Assembly: GCA_025201805.1 (NCBI GenBank)
Contig: MU619362.1
Location: forward strand, 1 to 64,000
Direction: 5' to 3'
From: Parasitella parasitica NRRL 2501
Taxonomy: Eukaryota; Fungi; Mucoromycota
DNA length: 64,000 nucleotides
How positions within the stretch are numbered: the first letter of the stretch is position 1; each line of letters starts with the position of its first letter. A program made the position numbers and the translations under genes. The notes beneath the pieces were generated by a model. It did no database searches and had not been told where the DNA came from. It saw nothing but the letters and a program-made list of their open reading frames with translations. Below, piece by piece: positions 1-64,000 of this stretch.

Positions 1-162
1 AAAAAAAAGAAGAAAGTCTAAATAAAAAACGTTGATGGTAAACCTAAGCTAATTGATTAGTACGATTATTTCAATTCACAATGTGATCACAAGTTCTGGT
101 AGACAGTTATTGCTGACATTTGTAATGCAAAGACAAAAAATGCAAAATAAAAGTGTTTATTG

Positions 163-2383
163 CTAATTTCTAGCATTAATAATTTTACAGAGCTTGTCCA
201 AAGAACAATCTTGAAGCGATATGCGCTCATTTTCGACTACTTGAGCCGCTTCTTCTAAAGAGAGATTTTTCTCTTTGGCAATCTTTTTTATCTCATTGAT
301 AATGATTAACCTCTTCGAGTAGTATTATCTCTCTAGCGTATGATTAACAATGTACAGAACAAGTGAATTAGTAAGTAATGCTTTATATTTTATGGCCCTT
401 TATATACCTTTTGATTCTTGTCTCCATTTACTACCATAAGCACTATTTAGGTCATTGATGCTTGGCTTTCCTTGACCCAAGCCTACCGACCACTCCTTCC
501 ACAAACCGAGAACATTGGACAGGTCCCGGTTAAGCTTGTACCGCTTTCTTGGATCCTCTTCGTCCTCCCCATCTTCTCTTTCCCTTCTTGTGCCTGTAAC
601 CACATTTGCAGGCTCAGCGGAAGCAGTAGCAGGGTCGGCAGCAGCAAGAACACCCCCAAATCTCTCCTCAATCTTCTCCATGAGACTTGCAGAGATTGCC
701 TCAACAAGCTCATTGTTTCCAGTGTCTCGATCTCCTACAGTTTTATACAGAGACTGTATTTGAAGAGACAGGTCTGAAATTCTTGAGTTCATCTCAGGAA
801 CAACACGCTGAATTTCTACTTCAGCAGGAGGCGTGGCGTTGTTCATGCTTCGATGAAGCTGTTCAGAGAAGGAAGCAAACACACTGGACTGAAAGATGCT
901 ACTATTGAACATCTCCAGCTGTTTCAAGAGCACAGCATCTTCGAGAATGATGGGCTGCAATTCGACCAGAAGCGTCAAGAAGCCTTCACCGCAAATGGTT
1001 TGAATCGACGTGTCATCCTGCATCCTTTGCTGCCATTCTTCAACCCAAGAAAAAACCTTCTGTTGAAGTGACAACGGAGGGGTGACAAGAGCACGAGGGA
1101 GCCAAAAGCAGCCTTTTTCTTCAGGAAATCCCTGAATGACTCTGATGGCGGTTCTGGGGAGGCGTGTCAAATAGCTATTTTCCATGCTCTCAGAGTTCCA
1201 CCTTCCAACTCGTCTAATGTGGTCATGAAAAAGACCTGCCATCTCGGCCTCCCGAGCTCCAGCCTGACGCCCAGAATGGGTTTTCTTGACGCTATTGACA
1301 CCCACAGCGGCAAAGGCTTTGTTGATGGAACTGAGCTGCGTGTTGTAACAAATGGACTTATCAGCGGCTCGTCCTCTTGTGAGCTTGGTGTTGAACCAAT
1401 TCTCATTTGCTGAAAAATCAGGGAATGCTTCTCCCTTGACGTGGAATCGATGAAAAAGGTAGAAGCCAACGGCTCCGAAAGCGCAGATCTGCACATTCTT
1501 GTGCCTGATAACACCACTGTAAAGCCTATGATGTTCCTGGTTAGTTTTGCCTACGGTGATCATCATGACAAACACAGGACAGCGTGTTGCTCCCTCATCC
1601 TTAAATTCAAAAGAGAATATATGATTGAGATTTGTATCTCTCAAACTGTCCCCTTCTTGCATCATCATATGATTCAACAGAACAATCATTCTATCTCTGA
1701 GTGCGTCCCCTGCCATCTTCTTTCTACTCAGATAATAGTCAGTAACTTGAACGAGTTGCTCCGCATTATATCCATCTTGGATGGATCCAACTCCAGGGTC
1801 AACAAAGTTTTGAGATTGACGAGCTGCAGAACAAAGACGCTTCAAGGACCTCTCGTAACTCTTGAGTTTCGCCACGAGGATGCTTCAAATCCATAGTTTC
1901 TTGGTACTCTACTTTCTGCTTTTTATAGAGGTCAACAAGGGCTTTAATATGCATTTTCAAAGTCTCATGACTGTATCTCATGCAGACAGTAGTGCTTGTA
2001 CCGTCAGCATTATTGAAAACTAATTGCATGCCTCTGTCAAATAATTCTTTGACATATCGAACAATCTTCATTTCAGACACAATGTCATTAGGATAATGTT
2101 TCTCAACGCACCATTCCTACAGGCAAAATTACAAATAATTTATATTAAACCTCTGTGCCTTCAAGCAAAATATTGCGTTATATACTTTAAATTTTTCTTG
2201 CTTGGAAAGGTACGCATAGATGGTGTTGACAGGTCTGACGCTCTCTACAACGCTGCGAGTTTCATAAGCTAATGAAGCTTCTACAGCAGCATTTTCCATA
2301 TTATGGCGAAGTTGCTGATCCATGCTGGAAGCCTTATGGCTATATTCGGCGTGATTGCTGGATGAATTACTGGAATGATTCAT
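163..2383 (-). mobile_element. Crypton-type (CryptonF) tyrosine-recombinase transposon gene, Ndc10-domain-II-like core plus C-terminal GCR1_C; disrupted
   Basis: YR motifs GKTNQ, KKTHSGR (HxxR), GRWN..MENSYL (W..Y); GCR1_C-like LWKEWSVGL..PSINDLNSAYGSKWR. Introns near 2117-2180 and 335-407. Frameshift near 1875; the last exon has an in-frame TAA and a frameshift. Confidence 0.85.
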
Positions 2384-3297
2384 TATAAAAGTTTCATTCT
2401 ATGAACCCTGCCCTACGCCGGAGAAATTTGCGGCTGCAGTTTGCCTTTAACTAGACACAGTTTCGAGTGGGAAGCTGCCTTTTCCTCAAACACAAGGAAT
2501 AACAAAAGGAAGGCTTATTTTTTTTTTTTTGCATGGGAGCCGAGTCTCCAGTTTTTATTCAAAATCCTTTAGTTGAGGGAAAGAAAAGACCGGATATGGT
2601 CGGGTATTTGAGTGACTTCCGCAAGTGTCTCAACAAAGAAAGGTCATAAACTTTCTAAAGAAAAAGAAAAGCTTCTGGAGAAATCAGAGCCAAAAAAAAT
2701 AAGTCTCTGGAGAAATCAGAGCGAAAAATGGTTTCCTGCGAAATTTTGACATGCGCGAAAGACAAGGTATTTATTGATTATCATTGCGAATACATTTTTA
2801 AATGCAAATAGCAACTTCTTTGTTGGCCCGAGAGATGTTTGAAAACATGATTTCTGCCATTTGCTTCAATATTTGGTTCAGGGAAATGTTACAGAGTATG
2901 GTAATAGTACTGGAATCATCGTCGAAGAGTTGCAAATCTTCTACCCATATCGCAATCAGAATATTCTTATGCTTCGTTCAATGAACGACTCATATTTCCA
3001 GTTTTGCATTGGTTTTTGCACAATCTGATGAACTGCTTTGAAAGTGATGCAGTTTCTGGGGAATCCATCACTGCGTAGCCGATTGTTTGGAAAATTCGTG
3101 AGGCAATCATAAAAGGGTTGTCATGATCACTAGTCTTCTTGACACCTTCAAAATCACAGTATGTGAATACTAGCCGTTTGATCTCGCTACGCTCGATGAC
3201 GGCGTCGTCCAGCGGGAAGATAAGCAATCAAGCATTGATAATGGAGAAGTTTACATAATAGTCAGGGGGAGGTATCCCCCTTGAACCCCCCTCTACT

Positions 3298-4080
3298 GAA
3301 TATTCGCCTCTAGGGAAAAGCAAGACATAATGAAGAGGCATGTGGGCAGCATGCGTTTCATTAATTCTTTTGAAAAGACCCTGAGCATTGGAGGAGGAGC
3401 TATTTCGATATGCAATCAAAATATCTCTGAAACTCCTGTCAGCATCTTCGTTGGGTATAACAGCCGCATCCTCGTTGACAGTTGGCAGATTTTGGGTGCG
3501 TCTGTCTTCACCAACAATTAGCTCCATTCGCATCTGAAGGTTGAGCCTGATGTGAGCATCCTCGTTGATACCATTTTGGGCTTGTCGCTCCTCTTCCTCT
3601 CTCAAAACTTCGTGAGCGTGCTTGTATATTTGGACGAACACGAACTGGAGTGATTCCACCTCTGATTTCTTCTTGTCTCTCTCGTTGAAGTTGCTCAGGG
3701 GTGGCGTCAGTACCAAATGAGGTAAACGCAAACAAAGTGTTGTACCGTCTCATACAGTATGCTGCAAGAAATGCGCTGAGCGTGAGTGACTTCCGTTGAT
3801 CAATCCATTCAAAGACTTAGGCGGTTCTTGCAGTAAGGGCAATAAAGCTTTTCCTTTTTTACAGCAAGCATAGAAGCGATTGTCGTTTCTCGTTTGATTG
3901 GTAGGTCTTTCTGCTTCCCAATGCAAGGCACCACAGCTATCACATTCAACATTCATCGTCCCCAGATCAGAGATTCGCATTCTTGCCAATTCAGAAACAA
4001 AAGCTGCGGGTGCTCTGGGTGCTGCCGGTGCTGTCGGCCTTGACGCAGCTCTATGTCTGGCGTAGTTTCGGGCACGTTCC
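3298..4080 (-). mobile_element. Helitron Rep/helicase N-terminal remnant (frameshifted, truncated)
   Basis: LGTMNVEC..CGALHW.AE...FYACCKKGKALLP, RRYNTLFAFTSFG, NLPTVNE.AAVIP and PLHYVLLFPRGEY are typical Helitron N-terminal motifs, spread over several frames. Confidence 0.85.
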
Positions 4081-5711
4081 TAAAAAAAAAAAAAAAAAAA
4101 AGTTTGCTCAATTTACAGTGTTATTCGGCAAACAATTTTTATTTACACGACATGAATCACATTTTCGGAACGAAGAGGTTTCAGGAAGACCAATTTTGCA
4201 GCTTGTCCAAATTCTAGTCTGAACAGGAGGCATGCTGATAGTAGAAGAAAGTAAATGTTATTATATGATTGTACATGGCTGAAATGGACGTGTCAAGGCC
4301 AGTTGGCTCGATGCCCGACAGAGATAATACGTTGATGGCTGATGAAAATGTGATCGAAGTTGTCGCGCTTGCCCAACCAAGTAATATAATTTTAATGATC
4401 TTGTCAATGTAAATTTTTGTTGTTTGTGGTGATGTAACAAAAGAAAATGATGACGGACCAACTTCGGGATCTCTTTCACAATCCAAACGCAAACTTGATG
4501 TGACAAGAGCAGAACAAGATTGGGTTCCACTGATGAGCTTCCGACCATCTCGTGTGCTTTTGACGCACGACCAGACATTTGGATATAGTGAAGGCGATGG
4601 AGGAAGGGTAAATCTTCGGGAGTGGATATTTCATGATGAATATCGACGTTTTTTGTGCGACCATACACTTCAATGGTATTCAACAAGATCGCTTCACCGC
4701 TTATCGTATTCAATAAGATGGCACCAGCTACACTAAAAATAATTATGTTGACAGAATTACAAATAAATTGAACAGCTCTTCCGATTGGAAGGAAGTTCTA
4801 TTAAGGAGAGTTTACATTTTCACCATACTATTTTGTAACTGAAGAAAATATGAAATAATCTGTCTTTTATTATAATTAAGTGTGCTAATGACACCAGGTA
4901 CAGTTCAATACTTTGTTTTGTCTTTTCCTTAGAATTCATGATTTTTTTCTACTTCTTTTCATAACATGTTTCAAACTGAAATAACTTTTAAACGTAGTGT
5001 ATCGACTCATCGTGGAGGGGCAATGGAAGAGCAGATGATTAGAGGACTCAGAGACAGACAAGCAGACGGGACAGATAAAATGTAAAACGTCGGTGAGGAA
5101 TATTTCCCAAGGAAAAAATCTGGCAGGGTGTAATATTTGAGTTTTTGCGGCTGACTTTTTTCATTGCTGATATTAAAGAAGCTCTTCTGTCTCTGGATTT
5201 TTCCAACATCTGGTATTGCCAATTTGAAGGAATAACTCCCTACAGAATTCTCCTCATCTCTCTCTCTCTCAAATCTGGCTTGCTCATATGATATTTATCT
5301 TTGACTAGACCACCATTCATCCCACAGCGATACTGGCCACTATCTGATCCAATGTTTGTCAGACCATTGAGGAGGATAATTGCCATTCCCTCCTGTAGTC
5401 CTTTATTCTTTTATCTGTTTTCAATTTTGTTTCTTAATTTTTTATCTTTTCATTTCTTATATCAATTATCCTTTAAGTTGCAACCACCTCTCCCCTATGA
5501 CTATTTACTCTTAGGGTACGTGGCTCAATCAATAAACAATTTTTTTTTTAAAAAAAAAAAGTTTTAATGAAATTTCTATATTATAAAGCATTAATTTAGA
5601 GCATAGGCGTGTTACAATACTTTCCCAATTTTTTTCTGTAAATCTTTCGTCGACCGGCCTCAGCAAGCACTCCCCATAGCTTTTTTGCCGCTCCATTTAA
5701 ACAGTCGGCAA

Positions 5712-5981
5712 AGGTATATTCTGGCCTGGTTTTGAGCGATGACAAAAACATTGGACTTTTTACAAATAAGATATTTGGCCTGAATACCGGTATGCTCTCA
5801 GGGCAAACCAAATCTTAGCTATTACTAAGCTTCTTTTAGCAAAAATCAAAATGTTTTCAGGAGACATCGGCTTATGTTCTAGCCTGATTTTGAGCGATGA
5901 CAAAAACATTGGAACATTTACAAATAAGATATTTGGCCCGAATACTAATAGCTTTCAGGGCAAACCAAGTCTTTGCTATTT
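5712..5981. repeat. Two imperfect direct repeats of about 110 bp (period about 158 bp) inside the Tc1-like element; partial third copy near 6063-6098
   Basis: ttttgagcgatgacaaaaacattgga...tttacaaataagatatttggcc.gaatac...cagggcaaacc occurs twice. Confidence 0.9.
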
Positions 5982-6144
5982 GGCTGCTTTTAAAGAAATT
6001 AGCATCTGAAGTACCAGAAAACAAAGAATTTAATTAATAAATTACCAGACACTATCTTCTAAATATCGGCTTGTGTTCTGATCTTGACGGTGAAAAATAA
6101 AAAGGGATACTTCACCACATGTAACCGAAATATTACTCAGTCAT

Positions 6145-6594
6145 TTGTTTCTTATGTACTGTACAATGAATAAAAGAAAAAATATGTTGGGTTATTTAAA
6201 TGGATTAAAAGAAGTCTTGTCTGATGATGAGCTTCCATCAAACTTCACAAAACTTTACAAGAAGGCCCTTAAAGAAGCCAAAATGAAAGCAACTGAAAAG
6301 TCCAAAAAGAATCGTTGTGAACGCTTTGATGAAGATATCATAAAAGTAAAACTCGATAGAAAAGGTCGGCGTGGTCAGTATAAACGAATTACGAAAGATT
6401 CTTTGGATTGTCTGTATCACGATTATTTCATAAGTAAAATGACCTTTCGCGAAGCAGCTGCGGCCAACCACATCTCCCTTTCTACAGCACACAGATATAT
6501 TCAATCTTTTCGAGAGGCACATCCGACAGAGCCAGATTATTTGATATGCAGAATAACGGATAATATGTCTAAAATAGATATGAAAAAGACCTAA
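6145..6594 (+). CDS. Basic protein with a helix-turn-helix-like motif, inside the Tc1-like element
   Basis: Uninterrupted 149-codon ORF; MTFREAAAANHISLSTAHRYI resembles an HTH. Confidence 0.5.
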   Translation: MFLMYCTMNKRKNMLGYLNGLKEVLSDDELPSNFTKLYKKALKEAKMKATEKSKKNRCERFDEDIIKVKLDRKGRRGQYKRITKDSLDCLYHDYFISKMTFREAAAANHISLSTAHRYIQSFREAHPTEPDYLICRITDNMSKIDMKKT

Positions 6595-6984
6595 TCAATA
6601 AATATTATGACTGTGTGTCTATTTATCGTATCCGGATTTTGTCACAGGAGACACCTTTGTTCAACTAGCAAACACCTGAAATGTCAGGTCAAGGTGATAG
6701 CATTCAGTAGTACTAAGCATTAAATATGAAACGCTTGGAAGGCATTGATTCTAATCTTAAAGATTTGGTTTCGTGCAATTGTTTTTATCTATCCTCTTTT
6801 TTCCGACTACACATTTTATTGAAAATAACAGATATACATACTCTGGCTCTAGCATGCATTGTCTATATAGAATATAGTAAGCAAAGGTCATCAGTGAGAC
6901 AGCTTTACAGATCTTTATTTATTCATTTTTAATCTAATTCATTGGCCATTACATAGTCAATTCACCAATATGTGAGGGCCTTTG

Positions 6985-7500
6985 CTACATGTCATGATCG
7001 TTAATTACCCCCATGGTTCCTTTATTCATCGATAGCCTAATAGCGGACTCCACATTGTCCTGCCCAAAGTTTGCATCCACGAAACTAAAATCTGGAAGAC
7101 GTTTACTTTTCCGTAAAATATTAATGTTATAGATTATTACGACATCAAGCCAAACTCTAGATGACAAAGAACGCCCTAAGAAGTACAAGATGTAAGGGTC
7201 ACAAGGGCCTTTCGCTTGTAGCAAGAAGCTCAGAAGGGTTGGCGATGACTGTTCGATTAACATACCGATAATTTTGTAAGCAACTTCTAATGGAAAATAA
7301 GCCAAGCGTGTAGTTGAACTGTTATAAATAAGTTTTGAAAATGCTACATTGGGCATCGCAAATACTGGGAGTCTTTCGAAAATACTTAAGCCTTGAATTT
7401 GAGACAATTTTACACATGTATTTTTAAAATAAATTTTATTTACCCTCTTAGACAAGTAGAAATAGGGACAAATGCTATCTGCTATTTTATAGCTGACCAT
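6985..7500 (-). CDS. Hypothetical protein inside the Tc1-like element; weak F-box-like segment
   Basis: ATG-initiated 171-codon ORF in AT-rich DNA; LAYFPLEVAYKIIGML. Confidence 0.35.
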   Translation of the reverse strand: MVSYKIADSICPYFYLSKRVNKIYFKNTCVKLSQIQGLSIFERLPVFAMPNVAFSKLIYNSSTTRLAYFPLEVAYKIIGMLIEQSSPTLLSFLLQAKGPCDPYILYFLGRSLSSRVWLDVVIIYNINILRKSKRLPDFSFVDANFGQDNVESAIRLSMNKGTMGVINDHDM

Positions 7501-7612
7501 CTTAGTCGGCTTGCTTTGAATTTTATGCTTATAAAAGGCATGAAATCAAGTATATCCTACTAAGCACAAAACATCAAATTTTTAACATGCAATTTAACTA
7601 CGCTGAAGCTGA

Positions 7613-8870
7613 TTGTTAACCTTAATGGAGCGTTATCGTAATGGAGAAAACTTGGAAACAATGCAGACTGACATTGAAATGAAGGAAGTTGATATGGACA
7701 TTGCTGAGGCCCTCGACCAAGATGACAGAGTCATAAATGCTGGTGGTAGACGTTTTTTTAAGAAGAAGAGTAGGGAAGAGAAAATATACCAATCATCAGT
7801 TGGCCCAATTTATCAATATGCTGTCTGAAATGATTCCTGTAAAATTGGCCGCAATGGGAGCTGGCATCTGTAGGTCGACGGCTTACTACTATAGAAATCT
7901 CTAAGACCAGCATGAATTCATCCCAGAAAAACTGCCTAGACGACCCAAGACACTCTCTAATTTGAACCATGAACACGTAGAGTATATAGTAAGGCTAGTT
8001 GATCAGCGGGGAACCGTTATTTTGGCAGAGATGAGAGCCAAGCTCATGGAGGATTTTTCGTCCGTCAAATTGTCGGAATCAAGCTTTTATCGGTTTGTCA
8101 GGAAGGAGTGTTGCCTGAGTATCAAGAAGGTAGAAAAACTGAATAGGTACCGCACCTCTTCAGATACCATTACCTTGCGAAAAAAAATACTGTTCAAAAA
8201 TGGCTTTTAGATCCAAACATGGATTTCCAGAGGAACTGTGTCTTTTTGGACGAGGCTGGATCTCACTTGCATATGACAAGAAGTCGGGGCTGATCAAAAA
8301 AGGGTACACCATGCAAGGTAGATGTACCAAAATCTGCTGGCAGCTTAATTACTATGGTGGGGGGGACAATTTACCATGGTGGGGCTATCGAAATAAAAAT
8401 AAAAAAAGCACCACGTAGAGAATATTATCCGCAAGAGAAAGAGAAAAAACGAGCAAGGTGAGATGGAAGAGTATGAAGAAGAGACAAACAAAGCTACTGG
8501 TACACACACAGAAAACTACCTGGCTTATATAGTTGGTGTAATGAAGATGACGAAGCAAAAGGGTTTGAAAAATTACTATATTATTCAAGACAGTGCACCA
8601 ACACACCAAGGAATTTTGATACGTGAAGCAGTTGAAAGGGAAAAACACGAACTTATCAACTTGCCTCCTCACTCTCCCTTTCTCAATCCGATAGAGGAAA
8701 TTTGGTCAAAGCTCAAGTATAACCTCAAGAGACACTCTTTCGATAACAGGGATAGGCTCTCTTATAGACTTAGCGAAGTGTTAACTATAATATCTCTTCA
8801 AGACTACCAAGGATGGATTAAACACTCCATCAGTTTCTTTCCTAAATGCCTGAACAAAGAAATATTGTAA
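7613..8870 (+). pseudogene. DD34E Tc1/IS630-family (DDE_3) transposase, multiply frameshifted
   Basis: VFLDEAG near 8240; IIQDSAPTH then 34 residues to LPPHSPFLNPIEEIW; upstream HTH-like segment LSESSFYRFVRKECCLSIKK. Confidence 0.9.
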
Positions 8871-9953
8871 TCTATTAATTTTCATTATTACACTTAATGA
8901 TTAAATAAAAGGCGGATTATATCAATAATCTCTTCACGTACAGCAACGTAGTATATGATGCTGATGCTATTTGTTCTAACCTGATGTTTTTTGCAAACGT
9001 ACAAAGAAATCATCCTTGGAAGTTAAAATCGATCTCTCCTTAAACAATCGGAAGAGCTGTCTAATTTATCTGTAATTCTGTCCAAGTAACCCCATAAATA
9101 TGAAAAATACAGTACTTTGATAAACATGTGTATAGCCAAAGCTGTTTCAGCCTGTTTTATAGCGTTTAGAATTATTATATGGGAAATGAAGACAAGCAGT
9201 ATAAACTATTCACATGATGAATTCCTTTTACAAAAGTCTGATTTTTCTATAGCTGAAAACATGCTCAATAAACCCTTTAAGAACGATTTTAATCTAATAC
9301 AAAGTATTAAATTATTACTGTATATACTTCTTTAGCCTATATTTACTTATATTACAGTGAACAAGTAAATTATACCATTAAATAGTATTATTTTGCTTTT
9401 ACAATCGGTAAATATACTATCTGTTGGGTTTTATAATAGTAGATGCAAATAGTCTGCCCCTTTTTTATTTATAAAACGAGCTGGTCACCTTGCCCACTCT
9501 GGTGCTTTTTGCAACTTTGCTACGCTAGGAAAAATTGACCTTTGTTTACGCGGAGCCCATCTCGCTCTGCGAGGCTGCCATTCTCCAAAGTAAATGAAAT
9601 TTTATTGTTTTCAAGCGTATACATTGTGTCCATAGAATTCCATAGTTAACACTCAGTTATCATGGTAACCGTTCCTAATCGAATCCAATAAATATTGCCG
9701 ATTATTTTATAAAAAAAAAAATAGAAGTAATCATGGAATGCCTTGCATATTAGTGTTGTATCCATAGAATAACCATGGTCACCATAATATTTCAATTCAG
9801 TCGTCATGGCAACCGTTCCTGATCGGATCTAAAGTTAAATGTCTATTATGGTAAACATGTAACAGCGACTACGGATCAATGTATTCATTTTTTTTTAAAA
9901 AGAAATACTAAATTTTAGGGTAACGTAAAATATTTTAATAATATTTCTTATGT

Positions 9954-10873
9954 TCATAGAGCAATCATAGCAGCCGAAACCAAAATACCAGCGCTAACTG
10001 CCAAAGATAATGGTTTGTTGATGCCAGCAGCGTTCAGGGCTTGTTCGGAGACAGGGCCATCGGTAACAGGATCAGAGGCGTTAGATGGAGAAGCCGCTGT
10101 TGTGAGCACAGGCTTCGTAGCAGGAGAAGAAGAACCAGCAGCTGATGAAGATGCACCGGTAGAAAAGGGTGAAACTGCAGCAGTTGTCGAAGAGGAAAGA
10201 GTGATAGTGGAAGGCGCAACAGTAGAAGAAGTGGGAGTAGCACTAACAGCAGCAGTAGGAGTGGTAGCTGCAGCAGGACTACTGCTATTAGGTCCACTGT
10301 AATCGCCGGGAATGATATGAGCACAGCCTTTTTCAGAGATACCACGGTTACAGCTTACGGCATCGTTCTATAGAAATAACAATGTATGTGCAAGAATACG
10401 ATTAGTACGTTATCAAGGAGCTGTATAAAAGTGTTTAAACTTACACAGCAACGCATACAGTAAGTATTTGAAACTGGCTCAATTAGGTTGACATAATAAG
10501 ACCAACCAGCACAAGAAGATCCAGTTGGTGCCTTGATATCCATTTGGCCACCTTCATCCGTACCGACCAAGTTTGCTTTTGTGTAGTCCATCTGGCCAGT
10601 AACTTGAACATAAAGGTCAGTCTTTACGTAATGAGCAGATGTGATGAAGCCTGATGGCATTTTCTCAGCGCCAGTTGCACCAGGTGTGGATCCCATGCAA
10701 AATGAATTGGCATTCCATTCAGTATTTGAGATGATACGGTCAGTGGAATCAGTAGGAGGCAAAAAGACACAGAAATTAGTAGCATCAACTACTTGCGCAA
10801 TCATACCAGCTGCATCTGTTAACGTTGCAGTCAAGCTAATTGCCACAATGAGAGACGTAAACCGAAAAATCAT
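9954..10873 (-). CDS. Secreted Cys-rich protein with Ser/Thr/Pro/Ala-rich linker and probable GPI anchor; 2 exons
   Basis: Signal peptide MIFRFTSLIVAISLTATLTDA; intron about 10369-10444; exon 2 begins NDAVSCNRGISEKGC; hydrophobic C-terminus LAVSAGILVSAAMIAL. Confidence 0.85.
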
Positions 10874-13800
10874 TATTTATTTTTTTTGGTGTATATTGTA
10901 TAATTTTATGATGTAGAAAAAAAGAAAACCCTTTGTTCTCTCATTTATCCATAGATATTTATATTGTTATGCCAATTGATACAAGGTTTAAGTTTGAGTA
11001 TCACAATTATATTGCGTGTTACACTTGGTCTAAGAAAAGAAATATTATATTTATACATACAGTATCCATCGCTATTATAAAATTGATAGATTTATTAAAA
11101 TTCAAAGCTTGTGAGCATATTTAAAAGACAATTCCACGCGGGAAACGAGAGGAACATAGCTACTGCTAACCATAAAACGGTGGTAAAGATACCAATTGAC
11201 GGAATAGTAGTGGGTGAAAACGACCTATTTCAAAAAATGCCTATGAACCGAATAGCGACTTCGAAAACAAAGTTTATAGCTTTGCGAGGTAAAAAGATAC
11301 GAACGGAGAAATAGCAAGGTAAAAAAAAAAAACAATGGTATAGAAAAGTCGCTCCAGTTTGCTGGTTCAATCCGAAATAGCTTTCTTTTTATGGGCTCTC
11401 TAAAGTAGCATTGCAACTGAAAACAAGAGGATTCGCTTTTGCATAAGTGACTAAAAACAAAAATAATCTATGATAAATTCACCTGGCTTGTCAATTATAA
11501 TTTAGTAAAGCTGGTGATGATCTTACAGTAGCGCCTGAAGACCAGTTTTGACAGCTGGCGCTCCCTTTAAGGGTCTGCCCCAATCAAAAAGTCGCAGGTG
11601 TTTATTGTTAATTCCGAGTGTAAAATAGCGGAAAATAGTAAAAAGACATCATAATAAATCATAAATAGCTCATTTTGCAGTCTCTGAACAAGTAAATGAT
11701 AAAGGTCGTGGTGATTGTGATATTATATATCAGGGTTCTCTATATCTAGTTGCACGGTAGAACAGCTAGTCAAGCCTGTGCCATCTTTTCCATAATATTG
11801 GAATGGTCCAAAAGTGTGTATCTTTGTAGATTTTAGGCACCTGTTTTTTTTTTTTTTTTTTTGTTCTGTGCGAACTTCAGTGTGTTAATGTCAGAAAAAA
11901 GACGAAAACAATGTCAAGCGATCTGAAACATAAAAACAAGTAATTTAAAGTAATGTATTAGGCTATAAGACACCTTCTGATTACATGTTTGCATAGCTTA
12001 GAGCAATTTTATGTACTTTTCAGACTTTTTTCGGAAAGATATTTTTCAAAATCGGAGCGTGAGATCGTCAAGCTAGGTACAAATATGCAAGTGCTACCAT
12101 TAGAAAGCCTAGAAGCACACCATTTAAATAAACTAGTTTAGAATTGTTTTTCTCTTAAATTGGGTAAGTTAGAGTTTCTCAAAGCTAATGCTTTCTTAAA
12201 AAAAAAAGCACCGTTTTTCTTTGATAGCGGAGATTTAATGCGTCCAAAATCAGAAAGGAAAAATTCTTTGCAAAACTCGATTTGGACATTCTGAAAACAA
12301 AATTACTTCTTTGAGGCAAGATATCATCCTCTGATACTATGCATACCACGGCGGTCAGTCTATGATAATAGCTGTATTTTTGGAGGCTCTACACGCTGGT
12401 ATCATTTCGTAATTCTCTTATGCTTATGGAAAAAATTATGTCGAGAAAACCTCAAAACAGATCAAGAGGGAAAAGTCAATATTTTCCTTAAGCAGAGCGC
12501 ATTTCCAGTCTTTCAGATCAAGAAATGGCCTTTTACAATCATTTTCCTCTAATATATGCCATAGTAAAAAGTTGCATTTTTGGTGTCAAAATTGAGGATA
12601 ATGCACAATCGGTGATTTTGGATGTGTGGATACAAGGAAAAAATTGAAAAAATCCGTGATTTTGCATCGAAAAAAAAAATCATGTTCAAATTGCACCAAA
12701 ATCATATATAATATAGTTTTTTTCCCAATGGATACTATTTCTGGTGTTTTCAGGGCACTTTTATTAATGAAAATCAATCGAAAAATGGCCCACGAAACTA
12801 AAATTCTTGCTTTTAACCTGTAAAAGATATTTATCTGAAGATGGTATCACGTTAATTTCAATTCTAGTACATGACAAAGCCCTATAAAGTAAGTTATTTT
12901 TGATGCCACAAGTATACTTTTCTTCATATTAATATAATAAAACAGGTGTGGCCCATCGAGTTAAAAGCACAAGAGAATAATTAAGGAATACTATGCTGTA
13001 ACAAATCCTTGTTATTTGTGAATAATTCATAGGTTGCTAATTGCTAGTGACAGAGAGGCCCTATTACCATTGCTGCTTATAATTATGCTTAATGCCAGTT
13101 CAAGAGCTCCTTTTTTAGTAATTCTAGTACTAAACATGTAAAATAAAAAGCAAAATAGAGGTTAGAATTGAGGTTGGAGGTAATTTTACTAGCAAAAATT
13201 AAGCTTCATAATAAACTTCTGGTAGGTTCCAAGTTCCAGGCGATGTACTGTAGAGTATCAAATTCTGAATAGGGGATAACTCACTATACCAAACACATTT
13301 TTGTACACCGTCCGTTTTAACGAGTTCCGACTGTATATTCTTTCCTGGATATTGGATATGCTGACTTGACTCAACAGATGTAATATAAAATGATAATGCA
13401 AAGTTATAAAGAGATTGTCATTTGCTAAATCTGCCATGATTTCTCATAGCGAAAATGCATGATTTGACGGATGCTTGAAAATTAATGCCTTTTAGTATAT
13501 GCAGTTTGATACTTTGATACTTTGATGGTTTTGTGGTTTTGTGGTTTAGTACAAATTCCTATGCAGTTCTATAGACTTGTTTAAATATTTGGGCTTATTT
13601 GGATGTCTCATATCTAATCAATTATATCATTACCAAAGAAATGCATGGCATACTCTGCCTCGACACTCTCAATGGCAAATCCCATCGTATTTGTTTGGCT
13701 GAGGTACTAGTAATGAATTTAAAGGGTGGTTATGACGAATTTTGTTTTTAAAAAAAAAAAGTAGAAAAAATAAGGTAAGGTTACTGATTCAGATTGGGAT

Positions 13801-14084
13801 TTTCACCCTCATCAAAAAGATTTTCTTGCTTTTCAATCAGCTAGATAAAAAAAAAAACATAATTTTCTACGGTTTTACTATCACTATATGCTTGATTTAT
13901 TACCATTCTACTAATTAAAAAGCTAAAAAGCGGGAGAGTAACCTTCAAATAAATCAGGAACCAAATAAATTATATCTTCAATAGCTTCTTGAGATGATGA
14001 ATAAGGTTCAGTGCTAAAGCACTCAAATCACAGCATATATGAACTCTCAGTAACGCTAAACCGATATAAGATGCAGTATCACCT

Positions 14085-17000
14085 TTACACATTGAAACTC
14101 ATTACTAAATCTTGAACACATAGCTTGACGCATTTGCTAGAAACCCAATCAAACCGAACCTGCTTGATAATATCTGTAGGACTCAGCGAATCTATAGTTC
14201 AGTAAGCATCTTGGCTTTGTAAAATTTGCTTATTGTCAACGACTTACTGTCTGGCATGGCAAATGAAAATATCTTGTGTGGTTTTTGAGTTCCTGACGAT
14301 GACTGAGAGCTCTTTGCAGCTATGTTGGAAGCGGTAGTTTGCGTGCTGTGATTGGGAATCAGCCCTTGCGATATACTGCTTGTTAGCATGCCAAATATGC
14401 TCATGTTTGCATACCACACACGGACACTCTGATCAACAAGAGAGCATGTTGCAATCAGCTTGGCATCGGGTGAAAATGCCAAGACGGATACAGGTCCAAC
14501 ATGGCCCTCCAGCACAACAGACCGAGTTGCTGTACGCAGATCATACACCACCGACGCTCCTTCCAAAGTACCCACTGCTAGCTTTTGTGCGCTGCTGCTA
14601 AAGTCAACCGAGGGATATCTGATCACAGGCTTGAGTATACAATATCAGCAATGCGTTCCATGAATACTTACGTTTTCACTAGATTGTGCAGAATCGACGT
14701 AGCAGACGGCAGCATAGTTTCTCTCATATGAGGAATATTTGGATCAAGGGTCTTGACAACAGCCTCAACTACACTGTGCACATGCGAAAACAATAATATA
14801 GGCTCCTTCCGTATAAACGACCCGATGATCTTGAGGCACTTTAAGCGATCGTCCAAGGCCTTTGCGTTCATAGTGTCAAACGTCAGTGTACTTATGACAA
14901 GCGGCATGTTAGCCACTGATATCTGGAATATTGCTGTCTTTGCTCCTCGACTCACCAAAGCCATGACTGGCTGCGAGTCTGCGGCGTACATAAACAGCGT
15001 CCTCAGCACTTCAGCAGCATTGATGTAGGTCTCCCATGTTTGAAATCCTTGGCTCAGCAATTCCATTGACGACAACGTCCTTGCCATGGAACCAGTGGAT
15101 AGAGTCTGCTCGCCCTCTGCATTTACATGGTGCCGCGAATCATCTAACTCGGCATCGGACAGCAAGATGGTTAGACTAAGAGCGGTTGATTTACGAATAC
15201 GGGGAGATAGTGTTTGAGGTTGATCGCATCCCATAATGCCAAGCACAATTGATGCGCGCGCCATCATTTGAGGGCCGCTGTTCTCTGGCGAACTGGAGGT
15301 AGGTACTACAGACAAAAAAAAACGTAAATTTTTAGAGATTTCGAAAAATGCAGTAGTATGAGTAACCTACAGAATGCTTCCCAGTAATCCACAAGGGCAG
15401 TGATTTCATCGTTGGAAAGTCCGTTAACCGCACTAGAAAACAGCGATCTCGCTGTGTACTTGATAAGTCGACTACCTTTTGTATACAGACACGAGGCTTA
15501 CCAGAAGGGTCTTGCCAATACTTGCTTAGCAAGGACAATGAAGGGAAACAGTAGTCTTTACCAATGACTAGCGGTAATGCCATAGCATATCCTGATATCA
15601 GATCTGAGCCCTTGCTCTCCTGTCCTGCAACGAATATAATTGCTTTTGCTAATAATGCTATAGAGAGCAATCTATTTGCAGTCATTGACGGAGATATTGT
15701 CCAGGCATACTGTTCATTCTTGAGTGGAGCAAGAATAGATAGATTGCCATTTGCACTGTCAAAAATTGGCATTGTTCAACAGGATTGAATATATCGGGTG
15801 GGAAAAAAAAAATTACAAAACTTACCCTTTCAATCCAAAGCTGATGTTGGGGTTTGTTTGCCTGGACAAATCCAACGATTTGCAGCAAATTTGCTCAAAT
15901 GCCTCGCTGATGTTCCATGAGGCAATTATGGAGACAACAGCTGTGATTAATTCTATGCGTTTTTGTCGCTGATCTTGGTTCTTCTTCTTTGCTATTTTGC
16001 TTGTATCTGCCCCTTCGTCCTCCATGTTTTGGTCTCCCGATACATCGAGTGGGTCGTCTTTGTCAGGCCTAAAGGTGAGAATATCAGGGACCACGGCATC
16101 AAATGAAGACGACGACATGGAAGCCTTTAATATAGGGTGTATAGAAGGATCAATAGCTGATTGCGAGTCGTCTTGTTCCAGGATGGATGCCCTTGTGTAT
16201 AAATCATGGACCAGACGACGGATATTGAATGTAAACACTTGGGCAAAGCTGGTTTTGGTGTGTAGAGCTAGAGAGAGAATCAGTCAAGTTGGATGAGCAT
16301 TGAAACCACAAGCTGTTACCATTATCGTTTGCCGTGATGGATCTTATTGTCGCCGTCTGTTTGGAGCTGCTGCTGTTTGGCTTCTGACTTGAAAATGCGG
16401 CGATATCATTGCTTGGCCAGCGGTCATCCTCCAACACATCGCGAGCGTTTTTCCCATGCAACACCCGATCCAAATGAGCAGTTTGCATCTGACAATGGTC
16501 GTTTTTTTTTAATAATTTGACACTGATATACCGCCGGTAGCTCACTTACCTGCCAAACATACACACTACCGTCGTTGTATCCGAGTACGAGGTAATCTTC
16601 TGTGGTTCTCCATTGAATTGTCGTCAGTGGATATGGGTTACCTGGGAAAATGAATAGACTGCGTTCCTTGGTTTAGTCGCAGGGTCAGATCAATGCCATT
16701 GAATTTGATGCTTACCAGGCCATTGAATCAACAGAAATCAAGGCTATCGAATTGTCTTTAGCAATTGACACTATGCACCCTCTGACACGGGTGTCTTTGT
16801 GCTCTGCAGGCTCAATAAAAGCTTCCACTGGCATTGAGTGCACAGCGCAAGATGCCACATAGCTCCCATCACTACAGCAGATGTATTTAGTGGCACGCAT
16901 AATGCATCCGATCAACACGCTTACATCAGGTTCCATATCTTGACTGCACCGTCCTGACCTCCAGATAAAAGATACTGCTGTCCTGATACTTGATGCTCGG

Positions 17001-18851
17001 GAACAATCATGCAAGTAACAACACTATGATGGGCATGCTCAAAAATCCTAACGTCATCCCGTTTTCCTAAATGCTTTGATAGATCTGTCAAGTGCAGCAA
17101 TGCTAACGATAACGGAACCACACAGATTGTTCCAGAGTCTAGAGTATAGTCGGTTAATTACTGATCGAGTCGTCGAAAGCTGCGATCCTTACCATAGCCT
17201 ATCGCTAAATGATTCGAATTCACAGGTGCTGTAGCCGTAATATTTCCAAATTTTGGGTCCCCTTTATCAGCGAGAGGCCAGATATCTGCAAATAGAGAGT
17301 CTGTTGGTGGCGGGAGGGGGGGGGGTGAGTACCTCGTGTTGATCACTTTTCACAGTGAATTACCTGTACTGTAAGTTACAGAATCTTGCTCTTGCTTTTC
17401 AGATGAGAGGGCCACAATTGAAAACCCTGACGACTCGGGATGGTTGGATATAGTGATGGCCGAGAGTTGGTCGATTTCTTCTCCTGGTCTGCAAAATACG
17501 GCAGAGATGACACTTCCGCCATGTTTCGGCCTGTCATTGTTGAGAATGTATGTGCGAAACAGAATGGCACTGTAGCATAGTTTTTCGTCATTGTTTGAAA
17601 TCGATTCTGATGTGCAAGCTTCAGGTGGATGCAGGCGGTAGTCAAAAACGTGTCCATTCTTTACGTTGCACGTCAGCTGTCTATTCATGCAAAGGATCTT
17701 GCTAGACTTACCACAGTCCATATTACAAATCTATCTTTTCCAAAAAATGAACCACCAGCCCAGCTTGTCAAATGCTCAGCTGGTATAATAAATTGACACA
17801 CGAATACGGTATTTTGCATCAGTAGGATCTAATTTATGGGCAAGTAAAATCAGCCAGACGAGTATCTGTGTCAATTTTCCTCTTACCATGACGTTTTTGC
17901 TGGTTAGCGCCATGCACATGCCGGGTATGAGAGGATTTCCAATCAAGTTAAATGCAGAGTCAAAAGAGGTCGTGTTGCTTAATATTGAAGGTCTGTTGGG
18001 AGCAGTTTGATCCTTGTAGATGATATGCTTTGTAGTATCGAAATCCCAGATATTGAGCTTCCCGTCGATCGTCACCGTTAGCAATCTCGAGCGCTTTGCA
18101 TCTACAAATGTATGCTATTGAGTAAACACAGCATGCAAGGTGGGCGGCATGTGTATGTTTGTGCGGATTTACCTGGATCATAAAAATCCATGCAGGTTAC
18201 CCAGTTGGAGTGACCGCCCCAAACTCTGACAACCTAGCGAACAAACAGTTGGCAAGATGTGCGAGCCAGTTGATACACTGCATTTACCTCCAACGTTGTC
18301 GCATTTAAGATGGTAATCTCATTTGCCTGTCCACAGCAGAAAATATGTTTATCAGAAAACTGGGTGAATACTTTTAAAAGTCGCGGGATGCCATAAAATC
18401 CAGTTGGGTTCACTGCTTGACAGCGACCGTCTGAAGCGTTCCAACGCGCTATTTCACTACATGACAGCGTGTCAGTATCAGAAAGAATAATCCAGGTAGA
18501 GCTGCTGCTACTCATTTACCCATCCTCGGACGCACTTATCAGGACATCTTCCGTTTTCAACAAAGCGCCTGTTTCTGTTTTAACCAGACACAAGGCAACA
18601 ATAGCGCTTTTATGGCCAGCAAGCAAAAATTTATGCTGTTGCAATATGATTAGTACAAGGATAAGCTTGTTTTCCGTAAAAATGTGTACTACCTGGATTG
18701 TGGGTGGATCTTGCTCAGAGAGCGTATACACCCAGATATGGCCATCCTTTTGTCCAGCATAGACATTAGGATAGCTTGTTGTTATGCAGGTGGCGCTGGG
18801 GTTGGCAAAGCTATGCCAGACAACTAACGGCAGCGATACTGAAGAGGCCAT
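14085..18851 (-). CDS. WDR7: WD40 protein, WDR7/rabconnectin-3 beta-like; multi-exon
   Basis: N-terminal LVVW..GQKDGHIWVY, GHKSAIVAL, WNASDGRC; C-terminal EAVVKTLDPN, YDLRTATRSVVLEGH, FSPDAKLIATCS. Confidence 0.85.
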
Positions 18852-19614
18852 CAAGCATATAATTTCCAAGACAAGAGAAAAAAAAAAAAGAGAAAGAAAG
18901 GGAGCGTTTACTGATACATCTGCTTTTTAGCGTTTGAGGGACGAGATTGGATCTGCTGTTGAAACTCTGCAGAGAGCATGAATTGTTTTTTTACCATCAT
19001 ACGCATATGATACACGATAGTATTCTTTACTTTTATCGCTGGGAACGACAACCCATTCAACCTCATAAGCTCCTCAAACTACGCAAATTACGCAAATTAC
19101 GCAAACTCTTGCAACAAATTACAAGAGGTTTATTAGGTATTCTTCAAAGAGGGTCTGGTTTGGAGATGATGAAATAAGGACACTAGGACTAGCGTAAAGA
19201 TGAACACATAAGCGTCAATAAAAAGCAATGTTTGGTATTTTTGTAGGATATTAAGCGAAAAGGTAGGTCTATCAAGCTCCACGATAGTCCACTCCAACGT
19301 CTGCTCTTTTCTTAATGTTTGTCACATTACTGTGATGCATCTGGATGTCTGTTGCCTGCACGAAAGATGGCATTCTCTTATCAATGTCGATCGCTTACTA
19401 GTTTCACTTTAGATCGTAGCTTTTTCAAGATCAGAAAGTTTGTAATGTTGCTTTATTGTGCCTCTACGCTTCCTCGTAATGTGGTGCAACATGCTAGACT
19501 ACTTTACTTTCCATCTTTAGCTTTTTGAAAATTTTGTTAGCTCCAACAATGATCTTGATTGGCCGAAACATGTTTTTTAAACGCAAACCACTGTATCTTT
19601 TTTTTTTTTTTTTT

Positions 19615-19684
19615 NNNNNNNNNNNNNNNNNNNNNNNNNNNNNNNNNNNNNNNNNNNNNNNNNNNNNNNNNNNNNNNNNNNNNN
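19615..19684. other. Assembly gap (others at 20889-20898 and 31591-31600)
   Basis: N runs next to poly-T tracts. Confidence 1.
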
Positions 19685-19743
19685 AGGCCATCAAATTACA
19701 TTACCAGAGGAAAATAAAGCTCGAATTCAAAAGAAAAAGCCAA

Positions 19744-21290
19744 ATGACAGGTAACCAAAAAAAAACACACAAAATGCCAAAACAAACAGACAAAATGAAT
19801 GCTAAAGCCTTTGGTCATCAATAGCTCATCATGACAAGACAATAAAGGTAGTTGCAAAGGATGCCAGAACCGGAAAACAAATCAAATTGGAGTATGTGAA
19901 TAAAAAGATTACCGGAAATGGGTCTTTTGGTGTTGTATATCAAACGCGACTTGTTGAAACCAACGAAGACGCTGCCATCAAGAAAGTACTGCAAGACAGA
20001 AGATTCAAAGTAAATATCTTTTTATACTCAACTTTGATGGCGAAAGTGAGGTATTGAACTTTTTTTCATTAGAATCGTGAACTTCAAATTATGCGTCTTG
20101 TTGACCACCCCAACGTTTGTCAGTTGAAATCTTATTTTTACAATCAAGTTGAAAACAAGGAAGATGAAGTTTATTTGAATCTTGTCATGGAGTACATCCC
20201 AGACACTTTATATCGAGCCACTAGACATTACTCCAAAGCAAAACAGCAGATGCCCATGATCCTTGTTCAGCTGTACATGTACCAAGTTATCCGATCTTTG
20301 GCTTATATTCATTCTCTTGGTATTTGTCATCGTGATATCAAGCCTCAGAACGTTTTGCTCGATCCGGCAAGTGGTATTTGTAAAATGTGTGATTTTGGAA
20401 GGTAAATGAAGGCAGGATTTCGATGGGAACTTGGAAGAGGGTCAGGATTAGGATCAGGATCAGGATTAGGATTGGGATTGGGATTAGGGTTAAGGTTGTG
20501 TTGTGTTGTGTTGTGTCTGTGCTCCTAAAACGTTTTTCACATTACATGTAGCGCCAAAATCTTAGTTCCTGGTGAACCTAATGTATCGTATATCTGTTCT
20601 CGTTATTATCGTGCCCCAGAATTGATCTTTGGAGCAACAAATTACACAATCAGTATTGACGTTTGGTCCACAGGTTGTGTCATGGCAGAATTAATCTTGG
20701 GACAACCTTTCTTTCCCGGTGAGAGCGGGATCGATCAATTGGTTGAGATCATCAAAATCTTGGGTACTCCTACAAAGGATCAAATTGCTGCAATGAATGC
20801 CAGCTACGTTGAGCACAGATTCCCTTTGATCAAACCTCATCCTCTTTCTAGTGTAAGTGATACTTTTTTTTTTTTTTTTTTTTTTTTTNNNNNNNNNNTT
20901 TTTTTTTTTTTGCGTCTAGATTTTCACCACTGCCAATGTGGAAGCTGTTGATTTATTGTCTCGTATGCTGCAATACCATCCTCAACAAAGAATTACAGCT
21001 ATTGAAGCTTTGTGCCATCCATTCTTTGATCCTATTCGTGACCCTAATACAAGATTACCCAATGGACAGCCATTACCACCAGTTCTAAACTTTACAAAAG
21101 AAGGTAAAGACGCACATGTACAAGGTGTCACGATACTAACGATTTATTAGAATTGTCTATCCGACCCGACTTGATCAGAAAATTAGTGCCTCCACATATG
21201 GAACAAGAGCTTCTTTCGAAAGGGATTGACGTCCATCATTTTGATCCTATTCCAGCTGACCAAATGAAGATCTCTCCTTCAGCTATTTAG
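19744..21290 (+). CDS. GSK3: GSK-3 family Ser/Thr kinase; multi-exon
   Basis: [63 protein letters not shown]. Confidence 0.96.
20439..20515 (+). repeat. Degenerate G-rich hexamer array followed by (TTGTG)n, in a GSK3 intron
   Basis: gggtca ggatta ggatca ggatca ggatta ggattg ggattg ggatta gggtta, then ttgtg x4. Confidence 0.85.
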
Positions 21291-22037
21291 AGCGACTTGC
21301 GTTTATATATACAAATTCTCCCCTTCTTCCGTCTATATACATATCTCTTTTTTTTTTTTTCATTTTCCTACATGCTTAATTTAATAAAAATTATGTTGGA
21401 AAAAAAACAAGCCTCGCTTGCATATCTGTCAGTTCATTGGGCTGTCTAACCCCTGTCAAATGTAGTAGTAACGTATGTGCATCTTTGGATATTCAAATCT
21501 AAACCTTTCGTACCACCTCACTAAAATAAGCGCTATGACGCATTTCAATACGGTCTAAGCTGTGTGAAGAAATGTTAAAACTTCAATTTCAATGATTGGT
21601 GCAATGTTAAAAAGAAAAGATGTGTTAATTTTCAAGAATTTTCGCATGGGCGAATGTGGCGCTGCAGCCAACAGCATCCACTGACTACATGGCAAAAGAT
21701 ACCCTTAAACTTTAGCCTCTTGACTAGATGAAAAAAGACTCACTACTGAATAGGTCAAACATTTAATTGAGGGATCATTGCGGATAATTGAAACTTTTTG
21801 ATATGTATTGTGTGATATCGGATCGAAAGCAATTACACACAAATGCAATAAAAATGATTGCTACCTTGATTTTTAACCGGATGATTACGGATATTAGAAA
21901 ATCATGCCAAAATTAACCAAGGAACAACATATCAAAGAACCCTCGGCGGATAAAGCTGAATCCGTGTATGAATAAAATCGTGAAATCTTGGGAATCTATT
22001 TCTCACGTTCATCTCAATCACAAATATATACAACCAA

Positions 22038-22697
22038 ATGCCAAACTCACAAATCATTGACGAGTGTATTCATCCTGATGACCATCACAAAGACTTGAAG
22101 CGTATTGTTGCAATTAGTATTGATGAAGGATCTGCTGAATACGTCTTTGATTGGGCTATCAACAATTTTATCAATCCTGCCTCTGATTTAGTGGGTTCAA
22201 AAACTTATTTCTACTGTAAATTAATGCTAAGTGTATCAAATGAGTAGGTCGTCTTCTTGAACTGTCGTCAGGTGGATGCTCCAATTGCACCTTACATTAA
22301 TCCCACAAACTTTATTGAAGAATTCGATGACAAGAAAAAACTAAAGAGCCATCATTTACTAAAGACCTATGCTGATAAATTGAAACCATTCAATGTAGAT
22401 ATAAATCATTATGCTATAGAGAAGTTAATTAATGTATATCCATAGATTGCTATCAGAGCCATTGCGTTGCTTGGTGACCCAAAAGTGGAAATTATTCGAA
22501 AAGTAACAGAACTGAAAGCCGATGTTTTGCTTATTGGATCTCGTCAACTGGGCTCAGTGAAAAGAGCTCTTTTGGGAAGCGTTAGCGATTATTGTGGTCA
22601 TAATAGCCCTTGTACCGTGATCATTGTCAAAGCTCATCCTGAGCATCCAGAAGGAAAGCACGAGTATAAGAGCATCTTTCACAGAAAATCAGCTTGA
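22038..22697 (+). CDS. Universal stress protein (UspA family); 3 exons
   Basis: IVAISIDE..AEYVFDWA, GDPKVEI, DVLLIGSRQLG..KRALLGSVSDYCGHNSPCTVIIVK. Confidence 0.93.
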
Positions 22698-22777
22698 TAT
22701 AACCTCATTTATTCAAAAAATCAAAATTTCCTAAATAAAATCTATTTCTCCCAGCAGTTTTCTAACGATTTTTAAAA

Positions 22778-23010
22778 TCACTTTTCTTTACAAGCAACAC
22801 ATTCGCTCTCGTCATTAGATTTTTGTCTACATACACATGTGTCAGAATGAAATTGCTTTACTTTTTGAAGAAAACCCACTTCTTTTCACGACAAGCCTTT
22901 TGAAACTCGTCCCATTCTTTAAGGCATTTTGATCTGTCATTGTTATTCTTATCAAGACATGCCTTCAAAGGATTATAATCGCAAGATTCAACTTTCTTTC
23001 CAGCTTCCAT
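22778..23010 (-). CDS. Small Cys-pair (CHCH-like) protein; 2 exons
   Basis: MEAGKKVESCDYNPLKACLDKNNNDRSKCLKEWDEFQKAC; after an intron the frame continues KSNDESECVACKEK to a stop. Confidence 0.65.
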
Positions 23011-23960
23011 TGAGAATAATGCGGTATTAGATGAGAGGGTAATCCCTGGAAATATCTTTCTGTTCAAGCTGCCTTGGTCCGTTACCTCGGTGACTGTGCT
23101 CAGATCACCCACCTATACAGTATTATGTGCTTATCAAGGTAAAAAAAAAACTACTGATTAGATCAGCGTATTAATTAGGCTGTTATAAATATTTCATGAA
23201 TATTTTGTTTAGAATCCTAAGATTAAACAGACACTTCGTTTTAAGTAAAGTGTTCAACAGATACATAATCTGGATAATTCAAAAAAGAATGCTGTTAGTA
23301 AATAAGACTTTATGAAATGGAAAATGAATGAGATTGCAGTAAATATGAAAATAAAAATATATTTATAAATAAAAAATAAGCGTTGTAAAAATTACAATTA
23401 TAATCAAGTTTGGGGTTCTTTATTATAAAGTATACTGATGTTTTATTTAGAGAAAAATATCGTGGTATTTATAAGATTTGGATTGTCCAGTTCTCATGAA
23501 TGGAGCATTGAATCCGAGAGTCAATGCAAATCATGCTAAAATGCTTTTACCATTGATAGAGATTGGCGTAACATTTGTTGGCCGTATATACACGCATTTT
23601 GTTTAAAGTGTCTGACAATCTGACAACCACCTTGAGCCGTTGCCATTGGTTGATTCATTCATGCAGGAACATTTGGTGTGATATAATGTCGCTAGGAGTA
23701 GAGATGATTGCGCGGGATATCCACGGAACATGTATCTGTTGCTCAGACGTCTAATTTAAAATATAGGATGTTATGTTTGTTGTATACATATCCCACGAGC
23801 CGTGTCTAAAGCACATCATTGCTTAATTGGGCCACTAGAGACCACAGTAATTGATTGCTGGGTTGAACACCTTTTTTTTTTTTTTCCCCCGCAAAACCCT
23901 CTTTTCTTCGTTGCAAGCATTGTCTTTCTTTCCTTTCCTTTTTCGCATTAGAAATCTGTC

Positions 23961-26037
23961 ATGGAAACTGCTGTCCGTAAAGCAACCCGCCTCGAGTACC
24001 GTCCGCCCAAGGAGAAACATTTACAAAGTAAAGCTGGCATTTTATCATTTGCTGTCCTCTGGGCATCATCTCATCATTTCTGTGTTGTATCTTTGTAGCG
24101 TTGAAGAATTTGACATTTGAGAATCCAACGAGTATCGATGGAATCTTGATGAATCTTGAAAAGAGATTGAAGGAACATTCTTGGATCGTAAGTAATCGTT
24201 GTAATGGGGCGGGGAGGGGTGGTGGTGGTGGTTGCTTTTTTTTTTTTTTTTTTTTTTTCGAATGGGATTATATCATGGCTGTATTGACGTATGTTTGTGA
24301 CACGATAGATTACATATAAGGTGCTGCTTATCCTACATTATTTAATGCGTGAGGGTAATTGTGCTCGAGTGACTGACGCCATCATCAAACATCCCAGTGT
24401 ATTGGATGCCAGCAGAATCAAGAATAAAACTCACTGTAAGTATGCAACTGGTCTTTGTACGGTGGTATCGTTATAAATGTGTGTACATGTAGCACCGGCC
24501 AATGTGCAGAATATCTACCTATACAGAGCTTACTTGGATGAAAGAATCATTGCATTCAAAAATTTGAGAGGAGATCCTGCAACGGAATCGAGGAAACATG
24601 AAGGCCGGCTTCGTTATTTACTCGTCAAGGATGGCCTATTAAAAGAGACGACTGTGTTACAGCGCCAGATGGAATCAGTGTTGAAATGCAAGGTAAAAAG
24701 AAATGGTTGTGTTTCGACAACACCCAGTGCTGACATGAGCCAAAAAGTTTCATCTCGATGACAAAGACCCGCAAATCACTCTGTTTGCTTACAAAATGGT
24801 TGTTGAAGACCTGTTGGCATTGTTTCAGTCTATAAATGAAGGCGTTGTCAACATTTTAGGTGAATATTCGAGTCATTTTAATGTGGCATGATTTGATTTT
24901 AAAACATCTGTTTAGAGCACTACTTTGAACTGAATAAAGCTAACGCCACTGATGCTTTGAAAATATACAAGACCTTTGCTCAACAAGCAGAATTGACGAT
25001 TGACTATTTGAATGAAGCAAGAAAGTTGGAAAACGATATTCAGCTGAATATTCCCCCCATCAAGCATGTAAGTACATTTGCATTTCACAAAAAGTCTTCA
25101 AGTTGTTGATTTTTTTTGCTTTTGCTTTTGCTTTTGCTTTTGCTTTTGCTTTTGCTTTTGCAATCTACACACACGGCAGGCACCGCTTTCACTTGCTGCT
25201 GCTTTAGAAGAATACTTAAATGATGGCTCGGCTGATCAAGTCGACAGTAGTAAGTCTCTATGCTTATTAGTATGGTAAATGTACGAGCTAAATACGGAAT
25301 AACTAGGCCAAGCTAAAGCTGTGCCAGGAAATACTACAATTCATCGTCAACAGCCTTCGAGGCAACAATCAACGCAACAGCCGATGCAGCAGCAGCCGAT
25401 GCAGCAGCAGCCAATGCAGCAGCAGCCAATGCAGCAACCTTTTCAAAAAGCTTACAATCAAAATTCTCCAATTCAAAACGACTCTTTTACTGCTCAACAG
25501 GCTGAAATGGACGCTGCATTCTCCAGTGCAAACAGGAAATCAACAGCATTATCACTAGCACCACAAGCATCTTTTGTCCAAAATCCATTCTTGAGTCAAT
25601 CGCTCGTGTCTCAGGCACCGGTCACTGCTAATTTCAGTTCACCGTTTGCAACAATCAATGGGCAAGGATACGCACAACCCTCGTCATCTTCAACTTTTAC
25701 AAGATCAGCTACATTTTCATCCGCAACTGCAGGACATGGTAGCAGTAACCCGTTCAGATCTATGAGCATAAACTGTTCACACGGCTATTCCGGTTGGATT
25801 GGTGCACAGCAGCAGCAGCAGCAGCAGATAGCAGTGGCCAAACCTTTCTATCAACAAGAACTACAGCCTCAAGCAACTGGTAGCAATAATCCGTTTTCAC
25901 TTGTAACGCCACCACTTTCACCTAATCCACCGTTGAACTCATACATGAACCCCCCACAACCTTCTTATTCGTCTAATCCCTTCATAACACAGCAGCAAAA
26001 TGCCAACAACAACAACAACAATCACTCTGCATTTTAG
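23961..26037 (+). CDS. ANTH-domain clathrin assembly protein (AP180/YAP180 family); multi-exon
   Basis: METAVRKATRLEYRPPKEKHL, SWI..YKVLLILHYLMREG, INEGVVNILEHYFE; low-complexity tail with four NPF motifs and PMQQQ repeats. Confidence 0.92.
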
Positions 26038-26152
26038 ACACGGGATGCTGATTCAATGACCGTTCTTTTTGTATAAACTCAAGTATTAAAAATAACTGCA
26101 ATATAATAATAATAAATACTCTTCTTTTTGTTTCTTTCTCGTCAAGCAAGAA

Positions 26153-28375
26153 ATGCTCCACGAACTGCTGTTTGTATTGCTGGGCTATCCAGGAGATGTC
26201 TTTGTACCTTATCCAGCACTGAAAAGCTCAACGTTTGCGATACCCCAGAGTTTCCCTTTGCTACACCAAACAGAACGCGGCTGTCTCAATCGACTGGGAC
26301 AGCTGGGATGGACCTATTTGCAGATAAACGACTTTGTGTCGTCTGTCAAAGACTTGAAGCTAACCACTCATGACACCAGCAAGCCCCATGGCGCATACGT
26401 TCAAGCGCTGATTACCTGTATAGAGCTCACATTGAACGACTACCGCTGCGACATCTTGGATATGGAGAAGCGCATCCTCAATAGACAAGACGAGGCTGGT
26501 GGCGACATTATACCATTAGCGCTTGTCACAGCCAACCTCAGTCATTGGGAGCTACTGTTGCCAGCATTGTACAAGTTCACACAGCTGTTGCAACGGAACC
26601 CAGCAAACTATCATGGCTGTCGACTATTTGATCTGCTGATGGATCAGGCAAGAACTGGCATTCTTGAGTTCCGTGCAGAGATTGAAAAGATGATGACACA
26701 GCTGCACAATGTACTGTACAGACAATTGACAGCGTGGATGGTGTACGGGCAGTGTGTGGACCCCGATAACGAGTTTTTCATTGTGCCTTACTCAGCAGAA
26801 GAGAGGCTCTCTACAGCAACAGCGTGGAACCGGCTCTACGTCATTGACTATGACAAAATCCCATCCCATTTATCACATTCTCTAGTAGAATCTATATTGT
26901 TTGTCGGTAAAGCCATTGCAACAGTGGATGAAATGGACAAGTTACCCATGTCCATCAGCCGGCATGACGACGATTCTATGCTGCCTTTCGAAACACAAAG
27001 ATCTCACCAACATTTGCAACATTTGCAACAGTTGCATAAAATCACAATACCGCTAGACATGAAAAAGAAGCATTTGCAGCTACTTTTATCGTTGTACTCA
27101 TCACCAGCATCAGCAAAAGAGTCAGGGTGTCTGTCGTCGCCTTGGATCAGATACCCACGGCAATTGCAAGCGATTGTAAGTCAAGTCCGAAGATCAACGG
27201 CAGACTGGCTGTTCTCTCAAGTGCTGGTTGGAGAGCATGGATTACATCGCTATCTGGACTCGTTCAGACATGTCTTTTTACTGAATTATGGAGATTTGGC
27301 GTCTAATTTTATCGACGAGTGTACGCTATGGCGACGACGATCGTTGCAAAAAAGCGACGGGATAAGCAAAATTCAAAGTAATCCAAGCAAAACTGCTATT
27401 ATCTTCAGACATCAAGAGCTGAACGCTTTGCTGGGTAAAGCCTCAATCGGCACAGCCGCAGAAGATCAGCTTCAAGGCTTCAAACTACTGCTGCAAGAAG
27501 AGCAGACAAAAAAGTATCCGTTTGCTGATCTGCTGCTGCTGGTGGATCTGCGCATGGTTCTCACATTCGACCTAGAATGGCCAATTGACCTGTTCCTCAG
27601 TAAATCTGATTTGAAAAACTATAGTCATTTGTGGTCATTTTTGATTAGTTTAAAAAACACACAAATGTCGCTGGGTAGCCTGTACCAATTGCTTCGGTGT
27701 CGTCAGGATGATGCCGGGCCTGTTGGCGCATATCACGAACGCATGGTATGGAGGACAAGGACTTTGATGCTTTTTTGGGTGGATACAATGTGGAATCATG
27801 TTCAGGTACATGCATGCATGCAGTCAATGACGTATACTAGTATTGACAGCAGAACATAGTCTCAAGTAATAGATGTGCATTACCAAAAGCTCACTTCAAG
27901 CACAAGCACAAGCACAAGCACATCTAGCGAGCCAACTGCAACCAGGAGGAAAGCGTGGCAGTCAAAGCCTAAACTCGATTTTGACGAAATCCAAGCAGCA
28001 CATGAGCACTTTTTGCGTGACACTATGAGAGGATGCTTACTCATGTCGAGCGACTGTGTGGCTACAATGCATGATATGCTACAGAGCTGTTTAGAATTTT
28101 GTGACCTGATGGAAACAATATCCCAGGATGGTCGTTGGAGGACAAATAAAAGGCGCAAAACAGCAGCAAAAACAGCGACCGAGATTGTTAATCAGTGGAC
28201 AAAAGCAACCACAGTTTCCTGGATGGAGGATGTTGTTTTACTGCAGGAAAGATTCAATGAATTGGCAGAAAGGTTCTTTGTGCTGACATCGTCTCAGCAA
28301 CCCGATGTCAAAGCTAGCGGTCAGCTGGATGTTCTGTTGATGCAGTTAGACTTTAATAAATGGTTTTCCAAGTAA
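26153..28375 (+). CDS. TUBGCP4: Gamma-tubulin complex component, GCP4-like (Spc97/Spc98 family); 2 exons
   Basis: MLHELLFVLLGYPGDVF N-terminus, LYRQLTAWMVYG, SILFVGKA, WPIDLF, LLMQLDFNKWFS. Confidence 0.9.
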
Positions 28376-28495
28376 TTCACATATACTCACGTGCCATCTA
28401 CTTGGCCTCCCGCCACTCAACTTTTTATCGCGTACTACTTGCAAAAACCTCTCCCCCCTCCCCTCCCTCCTTTCCCTCAAAAAAAAAAAAAAAAC

Positions 28496-29782
28496 ATGGC
28501 AGACAAAGATAAACATCAGGCCGAGAATAGTCTTTCAGAAGCTGAAAAGTTTCTTGAATCTTTGAACTTGCCTGATTCACAAAATCAGGAAGTGGATGAG
28601 CAAAAAACAAAGACAGACCCAAACGATATCATGTCTTTTCTTGACGAAATATCGAATTATCCAACTCAAGACGATGCAACCGAGGAGAGCAAGAATGAAG
28701 CTCAACAAGAAAGCGACCCAAAAGAAGCCAATTCTTTTCAAACATCAGAAACGAAAGGTCAGGCACAGGCACAGGCACAAACACAAACACAAAAACAAGC
28801 ACAAGCACAAGCACAAGCACAAACACAAGCACAAGCACAAGCACAAGCACTAGCACAGACGCAGCATGAACATTCATCGCCTCAACAGCAGGAACAAGAA
28901 AACAGCTGGAAATCTTGGGGAAACAGCTTCTGGAGCCAAGCCAGTGCAGCTGTAAAGACAACTACAGAGCAGATCAACCGCTCCGTTGCATCAGAATCTG
29001 CCACAAAACTGCTCGAGAGCCGTGTCAAAACATTGCAAAGCTTTGTGAACAAAGAAAACATTGAGAAATTGGGCACTGGGCTCAAGAATCTGACAACCAC
29101 ATTTTTAGAAACGGTTGCTCCGCCTATTTCAGAGCATGAATTGGTCGAGGTCTGGTTGGCCTATGATATGGTTGGATATACTGGGTTGGAAGCCCTCGTT
29201 TATCGAGCATTTGCCCGAGTCATGGAGCACACAGAATCAGGACAAGTCGTCGTGCGCAATCCCAACAGTGATGATTCGAGCAATAGTACAGACATGGATC
29301 CTACTCACCGCGATCTGAACATGTGCGACTCTATCATCGATGGCACCAAGCTTGCAAAAGCAAACATTGACCATTTGATTAAGCAGCATTTTGTACCAGA
29401 GGAAAAGAGGCAGGGAGAAACCTTCCACCCTCAATCAGGCGCTGTTCCAGTCATTCAGTGTCCTGTCTTTATGGCTATTCAGCCAGTTAAAATCGTCATG
29501 GCACCTATTGACGACCATGATACAGAGCAGCATCAAGTCAGCTTCATCATCCTCATGGTGGACCCTACGCACCACCTGAAATTCAAGACATATTCTCAAT
29601 CTTTGCCCCTAAGCTGGTTGGACATCCCCTACGAAGAAAACGAGTGGGTCGAGGATAAAATGGTAGACATTATTGGCATGTCTGTCACTTCAATTGCTCA
29701 GGATTATGTCTGGACCCGTATGTCTGGTAATACCACTAGTACAGCTATCCCAACGGAAAGTGATCAAGTACAAGAGGTCTAA
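28496..29782 (+). CDS. MTC1: MTC1-like (maintenance of telomere capping 1) protein with a QA repeat
   Basis: SWGNSFWSQASAAV, LETVAPPISEHE, YDMVGY.GLEALVYRAFARVME, YSQSLP..W, AQDYV. Confidence 0.85.
   Translation: MADKDKHQAENSLSEAEKFLESLNLPDSQNQEVDEQKTKTDPNDIMSFLDEISNYPTQDDATEESKNEAQQESDPKEANSFQTSETKGQAQAQAQTQTQKQAQAQAQAQTQAQAQAQALAQTQHEHSSPQQQEQENSWKSWGNSFWSQASAAVKTTTEQINRSVASESATKLLESRVKTLQSFVNKENIEKLGTGLKNLTTTFLETVAPPISEHELVEVWLAYDMVGYTGLEALVYRAFARVMEHTESGQVVVRNPNSDDSSNSTDMDPTHRDLNMCDSIIDGTKLAKANIDHLIKQHFVPEEKRQGETFHPQSGAVPVIQCPVFMAIQPVKIVMAPIDDHDTEQHQVSFIILMVDPTHHLKFKTYSQSLPLSWLDIPYEENEWVEDKMVDIIGMSVTSIAQDYVWTRMSGNTTSTAIPTESDQVQEV
28760..28850 (+). repeat. Coding hexamer repeat (CAAGCA-type) encoding QA/QT
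   Basis: caggcacaggcacaggcacaaacacaaaca...caagcacaagca. Confidence 0.95.
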
Positions 29783-30296
29783 TACTTGTTTTATTTTATT
29801 TTTTCTTTTTGTTTGTAAAGTAATAAATGCGCCCGTGCATGGCAAGCAGATTTATGTAGCCAATGCATTATTTTCAATATCCATAAACATGTACATCGTG
29901 TGTGTCTTTAGGTTTAGCCGAAAAACAAACGTTAGCCTGAGAAGTACATTGTTTATGGAAAAATCTTCATTATATAATGCATTTTTCCTGTGTAAATTTC
30001 TGGAATTACCAAGCTACCTTTTCCCACAATGGTAAAGTGTTTGCAGAGAGCTGTCATGAATCGATAGAATCATCATGTATAGAGAAAACAAAGGTTTCAT
30101 CAGATTGGCAAAACAAATACACCAACAAGCAGAGGCCAATTGCGAATGGAGAAATAAGCAAAAAAAAAAAAAAAAAAAGTGTCAATGCATCGCAAGGTTT
30201 GTCCAACCTTATGCAAGATTACTTTTGTGTATAAAAAGGGAGGAAAAGATGGGTGTTTCATACTATTTTCTCTCTCTTTCCTATATTTTTCTTAAT

Positions 30297-31445
30297 ATGC
30301 TGGCATCTGATTCTTTCTCAAATTTAAAAGGCAAAGTTGCTGTTCTTACTGGCGCCAGTCGTGGTATTGGTAAAGCCATCGCTGACGTTTTGGTTGAACA
30401 TGGCGCCTTTGTTGTCATTGGTGATATTTTGGAAGCAGAAGGAGAGCAAGTTGTTGCTGATTACAACGCCAAGGCCGGCACCAAAGTAGCTGCTTTTATT
30501 CGTACCGACGTAACAAAATACAGTGATAACCAGGCCCTTTTCAAACTAGCAGACGCTGAATTTGGTGGTGTTGATGTAAGTACTTTTTAGTCGGCCCTTC
30601 AGCGAAACGCTCCTTTGACATTCTGTTGTGTCTTTAGTATGCCTTGCTGAATGCTGGCATTGGCTCCAACGCAAACTCGATGTTCACCGAGATGGATGAT
30701 GAGCTGGAAGAAAGAATGATTGATATCAATACCACGGCTGTCATCAAGGGGACAAAGGTAGCCCTTTTGCATATGTCTAAGCGAGGCGGTGGATCTATTG
30801 TCCATCTGGCCTCTGTTGCAGGCTTCTTTTCTTCGCCGTAAGTCTATGATACAATCACCAGGTATGCATAATGTCTGACAAAACCTTGTAAATGAAAAAG
30901 GAGCCTTGCTAGTTATAACGCTTCCAAGCATGGTGTTATTGGTTACACTCGCTCCTTCCAACTAATGCCACATATCTGCAATGTTCGTGTCAATGCTATT
31001 TGCCCATACTGGGTTGGTAAGGATGATACATTTGAAACACACACATACACACGCACACACGCTAATTTATCATTTAGAAACTGATTTGATCTCATCTGTG
31101 AAAAGCACAGGAGAGGAAGAGGATCCCTATTATAATGTTATTCAGAATTCTCCTCGCACCTCAATTAAAACTGTCATTGACGGCTTCTTGACATTGGTGT
31201 TGGATGAAGCAAGAAACAGTAAGCATCAAATGTACTGCTACATAGCCATTTGAGCTAATTTTGCTCCACATATAGCTCAGACATTGATGGCTGTTCCCGA
31301 GGGTCTAAAAGTTATGGAGCCCTTGGTACCATTAGCCTCTTTCAGCAATGAGAAGACCGCACAACTGCAAGAGAAATATTTGGCTGCTGCAATTCAAAGT
31401 GGCAGAACCCAGCTCGCTGCAGCAATCGAAAGATACGGCATCTAA
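30297..31445 (+). CDS. Short-chain dehydrogenase/reductase (15-PGDH-like); multi-exon
   Basis: TGASRGIG, LNAGI, GGSIVHLASVAG, YNASKHG (YxxxK), VRVNAICP. Confidence 0.93.
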
Positions 31446-33037
31446 CAAGCTTCAAGAACTAATGAAAAAAAAAAGGCTATGGTATTGAATAAGCAAAAGA
31501 GACTTATCAAATAGGCCTTAGTTAGCGCAGGCATCCTGATTTATCGTTCAAATGCATTAAAGCTTTTTTTTTTTTTTTTTTTTTTTTTTTNNNNNNNNNN
31601 TTTTATCCGATCAACTGCGTGGTTGAACTTGAGCGCCAACATAGTGGATAAATGTAGCTTACATTTTTAGTTTAAAGAAGCCCAAGTTTGATCAGATGCA
31701 AATTCACCAAACAAAAGGCACTTTTAAATGTGATGATTTGCAACACACTCATTTTACCATCAGAAATCAAATGTGCTTTCGTAGATTTACGATTGATCTT
31801 GCTTGTGAAATCAACAGAATGATATGCCCTGACTTTTCTAAAAAGTCAATGATCACAAACTAAAGGAACGACACGTTTCTGTGCTAGGAGTAGTGTTTTA
31901 AACCGCATTTTTAGTTGTGTTGAAATACAATGCAATTGAATAAATTATTTGAAAATGTATTTATAGTCTAAATGTATCAATTGCGGCTGTTTTAGCCGAG
32001 CAGTAGCACTGTGCATGTATTTTTATACCGAGAAAACGTTAAGCAGGAGGTGCAAAGATTCATTAGTATTAGCAAATGATCAATTCCCCCCCCCCCCAAA
32101 AGGCATGTAAGAAAGAAAGAAGGAGGGTCCGTAGAAACACTCAAAGAATCACTCAAAGAAGCCATGCAAAGCATTTACAGTAATGTTCTACGAGATGTAT
32201 GAACATGCTCATCACGGTTGCTCGTTAGTGTATTTTTCTTTACAAATATACCAAGGTAATGATCATATAAAGACTGTATATTTGGGAAAGTTTAAATTGT
32301 ATAATTTCACTAGTCCAAGATTGAATATTTCCCTCCCTTGCCTCTTATTACCACTCGTAGTAATCAAGCTCTCTTTTCTATATAAAATGTATAAATCCTC
32401 GAGAATATTTTGTCTCCTCTCTTGCTTCGAGAGGAGGAGAAGAAGGGGGAGGTAATTTTATATTAATTCCAAGGGCTTGTATATACAATAGTCTTTTTTT
32501 TTCTTTCTTTAAATGACAAAAGAACGATATGCATTTATACGTTGACGAGAAGAGGGTACTGTATATATCAACGATCATTTATATTGATATTTTCGAACAA
32601 TGAAAAATATGCGGATCAGCTGATGTGCATAGTATAAGGCAATTACGAGCATGTAATATGCATATAATTCAATTGTAACTAATCTCCAGTGGCAAATTCC
32701 ATATTAATCAATATTTTAAGGAGCTTTTGGATTTTTGGATACAATCAATAAAGTTACGTTCGAAATCTGGTTATTGCCATAAACATATCAAGCACGTTGC
32801 AGCATGCTTGATTCGCATATTGAAGATGAATATATATAGCTTTACTATTACCAGATGCTCCCCCTGTCTTTTCAATTCTTTATATTCAAATAAAACGTGC
32901 ATTTTTACTGTTTGTATTCTTTCACAGCCTCCTGAAAACTGACATTTCTGATCTCGTCAAGTATAAAAACTTTTTCATTTTCAAGCTTTCCTTCCCTCCT
33001 CTCCCTTCCATTTCTTAAATATTTTATTATACTTGCA

Positions 33038-33765
33038 ATGAAATTCTTATTGATTGCGTACATTTTTACATTCCTCTTTACATTTTCCAAAGCTGCAAAT
33101 AGCACGCCATTCGGTAGACGTGGTGTTGCACGTATCATGGATCCGAGCCAGTATGGCGGCATTAACAGTAATAGTTTAGACAAAAGACACAGAGTCACCT
33201 GGTTAGTTTGCTTGATTTGCAGCTGTTGGCAGTAACTGACTCTATTTATACAGGTACTCTGGTAATGATCTTAAAAAGGCTGCTTGTTACTCTGGCAGAA
33301 ACAACTTGCCCCGTGTTGATGCCAAGATTACAGACATGATTGGAGCCATGGTAAGCCTTTTTTTTTTTTTTTTTACCAACTCAATTAATCAACAAACCTG
33401 ATTGATTTTTTTCAATCGCAATACTGATGTATATCATGCTTTTTTTTTTTTTTTTTTTTTATAGTAAGCTTGACAGTTAGACTTACATGAAAACCACCAT
33501 GTTCTTTTAGGCAATGCATAATTTTGAGCAGTGTTACAAGTGCATGGAAATCACAAACAACCGCCAGAAGCACAAAAAGATTATCGTCAAGATCATTGAC
33601 TTGTGCGCAGCATGCAAGGTTGGAAAAGCAATCGACTTGACCCCAACAGCCTTCAAAAAACTTGCTCCTCAAGGAGATTTGGATATTGGTGTACTTGATA
33701 TTAGTTTCAGGCCTGTGAAATGCCCCAAGGGTGGTATATTTGACGTACTTAGCAAGATCTTGTAA
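33038..33765 (+). CDS. Secreted RlpA-like double-psi beta-barrel (expansin/loosenin-like) protein; 3 exons
   Basis: Signal peptide, a dibasic KR site, CYKCMEI..VKIIDLCAAC..AIDLTPTAFKKLA..GVLDISF. Confidence 0.88.
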
Positions 33766-34746
33766 GCCCACATGTTATTTGTTGATAATTCATCGTTCGG
33801 TTTATTCGTTGTAACATCTGTTATTTTAACATTGTTGTAAAATCAAAATCTACTACATATCCATGCACACCATACCAAATATAATAAACAACATCTGTTA
33901 CCTCTTAGAATCAGATATATCCTTATAGCTGCTTTTCTTCATCACTCTAAACCACATAACGTACACACAGTGGAACATGTGTTTATTGCTATTTCAAATT
34001 TAAATGACTTTCCAAGATAATCAATATTCTTTTGAGGAGCCTCTCTATGGCGAACCAGTGGTATGTCAAGGGGAATGCTTGCAAAAAGACCGTAAAACAA
34101 CTATTGCCATTGGGGCACGCAAGCTTCCAAATGTACCAATTGTTATCCAGAATTATGTCCAGAATCCCGATCTGCGCACCCCCATAAGAACGAAGGTCGA
34201 ATTTTTCACCGTAGCTCGGTGTGTGTGTGGGGGGGGGTAGATTACAGCCCACGTCTTGTGCGTTTTTCTACACATGTGATTGATTTTGCACTCGAAATTT
34301 CGCTTACATTGAGACTGCCATTAGGACAAATTTAATTTGAAAGTAATCTAAAGATGGATAAAATCAGACAAGTATAGATGAAGCCACTACCAGAACAAAT
34401 ATACAGGGAATCCGAGATTGCGCTAATCCAATGGGTGTAGCTGGCTTTGGCGCGCAAAATACTTTTTAGATGCAACCATGTACCGTACGTCATGTTCAAT
34501 ACAATCGGAAACAAACGGCGCGACCACGATGTTAAATAGTATCAAGGCGTTGGTTCGTTCGTATTCAGGGTTCCAGACTCGATTATGTAAACGCAAACAA
34601 AGTTTTCATTGGTGTAGCTGATGATGTTGGTGCTTCGAGTGATTTTATGTCACAAAAAGGGAATGATACTGTACAATACTAATGTTTTATTTCAATTGAT
34701 GTAAGGAGGCTGTTTTCTATCTGTATGTTATGAGTCTCAAGTGGAA

Positions 34747-35293
34747 TTAATTAATGCGTTGGCGCATAAAGACATGCACATGAGGCAATTTACGAACGCT
34801 TTGAATTTCTGGTGGGTTTACAAAATACACCCACTCGTACTGCTTGTGTCCATAGTTTGATTCCAAAATGTGTTCAATGTAGTCTCTAGAAAGAGGAATT
34901 TGGGACCAGAGCAGGATGTGCTGGATACCTGCCTCTACCGAATAAGGGAAATCATTGGGGAGGATGACGACAGGTGGGCGATTCCTATCTTGAATAGGCT
35001 CGAAGCGCAGCTTTGTAGAGAGGAGGTAGTTTTCAATAGAGCCATATTTGCTCAGTGTATCCTCCATCCATTGGTTGTAGACAGCTTGGACTTGCTTGCT
35101 GCGATGAATCGACTTGATTTGATTTGTAGCTGTTTCGAGGGTGCTGGTGTTAATATGCAATGCAAATGTAATGTACCAGATGCTTACAAACATAATAGTG
35201 GACCTCGTCCCAAGTGAATACTTGATCTTGATCGTGTTTTGAGGGAGTGGCTAAACCAGATGTACGAGCAGCAAGAACAACGTTTGGCGGCAT
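34747..35293 (-). CDS. DUF3605 (Gig1-like) protein
   Basis: LPNDFPY, HILLWS, FVNPPEIQSVRKLPHVHVF. The 5' exon structure is uncertain. Confidence 0.8.
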
Positions 35294-35598
35294 ATTTTGA
35301 AGCTAGTCTATGATAGTTGAAAGAAAAGAGCAGGGCTAGCAAAATTAAGGGTCCATCCGTTTTTATATATGCGATAATGAGTGGGTCAACGTTTTTGCAT
35401 TAAACGTCATTGGACTACACTGTCATGCAAGCAAACCAATATAAACCCTGCTTCTGCTTACCAAAATTGGAAAACCTCATAAGCACGCCCCCTTCTCTCT
35501 CTCTCTCTCACTCTCTCTCTTCTTTTTAGCTTCTTTTTTTCTTTTTCTTTCCACACAATAAATGGCATCATCGCATTTTCACAAGAAAGGTACCCAAG

Positions 35599-37705
35599 AT
35601 GAGTATATACAGCAACTACTAGCACTGTTTCCAAGAGGAGGTAAATTCGTTGCGCTATGCATATGTGTGTATTTGATGACAGCTGGAAAGATTCACAGCG
35701 CAAATCAATAGATCCAGACTATTTTCGCCATTGCCTCGAATACTATAAACAGAATCCAGTTGAAAGAATCACGGAGAAAATCCTGGTCGATTTAGGCGGT
35801 CATTATCCACAGATACCAGTGCCCCAGCAGCCACATGATAACCGATTAAATTCGTGCCTACGTATACTCGCCCTCGACATATTTCCAGGCTGCGATATTA
35901 GTTTTTTGAGGGAGCAGTTACTGCAGTGTCAATTTGCTCATGTCGAGAGCGTAGTGGATGTTTTGCTGGAAAAGGGCAATAAATGGCCAGAGAGGTTGAA
36001 TTATGGCAAAATGGATTCTTCCGAAGGAATTAGAAGCGAGAAGTACAAACGCCAGGCTCAACTGCAACTGACAAAGGATTATCCGCAGGTAAGAAAGCAA
36101 CAGCCATACGCTGTGCCCATCGTTCTCTCAGCACTCGTGTATTTATTTATATAATATACATATATATATATGTGTATATACAGGTTTGGAAGTCGTCTAT
36201 TCGAGCTGTGCTGGCAGAAAATAATTGGGATTATATTCACAGTTTCGATCAGCTCAAGGAGATGGGATCAGGTGGATTTTGGAATACGCTGCGGAACCTT
36301 CTCATGCATTGGTCAACAACAAGCAGTCTGCCTGCACATGGCCCAATTTCGGATCATGACTTATTGGAGCAATTGAAACAAATAAATCAACGCAGTATTG
36401 ATTTGCAAATCCTGGACGACAAAAATTTAGCACTGAAAATCAATCTAATCGAATACACAGATAATCAGCAGCTGATGGCCTGTGATTGTTGCTATGGGGA
36501 CCTCACTTTTGAGCAGCTTTCATTTTGCACAGAAGGGAGCCATGCATTCTGTCATGACTGTATCAATCACTACATGTCGGAGGGACTATTTGGCCAAGGT
36601 GCATTGCGGGGCCAATCACGTATTCAGTGCATTTCTTCAACAGTCGACTGTCAGGGCTGCTTACCTACACAAATGTTACAACGTGTGGTGAGCCAAGACG
36701 TTTGGAAGGCTTACGAGAATGCATTGTTGGAAAATTGCCACCGTCTTGACGAGCAACGTATCCAATGCTGCGGCTGCTCCTACTTTGAGCTAGATAAATC
36801 CACAAAACCTCTGCATTCCACATTAGTCTATGCAAATCACGCAATACAGCATATAGCTCGATGGATCATGGTAGTTGAAATATTGGCCTTTAGTTTTGTA
36901 GCGTACAAAGAAGATAACCTTTCTCTTCTTTTTCTTGCTTCATCATTGCTATCATTACTCATTCAATCGATTTGTTTCCATCAGTGGGACCTGAAGAATG
37001 ACTTGGAAATTGCGTATGCCAGAGTAGCTCGATCAAGACGAGGTGTTTCGTTTGTGTGTCAAAATCCAGCTTGTAGAACCATCACATGCTTGGATTGCCG
37101 CCGTCCTATGCGGGGGCCACATAAATGCTGGGAAAAAGAAACGGATGGTCTTCGACTCTATGTAGAAAAGGCTATGGCAGATGCAGTGAAGCGCACAGTA
37201 AGCAAAATTTCTATCGTAGGGCTCTTATTGCAATCATATATATATCTATATATCTACATTTATATCTAGTGTCCGAATTGCTCATTGTCGTTTCAAAAAT
37301 CGGATGGCTGCAACAAAATTGTGTGCCGGTGTGGTTATGCAATGTGCTATGTCTGCAGAAAAGACATTGCAAAAGGTACATATCGACTCTTTGTCCAAAA
37401 TGAATGACGACTTAATCCAAATAATAGAATCCTACTCCCATTTTTGTCAGCATTTTCGTTATAGACCTGGCACAAAATGCGTTCAATGCAGCAAATGTGA
37501 TTTATACAAGACAGATCCTGAGGATGAACTCGTTCAGCGTGCGTCTGCAAGAGCCAAGAAGCAGTATCTTCAGGCGCATCCTCAAGTGGCAAATCAGGCA
37601 AATCGCAATCGCATTGGACCCAAAAGTGCCGTTGATAAAATTGTAGAATACAAGCAAACGTATGTATTATGGTGTTTGGAAAAAGTGCTTGATTTGGTAG
37701 TGTAA
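35599..37705 (+). CDS. RBR E3 ubiquitin ligase, RNF216/TRIAD3-like; multi-exon
   Basis: RING1 CDCCY..C.EGSHAFCHDC; IBR C..C...CQNPAC..TCLDCRR..HKC; RING2 CPNC...FQKSDGCNKIVCRCGYAMCYVCR. Confidence 0.9.
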
Positions 37706-38930
37706 CCATTTTGCAGTGTATTATACCCCCCTCCCTTATTTTTTTCTTTTTTCTTTATTTGTTTTGAATACAGTTTCATCAATCTTCTTTATCTTATTCA
37801 AAGAGCAACTTTGCAACAACCTTGTGTTATACAAATGTAATAAAATTATGGATTTGCAGGATCTGCGCTTCATATTTTTTTGAAACTATAAGGAGAACCT
37901 AAAACACTGCAAGAAGTCCTGCTTTTGACATTTTGTGGTCATTTATTTTGGTAAACAATAAAGGCTTATTTGTTTGTTATTATGGCCTAATATTAACAAC
38001 TTATTAGATCATAATAATGTCCCATAGTATGGCTATAAACATGCTACGTTAGTAAAAAAAAAAAAAAGTACCAACATGCCCTCCGTGTAATGTGATGATA
38101 ACATCAAAGTTGTTTATATAGAAAGAAAAAGAGTCAACCACTCCAGAGCAGGTGGGAAATAGACTATCATCATCTGTTACAAATTTATACAACACAATCA
38201 ATACACTGGTAATGTGGCGATTAGAGTGCATTTAGCTAGTCAAATACTACCTCGTCTGACTACTGAATAATAAAATGTTGTAACTGCAGCAACACAGGCA
38301 AGGCCAAATCACGATCTTGCCATGTTTACTGTTAATGCTTGAGCACCTCTAATCGTTTAATAATAACGAAATAGTACAGAATATCGCATCATAGCAGTGC
38401 AATAAAGTTTCATCATTGTAAATACCAAGTATATGATAATGTAACTCTCAGGCTAATTTTATTCTTTAATGCATGATTGGCAACATGTATTGTATTACAA
38501 TGCGAAACTGATTGGCAAATGTACAATGTGATAATACATGTATTGTCAACATTCTCGTATCTTATCAATATTTTATACGCGCACCGAATACACGTGAAGG
38601 AGACGCTCCTGCTCCTTATCATCTCACATAAAAATGCGAAAGCCAGGTATTGTGTAATGAAAGATAATTATTTTCACACGATGGTCAGTAGAGAGGGTGG
38701 GTAGGTTAGATTTCCTTTTCGAGTGAGTTTCTCGCAATAAGAAACGGAAATGTCGCCATAAAATGGCGCAATCCAGTTATATCATGATATGAACATTCCG
38801 ATTTTATCATTACATTTCAGGCACAAAAAAGAGAGAGAGAACGAGAGAATTTCGTTTCTCGTTCTTTTCTCTTTCACTTTCTTTCACTTTTTTTTTCTCA
38901 GTTTTGTGGTTCATACATATTATAGAAACG

Positions 38931-40156
38931 ATGGCAAACGAATCCAGCCCGTCCAACATTTTACCCCCAATTTCCATGCTCACATCTAGATCAACCAGCA
39001 ACCAACAGACATTCATGCCAGCATCACCGCCTTCCTCTGGCTACGATAAACCACTGAAATCATTGACAATATTACCAAAACCACACCAGAGAGAGTATTT
39101 CAACAAGGAGAGGCAGTCAGAGTTGCTGTCTCCTCCTCTTTCTTCATCTACATACCATCAAAAACTACCTTCTACTCATTCTCCATCTTCTCCATCCTCA
39201 TCTTCTTATACCCCAGCTACTACACCAGATCAGCATACCTTATGGGCATTATTCAGTCAATTTCAACACCACCAACAGCAACAACAGAAACAACAGCAAC
39301 AACAGCAACAACAGCAACAACAGCAACAACAGCAACAACAGCAGCAACAGCAGCAACAGCAGCAAGAGAAGCAGCACAAAAACACAAATGCCTATAGATA
39401 CTCTGTAAACGAAGCAGACTCAAGCCACCGACCGTCGGATCCACTCTCTTCAACCAACACATCAGATCGAGTATTATCATCTGAAGAAGTTTTGGCAGAA
39501 AAAAGAAGAAGAAATGCAGGAGCAAGTGCGAGATTTCGCGATCGTCGTAAGCAACGAGAACGAGAACTTCAAGGCAAATGCGATCAACTGGAACAGCGTT
39601 CCAAGGAATTTGAAAATGCATTAAGACGTATTGATTCAGACCATCCGTTATTAGCATCAAAGCAACTATTACTTTCTGAGTATGATAATCGATGCTTCAT
39701 GACATCATCTCCTCTACCTTCCTCTACTTCCACCATTACTTCCACTTCTGCTGTCACTGCTCCCTCTAGCACCAGCGATTATTCTTCGGATCATACTCTT
39801 TTTGATCGTGTTGGGCAATTGGAACATCTTATGGCTCGCTTCAAACAAGAAAAAGAAACAGATGTACAAAAGTTGGAAAAGCTTGAAAAGGAGGTATGTA
39901 AAAAAAGCTATTTCATTTGTATAATAGAGGAATTTACACTGACACATAATCCACTCATTAGAATGAATATCTGCGTTCTTTGCTAGTGCCAATGGGCTTA
40001 CCTTCCGTATCAAGAAGAGGCAGCGCCACTGATAGCGATAGCTCCTTTACCAGCCATGCTTCTGCTACCAATAAACGTAAACAGCATTCTTCTCGATACC
40101 AGCAAGACTATAAACGCATACATTTGTCTCCATCGTCTCGTCATTCCGACGATTAA
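38931..40156 (+). CDS. bZIP transcription factor with a long polyQ tract; 2 exons
   Basis: Basic region EKRRRNAGASARFRDRRKQRE followed by a leucine heptad. Confidence 0.9.
39273..39365 (+). repeat. CAA/CAG coding microsatellite (about 30 Gln)
   Basis: (caacagcaa)n tract seen directly. Confidence 0.95.
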
Positions 40157-42511
40157 ATAGATTTGAACTAGTATATTAAATTACTATGCATACACACCCC
40201 AATGTAATGAGTTATGATGAATAATAAAACAGTATTTATGAGATTTTCTCATGTGAACCGCGCATTAAAATACAAGTATATTCTACTTTTATGGTTTTCA
40301 TTCATGGCAGTGTCATAGAATGACAAAAATGCTTGTCATTCAAGTCTCGCTGTCTACTTTATGAACACATTCTGCAGCCGTATATTCATTCTAAACTATC
40401 GCAATACGCTTGCTACCAAGTTTGTTGTGAAATAAAAGGTCTTGATTTAGCATATTGACGTAGATGTGAATTAGCAGTATCCTACTTATTCGAAATTAGC
40501 TTGGTAGACTTAAATTTATGGATCAAATAATACACTTCTACTATTTGAAAAGCTGTCTTATCCGTCTTTGATTTGAATAAATGATCTAATGCAGCAAATA
40601 ATGCTGCAAGAGTACTAGAACCAGTAGCAAATAGTGCCTTATTTTAATTCGTCAGTTTAAGGATTTGTTAGGGACAAACTGCTTTGCACATTGCTTTTGA
40701 TACACATATCGCCCAATGGAAATCAAATTCCTATGGGATAGTCCTAATTGTGTATAAGTTTAAGACAGGCTTTATTTTGCTTTGTATTAAAACGTATATG
40801 CGGATATATGTAGTTTTTATATGAAAATCACTGGTTTCGGCTTATAACTTCCTATATTTATATCAACTTTTTTTATCGATAGTACGAATATACTTATAAG
40901 ATAACGCTGTGTTATCCAGGTTAGACCTTGCTTCTATGGTTCATTTAGCAGAAGCTATGACGAAATGTTTGTTAATTATGAAAATCAAAACTGTTTGGAA
41001 GACGGTCAAGGTAAAACAGTTGATAAGCAAGTGATGCTCAGATAGCCCTGGTTATGCCTATATAAATCAAACTTTAAATAGATTTTATTTTGCTCTTCAT
41101 TAAAGCGTGCCCACGTTTATGTATAATTTTTGTAGCGATTCACATTACATTGATGTCTCATTTTTATATAAAATATCCAATTAGTATAAATAGGCCTAAC
41201 TTTTACCAGATATTGGAACCTTTGTGAAAACAACCATCTAATTCTAGTTCTGCTTGTTCTTGTTCTTGTTCTTGTTCTATTTAATACTATAATTAAAACT
41301 TGGATTAGATCTTACTACTCTAGTCGATCTGCTCCTTCTGATCAACATATATCATCATAAAGGAGTTTATCACCATAAACTTACACTATACATTGCTGTC
41401 AATTACTACTTGTCTGGTAATATCCACAATGTATATTATATAGTAAGCAATGGCCAAAATAGTAATCTTAGCAATTAGAAATGCCACCTTGACAATAAAA
41501 TAATACATCATTCTACCCTTTTGCCGATAAATTATTTTACTCCATCACATTTCAAAGATAGTTTTGTATACATGCTTTTTTTTTTTGCCAATACAAAAAA
41601 TTTCATATAAACGCACGCATATTTTGATAAAGAGAAAAGCAAGATAATTTTTGTATTTGGCTGATAGAAACGCAATTGCTATCTGGCGAGTATCATAGAG
41701 TTGGTAATTACACTAGACTGAATATATAGAGATTATACAAAAAAAAATATGATGATGAGGCTGTGATATACACACACACTGGCTACATGTGTAGTACCAA
41801 TTCTTACAAGCACTACACGCATTCTGGTTTACTACGGATCAGCAGTATACAACATTTCATATCAAATTGCCCTCACTGAACAATATCGTAATATCTCTCA
41901 CAGTTGCCATGGTAATGCCAAGATAAGGCAGAGGGCTTTGCCACGTCAAGGCATAGGCCAACTATTTAGTATGTCACATCTGCCCATGTTCCTGGGTCAA
42001 TCTTGAGAATGAAACATATCACACTAAGTGATAGTGTCATTTGTATACAAATAATGGTGTTGTATCCGATATTTTCTATCTCATCAAAGTGGGATCTACA
42101 GACTCTGAAGAATCGATTATGTATCAAGCTTCCCGTTTTTAAAACCTTGAGCATGACCATCCATGTACACATTGAGCTGCTGATTGATTGAAGAAAACAT
42201 CAGGAATAAATTGTTTTGCTATATTTTTATAGGGTAGGATACCAGATTTTATGACTATATTGATGCTTTCATATTCAAATGAATGTACTGTAAACTGATT
42301 ACTTTTTGTGATTGTGCAAATAAATAAGGAAAGGGAAGGATTTGAGCGTGCGGTTGTAATTCAAAAAATGAAAATTTTGTGCGATTAACTTAAAAATATT
42401 CTATGTCAAAAGGGATGGAAGGGGATATAACGAAGGATATAGGGGAAAATTTGGGTATCATAGATTCCTTTTTTTGTGAGGTTTTCGCTCTCTTTTTTTT
42501 TTTCAGGTATT

Positions 42512-45500
42512 CTACTGATGTGGAAGTGTTGTTTTTGTTTGCACTTTAGTGTCATTTTGTTCTCCATAATTCACGGGCGTTTGAGCAGTGTGGCTGTGCG
42601 TTGCAATGTTTGTTGCAGCTGTCGCCGCTGCGGCAGCTGCATAGAAATTGGCCACCATGAATGCAGTTTGCTCTTCGCTAACGCCATCTTTGTCTGTAAT
42701 CTTGTATTTGGCTTGCAAAGCGGCTGCTAGATCTGGATTAATTGAAAATTGACCAGGTAATGTAACCCCTAAACTTGCACCAGGGGTTGAATCGACCATC
42801 ACCATATTGATTTCTTCCATCAATCGTTTGTATCCCTGCACATGTTGTAATTTTAACTTGCATAATATCTGCTTTACCCGCTCAGCAATACGCTGTCTTT
42901 CTCTCAATTCGATGTATGAACTGGAGAGGATTTTCTGAACTAGACTCACGCCATGTACCTGGTCATGGAGCACCTCATCAATCAAAGGAGAAACTTCGCT
43001 ACTGCTGCTGTTGTTTGGGCTGAAAAATAGAGCATCTATAATGAGAGCCCTTGCCTCGGGCTCCTGTCGCTGGTTAATAAGCTTGAGTACGGTAAGAGAG
43101 GCTAGCTTATGAGTGCATAACTGCGCTAGATGAGGTAATAAACGAGGTGCTAAGACGCGATAACGGCCCGGTATGCCAGAAGTGTCTAGCAGCCAAATCA
43201 GCAAAAGTGCTCCATTTGCGTTGGTGGCTAAAAGCAAGGCATGTTGCACAAGCGAAGCAGCTACATATTTCTGTCAAAGTGAAATACGAATAATCAGCAA
43301 AAACGTCAGTTTAGTAACCTGTAGCTTACATTGACACCTGCCATACCTGTTGTCTCTTTGTCACATGTGGGCTTTCCAATGTTGCTCTGACTGCTCGTGC
43401 GCCAAACCTGCCCTGTGCAATCTCCCAGCACGAATCCACAATAGCATCAAAAATAAATTGGTTGCGGCTAGGGCCCAGTCCTAAGCAACACTGCACCACG
43501 TAATTCCCAAACTGGTCTAATAGCAATGCAGGCACGTAAGGTTTGATATGGCCACAAATAAGAGAAATATGCGCGGGGAATCTGGTCGTATCGATGATCT
43601 TTTGTGCCGCCCAGGTTCCGTTTTTATGGACGCCGATAGAAGCTAAAAATGGCGCTACGGCTTCAAGCATAATCGATTTTGTCATTTCCGAACATCGCTC
43701 AAACAGTCTCTGGATAACTGTATTCCCAATGTAATCTGTAAGCCATGTTTAATTGGACCATATTAACATTCTCATGCAACGCAATTATTTACCACTGCAC
43801 AATTCTACGAGCTCGTCGACGCATTCAATAGCAATGATTTCCAACTCTTTTGTCGAAACATTTCCGGTGTCTAATCTTTTTCTAATGTCCCTCAGGCGGG
43901 AGATGTCTACCTTTCTTGACTGGCCCAGTTCTGGAGCAGCAGGGATACCGTGGTAATAGTGATGAGGTAAATGAAGGCCTAATTTTGTTTAATTAAGGAG
44001 AGACACCGTTCCGTTTTTAGCTGTTGCAATTTTGAGGGGCAATGTTATTAATGTTTACCGTCAAAGATCGGACCATCCGAATCATCCTCGCCAAACTCTT
44101 GCATAATCAATTTACGTTCAGTTATGATGCCAGAGAACACACTGGCACTAGCACTGGCACTGCTTCTTTTGCTGCTGCCCATCATATCCATCATGTAAAC
44201 CATCATTTGCTGCTGCTTTTGGTGGTCGCTCAGCGTGTGTTGGCATTGATTCGTGGTGTCGCTCGGGCTCCCCAATATGTGATACTGTTGTAGTTGATGC
44301 TGTGCGACGTCTATCGTTTTTGTTGTTGTTGTTGTTGTTGTTGAGGGATATTGAAAACCAGCAACGACATCTGGAATGCTACCCACAAGGCCGCCATTGG
44401 TAGTTGCATTATTGTTGTTGTGTAATTTGATTGCAGGAACTTTTGCAAATCCTATTTTCACTGGACCAGTGCCAGGGCCCATTATCTCGCTATTTTGAAG
44501 CGAGTTTTTAGCCTTTACAGCATCTTCTTGGTGAAAGAAGTTGATAAAGCCGCAATTTTTATGAGTCAGAACACGAACAGATTCAATCTTACCAAACGAA
44601 GAGAATACAGAGCCCAAAATTGCCTGCGTGGTGTTGATTGGAATATTACCCACCCCTATAAAAACAACAGCATGTTAGTTTTACTATGACATATAACAAG
44701 CTGTAAGCATTACATAGCGCTCTTGTGGGCCCTTGTGCGCTTTCGTTTGTCCCCATCGCCAGGTTGCTATTTGCTGTTGCGGCTGTAGCTGCAGTAGCAC
44801 TAGTTGTGGTGGTGGTGGTGGTAGGTGACGATGCCACAGAGCCGGGTGGCACAGCATCCGGTTTGCCAAACCCTACTTTAACTGAGGACATCGAATGAGA
44901 ATAAAGCCGGTTTCCCATCTTGTTGACTAGCGCATCTCTTGCTTTCAGTGCTTCTTCCACGGTTGTAAAGTTGATGAAAGCGCATTCTCGGTCGGGTAAA
45001 ATACGGATGCTCTCGATGATGCCAAATTTGGAAAAAATCGTTTGGAGTTCGTTTGTCGATTGATTCGTTAGTTCAAGCTGGCCCAGCCATAGCGATCGAG
45101 TAGGCAATTGGTCGAATATCGAGGAAGAGGATGCGTCCATCACCATGTCTGCCAAATTGATGCTGCCGTTCGATAGTTGTTCGTACGATGAAGATAGACT
45201 TCCGCCAGCCGTAAATGAGTCCTATAAATATACACCAGAACATTTCTATTTTAGTACCATGTTTTAAGAAAGGGGAAAATAAGGGGAAGATGGAAGTTAT
45301 ATTTATACATGTACAGAATGATTCATAGACACACAGGAGGGGGGGATAAGGGCAATATCAATTACGACAACAAAATGACAAGTGAGAGAAAGAATAATAC
45401 GTTACCCTTGTCCATCCATTCATATTGGCCTCTACGTCTTCATTCTGAATGATGGAATGCGAGCCGCTTGGAGAGTTTGCAGCAGTGGCCGTCGTTTTTC

Positions 45501-46008
45501 TTTGTCTCGCAATCATCTCCAACAAGTCAGCAGAGCTGTTGGAGCTTCTCAAGAACGGACGATTGTTAAATTGCTGCTGCTGTAAATCCGAATACCAAAT
45601 AGATCGATGAGGCAAAAGGGGGCTACTATCCTCTTGCTGCTGTTGGTCTACAGCGCTCATAGCACGGGGTCTATTTTGTTGATGATGAGAGAATCGAAGA
45701 TTGGCAACCGAGGAACGAAGGTCTTCACTCCTAAAATAATTTGCATTGTACCATTCAGCTTGGGATGGGTGGTTTTCAGACAGTGTTTGCAGAGATGACA
45801 ACGAAAAACTTGAATGAATAGTGCTGGAAGACGAGTTGCTTTCGTCCAAACCTAATGAAGCAAATGTGCTTGCAATCGTATTGCCATCATCCCCTTTTAA
45901 TAATTGATCTGTTGTAGGCGTAGTTGGACTTTGTATGGTCTCGTTTATCCAATGATGATGGTGGCGGTTCGGATCAATCATTAAATGAGATGTTGATTGC
46001 GTCGGCAT
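42512..46008 (-). CDS. JSN1: Pumilio-family RNA-binding protein with two RRMs (Puf1/Jsn1-Puf2 class); multi-exon
   Basis: RRMs TRSLWLG..ECAFINF and NCGFINF; PUF repeats HKNGTWAAQKII, DQFGNYVVQCCL, GRFGARAVRATLE, HKLASLTVLKLI. Confidence 0.9.
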
Positions 46009-46601
46009 GGTTTCAGCGCGAGGTCGGCGGACAGTTCTGCCGTCTTCCTCACCCTCTTCTTGTTCATACCAATGATTTAAACCACTATATCGCGTTTGAA
46101 TTTATGTTAATATGCATAAATTGTGAATCATAAACGAACGAAATTAATGCAAACCTTGAAATATGGTTGCTGGTATCCATTGTGTGCAATACAATTGAAT
46201 ATAATGTATTTTCTAAATGGATCGCCCTTGTATATTATATAGCGAGAAAACTGTAAATCAACTTTGCTCTTCTCTCTTTTATTTTTTTTATTTTTCTTTT
46301 TTTGCGTGTGTGTGTGTGTGTTTTTTCCTCGTAGTTTATGATATAGTCAGATTTTGGGTTCCTGATTTATTTTTTCTTTTGATTTTCTTCGTGTGGTATA
46401 AATTAAATGTACAGTTTTTAAGTGATACACTGAAAATTATCAAACAACAACCACAAAAATAAAAAGAAAAGGAAAAAAAGATAGAGAGTGAAAGAAGAAG
46501 GGAGAGAAACACAATGTTGTGTTAATTTAGAAATTTAAATGGTGATTCTAAAAAAAAACAATTTGGGGCTTACTAAAAAAAGTATTGGCAGTTTGAATTC
46601 A

Positions 46602-46897
46602 TTAAAGGTGTATTTTATCTCGACAATAACTGATATGACGCTTAGAGTGGCCACAGAATCTACAAAGATTACTATCACGTACAATGTTGCAAGCATCAGC
46701 AATCCTTTGAGATAAATTTTCCACAGCCATTAGGTTCTCATGCTTTACCTTTCTTTTTTACGAGAGCCCAGAAGTTCTCAAATGAGTTCAATTCTGGTGA
46801 AAATGGAGGTAAATATATGACTCTGTAGCCTTTGCCCTCGATCTTTCTCATCATTGAATGTGATTTGTGAATGGTACAGTTATCCATCACAAGATAG
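46602..46897 (-). pseudogene. C-terminal fragment of a second DD34E Tc1/IS630 transposase (not in the ORF track)
   Basis: Manual translation YLVMDNCTIHK...GYRVIYLPPFSPELNSFENFWALVKK, frameshift, then HENL..NLSQRIADAC...FCGHS; D-to-E spacing is 34. Confidence 0.9.
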
Positions 46898-48140
46898 GTT
46901 CGTTTAATTTTTGTTATATTTCAATTGCTAGAGGCTGACCATTAAACATTAAGCCTATAACATTCCATTATACTCCAAACAGAAACGACACTTTTTTGCA
47001 GACCTTCTTGAGATAATTGACATACATGAAAAGTATGTATTGCCATTCCCTTCTTTTTTAACGCGTCGTTGATCTGTGAGGAAGTAGCAAACCGGATTAT
47101 GCTACATGCGATCATGCCTCATAACAGGTCATCAGAAAATGAACTTCACTTGAAAACCAGAGCGAATTAAGCGTATCGAAAGCATGAAAAGTTATTTGTG
47201 CTGAATATTTCTATTCAATCAATGCTTGTAGTAGGTATCGCTAAGTACCTTTATCAGAGAGTATATCACCATGGAAATGGTATCCAATGGCCCTATACCA
47301 ACACTTCGAGAGGCGGACAAAAAAAAAGAAAATTGGCCTGCAAAACGCAAGTTTGGGACATTTACTATAGTTGATGTATTCGCAAAGAACATATACCAGT
47401 GCAAATCTACAAAATATACAATTGAGTTTCTTTTTAAGGTATTCACTTGTTGCCGTAAGCAACGCTACCACAGCAAATCTCGATCAACCTGCCATTAATG
47501 CGTAAACATTGCTACTGCAATGCCTAGGCTTACCTACTCCTTTTTCTTTTTTCTTTTTTACAAACGCAAATGACGCACAATAAAGTATAGCTTTAATTTA
47601 AGCCTTTCAATGCTATTAACATTGGGTTAAACAGGCCTGGAAATAACAATGGCTTTACTGATGTCTTGGAGTTAGTCTTCCTAATTCTTTGAGAATACGG
47701 TTCATCAACCTTTGCTCTAATCTGTCACACCAATAACGTAGTTGTTCGCAATTTATTGATGTTGCTCAATTGTAGTCTTTTTCCTTTTTAGCCATTCTTA
47801 ATACATACAGGTTGAGTGAGCATATCATTTATGTACCTGTGCAAGTCATCTACATTGTGTAGACGACCCCTCACAATAGTATATCATGTATCATCTGACA
47901 GAATGTGACGATTCTCATCCATACAAAAGGCAAGCTGTGTTGTCTTGTGTGGTTATTCCCCTTCTTTACATATACTTCTTTCTTTTCTTTTCTTTTTCCT
48001 CTTGTCTTTTTCTTCTGCGTCTTTTTCTCTTCAATTACATATCTGCAATTGAACATCTGCGCCTGTGCCTGTGTCTATCTGTGTGTAAATACTTATCTAT
48101 CCTATAAAAAAGAGCTCAATCATTAAACCATCCAGCTGTT

Positions 48141-48716
48141 ATGGGACTTTTTTATCGCACCTACTTGGAGGGCCCATCCATTGTGTTTGGCTGCTCTGAA
48201 TGCGGTGCCCATCTAGCAACATCGGAAGCTATTATATCAAGCGTAAGCTATTATTTATCTTCGTCATGCATATAGGATAAACTCTAAACTCAACCATATA
48301 GCAATTTCGAGGTCAACACGGTCCAGCTTTTCTATTTGAAAAAGTGTAAATACGCATCTAATGCAGGCTGCATTTACATTTTACTCATTATAATTGAATC
48401 ATCTGAAAATAGAGTGAACATTATATTTGGTAAAGCAGAAGATAGAGACATGACGACTGGATTACATAAAGTTCGAGATATATCATGTATTCAATGCTCA
48501 AAGATGCTTGGATGGACATATGTTCGTTTCTGAATTAATGAGCTGTTGCTGTGAAATATCAGAAACTGACCTTTTATTTTTTTTTTGATCTATTAGGTTA
48601 AAGCATATAACGCTGAAAATAGATATAAAGAGGGGAAATTTATACTAGAGAGAAAGCTGTTTAAGGATTTATCATCAAAGGCCAATCTTGGGAGCATTGA
48701 AAACACATTTGAATGA
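48141..48716 (+). CDS. MOH1: Yippee/Moh1 zinc-binding protein; 4 exons
   Basis: FGCSECGAHL, FRGQHGPAFLF, MTTGLHKVRDISCIQC..LGWTY, YKEGKFILE. Confidence 0.93.
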
Positions 48717-49256
48717 CCAAAACTTGATATTGTATCATATCCAACACCGCCATCAACTTCTTTTTCTCAATTAGATTAGTTAAATGCCTTGCCATCCAAA
48801 TATTGTATTACAATTCTTGGATTTTTATCATCATACAATGTACAACCCAACATTTACACTCGGGTATCTTTTTATTCATGGAATCAACATACGAGAATAG
48901 TTTTTTTATTTTTATTTTTACAATATGAGGCAATATATCCCAAGAAAGTAACTCTCAACTCAAATAAATGTCACTAAATGTTATCATCTGCAAATCTTTG
49001 TCGCTCCCAATGGCCCGTTTTTCGTACTAGAGAACCATAAACATGATAGCATGGCGAGCATCAACACCATAGACTCTGTAGGTCTTTCGTGACTAACAAC
49101 GTGACATCATGGTCAAAAATTTTCTAGTTTGTAAACTGAAAAGCAAACCATCGAAGTTGATAGAACTCCTTCTCCATTGTAATCTATACTTTACAGTAAG
49201 TATCAAAATCATGCTCAAAAGTGAAAAGAAACAGAAGTTTAATGCCACGATCAGTC

Positions 49257-50588
49257 ATGCCACCCAAGAAGGCTGTCAAGGAAGAAAAGACCATGCTGGG
49301 CCGCCCCTCCAACAACTTGAAGATTGGTGTGGTTGGTCTCCCCAATGTCGGTAAATCCACCTTCTTCAACGCCCTCACAAATGCTTCTGCTGCTGCCGAG
49401 AACTATCCTTTCTGTACCATTGGTATGTACTGGAGACAGTTATACTTCTAGATCCTAACCAAAACCGCATTCTTGTTTTTGACATCTGCCAGACCCTGAG
49501 GAGTCTCGTGTTGCTGTTCCTGATAAGCGTTTCAACTGGTTGTGTGAGCATTACAAGCCTGCCAAAGAAATCCCTGCTTATGTGAGTATTCGCCGTTGAC
49601 TTTTGCATAGTCATGTTAATTCATCGATCCTTTATGTAAATAGTTGACTGTTATTGATATTGCCGGGCTTGTAAAGGGTGCTTCCTCTGGCGCTGGCTTG
49701 GGTAACGCTTTTTTGTCGCACATCAAAGCTGTTGATGCGATTTTCCATGTTGTTCGTGCTTTTGATGAGTCCGATGTTATTCATGTTGAAGGTGAATTGG
49801 ATCCTATTCGTGATTTAGAAATCATTCGTGAGGAATTGCGTTTGAAAGATGAAGAATTCCTCACAAAGCAATCTGCCGAATTGAATGCTGCTGTTCGTCG
49901 TGTTGGTAACGGTGGCAATGCTAACGATAAAGCTAAAAAGGAGGAGGCTGCTACCATTGAAAAGGTGCTAGAATATGTTAAAGAAGGTAACGATGTTCGT
50001 CATGGTACTTGGACCAACAAAGAAGTCGATGTTATCAACAACTTCCATCTTATCACTGCTAAACCTGTTATATATCTTGCCAATCTGTCTGAAAAGGACT
50101 ACATTCGCAAGAAGAATAAGTGGCTTCCCAAGATCAAGGAATGGATCGATAAGAAATCTGCTGGTGACCCTATGATTCCTTATTCAGCTGCCTTTGAATA
50201 CCGCCTCACACTCGCTACTAGTGAAGAAGAAAAAAAGGCTATCGAGGCCGAAGCTAAATCTGCCTTACCCAATATCATCATTAAGGGGTACGCTGCTCTT
50301 AACCTGATTTACTATTTTACTGGTGGTCCTGACGAAGTCAGAGCTTGGACTGTACGTAAAAATACTAAAGCTCCTGGTGCTGCAGGCGTCATTCACTCCG
50401 ATTTTGAACGTGGTTTCATCATGGCTGAAATTATGAAATTCGATGATTTGAAGGAGTTGGGCTCTGACAATGCAGTTAAAGCTGGTGGCAAGTATATGCA
50501 GAAGGGTAAGGACTATGTTGTTGAAGATGGTGACATTATTTTCTTCAAGTTTAACGTTACCGCTCCTGCTGCTGGAAAGAAGAAGTAG
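49257..50588 (+). CDS. OLA1: Obg-like ATPase OLA1/YchF; 3 exons
   Basis: [61 protein letters not shown]. Confidence 0.97.
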
Positions 50589-52963
50589 ACGATATATTTT
50601 TACCAAATAAAATATAAAATATACATTTCAACATTGTAACTTGGGGGATTTGATATTACATTTACTTTTCGTAGTGTGTCACTTGGCGATATCATATGTT
50701 TAGGTCTGAATCGTACGTACGACTCATTCATTCGCTATGAATGCATCTTGGCGAATTAATTTAAACACAAGGTCAAGACGATACTTGATAGGTACGATAA
50801 TGTTGCAACGCATGTGCGTAAGATGCAATTTTTGGCCTTTTCCTCCCAGATAATTTTTTTTGAAAACATGAATGTAGCAATTGAAGTTGTAGCTCAGGTG
50901 ATAATTTAGAAGAATAAGACGATAAAAGAACTATAGGGTATTTGATTTTTTGATCATTACATTATGTTGTATTGATGAGGGTAACAATCAGAGCTCAGAA
51001 GGGTAAAGGAGGGGGGCGGAGGCCGCAAGCGAATATATTTTTTTTGTAGTTAATATTTTATTTTATTCAAATATTATTTATAGAGGGACACATCGCGGAG
51101 TGGTGGACCTCGAACAACGAAAAAGACTAGCTGATATATGACTATGTTTGTGAAGGGAGCAGTTTGTCAATGTGACAAACTGTCCGAGAGAGAAAGTGGG
51201 ATATGGAGGAGGAAGAGAGTGGTGCCAGATTTTGTCGGCCGTGAAGCCAGTACAAGTTCCACATTTGCCACAAGGTCGTAGAGATGACAGCGATATAGCG
51301 GGAATGATCTTGGATAAAACGTGGGAGATGGAGATAGCGCACGGTGCCATAGATAAGTTCAACAGTCAAGGGATAGTTGGCATAGTAATATCTTTTGAAT
51401 ATTATGGCTAGCCAAGAGTTGCAGATCAAAGTTTTGATCTCGCTTCAGAAGCATGGAACAAGTCCAAAAATAGAAAAGGATCAATATTTTAGAAGTTGCT
51501 TTTTATGAAAAGACACAGGTGTTATGTCGTATGTATTTCTTATATGTAAATTTGTGTTTTCTGTTGATCACTTTAAATGATTATGGATATAAATCTATAT
51601 TATATTGGATTTTTCATCCAGGATGTCTTGGTAGCAAAGATTGAGAAAGAGAGAACCAATGGCAGATTTGACGAGTGTTGGAGTTGCTTCTATTTGTTCT
51701 TGATATTGGATTACGTCTTCTTAAAGCCATGCTAGCCTGGTCTTGATGATTGTGATCTTTGTGGAATATTCTGTGTAATTTAGAGTTCATATTCATAATA
51801 ATTACAGAGATTCTTTTTATGCGTTGACTCACTTAATATTGATCTATAACATGTCTATAATTATAAAAATAAAACTATTATTGTATATAACTTTGGATAT
51901 ACACATCACTTAGTGGATCAAGTGATAGCTCAGGTAGCCCTGATCATGCTTGTGAATCTGGCTGAAACAATCATATGATTGTTTGTACAAAATGGTACAG
52001 ACATTTTCAAGTATTTCTTGTATGAAAATCGTTGTTTCCTGCCAATATCTTTTTTCTATGGGTAAAAATGCTTTTATTCGAAAAAGCTGAGTTGTCGCTA
52101 TGTTTGTGATAGAGTACAACTATCTAGTAGTAAAAGGGTAGAATGATGTACTATGTTAATGTCAAGTTGGGATTTCTAATTGCTGATATTGCTATCTTCT
52201 GGACCATTATTTACTATTCAATAAACGTGGATATTACTGGACAGTAGTAATTGACAGCAATGTGATTTATCAGAATGAGAAATTATTCAAATAAAACGGT
52301 TGTGAATTAATCAGGTGAAGATCTCGTTTATTACATGGAAAAAATGATGGTTTATATACTAGTGAATCTAAGTGGACTGATGGGAGGATAAGATACAAGT
52401 GTGAGACATGGTGTGATTTAGAGAATGGAACGATATGATGTGAATTACTGGCAGTCTTTCACACATCATATTGAATTAGTAAAGCAGATCTTAGTTCTTG
52501 ACTAAGATCCTGAGAATAAAGTATTAATAATAAGAATTATACCATTAATATTATACATTTAAAGACGATTGTACAACTTGTACTCCACATTAATCAAACA
52601 CAGCTTACTGCTTTCCCATGAAGCTTAATTTAATCAAGATCAAGTTATTATATTAGTAACTTGAATTCACTATATTTTACTTTACTATAAATAAGATGAA
52701 GTGCAAGGAGCTAACCAGAACTTCACTTACATTTTAACTTTAATAAACCAAGAAGAGTTATAATTGTATTTTTCTAAGCTTTTTTTAATTTTTATAGCAC
52801 GATAGATCGTATCTATTGTCCATGAACATGTCATTGTTATAAATAAGGAACATGATCCATTGGGACATGTTCCTGAATTGTGTTCAGGATTGAGTTTACT
52901 TGAGTTTGACTTCCGGTTGGGAAATTGACATATTACTCTGTTTCAAATCAAGAAGGTTATTAC

Positions 52964-53241
52964 TGTAAGTAACACAGATCTGAGCACCAGGATAAAGGTT
53001 AAAACACTTTCAGAAGATCAAAGACGTGTAGCCCTTGCTGTATAACCTCAAATCGTACCCTGTCAAGTAGATTGTCACTGTGAACTAGTCTTGTCAATTA
53101 GTAATCTAAATAAGTGACCATAAATTCATGTAGCTGTAAAAAGTATAAATAGCAGATGCAATTTCGATCTTAAATAAAGTATCTATTTAAGCTTCCGTAT
53201 CTTGTAAACATTTGGTTTTTATTATCTTTTTTGACCAAACA
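52964..53241 (+). mobile_element. LTR-like sequence (TG...CA, 278 bp), copy 1
   Basis: Begins tgtaag and ends aaca; contains tataaatag and aataaa; preceded by purine-rich aagaagg; inverted homolog at 53927-54201. Confidence 0.65.
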
Positions 53242-53755
53242 TCTCTAATACCGTAATTGCTGAACCTCATGGCTCTCGGGTAGACAACGATTAAAACGTT
53301 ACAAATCAAATCGGAGTTCAAAATAACAAAATTTAAACACCGAATGCATTGATGAATTACATTATTGTATTCTTCCAGCAATACCAAAAAAACATGCAGT
53401 AAAAACAACAAATTTGGTCGACACTTATGTATCAATCGCTCATTATTTTTGTCAACCTTACAATTGTTGTGTTGTATCCATATAAAGGCTACATATGTCA
53501 TATCTAACTTAGTCATAATGCACGGATCATGATATTAATTGTTGGTAATTCTTTTACAAATAAGGAATAAGCTACAAGTTGTAATTGGACCTCTTGCAAG
53601 GTTCCAGGCTTATTCAAAGAATACATCTAGATCAGATCGCGGGATGTCGGGAAGACATCCTACCCAATCTTCTCTTTAATGTAAAATAGAAAGATAGGTC
53701 TGTCCTGGAAATGCTGTGATTTAATAAGGTTTGACACTTCTTGTCAAACATCAGA

Positions 53756-53895
53756 TGTTATGTGGATAAACATTGATTGGGATATATTTTAGTATAAATA
53801 GAGATCATATCTTATGTCAATAAAAGTCTTCAGTTTTGTATCTGGTTTTATTCAGAAAGTCTTTATTACTTTATACAAATCTTATTTACATAACA
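53756..53895 (+). mobile_element. Short LTR-like remnant of a different family
   Basis: 8-bp inverted termini tgttatgt...acataaca; tataaatag then aataaa. No target-site duplication seen. Confidence 0.4.
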
Positions 53896-53926
53896 TTACG
53901 CTGCGCCCTTTGACACTGGCACAACA

Positions 53927-54201
53927 TGTTGGATCAAAAAGATAATAAAAAAACCAAAGGTTAACGAGATACGAAAACTAAAGATACTTTATTTAAGATC
54001 GAAATTGCATCTGCTATTTATACTTTTTACAACTACATTAATTTATGGTGACTTATTTAGATTACTAATTGACAAGACTAGTTCACAGTGACAATCTACT
54101 TGACAGGGTACGATATGAGGTTATACAGCAAGGGCTACACACGTCTTTGATCTGACAGAGCCTTAACCTTTATCCTGGTGCTCAGATCTGTGTTACTTAC
54201 A
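53927..54201 (-). mobile_element. LTR-like sequence, copy 2 (inverted relative to copy 1)
   Basis: Reverse complement aligns along the length of 52964-53241; homology extends about 28 bp outward (52936 and 54229). Confidence 0.65.
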
Positions 54202-55008
54202 GGAATAACCTTCTTGATTTGAAACAGAGACTTTATTCTCCAATTTACACAAGCGTATCACATCACATCATTGGACAATCTTCAATCTTCAATTGAAGTA
54301 CATTGCCATGATCTCCTATCTATAATTATGGCAGATCAACAATCTCTTCCTTGTCTGGTACGGCACTATATTTAGGCAATGTATACAAACACTTTACATT
54401 TTTACAAAAAGCAAGTGTAATATTGTCGGTCTCAAGTATACCGCGCCGGCCGGTCGTCTCAATATATTGGTCGGTCATATCTTCAGCGACAAAGTACCGA
54501 CTGGGTAGATTCGTCGGTCTCATTTCTGCCCACTCGGTATAACTCTCGGTCTTATCGTACCGAGGAAAATATTTAAACACCGAAACACGTAAACTTTTCA
54601 AGGCTGGAAATATAATTTACTTTAATTGTTGTATAGCACTGTATGATATATGTAGACGAAAAAAATAAAATTTTCTCCTACTCAGATGGCAATTAGCAGA
54701 GAATATTCTTATGTTTGTTTTTCGCTGCTGTGTTTATTTTATTCAGAGAAATGGGCTTAAGTCTATTCGGTAGTGACCTAGTCGCAAGACTTTTTCGCTA
54801 CAGTATAATCTAGGCAGTCTCTGCCCTAGAGTGAAGATTTGGGTAACAACAGGTGAAAGTACAAGTGGGGGCCGTTGCAGTGCAACTTCGTTTATTGTCG
54901 TCGCACTCCGTAGCTTTTTGAAATATATAGGGGGGGGGAGAGCGGGTTCGCTCTGTTCTTTTTCATCTGTATATCTTTCCAGATAAAATGTCTCCTTAAT
55001 CATTTAGT

Positions 55009-55136
55009 TACCTGGTTGATCCTGCCAGTAGTCATTTGCTTGTCTCAAGGATATTAAGCCATAATGCATGTCTAAAAGTATAAATAAATTTACAATGTGA
55101 AACTGCAAATGGCCCAATCAATTACGATATCTACGT
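55009..55136 (+). pseudogene. Degenerate 5' fragment of 18S rRNA
   Basis: TACCTGGTTGATCCTGCCAGTAGTCAT.TGCTTGTCTCAA..ATTAAGCCAT..GCATGTCTAA..GTATAA..TGTGAAACTGC.AATGGC, with small indels. The rest of the 18S gene is absent. Confidence 0.95.
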
Positions 55137-55145
55137 AACCTAGCG

Positions 55146-56060
55146 CTATAAATGAGGAGCAGCGTCAACAGAGTGATAGTCAAAAGACAACGACATCAGT
55201 TTGTGGTCAGATCCCAGGGACAAATCAGAGCAAATACTAATTTTTGGGGATGAAAGAGATAAAGATGAGGTACCCAGAGAGGCAGAAGACAATGACGCTA
55301 CATTCGTAATGTAGTAATCGACAATGCTACTTACATTCTGCCCACGACGACGATCCTCTAGAGTAGGTGTGCCGTGGGCTAACTGGCAGTTCAGAACATT
55401 TAACTCGTTGTCAGCACAGTATTCTTGCAAAAGGTTGCCACGGGAATTGGTGGCATAATCACCAACAAATGCACCCATTCTAGCGTTAAGATCACCGCAG
55501 ATAATAGTATCGTGATCCAGAGGGATCGCATTCAAGATAGCAGAGACCTCAGCTGTATAGAGACCAGCCTGTTCAGGCGGTATATACAGGCAGATGAGCC
55601 GAAGCTCACGACCCAGTTGAATCCCAAGTGCGAATTCATGCAAGGCAGAGGGCAGAGGTGTTTGGAACGCGGTAAGAGGGCAAGAGGGGTTGATCAGGCA
55701 AGAAATGCCTCTTGAGCCTCGACCGCCACCAGCGACAGGAATTCCAGGCAAGTGGAATTGCTGCCAGGTTGTGGGTATATGGACCGGAAGACGATGTAGC
55801 CATGTTTCCGTAATAAAGAGAACTGAAAAGGATTGGCAGTATCGGAGGACATCATCAATTGTTGTGTCTCTAAGACCGCGAGCGTTCCAGAGACCAATTG
55901 TGAGTGGGGTGAGGGAGGCGCTATTAATGATGGTGGCCGAAAGGCCGGGAGGAGTTGTAGGATTATTGTTATTAAGGAATGTAGTTGGAGTAGTAGTAGT
56001 TGTAGCAGTGATGTTGGGAGACATGGTTGGGTTATAATGATTGAGTTCACACTCAATCAT
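55146..56060 (-). CDS. LINE ORF2 apurinic-like endonuclease domain; ORF stops just after the domain
   Basis: IGLWNARGL, FITETW, CLYIPP, ICGDLNAR, SIVDYY, SDHKL: all conserved APE motifs present. Confidence 0.92.
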   Translation of the reverse strand: MIECELNHYNPTMSPNITATTTTTPTTFLNNNNPTTPPGLSATIINSASLTPLTIGLWNARGLRDTTIDDVLRYCQSFSVLFITETWLHRLPVHIPTTWQQFHLPGIPVAGGGRGSRGISCLINPSCPLTAFQTPLPSALHEFALGIQLGRELRLICLYIPPEQAGLYTAEVSAILNAIPLDHDTIICGDLNARMGAFVGDYATNSRGNLLQEYCADNELNVLNCQLAHGTPTLEDRRRGQNVSSIVDYYITNVASLSSASLGTSSLSLSSPKISICSDLSLGSDHKLMSLSFDYHSVDAAPHL

Positions 56061-56983
56061 TATAACATTTCCACTTCGGAGTCATGCATGGCAGCATCGC
56101 CATCCACGGGGCGACGGTAGCCAAAGAGACCCTCCTCAGGGGCCAAGGCTTCAATGTCTTCAGAGGTAATCCAACCTGCAGTCTGAAAGTAAGCAGCGAC
56201 AGAGGCAAAGAGACGGGAACGGCGAGATGCCAAGTAACGGAGGGACTGTGTGCAGCGCTTGATCTGCAACTCAAAGGCAATATCCTCGCGCTTTGAGATT
56301 GAGAGCTCACGGTACTTGGGATCAGCAACGTGCTGCGGGTCAACAGGGTCAAAGTTGGCCACAACTGCAACTTTGTTCTTGGACAACAGGTCCAGAAGGG
56401 TTTCCTTGTATTGGACATGGATCAGAATGCCAATAACGTTGCGAGCGGGGAAGGTAACATCAATGATGCGAGATGCCTCTGCACCGATGAGGTGCAAGTT
56501 GTTGCGAACTTCAGTTCTGGTGAAGCGGCGAGAACGGTTGATATAAAGGCATTCATAGCCCTTAGGTCCGTCTGCTTGGGCATTAAAGCCACGGGTAATA
56601 GCCTGACGGTGCTTTTCAGTCACCTCAGAGGGAGCTTTGATCTTTCTTGATCTGGGCTTCTTCTGGACAATTTCAGTCCAAGTGGAGGTGGTCTTGGGGG
56701 CGCCAGTTGCTGCCTTGCTGTGCTGCGGCTGCTGATTGGTTGCAAAGGAAGCTGGGTTATGTTTGACAGCTGAAGGGGAAGCAGTAAGATCGGCAATCTG
56801 TTGACGAAGACTGGCATTTTCTTGAGTCAAAGAAAAATTTTTGTTTTTCAGATCTAAAATGGCACTTTTAAGAGTGTTCAACTCTTCCAGGGCGGTACGG
56901 TGAACAGAAATATCCTTCTGCATACTGATGACTAACGTCTGCAAATCTAGTTGCGACATAAGAGTGGATGGTTCTGGCTCCAT
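56060..56983 (-). CDS. LINE ORF1 (N-terminal coiled coil; Mucorales-type ORF1)
   Basis: Heptad-rich N-terminus; RRFTRTEVRNNL..IGAEASRIIDVTFPARNVIGILIHVQY..FDPVDPQHVADPKY; directly upstream of the APE ORF. Confidence 0.85.
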   Translation of the reverse strand: MEPEPSTLMSQLDLQTLVISMQKDISVHRTALEELNTLKSAILDLKNKNFSLTQENASLRQQIADLTASPSAVKHNPASFATNQQPQHSKAATGAPKTTSTWTEIVQKKPRSRKIKAPSEVTEKHRQAITRGFNAQADGPKGYECLYINRSRRFTRTEVRNNLHLIGAEASRIIDVTFPARNVIGILIHVQYKETLLDLLSKNKVAVVANFDPVDPQHVADPKYRELSISKREDIAFELQIKRCTQSLRYLASRRSRLFASVAAYFQTAGWITSEDIEALAPEEGLFGYRRPVDGDAAMHDSEVEML

Positions 56984-57235
56984 GGTCTGTTTACCGGTTG
57001 CTAGATGATCGAGTGAAAAAATATTTGCGGTGTTTTTGGGGTTTTTTGTAAAACAGGTAAATACTTGATCAATCGTTTTGAAAGTTGAACAGAATATACT
57101 TTAAGATATTAACACTTAATGTATATTCTATTGACGGTTGTTGCTTTGGCTGTTTACTGCTATGGATTTCCTTGTCTAATATTAATATCACGTGTACCTG
57201 AATTCTGAGGTCAAAACGTAATAAAAAAAAAAAAT

Positions 57236-57308
57236 GGGGATGTAGCTCAAATGGTAGAGCGCTCGCTTAGCATGCGAGAGGCACTGGGATCGACGCCCAG
57301 CTTCTCCA
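57236..57308 (+). tRNA. tRNA-Ala (anticodon AGC)
   Basis: Cloverleaf GGGGATGTAGCTCAAATGGTAGAGC..CTCGC-TTAGCAT-GCGAG..GGGATCGACGCCCAGCTTCTCCA; G3:U70 alanine identity pair; one U6-U67 mismatch. Confidence 0.95.
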
Positions 57309-57309
57309 A

Positions 57310-57317
57310 TTTTTTTT
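57310..57317 (+). terminator. Pol III oligo-T terminator
   Basis: T8 run immediately after the tRNA. Confidence 0.8.
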
Positions 57318-57916
57318 CCATTTTTTTTTTTGGTGATACGTTTCACTTTTTTAAAAAAAAAAAAAAAAAACCATTTTGTTTGCTTAACAGAGAATTCAAA
57401 TAAAATGTCAAGCTTTGTGGTGAAGGCTTATTTTTATGATGGAAATTTGATTCGAACAGTACTGATTGTAAAAGGAAACTTTTCTAATAATCGATGGCAT
57501 TTAATAATCAGTAAAAGCCATTAAGTTTTGAGTCTGATTTTTTTTTTTTTTTTTTTTCATAATTGTCTATAACCTGCCTCGCTTATTTCCAATTCAGACC
57601 CTAATTATCTCTTTCTCATTCAAGTTAATAAACTTTATTTAACTCAGGCAAGCGTAGGCTTGCGAAACTACTATTAATTCTCTGAGTATCTCAAGTCTAA
57701 GGCGACTTGAACACTTGAATTCCTTTGTGTAGTAACTCTTGGGTCCCATGTGGAGACTATGAAGATTAAGTATTTTATGCAACTCAGTCTCTGTATTCAC
57801 AAAGAAGATTATTCCAATGAGCGGAAAAAAAAGGGGTGACAAAAGAACTAAAACTTGATTGCTACAGCTGTTACACACAAGTGTATATTGTAGAACGTTA
57901 TAATGTTGTGTATTTC

Positions 57917-57949
<33 letters not shown>

Positions 57950-57961
57950 ATGTATTTTTTC

Positions 57962-57993
<32 letters not shown>

Positions 57994-58049
57994 TTTTCTT
58001 TTCCTCCTCCTTACTATACATAAAAAAAAAAAAACAAAAAAAAACTCTA

Positions 58050-59506
58050 ATGAATTACTCTCATAATCAATCATCATTAGTTCCAAGCCATTCAACCGTA
58101 TCCGGCTTTCCGAATGATTCTGATACTACCTCACCTTTTCAAAGGCAATGGAGCATACGACAGGCGAATAGTAGACTTCATGCCTATGGATTACAAACAG
58201 CGTTAGAAAATGACCTTGCAAGACAAGTTCAAGATGATGAAAAGAGGCAAATTAATTATGGGGCGGCTATTCCTCTCAACGAATTAAATGGCTCAACAGA
58301 ATCGCAATTCGGCACAAACAACCCATATTTATCTGGCACATCAATGATACCTCCAAGTCGATTCTCTGCCCAGGGCAGTGTTCGACACAAAACATACGGC
58401 TTCCAGGACCCATTCGCAGTAGCGCCTATGGAAGCATGGCAAGAAATCAAAGATTATAATTTAAGGGTTAATGGATTACCGACATTGGATCAAATGATGC
58501 GATTGCACACATATAGTCCACTTACACAGTCAAATTTTGCAACATTTCTACGACGACGCCGTGTTCACCAAAACCTAAACTTTTTGATGGAACTCGAAAC
58601 GCACGATAAGTTGTGGAGAGCATATTTACAGAGCATTGACAGGCAAAACAGACAGAGATTATCTCGGTTTTTAGAATCAGCGGCCGAAAAGGATCCATTA
58701 CAAAACAAACAGAGCCTGTCTTCATCTCCTTCGTATGCGGAAACACCCGATACAGATGGCTTGCTGACACCATTACCACCGCAACCATTGACACCAAGGT
58801 CGCCTTCGTGTGAAGTTTATGCATCTCGTGGCGATAAATCACTCAATCGACATGATCTTGTGCAGAATGCAACCCGAATCTATAGAACGTATTGTTCGCC
58901 TATTATGGATGCAGCACAGACAATCCATTTGCCAGACGATCATAGACGAGCATTAGAAGAATTAGTTGAAAATAACGAAAGGCCAGAACCCATCGTCTTT
59001 GATTCCGCAAGATCGCATGTATTTGAAATACTCAATGTGTTTTACTACCCACTCTTTGTGGATGATGTGCTCCATAAGAACATATCTATCGGCACTGCAC
59101 GCTTATTTTTGATACTGGGTATTATTATCTTGACACTGGCTTTCTCTGTCGAGTTGTCATTGATCTTTTTGGATGCTGGTACATCAGCTACTCGTTGTCT
59201 TGGTTTGATACCTTTTTTTTTCGGCTGGTCCTTGTTGCTTACCAGTACGACAGAATTTGCGTGGTGGTTTGGTATATTTAGCAAGAGGTAAAAAAAAAAA
59301 ACTCCTCTCCTTCGTTGGTCTCCTTAATAATTTTACTAAACTGTGTTATCTTTAGTGAGGTGCAATTCATGGTCTACTTGGATTTGCAAGATGTCACAGT
59401 GCAAAAGATTCATCGTAAACGGGGGTGGCTATGGCTTTTGTCCATATTAACATTATCTATAATTTCAACCATCCTATTTGTATTTATTCCATCTCGTCGA
59501 TTATAA
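58050..59506 (+). CDS. RAX1: Rax1-like RGS-domain membrane protein; 2 exons
   Basis: LPTLDQMM...SPLT..NFATFL...QNLNFLMEL, RIYRTYC, PIVFDSAR; three C-terminal hydrophobic segments ending FIPSRRL. Confidence 0.75.
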
Positions 59507-59917
59507 CAAAATACTATTACCTTTCTAATATTGATAAACCTGCCAATTTTTTTATACAGTTCGTCTCATTCAGGCACAAAATCTCATGTAGCATTTTTGA
59601 TCCCTAGGCCATATAAAGCTTTGCTACCACGTGCATTTGCATTACAACCTGAATTCTTTATTTTTGTACGATAATAGAAAACAGCACGTTTCAAATTAAT
59701 TTGCAGTGCAGGAATGATATTTTGCGCATACAAAATGCGAGAGTGTGCATTTTCTCACTGACCTGGTGTTACATTTTTAATTAAAACCGCCAATTTAGAG
59801 CTTGGCATAACTAAATTGACAAGTAGTGAAAGAGTAGCTTATTTCAATGTAAAAAATGCATTTATTTAGACATGGAAGGGGGATGCAAAATGTAGATTAT
59901 TACGTGGAGTTTGCTTT

Positions 59918-61943
59918 TTACTGGTAGCCAAACGTCCACATGCGCTCCTTAACATAATTCTGGTACTCACTGGGTTTGATAGATTGGAGTTCCTTAACAG
60001 TGGCAATCTTATCACGGACAGCTTGGTCAACTACAGCAGATGCAACAGTGGTAGAAACATCACGGATACGAGATAATTCAGGGTAAAGCCATCCATTGGC
60101 ACGCTCTTGCTCAGTGAGGGAATCAGCCAAAGCCATAGCAGCGCGAAGAATGATACGGTTAGTGATAGATTCAGGCTTCGCAATGATACTTCCTAAACCT
60201 AATCCAGGGAACATGTACATATTATTGCCTTGGCCAGGCATACACACTTGTTTTGTTTCGGGCACAATGTACGCAGGGAATGCGGTGCCTGAAGCAAAGA
60301 CAACCTTATTGTTGGTAGCCTTCATAGCATCTTCAAAGGTACATTCGGCCTTGGTGGAGGGATTAGACAGGGGGAACACAATGGGCTGATCGTTAATCTG
60401 GCTCATGCGTTCAAGGATGCTCTTGCTAAAGGCACCAGTGGAAGAAGAGAGGCCTATGAGGGTAGTGGGCTTGACGTAGTCGATAATGTCAGCCAGCGAC
60501 TGAAACTGAGTGCCATCATTATCGTGTCTAGCATAGTAGACCTTGTGCTCAGCTAGGCGATCACCACGATCAGCCGTTACAAGACCCTTTGAATCGCAAA
60601 TATAAAAGACTTTTTTAGCCTGCTCCTCTGTCAGCCCATGTTCAATTTCCAAATACTCTTGGATCTGTCGTGCAACGCCAATAGCGGCCGATCCAGCGCC
60701 ATAGAAAACAATGCGATGATCAGAAAGGGGAATCTTCGACTCTGTTTCAACCTTTCTAAACGCATTAATTAGGCCTGACAGAATCACAGCGCCAGTACCT
60801 TGGATGTCATCGTTGAAGCACAGCATTTTGTTTTGATATTTCTCCAAAAGACCAAAAGCATGCTCGCTGGAGAAATCTTCAAACTGGACCAGCAGATCAG
60901 GGAATGCACGAATCAAAGATTTGAGCACTTGGTCCATAGCACTGTAAAATAACTTGTCATTGGGTCTGTTTTCACGCACGCCGAGATAGTGGTCGTCACT
61001 CAAATTCTTCTCATTGTTAGTGCCAAAATCAAGAACGATGGGTAATGTTTTACGAGGATCGACACCTGCACCAGCAACATAGAGTTGGAGTTTACCCATA
61101 CTGATAGGCATGCCATTCATGCCAAGATCGCCGAGACCAAGAATGCGGGATCCGTCTGTCATGACGGTGATATCCGGAATTTCTCCTGATCTTTGTTTGT
61201 AGTCCGCAATGATTTGATCCAAGTGTGGAAGATCCTTTAACGTAAGGTAAAGACCGTCAGGCGTGCCTGTATAGACGTTGTACTTGTTAATGACAATGGT
61301 GATAAACTGATTCGTCATAGGACAAACCTGGTGGAGTCAAAAAGGGGTAAATATCAGAATATTTTTGACAAGCTTCGCCGACAGTAGGTGTATAAATAAT
61401 AGGGGCAAATTCCTATTAATAGTAATCTTTAAGTTTTTTGTTGTAAAAAATAACTTTTTTTTTTTTTAAACTTTTACCTCAATATGGTCATTCAGCAATT
61501 TGTAGAATAATCTTGTATTATTATTTCGTAATTGAGCCATAAACGTGTATTTTTCTAATTGTGTCTGTCGGGATCTAACAACCTTGAGGGCTCTTGCAGC
61601 CTGGTTCTCGATAGAATCAACAGCAGAAGGGATTTGACCTATTAAGTGCAGCTTTTGGCGCATGTTGGTGGGTAATGCCGTACCTGGTAAAGATTTGTCA
61701 AAGGATGATTTTTGCAGAAAATGTGACACTATTACCATTGTTATAGTAAGCTGAATGAACAGCATCTACTGACTTGGCAGGCTGATGTAATTGACTCGAT
61801 TCCTCTTTCAAGGCGGGCATGATAGTAGAAGAGGGTGATTGAGTATGAATCTTTTTGGTAAAGAAAGATGGCTTATGAGCCAAGAATCTTTGATTTCGTA
61901 AAGATTTAGATAAAACAAGACTGGAAGATCTATAAAGACTCAT
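59918..61943 (-). CDS. MAE1: Malic enzyme, probably mitochondrial; multi-exon
   Basis: TDGSRILGLGDLG, QFEDF, FNDDIQGTGAV, GAGSAAIG, LSNP, GQGNN; basic Ser-rich N-terminal presequence. Confidence 0.95.
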
Positions 61944-62204
61944 ATTTTTGTTGGTTGTTTAACGAAGAAAAAAAAACAAGAGAAGGATTAAATGATTTAT
62001 ATATATGCAGTTTACAAAATTTTAAGACATTGAATGCAGCAAATAGGAAAGGAACCGAGTCATGATGATGCTTGATTTTTCATTTGTTGAGAATCCATGG
62101 CTTCTATGAGTATGTATGTACCGGAGTATGAGCCGTATTTTCGCGTTTCCTTGAGAAAAAGCTGTATATACATGAAAATGACAAATCAATCTTAGTCGCA
62201 CAAA

Positions 62205-62846
62205 TCAAGAAAAGAAATTGCTTGGGAATTGCGGATATAAAAGTCTTCTTCTGATCCAGTACAAGAATACTTGGATTGATATGATTTGAAATGTTTTTAT
62301 CGCAGTGATGGGCATCACATTTGTAATTGTGCGTTTCTGGCATCTACTCTTTTGATTGCAAATGGCACAGTCCTGTTGATAGCACAATTGGCAGCGGTAA
62401 CGAATGGAGAGACCTGGATGAGGCTCTTCCACTTGGTCACCTTGTTTCCATGGCAATCTAATCGTTGCATTCTCCATATTGATCCAATGCGAGCAATGGA
62501 TGCTCATCGGTTCAAATTGAGCATTATCATCTGATAGCTGGAAATGACCTAGTTGTATTATTCCAAAACGCAAATGCTGAAATTGTGAGCAATAGCCTTT
62601 ACAAATAAGGGATGTGATTGGTGTTACCCAACGTATCATTTCTTTGTTACAAGTGATGGCAAAATAAGCAGATGGTCTGTAAAATGTTAGGGTCCATTCT
62701 TCTCTTTTAATTCGATTCATTAATTCTTGCTTAATTAACATTTGGCATGTTGCGAACGGTGGTGTCTTTATTACCTGGCATACACAAGATAATGGTAAGA
62801 AAGCCAATATATGCAAGGTTATATCTGCAGGTTATGACTGGATCAT
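62205..62846 (-). pseudogene. F-box protein gene with an early in-frame stop
   Basis: ATG ATC CAG TCA TAA CCT GCA GAT ATA ACC TTG CAT ATA TTG reads MIQS*PADITLHILAFLP, an F-box-like start in frame with the 203-aa ORF. Confidence 0.55.
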
Positions 62847-63162
62847 TGTAAATTAGAGAGCATAATCATTAACAGTGCGAGAATAATGAAAGTTGCGAAT
62901 TAAAATAGCTTAAATGTTCAAAAATACAACAGCAAAACCCTTGTTTGCAAATGATTTCATTGTCTCACACAACCCGCTCATCCCCCTTTTTCAATTAAAT
63001 AAGTTGGTTTGTCATTACCAAAGAGGAAGGGGGGGGAGATAACTCATTTATAATCTAATGATCACCGTTTGCTATAAATATAATTTGATTTTTTCGTATA
63101 AAAAGATGGAATCAAGCTGATTGTTTCTCTTCTTCAACTCAACCCATTCCTTTCCTTATAAA

Positions 63163-63417
63163 ATGCCCTCTCGTTTATATCCTCAAGATTTTGATACCAA
63201 AAAAGTCGAATCTCGCTCGCTACTTAACACAGTCAAAAATCGCTTGCTTCTCAAAATGAATATGATTCCACTATGCTGGAAAAGTCTGCTAGATCAAGAG
63301 AAAAAATGGCATCACTGCAAACAATGCGAAGTGAGTTTCGGCTCCAAAAGTCGTCATGATTGGCACCTAGATATCTGTGGCCCCATGAAAGTTGAATTCC
63401 CATCCACCACCTACTAA
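63163..63417 (+). CDS. Small protein with one C2HC/C2H2-like zinc finger
   Basis: HCKQCEVSFGSKSRHDWHLDIC. Confidence 0.6.
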   Translation: MPSRLYPQDFDTKKVESRSLLNTVKNRLLLKMNMIPLCWKSLLDQEKKWHHCKQCEVSFGSKSRHDWHLDICGPMKVEFPSTTY

Positions 63418-63777
63418 GAATTACGCAAATAATTATGTTATATGTTACATGTTTACCCTACCTATTATAGACAAAAATTAGAGATATTGGCCCATAGAAA
63501 CAACTTGGTTGGATGTCATTTTCAAAGAGATTTAAAATAAATAACTTTTATCGCTTTTCTTCCTTCCAAATGTAACTAGAACCAAAATCGTTTATAAGAT
63601 TTGAGTTATATTAATTGTTTGTAAACATTATATGAAATGTAAATTAGTGTTTGATTTTGTAATTATAAATGCTAATTGAAGATGCAGTGAAAAGGGCTAC
63701 TTTTTTTTGTTCAGAATGTTGATGTTTTCTAATTTTTTTGTGATGAAATATTTAGGGTATAAAGACTGAAGTTGGAA

Positions 63778-64000
63778 TTATTCCAATAAGCTGTAACGAG
63801 GCACACTGGAAGAGCCTATGTAACTAAAGGCGTCCTGGTGCGTACGAGTGGATTTGCTGATGGTGATTGAAGTGCGTCTTTCATGGTTGAATGATGAAAA
63901 GAAGGGGTCCAGCAATGGAGATGTTGGTGGCGAACAAAGAGGACTGGAGCTGGTGCTTGAAGCAGCACTAGAGTGCTTGCCGTTGAAGTCTTGAATGCGA
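63778..64000 (-). CDS. 3' end of a Ser-rich protein gene running off the window
   Basis: Open frame RIQDFNGKHSSAASSTSSSPLCSPPTSP...PRYSLLE then TAA. Confidence 0.55.
   Translation of the reverse strand, partial: RIQDFNGKHSSAASSTSSSPLCSPPTSPLLDPFFSSFNHERRTSITISKSTRTHQDAFSYIGSSSVPRYSLLE

Follow-up and report, generated by a model that had tools for sequence, protein, structure and literature searches.

A truncated LINE copy beside a tRNA-Ala gene of Parasitella parasitica belongs to a Mucoromycota family that probably inserts within tRNA genes and duplicates their first 18 nucleotides

The window analysed here is a stretch of 64,000 nucleotides of Parasitella parasitica NRRL 2501 (contig MU619362.1, positions 1 to 64,000). 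Its sole tRNA gene found by ARAGORN and Rfam is tRNA-Ala(AGC) at 57236-57308 on the plus strand (Rfam 54.4 bits), which is intact, is followed by a T run and is the presumed target of the neighboring element. This element, on the minus strand, is a two-ORF APE-type non-LTR retrotransposon reduced to ORF1 and the endonuclease. Its 5' UTR (56984-57235) leads into ORF1 (56060-56983, 307 aa) and the remnant of ORF2 (55146-56060), which encodes a complete APE endonuclease without the reverse transcriptase. The element and the tRNA gene are arranged head-to-head and point apart, with 252 bp (56984-57235) between the ORF1 ATG and the tRNA-Ala +1. The initial annotation had given this distance, with the 5' end of the element toward the tRNA, and the coordinates (56983 vs 57236) agree. 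A YchF/Ola1 gene ending at 50588 and an RGS-domain gene starting at ~58050 flank the element, and 51038-55115 is a heap of mutually unrelated repeats.

The ORF2 start ATG is at 56060 and the frame stays open to 55146. The remnant matches the Pfam families PF14529 (E 7.6e-11) and PF03372 (E 3.3e-07), and its translation contains the APE motifs WNARG, ITETW, YIPP, GDLNAR, IVDY and SDH. It is 84% identical to the start of the full-length APE-RT proteins P0010 and P0011. The APE-RT relatives are 1259-1530 aa long, one of them from Mucor velutinosus, and further matches occur in Rhizopus, Phycomyces and Cokeromyces. The relatives at 84% endonuclease identity carry RVT_1, with the R2 and L1 reverse transcriptases as the best solved matches. 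Pfam gave no RNase H match in the ORF2 of all six relatives scanned (P0041 and the L003 piece are incomplete at the C end) and no zf-RVT match in the relatives' ORF2. Similarity to the full-length ORF2 proteins stops at 55158-55170 and no reverse transcriptase is present anywhere in the 64-kb window. Thus, the copy is 3'-truncated and dead.

The break between the end of the ORF2 similarity and the start of the rDNA-derived sequence lies within 55116-55158. A degenerate rDNA piece (54848-55115, plus strand) adjoins the break in the orientation opposite to the element and contains the start of the 18S rRNA from 55009 (Rfam SSU_rRNA_eukarya 61.4 bits, E 3e-16). We infer that the sequence before 55009 is likely the 5' ETS. 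Public contigs show high depth and loose contig ends at 54848-54979. A blastn comparison of the rDNA-like piece with phages gave one 32-bp chance match. The segment 51038-51450 was considered as the lost 3' end of the element and rejected, as tblastn gave no match to the C-terminus of the relatives' ORF2; the Atlas was uninformative.

Close homologs of ORF1 gave nine matches, in Parasitella and Mucor velutinosus, and a profile search returned 773 clusters at E<=0.001; the Atlas neighbors are unnamed Mucoromycota proteins. Pfam searches of ORF1 showed nothing past coiled-coil noise and no CCHC zinc knuckle. The AlphaFold2 model predicts an N-terminal coiled coil (residues 11-68), an RRM-like beta-alpha-beta-beta-alpha arrangement (residues ~143-202) and a helical C-terminal part. 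The RRM-type fold matches are weak and generic (best Z 5.5, rmsd 3.7, 78 aligned residues) and may reflect merely a common arrangement. L1 ORF1p was not among the fold matches listed for the C-terminal domain, and the list of the whole-ORF1 fold search was filled by coiled coils. Such a combination of predicted domains would be compatible with the ORF1 architecture of the L1 clade, but with fold matches to generic RRMs (Z <=5.5) the element is at most a candidate member of that clade. Comparison of the ORF1 and endonuclease profiles showed no relation between them. The stop codon of ORF1 overlaps the start codon of ORF2 as TAATG (56058-56062, minus strand), and such an overlap (TAATG or ATGA) is present in eight of the nine related ORF1-ORF2 junctions examined. 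The overlap likely serves coupled termination-reinitiation. Coupled reinitiation at such stop-start overlaps is known from the silkworm element SART1.

The position of the 5' end was estimated from the depth of public contigs from 4 of 16 runs aligned to 49000-57241, a segment extending only 6 nt into tRNA-Ala. In run X3, with a single-copy depth of 34.3, two contigs of the subfamily (contigs 19 and 20) have depths of 231.5 and 258.2; the former is near-identical to the window copy and the latter ~82% identical. These depths correspond to ~7 + 7, or about 14, copies. Both contigs span the UTR and stop at 57192, so that the UTR is multi-copy to at least this base. The shared end suggests a shared path toward the tRNA. 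The leftover depth of the last bin in X3 fits a shared path to ~57224, a rough estimate because depth is summed where contigs overlap. In run X13, contig 11 (~6-fold depth) extends 107 nt past 57125, that is, to ~57232 if colinear. Runs X11 and X13, selected as strains that might carry the empty site, are from a related species, as indicated by a YchF identity of ~85-90%. No empty site at tRNA-Ala was seen in X11 and X13, where the uncovered parts prove nothing. The 252 bp before ORF1 are mostly or wholly element 5' UTR. The true 5' end lies between 57193 and 57235, and 57235 is likely because the putative element start there, an A followed by a pyrimidine run, matches that of the relatives. 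The T run beside tRNA-Ala may instead belong to the original flank of the gene, in which case the gap would be ~13 bp. The expectation of the initial annotation that the element ends close to the tRNA is thus confirmed, with multi-copy UTR reaching to 43 bp from the gene.

The probability that a 5' end falls within 42 bp upstream of a tRNA gene by chance was estimated, given the orientation, from 191-274 tRNA genes (Table 1 of PMC7928374, a source available in part) per ~33 Mb. It is 1.2-1.7e-4 per copy, or ~0.002 for 14 copies. The locus was chosen for its tRNA adjacency, so this figure is weak alone and the argument is carried by the relatives.

Relatives were found by endonuclease-alignment profile scans of metagenome and genome contigs, which yielded 17 loci. 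The matches of the endonuclease scan did not include the window's own subfamily (67% over 52 aa at best), and viral contigs scanned with the ORF1 and endonuclease alignments contained no relatives. The genome contigs contributed a single locus, L001, on a fungal-type contig in a bacterial bin that holds no second copy (L018 duplicates L001). Three loci (L015-L017), with 24-28% identity and no ORF1 match, were dropped before counting. ORF1 is present in 11 of the remaining 14 loci (12 copies), and 11 upstream segments could be scanned; L007, L010 and L011 have no ORF1 upstream and L008 begins inside ORF1.

The distance between the element start and a tRNA +1 is 0 bp in 7 of the 11 upstream segments; two of these junctions involve whole tRNA-Ile genes and the other five involve 18-nt stubs of tRNA 5' ends. 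The tRNA-linked relatives have 39-67% endonuclease identity to the window copy. Whole tRNA genes occur in 2 of the 17 loci; both are tRNA-Ile(AAT), antisense and directly before the element. In L003 the tRNA-Ile(AAT) gene (37-109, minus strand) is followed by an intact 4.85-kb element (110-4961), in which ORF1 has 401 aa and the ORF2 frame is open from 1479 to beyond 4800. An exact 19-nt repeat flanks this element (92-110 = 4962-4980) and comprises tRNA nucleotides 18 to 1 with an additional A; past 4980, another family member, different from the first, starts with its 5' end. L003 is the only locus in which the duplication is seen on both sides. The other whole tRNA-Ile gene is in L013, with the element again at 0 bp. 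In L001, L002, L012 and L014, an AT-rich tail ending in TTT is followed by an 18-nt antisense tRNA start with G at +1, T8 and the A box, and then by an A and a pyrimidine run. A 17-nt motif of the L002 tail recurs in the 3' UTR of the first element of L003, showing that this tail is the end of a previous element. The first 14 nt of the element are identical in L001, L012 and L013 behind three different tRNA starts; therefore, the element 5' end is fixed at 0 bp from the +1. The ORF1 ATGs of the relatives lie 145-212 bp past the element start, near the 252 bp of the window copy. Neighboring Mucor velutinosus locus tags in the closest cluster (007211/007216, 006897/006901, 012100/012103 and 008069/008075) hint at arrays in the window's own subfamily.

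The combination of G at +1 and an antisense A box, followed by an A and a pyrimidine run, occurs in 7 of 11 segments versus 0.11 expected from 300 dinucleotide shuffles of each, where the added criterion (the A and pyrimidine run) was picked after the data had been seen. On its own, the generic A-box motif carries little weight (7 of 11 observed vs. 3.5 expected). The A box is of the TRGCTYAR class in all seven junctions and in the window tRNA, and the scan admitted other classes. L006 and L009, which form one distant family with L007 (40-42% identity), have tandem junctions without a stub, and an Rfam search showed no other Pol III gene at the junction of this family. L004 starts similarly with an A and pyrimidines, and the 19 bases ahead of this start do not form a stub; L005 begins within the UTR. 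Two ORF1 trees were built, a quick tree and a careful tree of 18 rows. In the trees the window subfamily forms its own well-supported group, in which no locus has a known flank. At least three neighboring ORF1 sublineages contain tRNA-linked loci, and the longest branch leads to the stubless family. An AU test did not reject a clade of the tRNA-linked loci that excludes the window (p 0.226), so that the window subfamily may lie outside the tRNA-linked group.

On these junctions, tRNA-gene targeting by the wider family is well supported. The most probable reading, which we hold with fair confidence, is that the window contains a dead, 3'-truncated copy of a multi-copy Mucoromycota LINE with its 5' end within 43 bp of tRNA-Ala, and that the family cuts inside tRNA genes, duplicates nucleotides 1-18 and leaves the gene whole. 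For the window subfamily itself, the cut within the gene and the 18-nt duplication are probable by extension of the geometry seen in the relatives. Nucleotides 57236-57253 of tRNA-Ala (plus strand), including the A box, are the predicted left copy of the target-site duplication by comparison with L003. No second copy of tRNA-Ala nucleotides 1-18 at <=4 mismatches occurs in the window, as expected if the far stub was lost along with the RT half.

In target-primed reverse transcription, the 3' end of the first nick serves as the primer and the second cut sets the span of the duplication. A duplication of tRNA nucleotides 1-18 hence places the first nick on the sense strand after nucleotide 17-18 and the second cut at +1/-1. 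In the proposed mechanism, the endonuclease would nick the sense strand of the tRNA gene in the D loop after nucleotide 17-18, the nicked 3' end would prime reverse transcription of the element RNA, and the second cut would be made at +1/-1. The product would consist of the whole tRNA gene, the element pointing away from it from 5' to 3', the 18-nt stub and the old flank. The left duplicate would stay in the whole gene, so that just the upstream flank is swapped for the element 5' end. New insertions at the intact gene would push the older ones outward and build up arrays of head-to-tail elements with stubs between them, as in L003. The window copy would have lost its RT half and far stub later in a rearrangement that left the rDNA fragment at the break.

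The site is somewhat more likely to be read as sequence by the endonuclease, through the A box of the TRGCTYAR class, than to be reached by a TFIIIB or TFIIIC tether, with the tether keeping a substantial share. Sequence reading is favored because of the TRGCTYAR A boxes and the cut inside the gene. In the available sections of Kojima and Jurka (PMC3706591), tethered elements are described as landing near their targets and sequence readers inside them.

The initial annotation had proposed targeting in the manner of TRE5-A of Dictyostelium. Targeting of tRNA genes in this orientation is supported by 7 of the 11 upstream segments of relatives and by the end within 43 bp here. The TRE5-A detail is not supported, with starts at 0 bp rather than ~50 bp in the relatives and with tRNA nucleotides 1-18 duplicated at the one insertion seen complete. 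TRE5 elements insert antisense ~44-54 bp upstream of tRNA genes and their ORF1 binds TFIIIB, according to the accessible parts of PMC5911963 and PMC5006619. A mechanism similar to that of TRE5 or NLTR-B, in which an ORF1-TFIIIB tether would direct insertion 13-42 bp upstream and leave the gene untouched, is unlikely for the window subfamily. The orientation matches that of TRE5 (PMC5911963, in part), and the sequence directly shown to be shared extends to 57192, which is 43 bp from the +1 and near the 38-54 bp of TRE5 in the portion of the literature available. However, all seven tRNA-linked junctions of the relatives are at 0 bp, and the depth arithmetic together with the X13 contig carries the repeat to ~57224-57232.

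Chance, or passive accumulation of an untargeted LINE tolerated among piled-up repeats upstream of a tRNA gene, is less probable still. The pile of unrelated repeats at 51038-55115 would suit it, as would the one related family without stubs and the genome-wide spread of the 'other LINE' elements of Mucor lusitanicus (bioRxiv 10.1101/2022.12.01.518749, available portions), tRNA genes being spread too. Against it stand the ~0.002 such copies expected per genome for 14 copies and the 0-bp geometry, which is fixed at six loci that come from several samples and represent at least three sublineages of ORF1. A further reading, in which the element RNA carries the stubs as tRNA-derived pieces acquired by read-through or end capture, and pairing or recombination with tRNA genes guides insertion, is very improbable: five of the seven junctions do show a stub without its parent gene on the contig, and the element 3' ends are T-ended rather than poly(A), so that simple poly(A)-T priming fails to explain the site, but the L003 stub equals the adjacent gene at 19 of 19 positions while differing from the L013 tRNA-Ile at 3 of 18, and stubs vary by locus even between the related elements L001 and L012. 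Counted jointly over in-gene cutting with duplication, the TRE5-like tether and the carried stubs, the window copy is very likely a product of tRNA targeting.

Comparisons with known systems place the family among several types of elements associated with tRNA genes. Like TRE5-A/B/C of Dictyostelium discoideum and NLTR-B of Polysphondylium pallidum, as far as the available descriptions of these elements go, it is a two-ORF APE-RT element located 5' of tRNA genes in the opposite orientation and at many isoacceptors. Unlike TRE5, the relatives here start at 0 bp, duplicate tRNA nucleotides 1-18 and belong to a fungal host; the TRE5 distance of ~40-54 bp is seen neither in the relatives (0 bp) nor in the window, where the distance is <=43 bp and probably <=~13 bp. 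In the six ORF2 proteins of relatives scanned, Pfam finds no RNase H, a domain that the available accounts give for NLTR-B. Dp_NLTR-A of Dictyostelium purpureum is likewise APE-type and inserts nearly at the tRNA +1 (2-6 bp upstream), judging by the accessible text of PMC5006619. However, NLTR-A has an RNase H, and section 9 of that paper gives neither a tRNA duplication nor an orientation.

Dada elements (Dada-tY, -tK, -tN, -tR and -tS, and Perkinsus Dada) similarly insert in the tRNA A box (TAGCTC/TGGCGC class, nucleotides 8-13) and in tandem, in the available sections of PMC8869645 and PMC3706591. In contrast to the retrotransposon here, whose 18-nt duplication would restore the gene, Dada elements are described there as DDE DNA transposons that create 6-7 bp duplications and disrupt the gene. 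Other sequence-specific non-LTR elements at tRNA genes are NeSL-1_TV (tRNA-Pro), LIN15_SM (tRNA-Arg), LIN25_SM (tRNA-Glu) and the Tx1-clade element Dewa (tRNA-Leu spacer), as listed in the parts of PMC4640811 and PMC3706591 available. Unlike the present family, the NeSL and LIN elements relate to restriction-like-endonuclease elements and use one tRNA type each, Dewa targets a spacer, and none is fungal in those sources.

Grem-LINE1 and the 'other LINE' group of Mucor lusitanicus are, like the present family, Mucorales non-LTR elements. The available text of the M. lusitanicus LINE study (bioRxiv 10.1101/2022.12.01.518749) describes Grem-LINE1 alone as clustered and pericentric and the other LINEs as 'cosmopolitan', and it makes no link to tRNA genes. 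The consulted portions of PMC7011435 and PMC7928374 mention Mucorales LINEs, also without such a link. The present family may belong to the 'other LINE' group (n=79). Unlike Grem-LINE1, the present copy is not in a pericentric or gene-free region; it lies between the YchF/Ola1 and RGS-domain genes. A CCHC zinc knuckle in ORF1 and a zf-RVT after the RT are assigned to Grem-LINE1, although the available legend names these domains with no element attached. In contrast, Pfam detects neither a CCHC knuckle in ORF1 nor a zf-RVT in the relatives' ORF2. In the accessible portion of the literature, a full-text search found no tRNA-targeted LINE of Mucoromycota and none that duplicates the start of a tRNA; a prior Repbase name is possible. 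With only a slight lean in its favor, we propose that a large unnamed Mucoromycota LINE lineage reads the A box across isoacceptors, nicks the D loop, rebuilds the gene through the 18-nt duplication and stacks into arrays, which would make it the first fungal case of an APE-type element that targets the inside of tRNA genes.

Known tRNA-targeting retroelements either insert beside the gene via Pol III factors, as Ty3 and TRE5 do, or break one multicopy gene type. If the proposed reading is true, cutting inside many tRNA types and restoring the gene by the element's own duplication would be a third solution. It would amount to a self-repairing safe-harbor strategy in which the tRNA gene loses just its upstream flank. 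The family would also make it possible to test directly if APE endonucleases recognize degenerate promoter boxes, in a host group of genetically tractable fungi. A site-specific, gene-sparing LINE would be of interest as a gene-insertion tool. For the hosts, the reading predicts that the 5' flanks of Mucorales tRNA genes are often element-derived, and it may account for the spread of the 'other LINE' families across Mucor genomes.

Several repeats lie between the YchF gene, which ends at 50588, and the LINE. In the sequencing runs X11 and X13 from a related species, the contigs carrying YchF stop 15-17 nt past window position 50601 (region 50601-50620), indicating that a repeat starts directly after YchF there too. 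The stretch at 51038-51450 on the minus strand resembles an A-rich LINE 3' end that belongs to a different element from the studied one and has the same orientation. Comparison of this stretch with ORF2 of the studied element's family gave zero matches, and a 4.9-kb contig of X11 starts at the same stretch. A 94-nt repeat occurs in inverted orientation at 41456-41549 and 52105-52198, with copies that are 81% complementary. The region 52936-54229 is likely a high-copy MITE-like element: ~800 bp are enclosed by long inverted repeats, one pair of 159 nt with 97% identity and one of 79 nt with 94%, and the depth reaches hundreds of times that of single copy in the runs X3 and X5. At 54848-55115 on the plus strand, a degenerate rDNA piece with the 18S start is fused to the LINE break, and the stretch accompanying the 18S start is likely 5' ETS.

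The relative L001 is a fungal-type LINE contig inside a bacterial metagenome bin, a placement that is contamination. Pieces of the studied element's family in M. velutinosus are annotated as msh6, glutamate synthase and dihydrosphingosine phosphate lyase (P0005, P0191 and P0193), host-gene names that are likely misannotations.

In one distant relative, copies follow each other head to tail in tandem arrays (L006:120-200, L007:4300-4360 and L009:820-880). The junctions between them are short and variable, and the tRNA stub is absent from them. The 3' UTRs at L002:60-115, L003:4900-4961 and L009:780-840 terminate without a poly(A) tail and have in common a motif resembling a hairpin, with AATAAA after it; this is possibly the RNA signal for ORF2.
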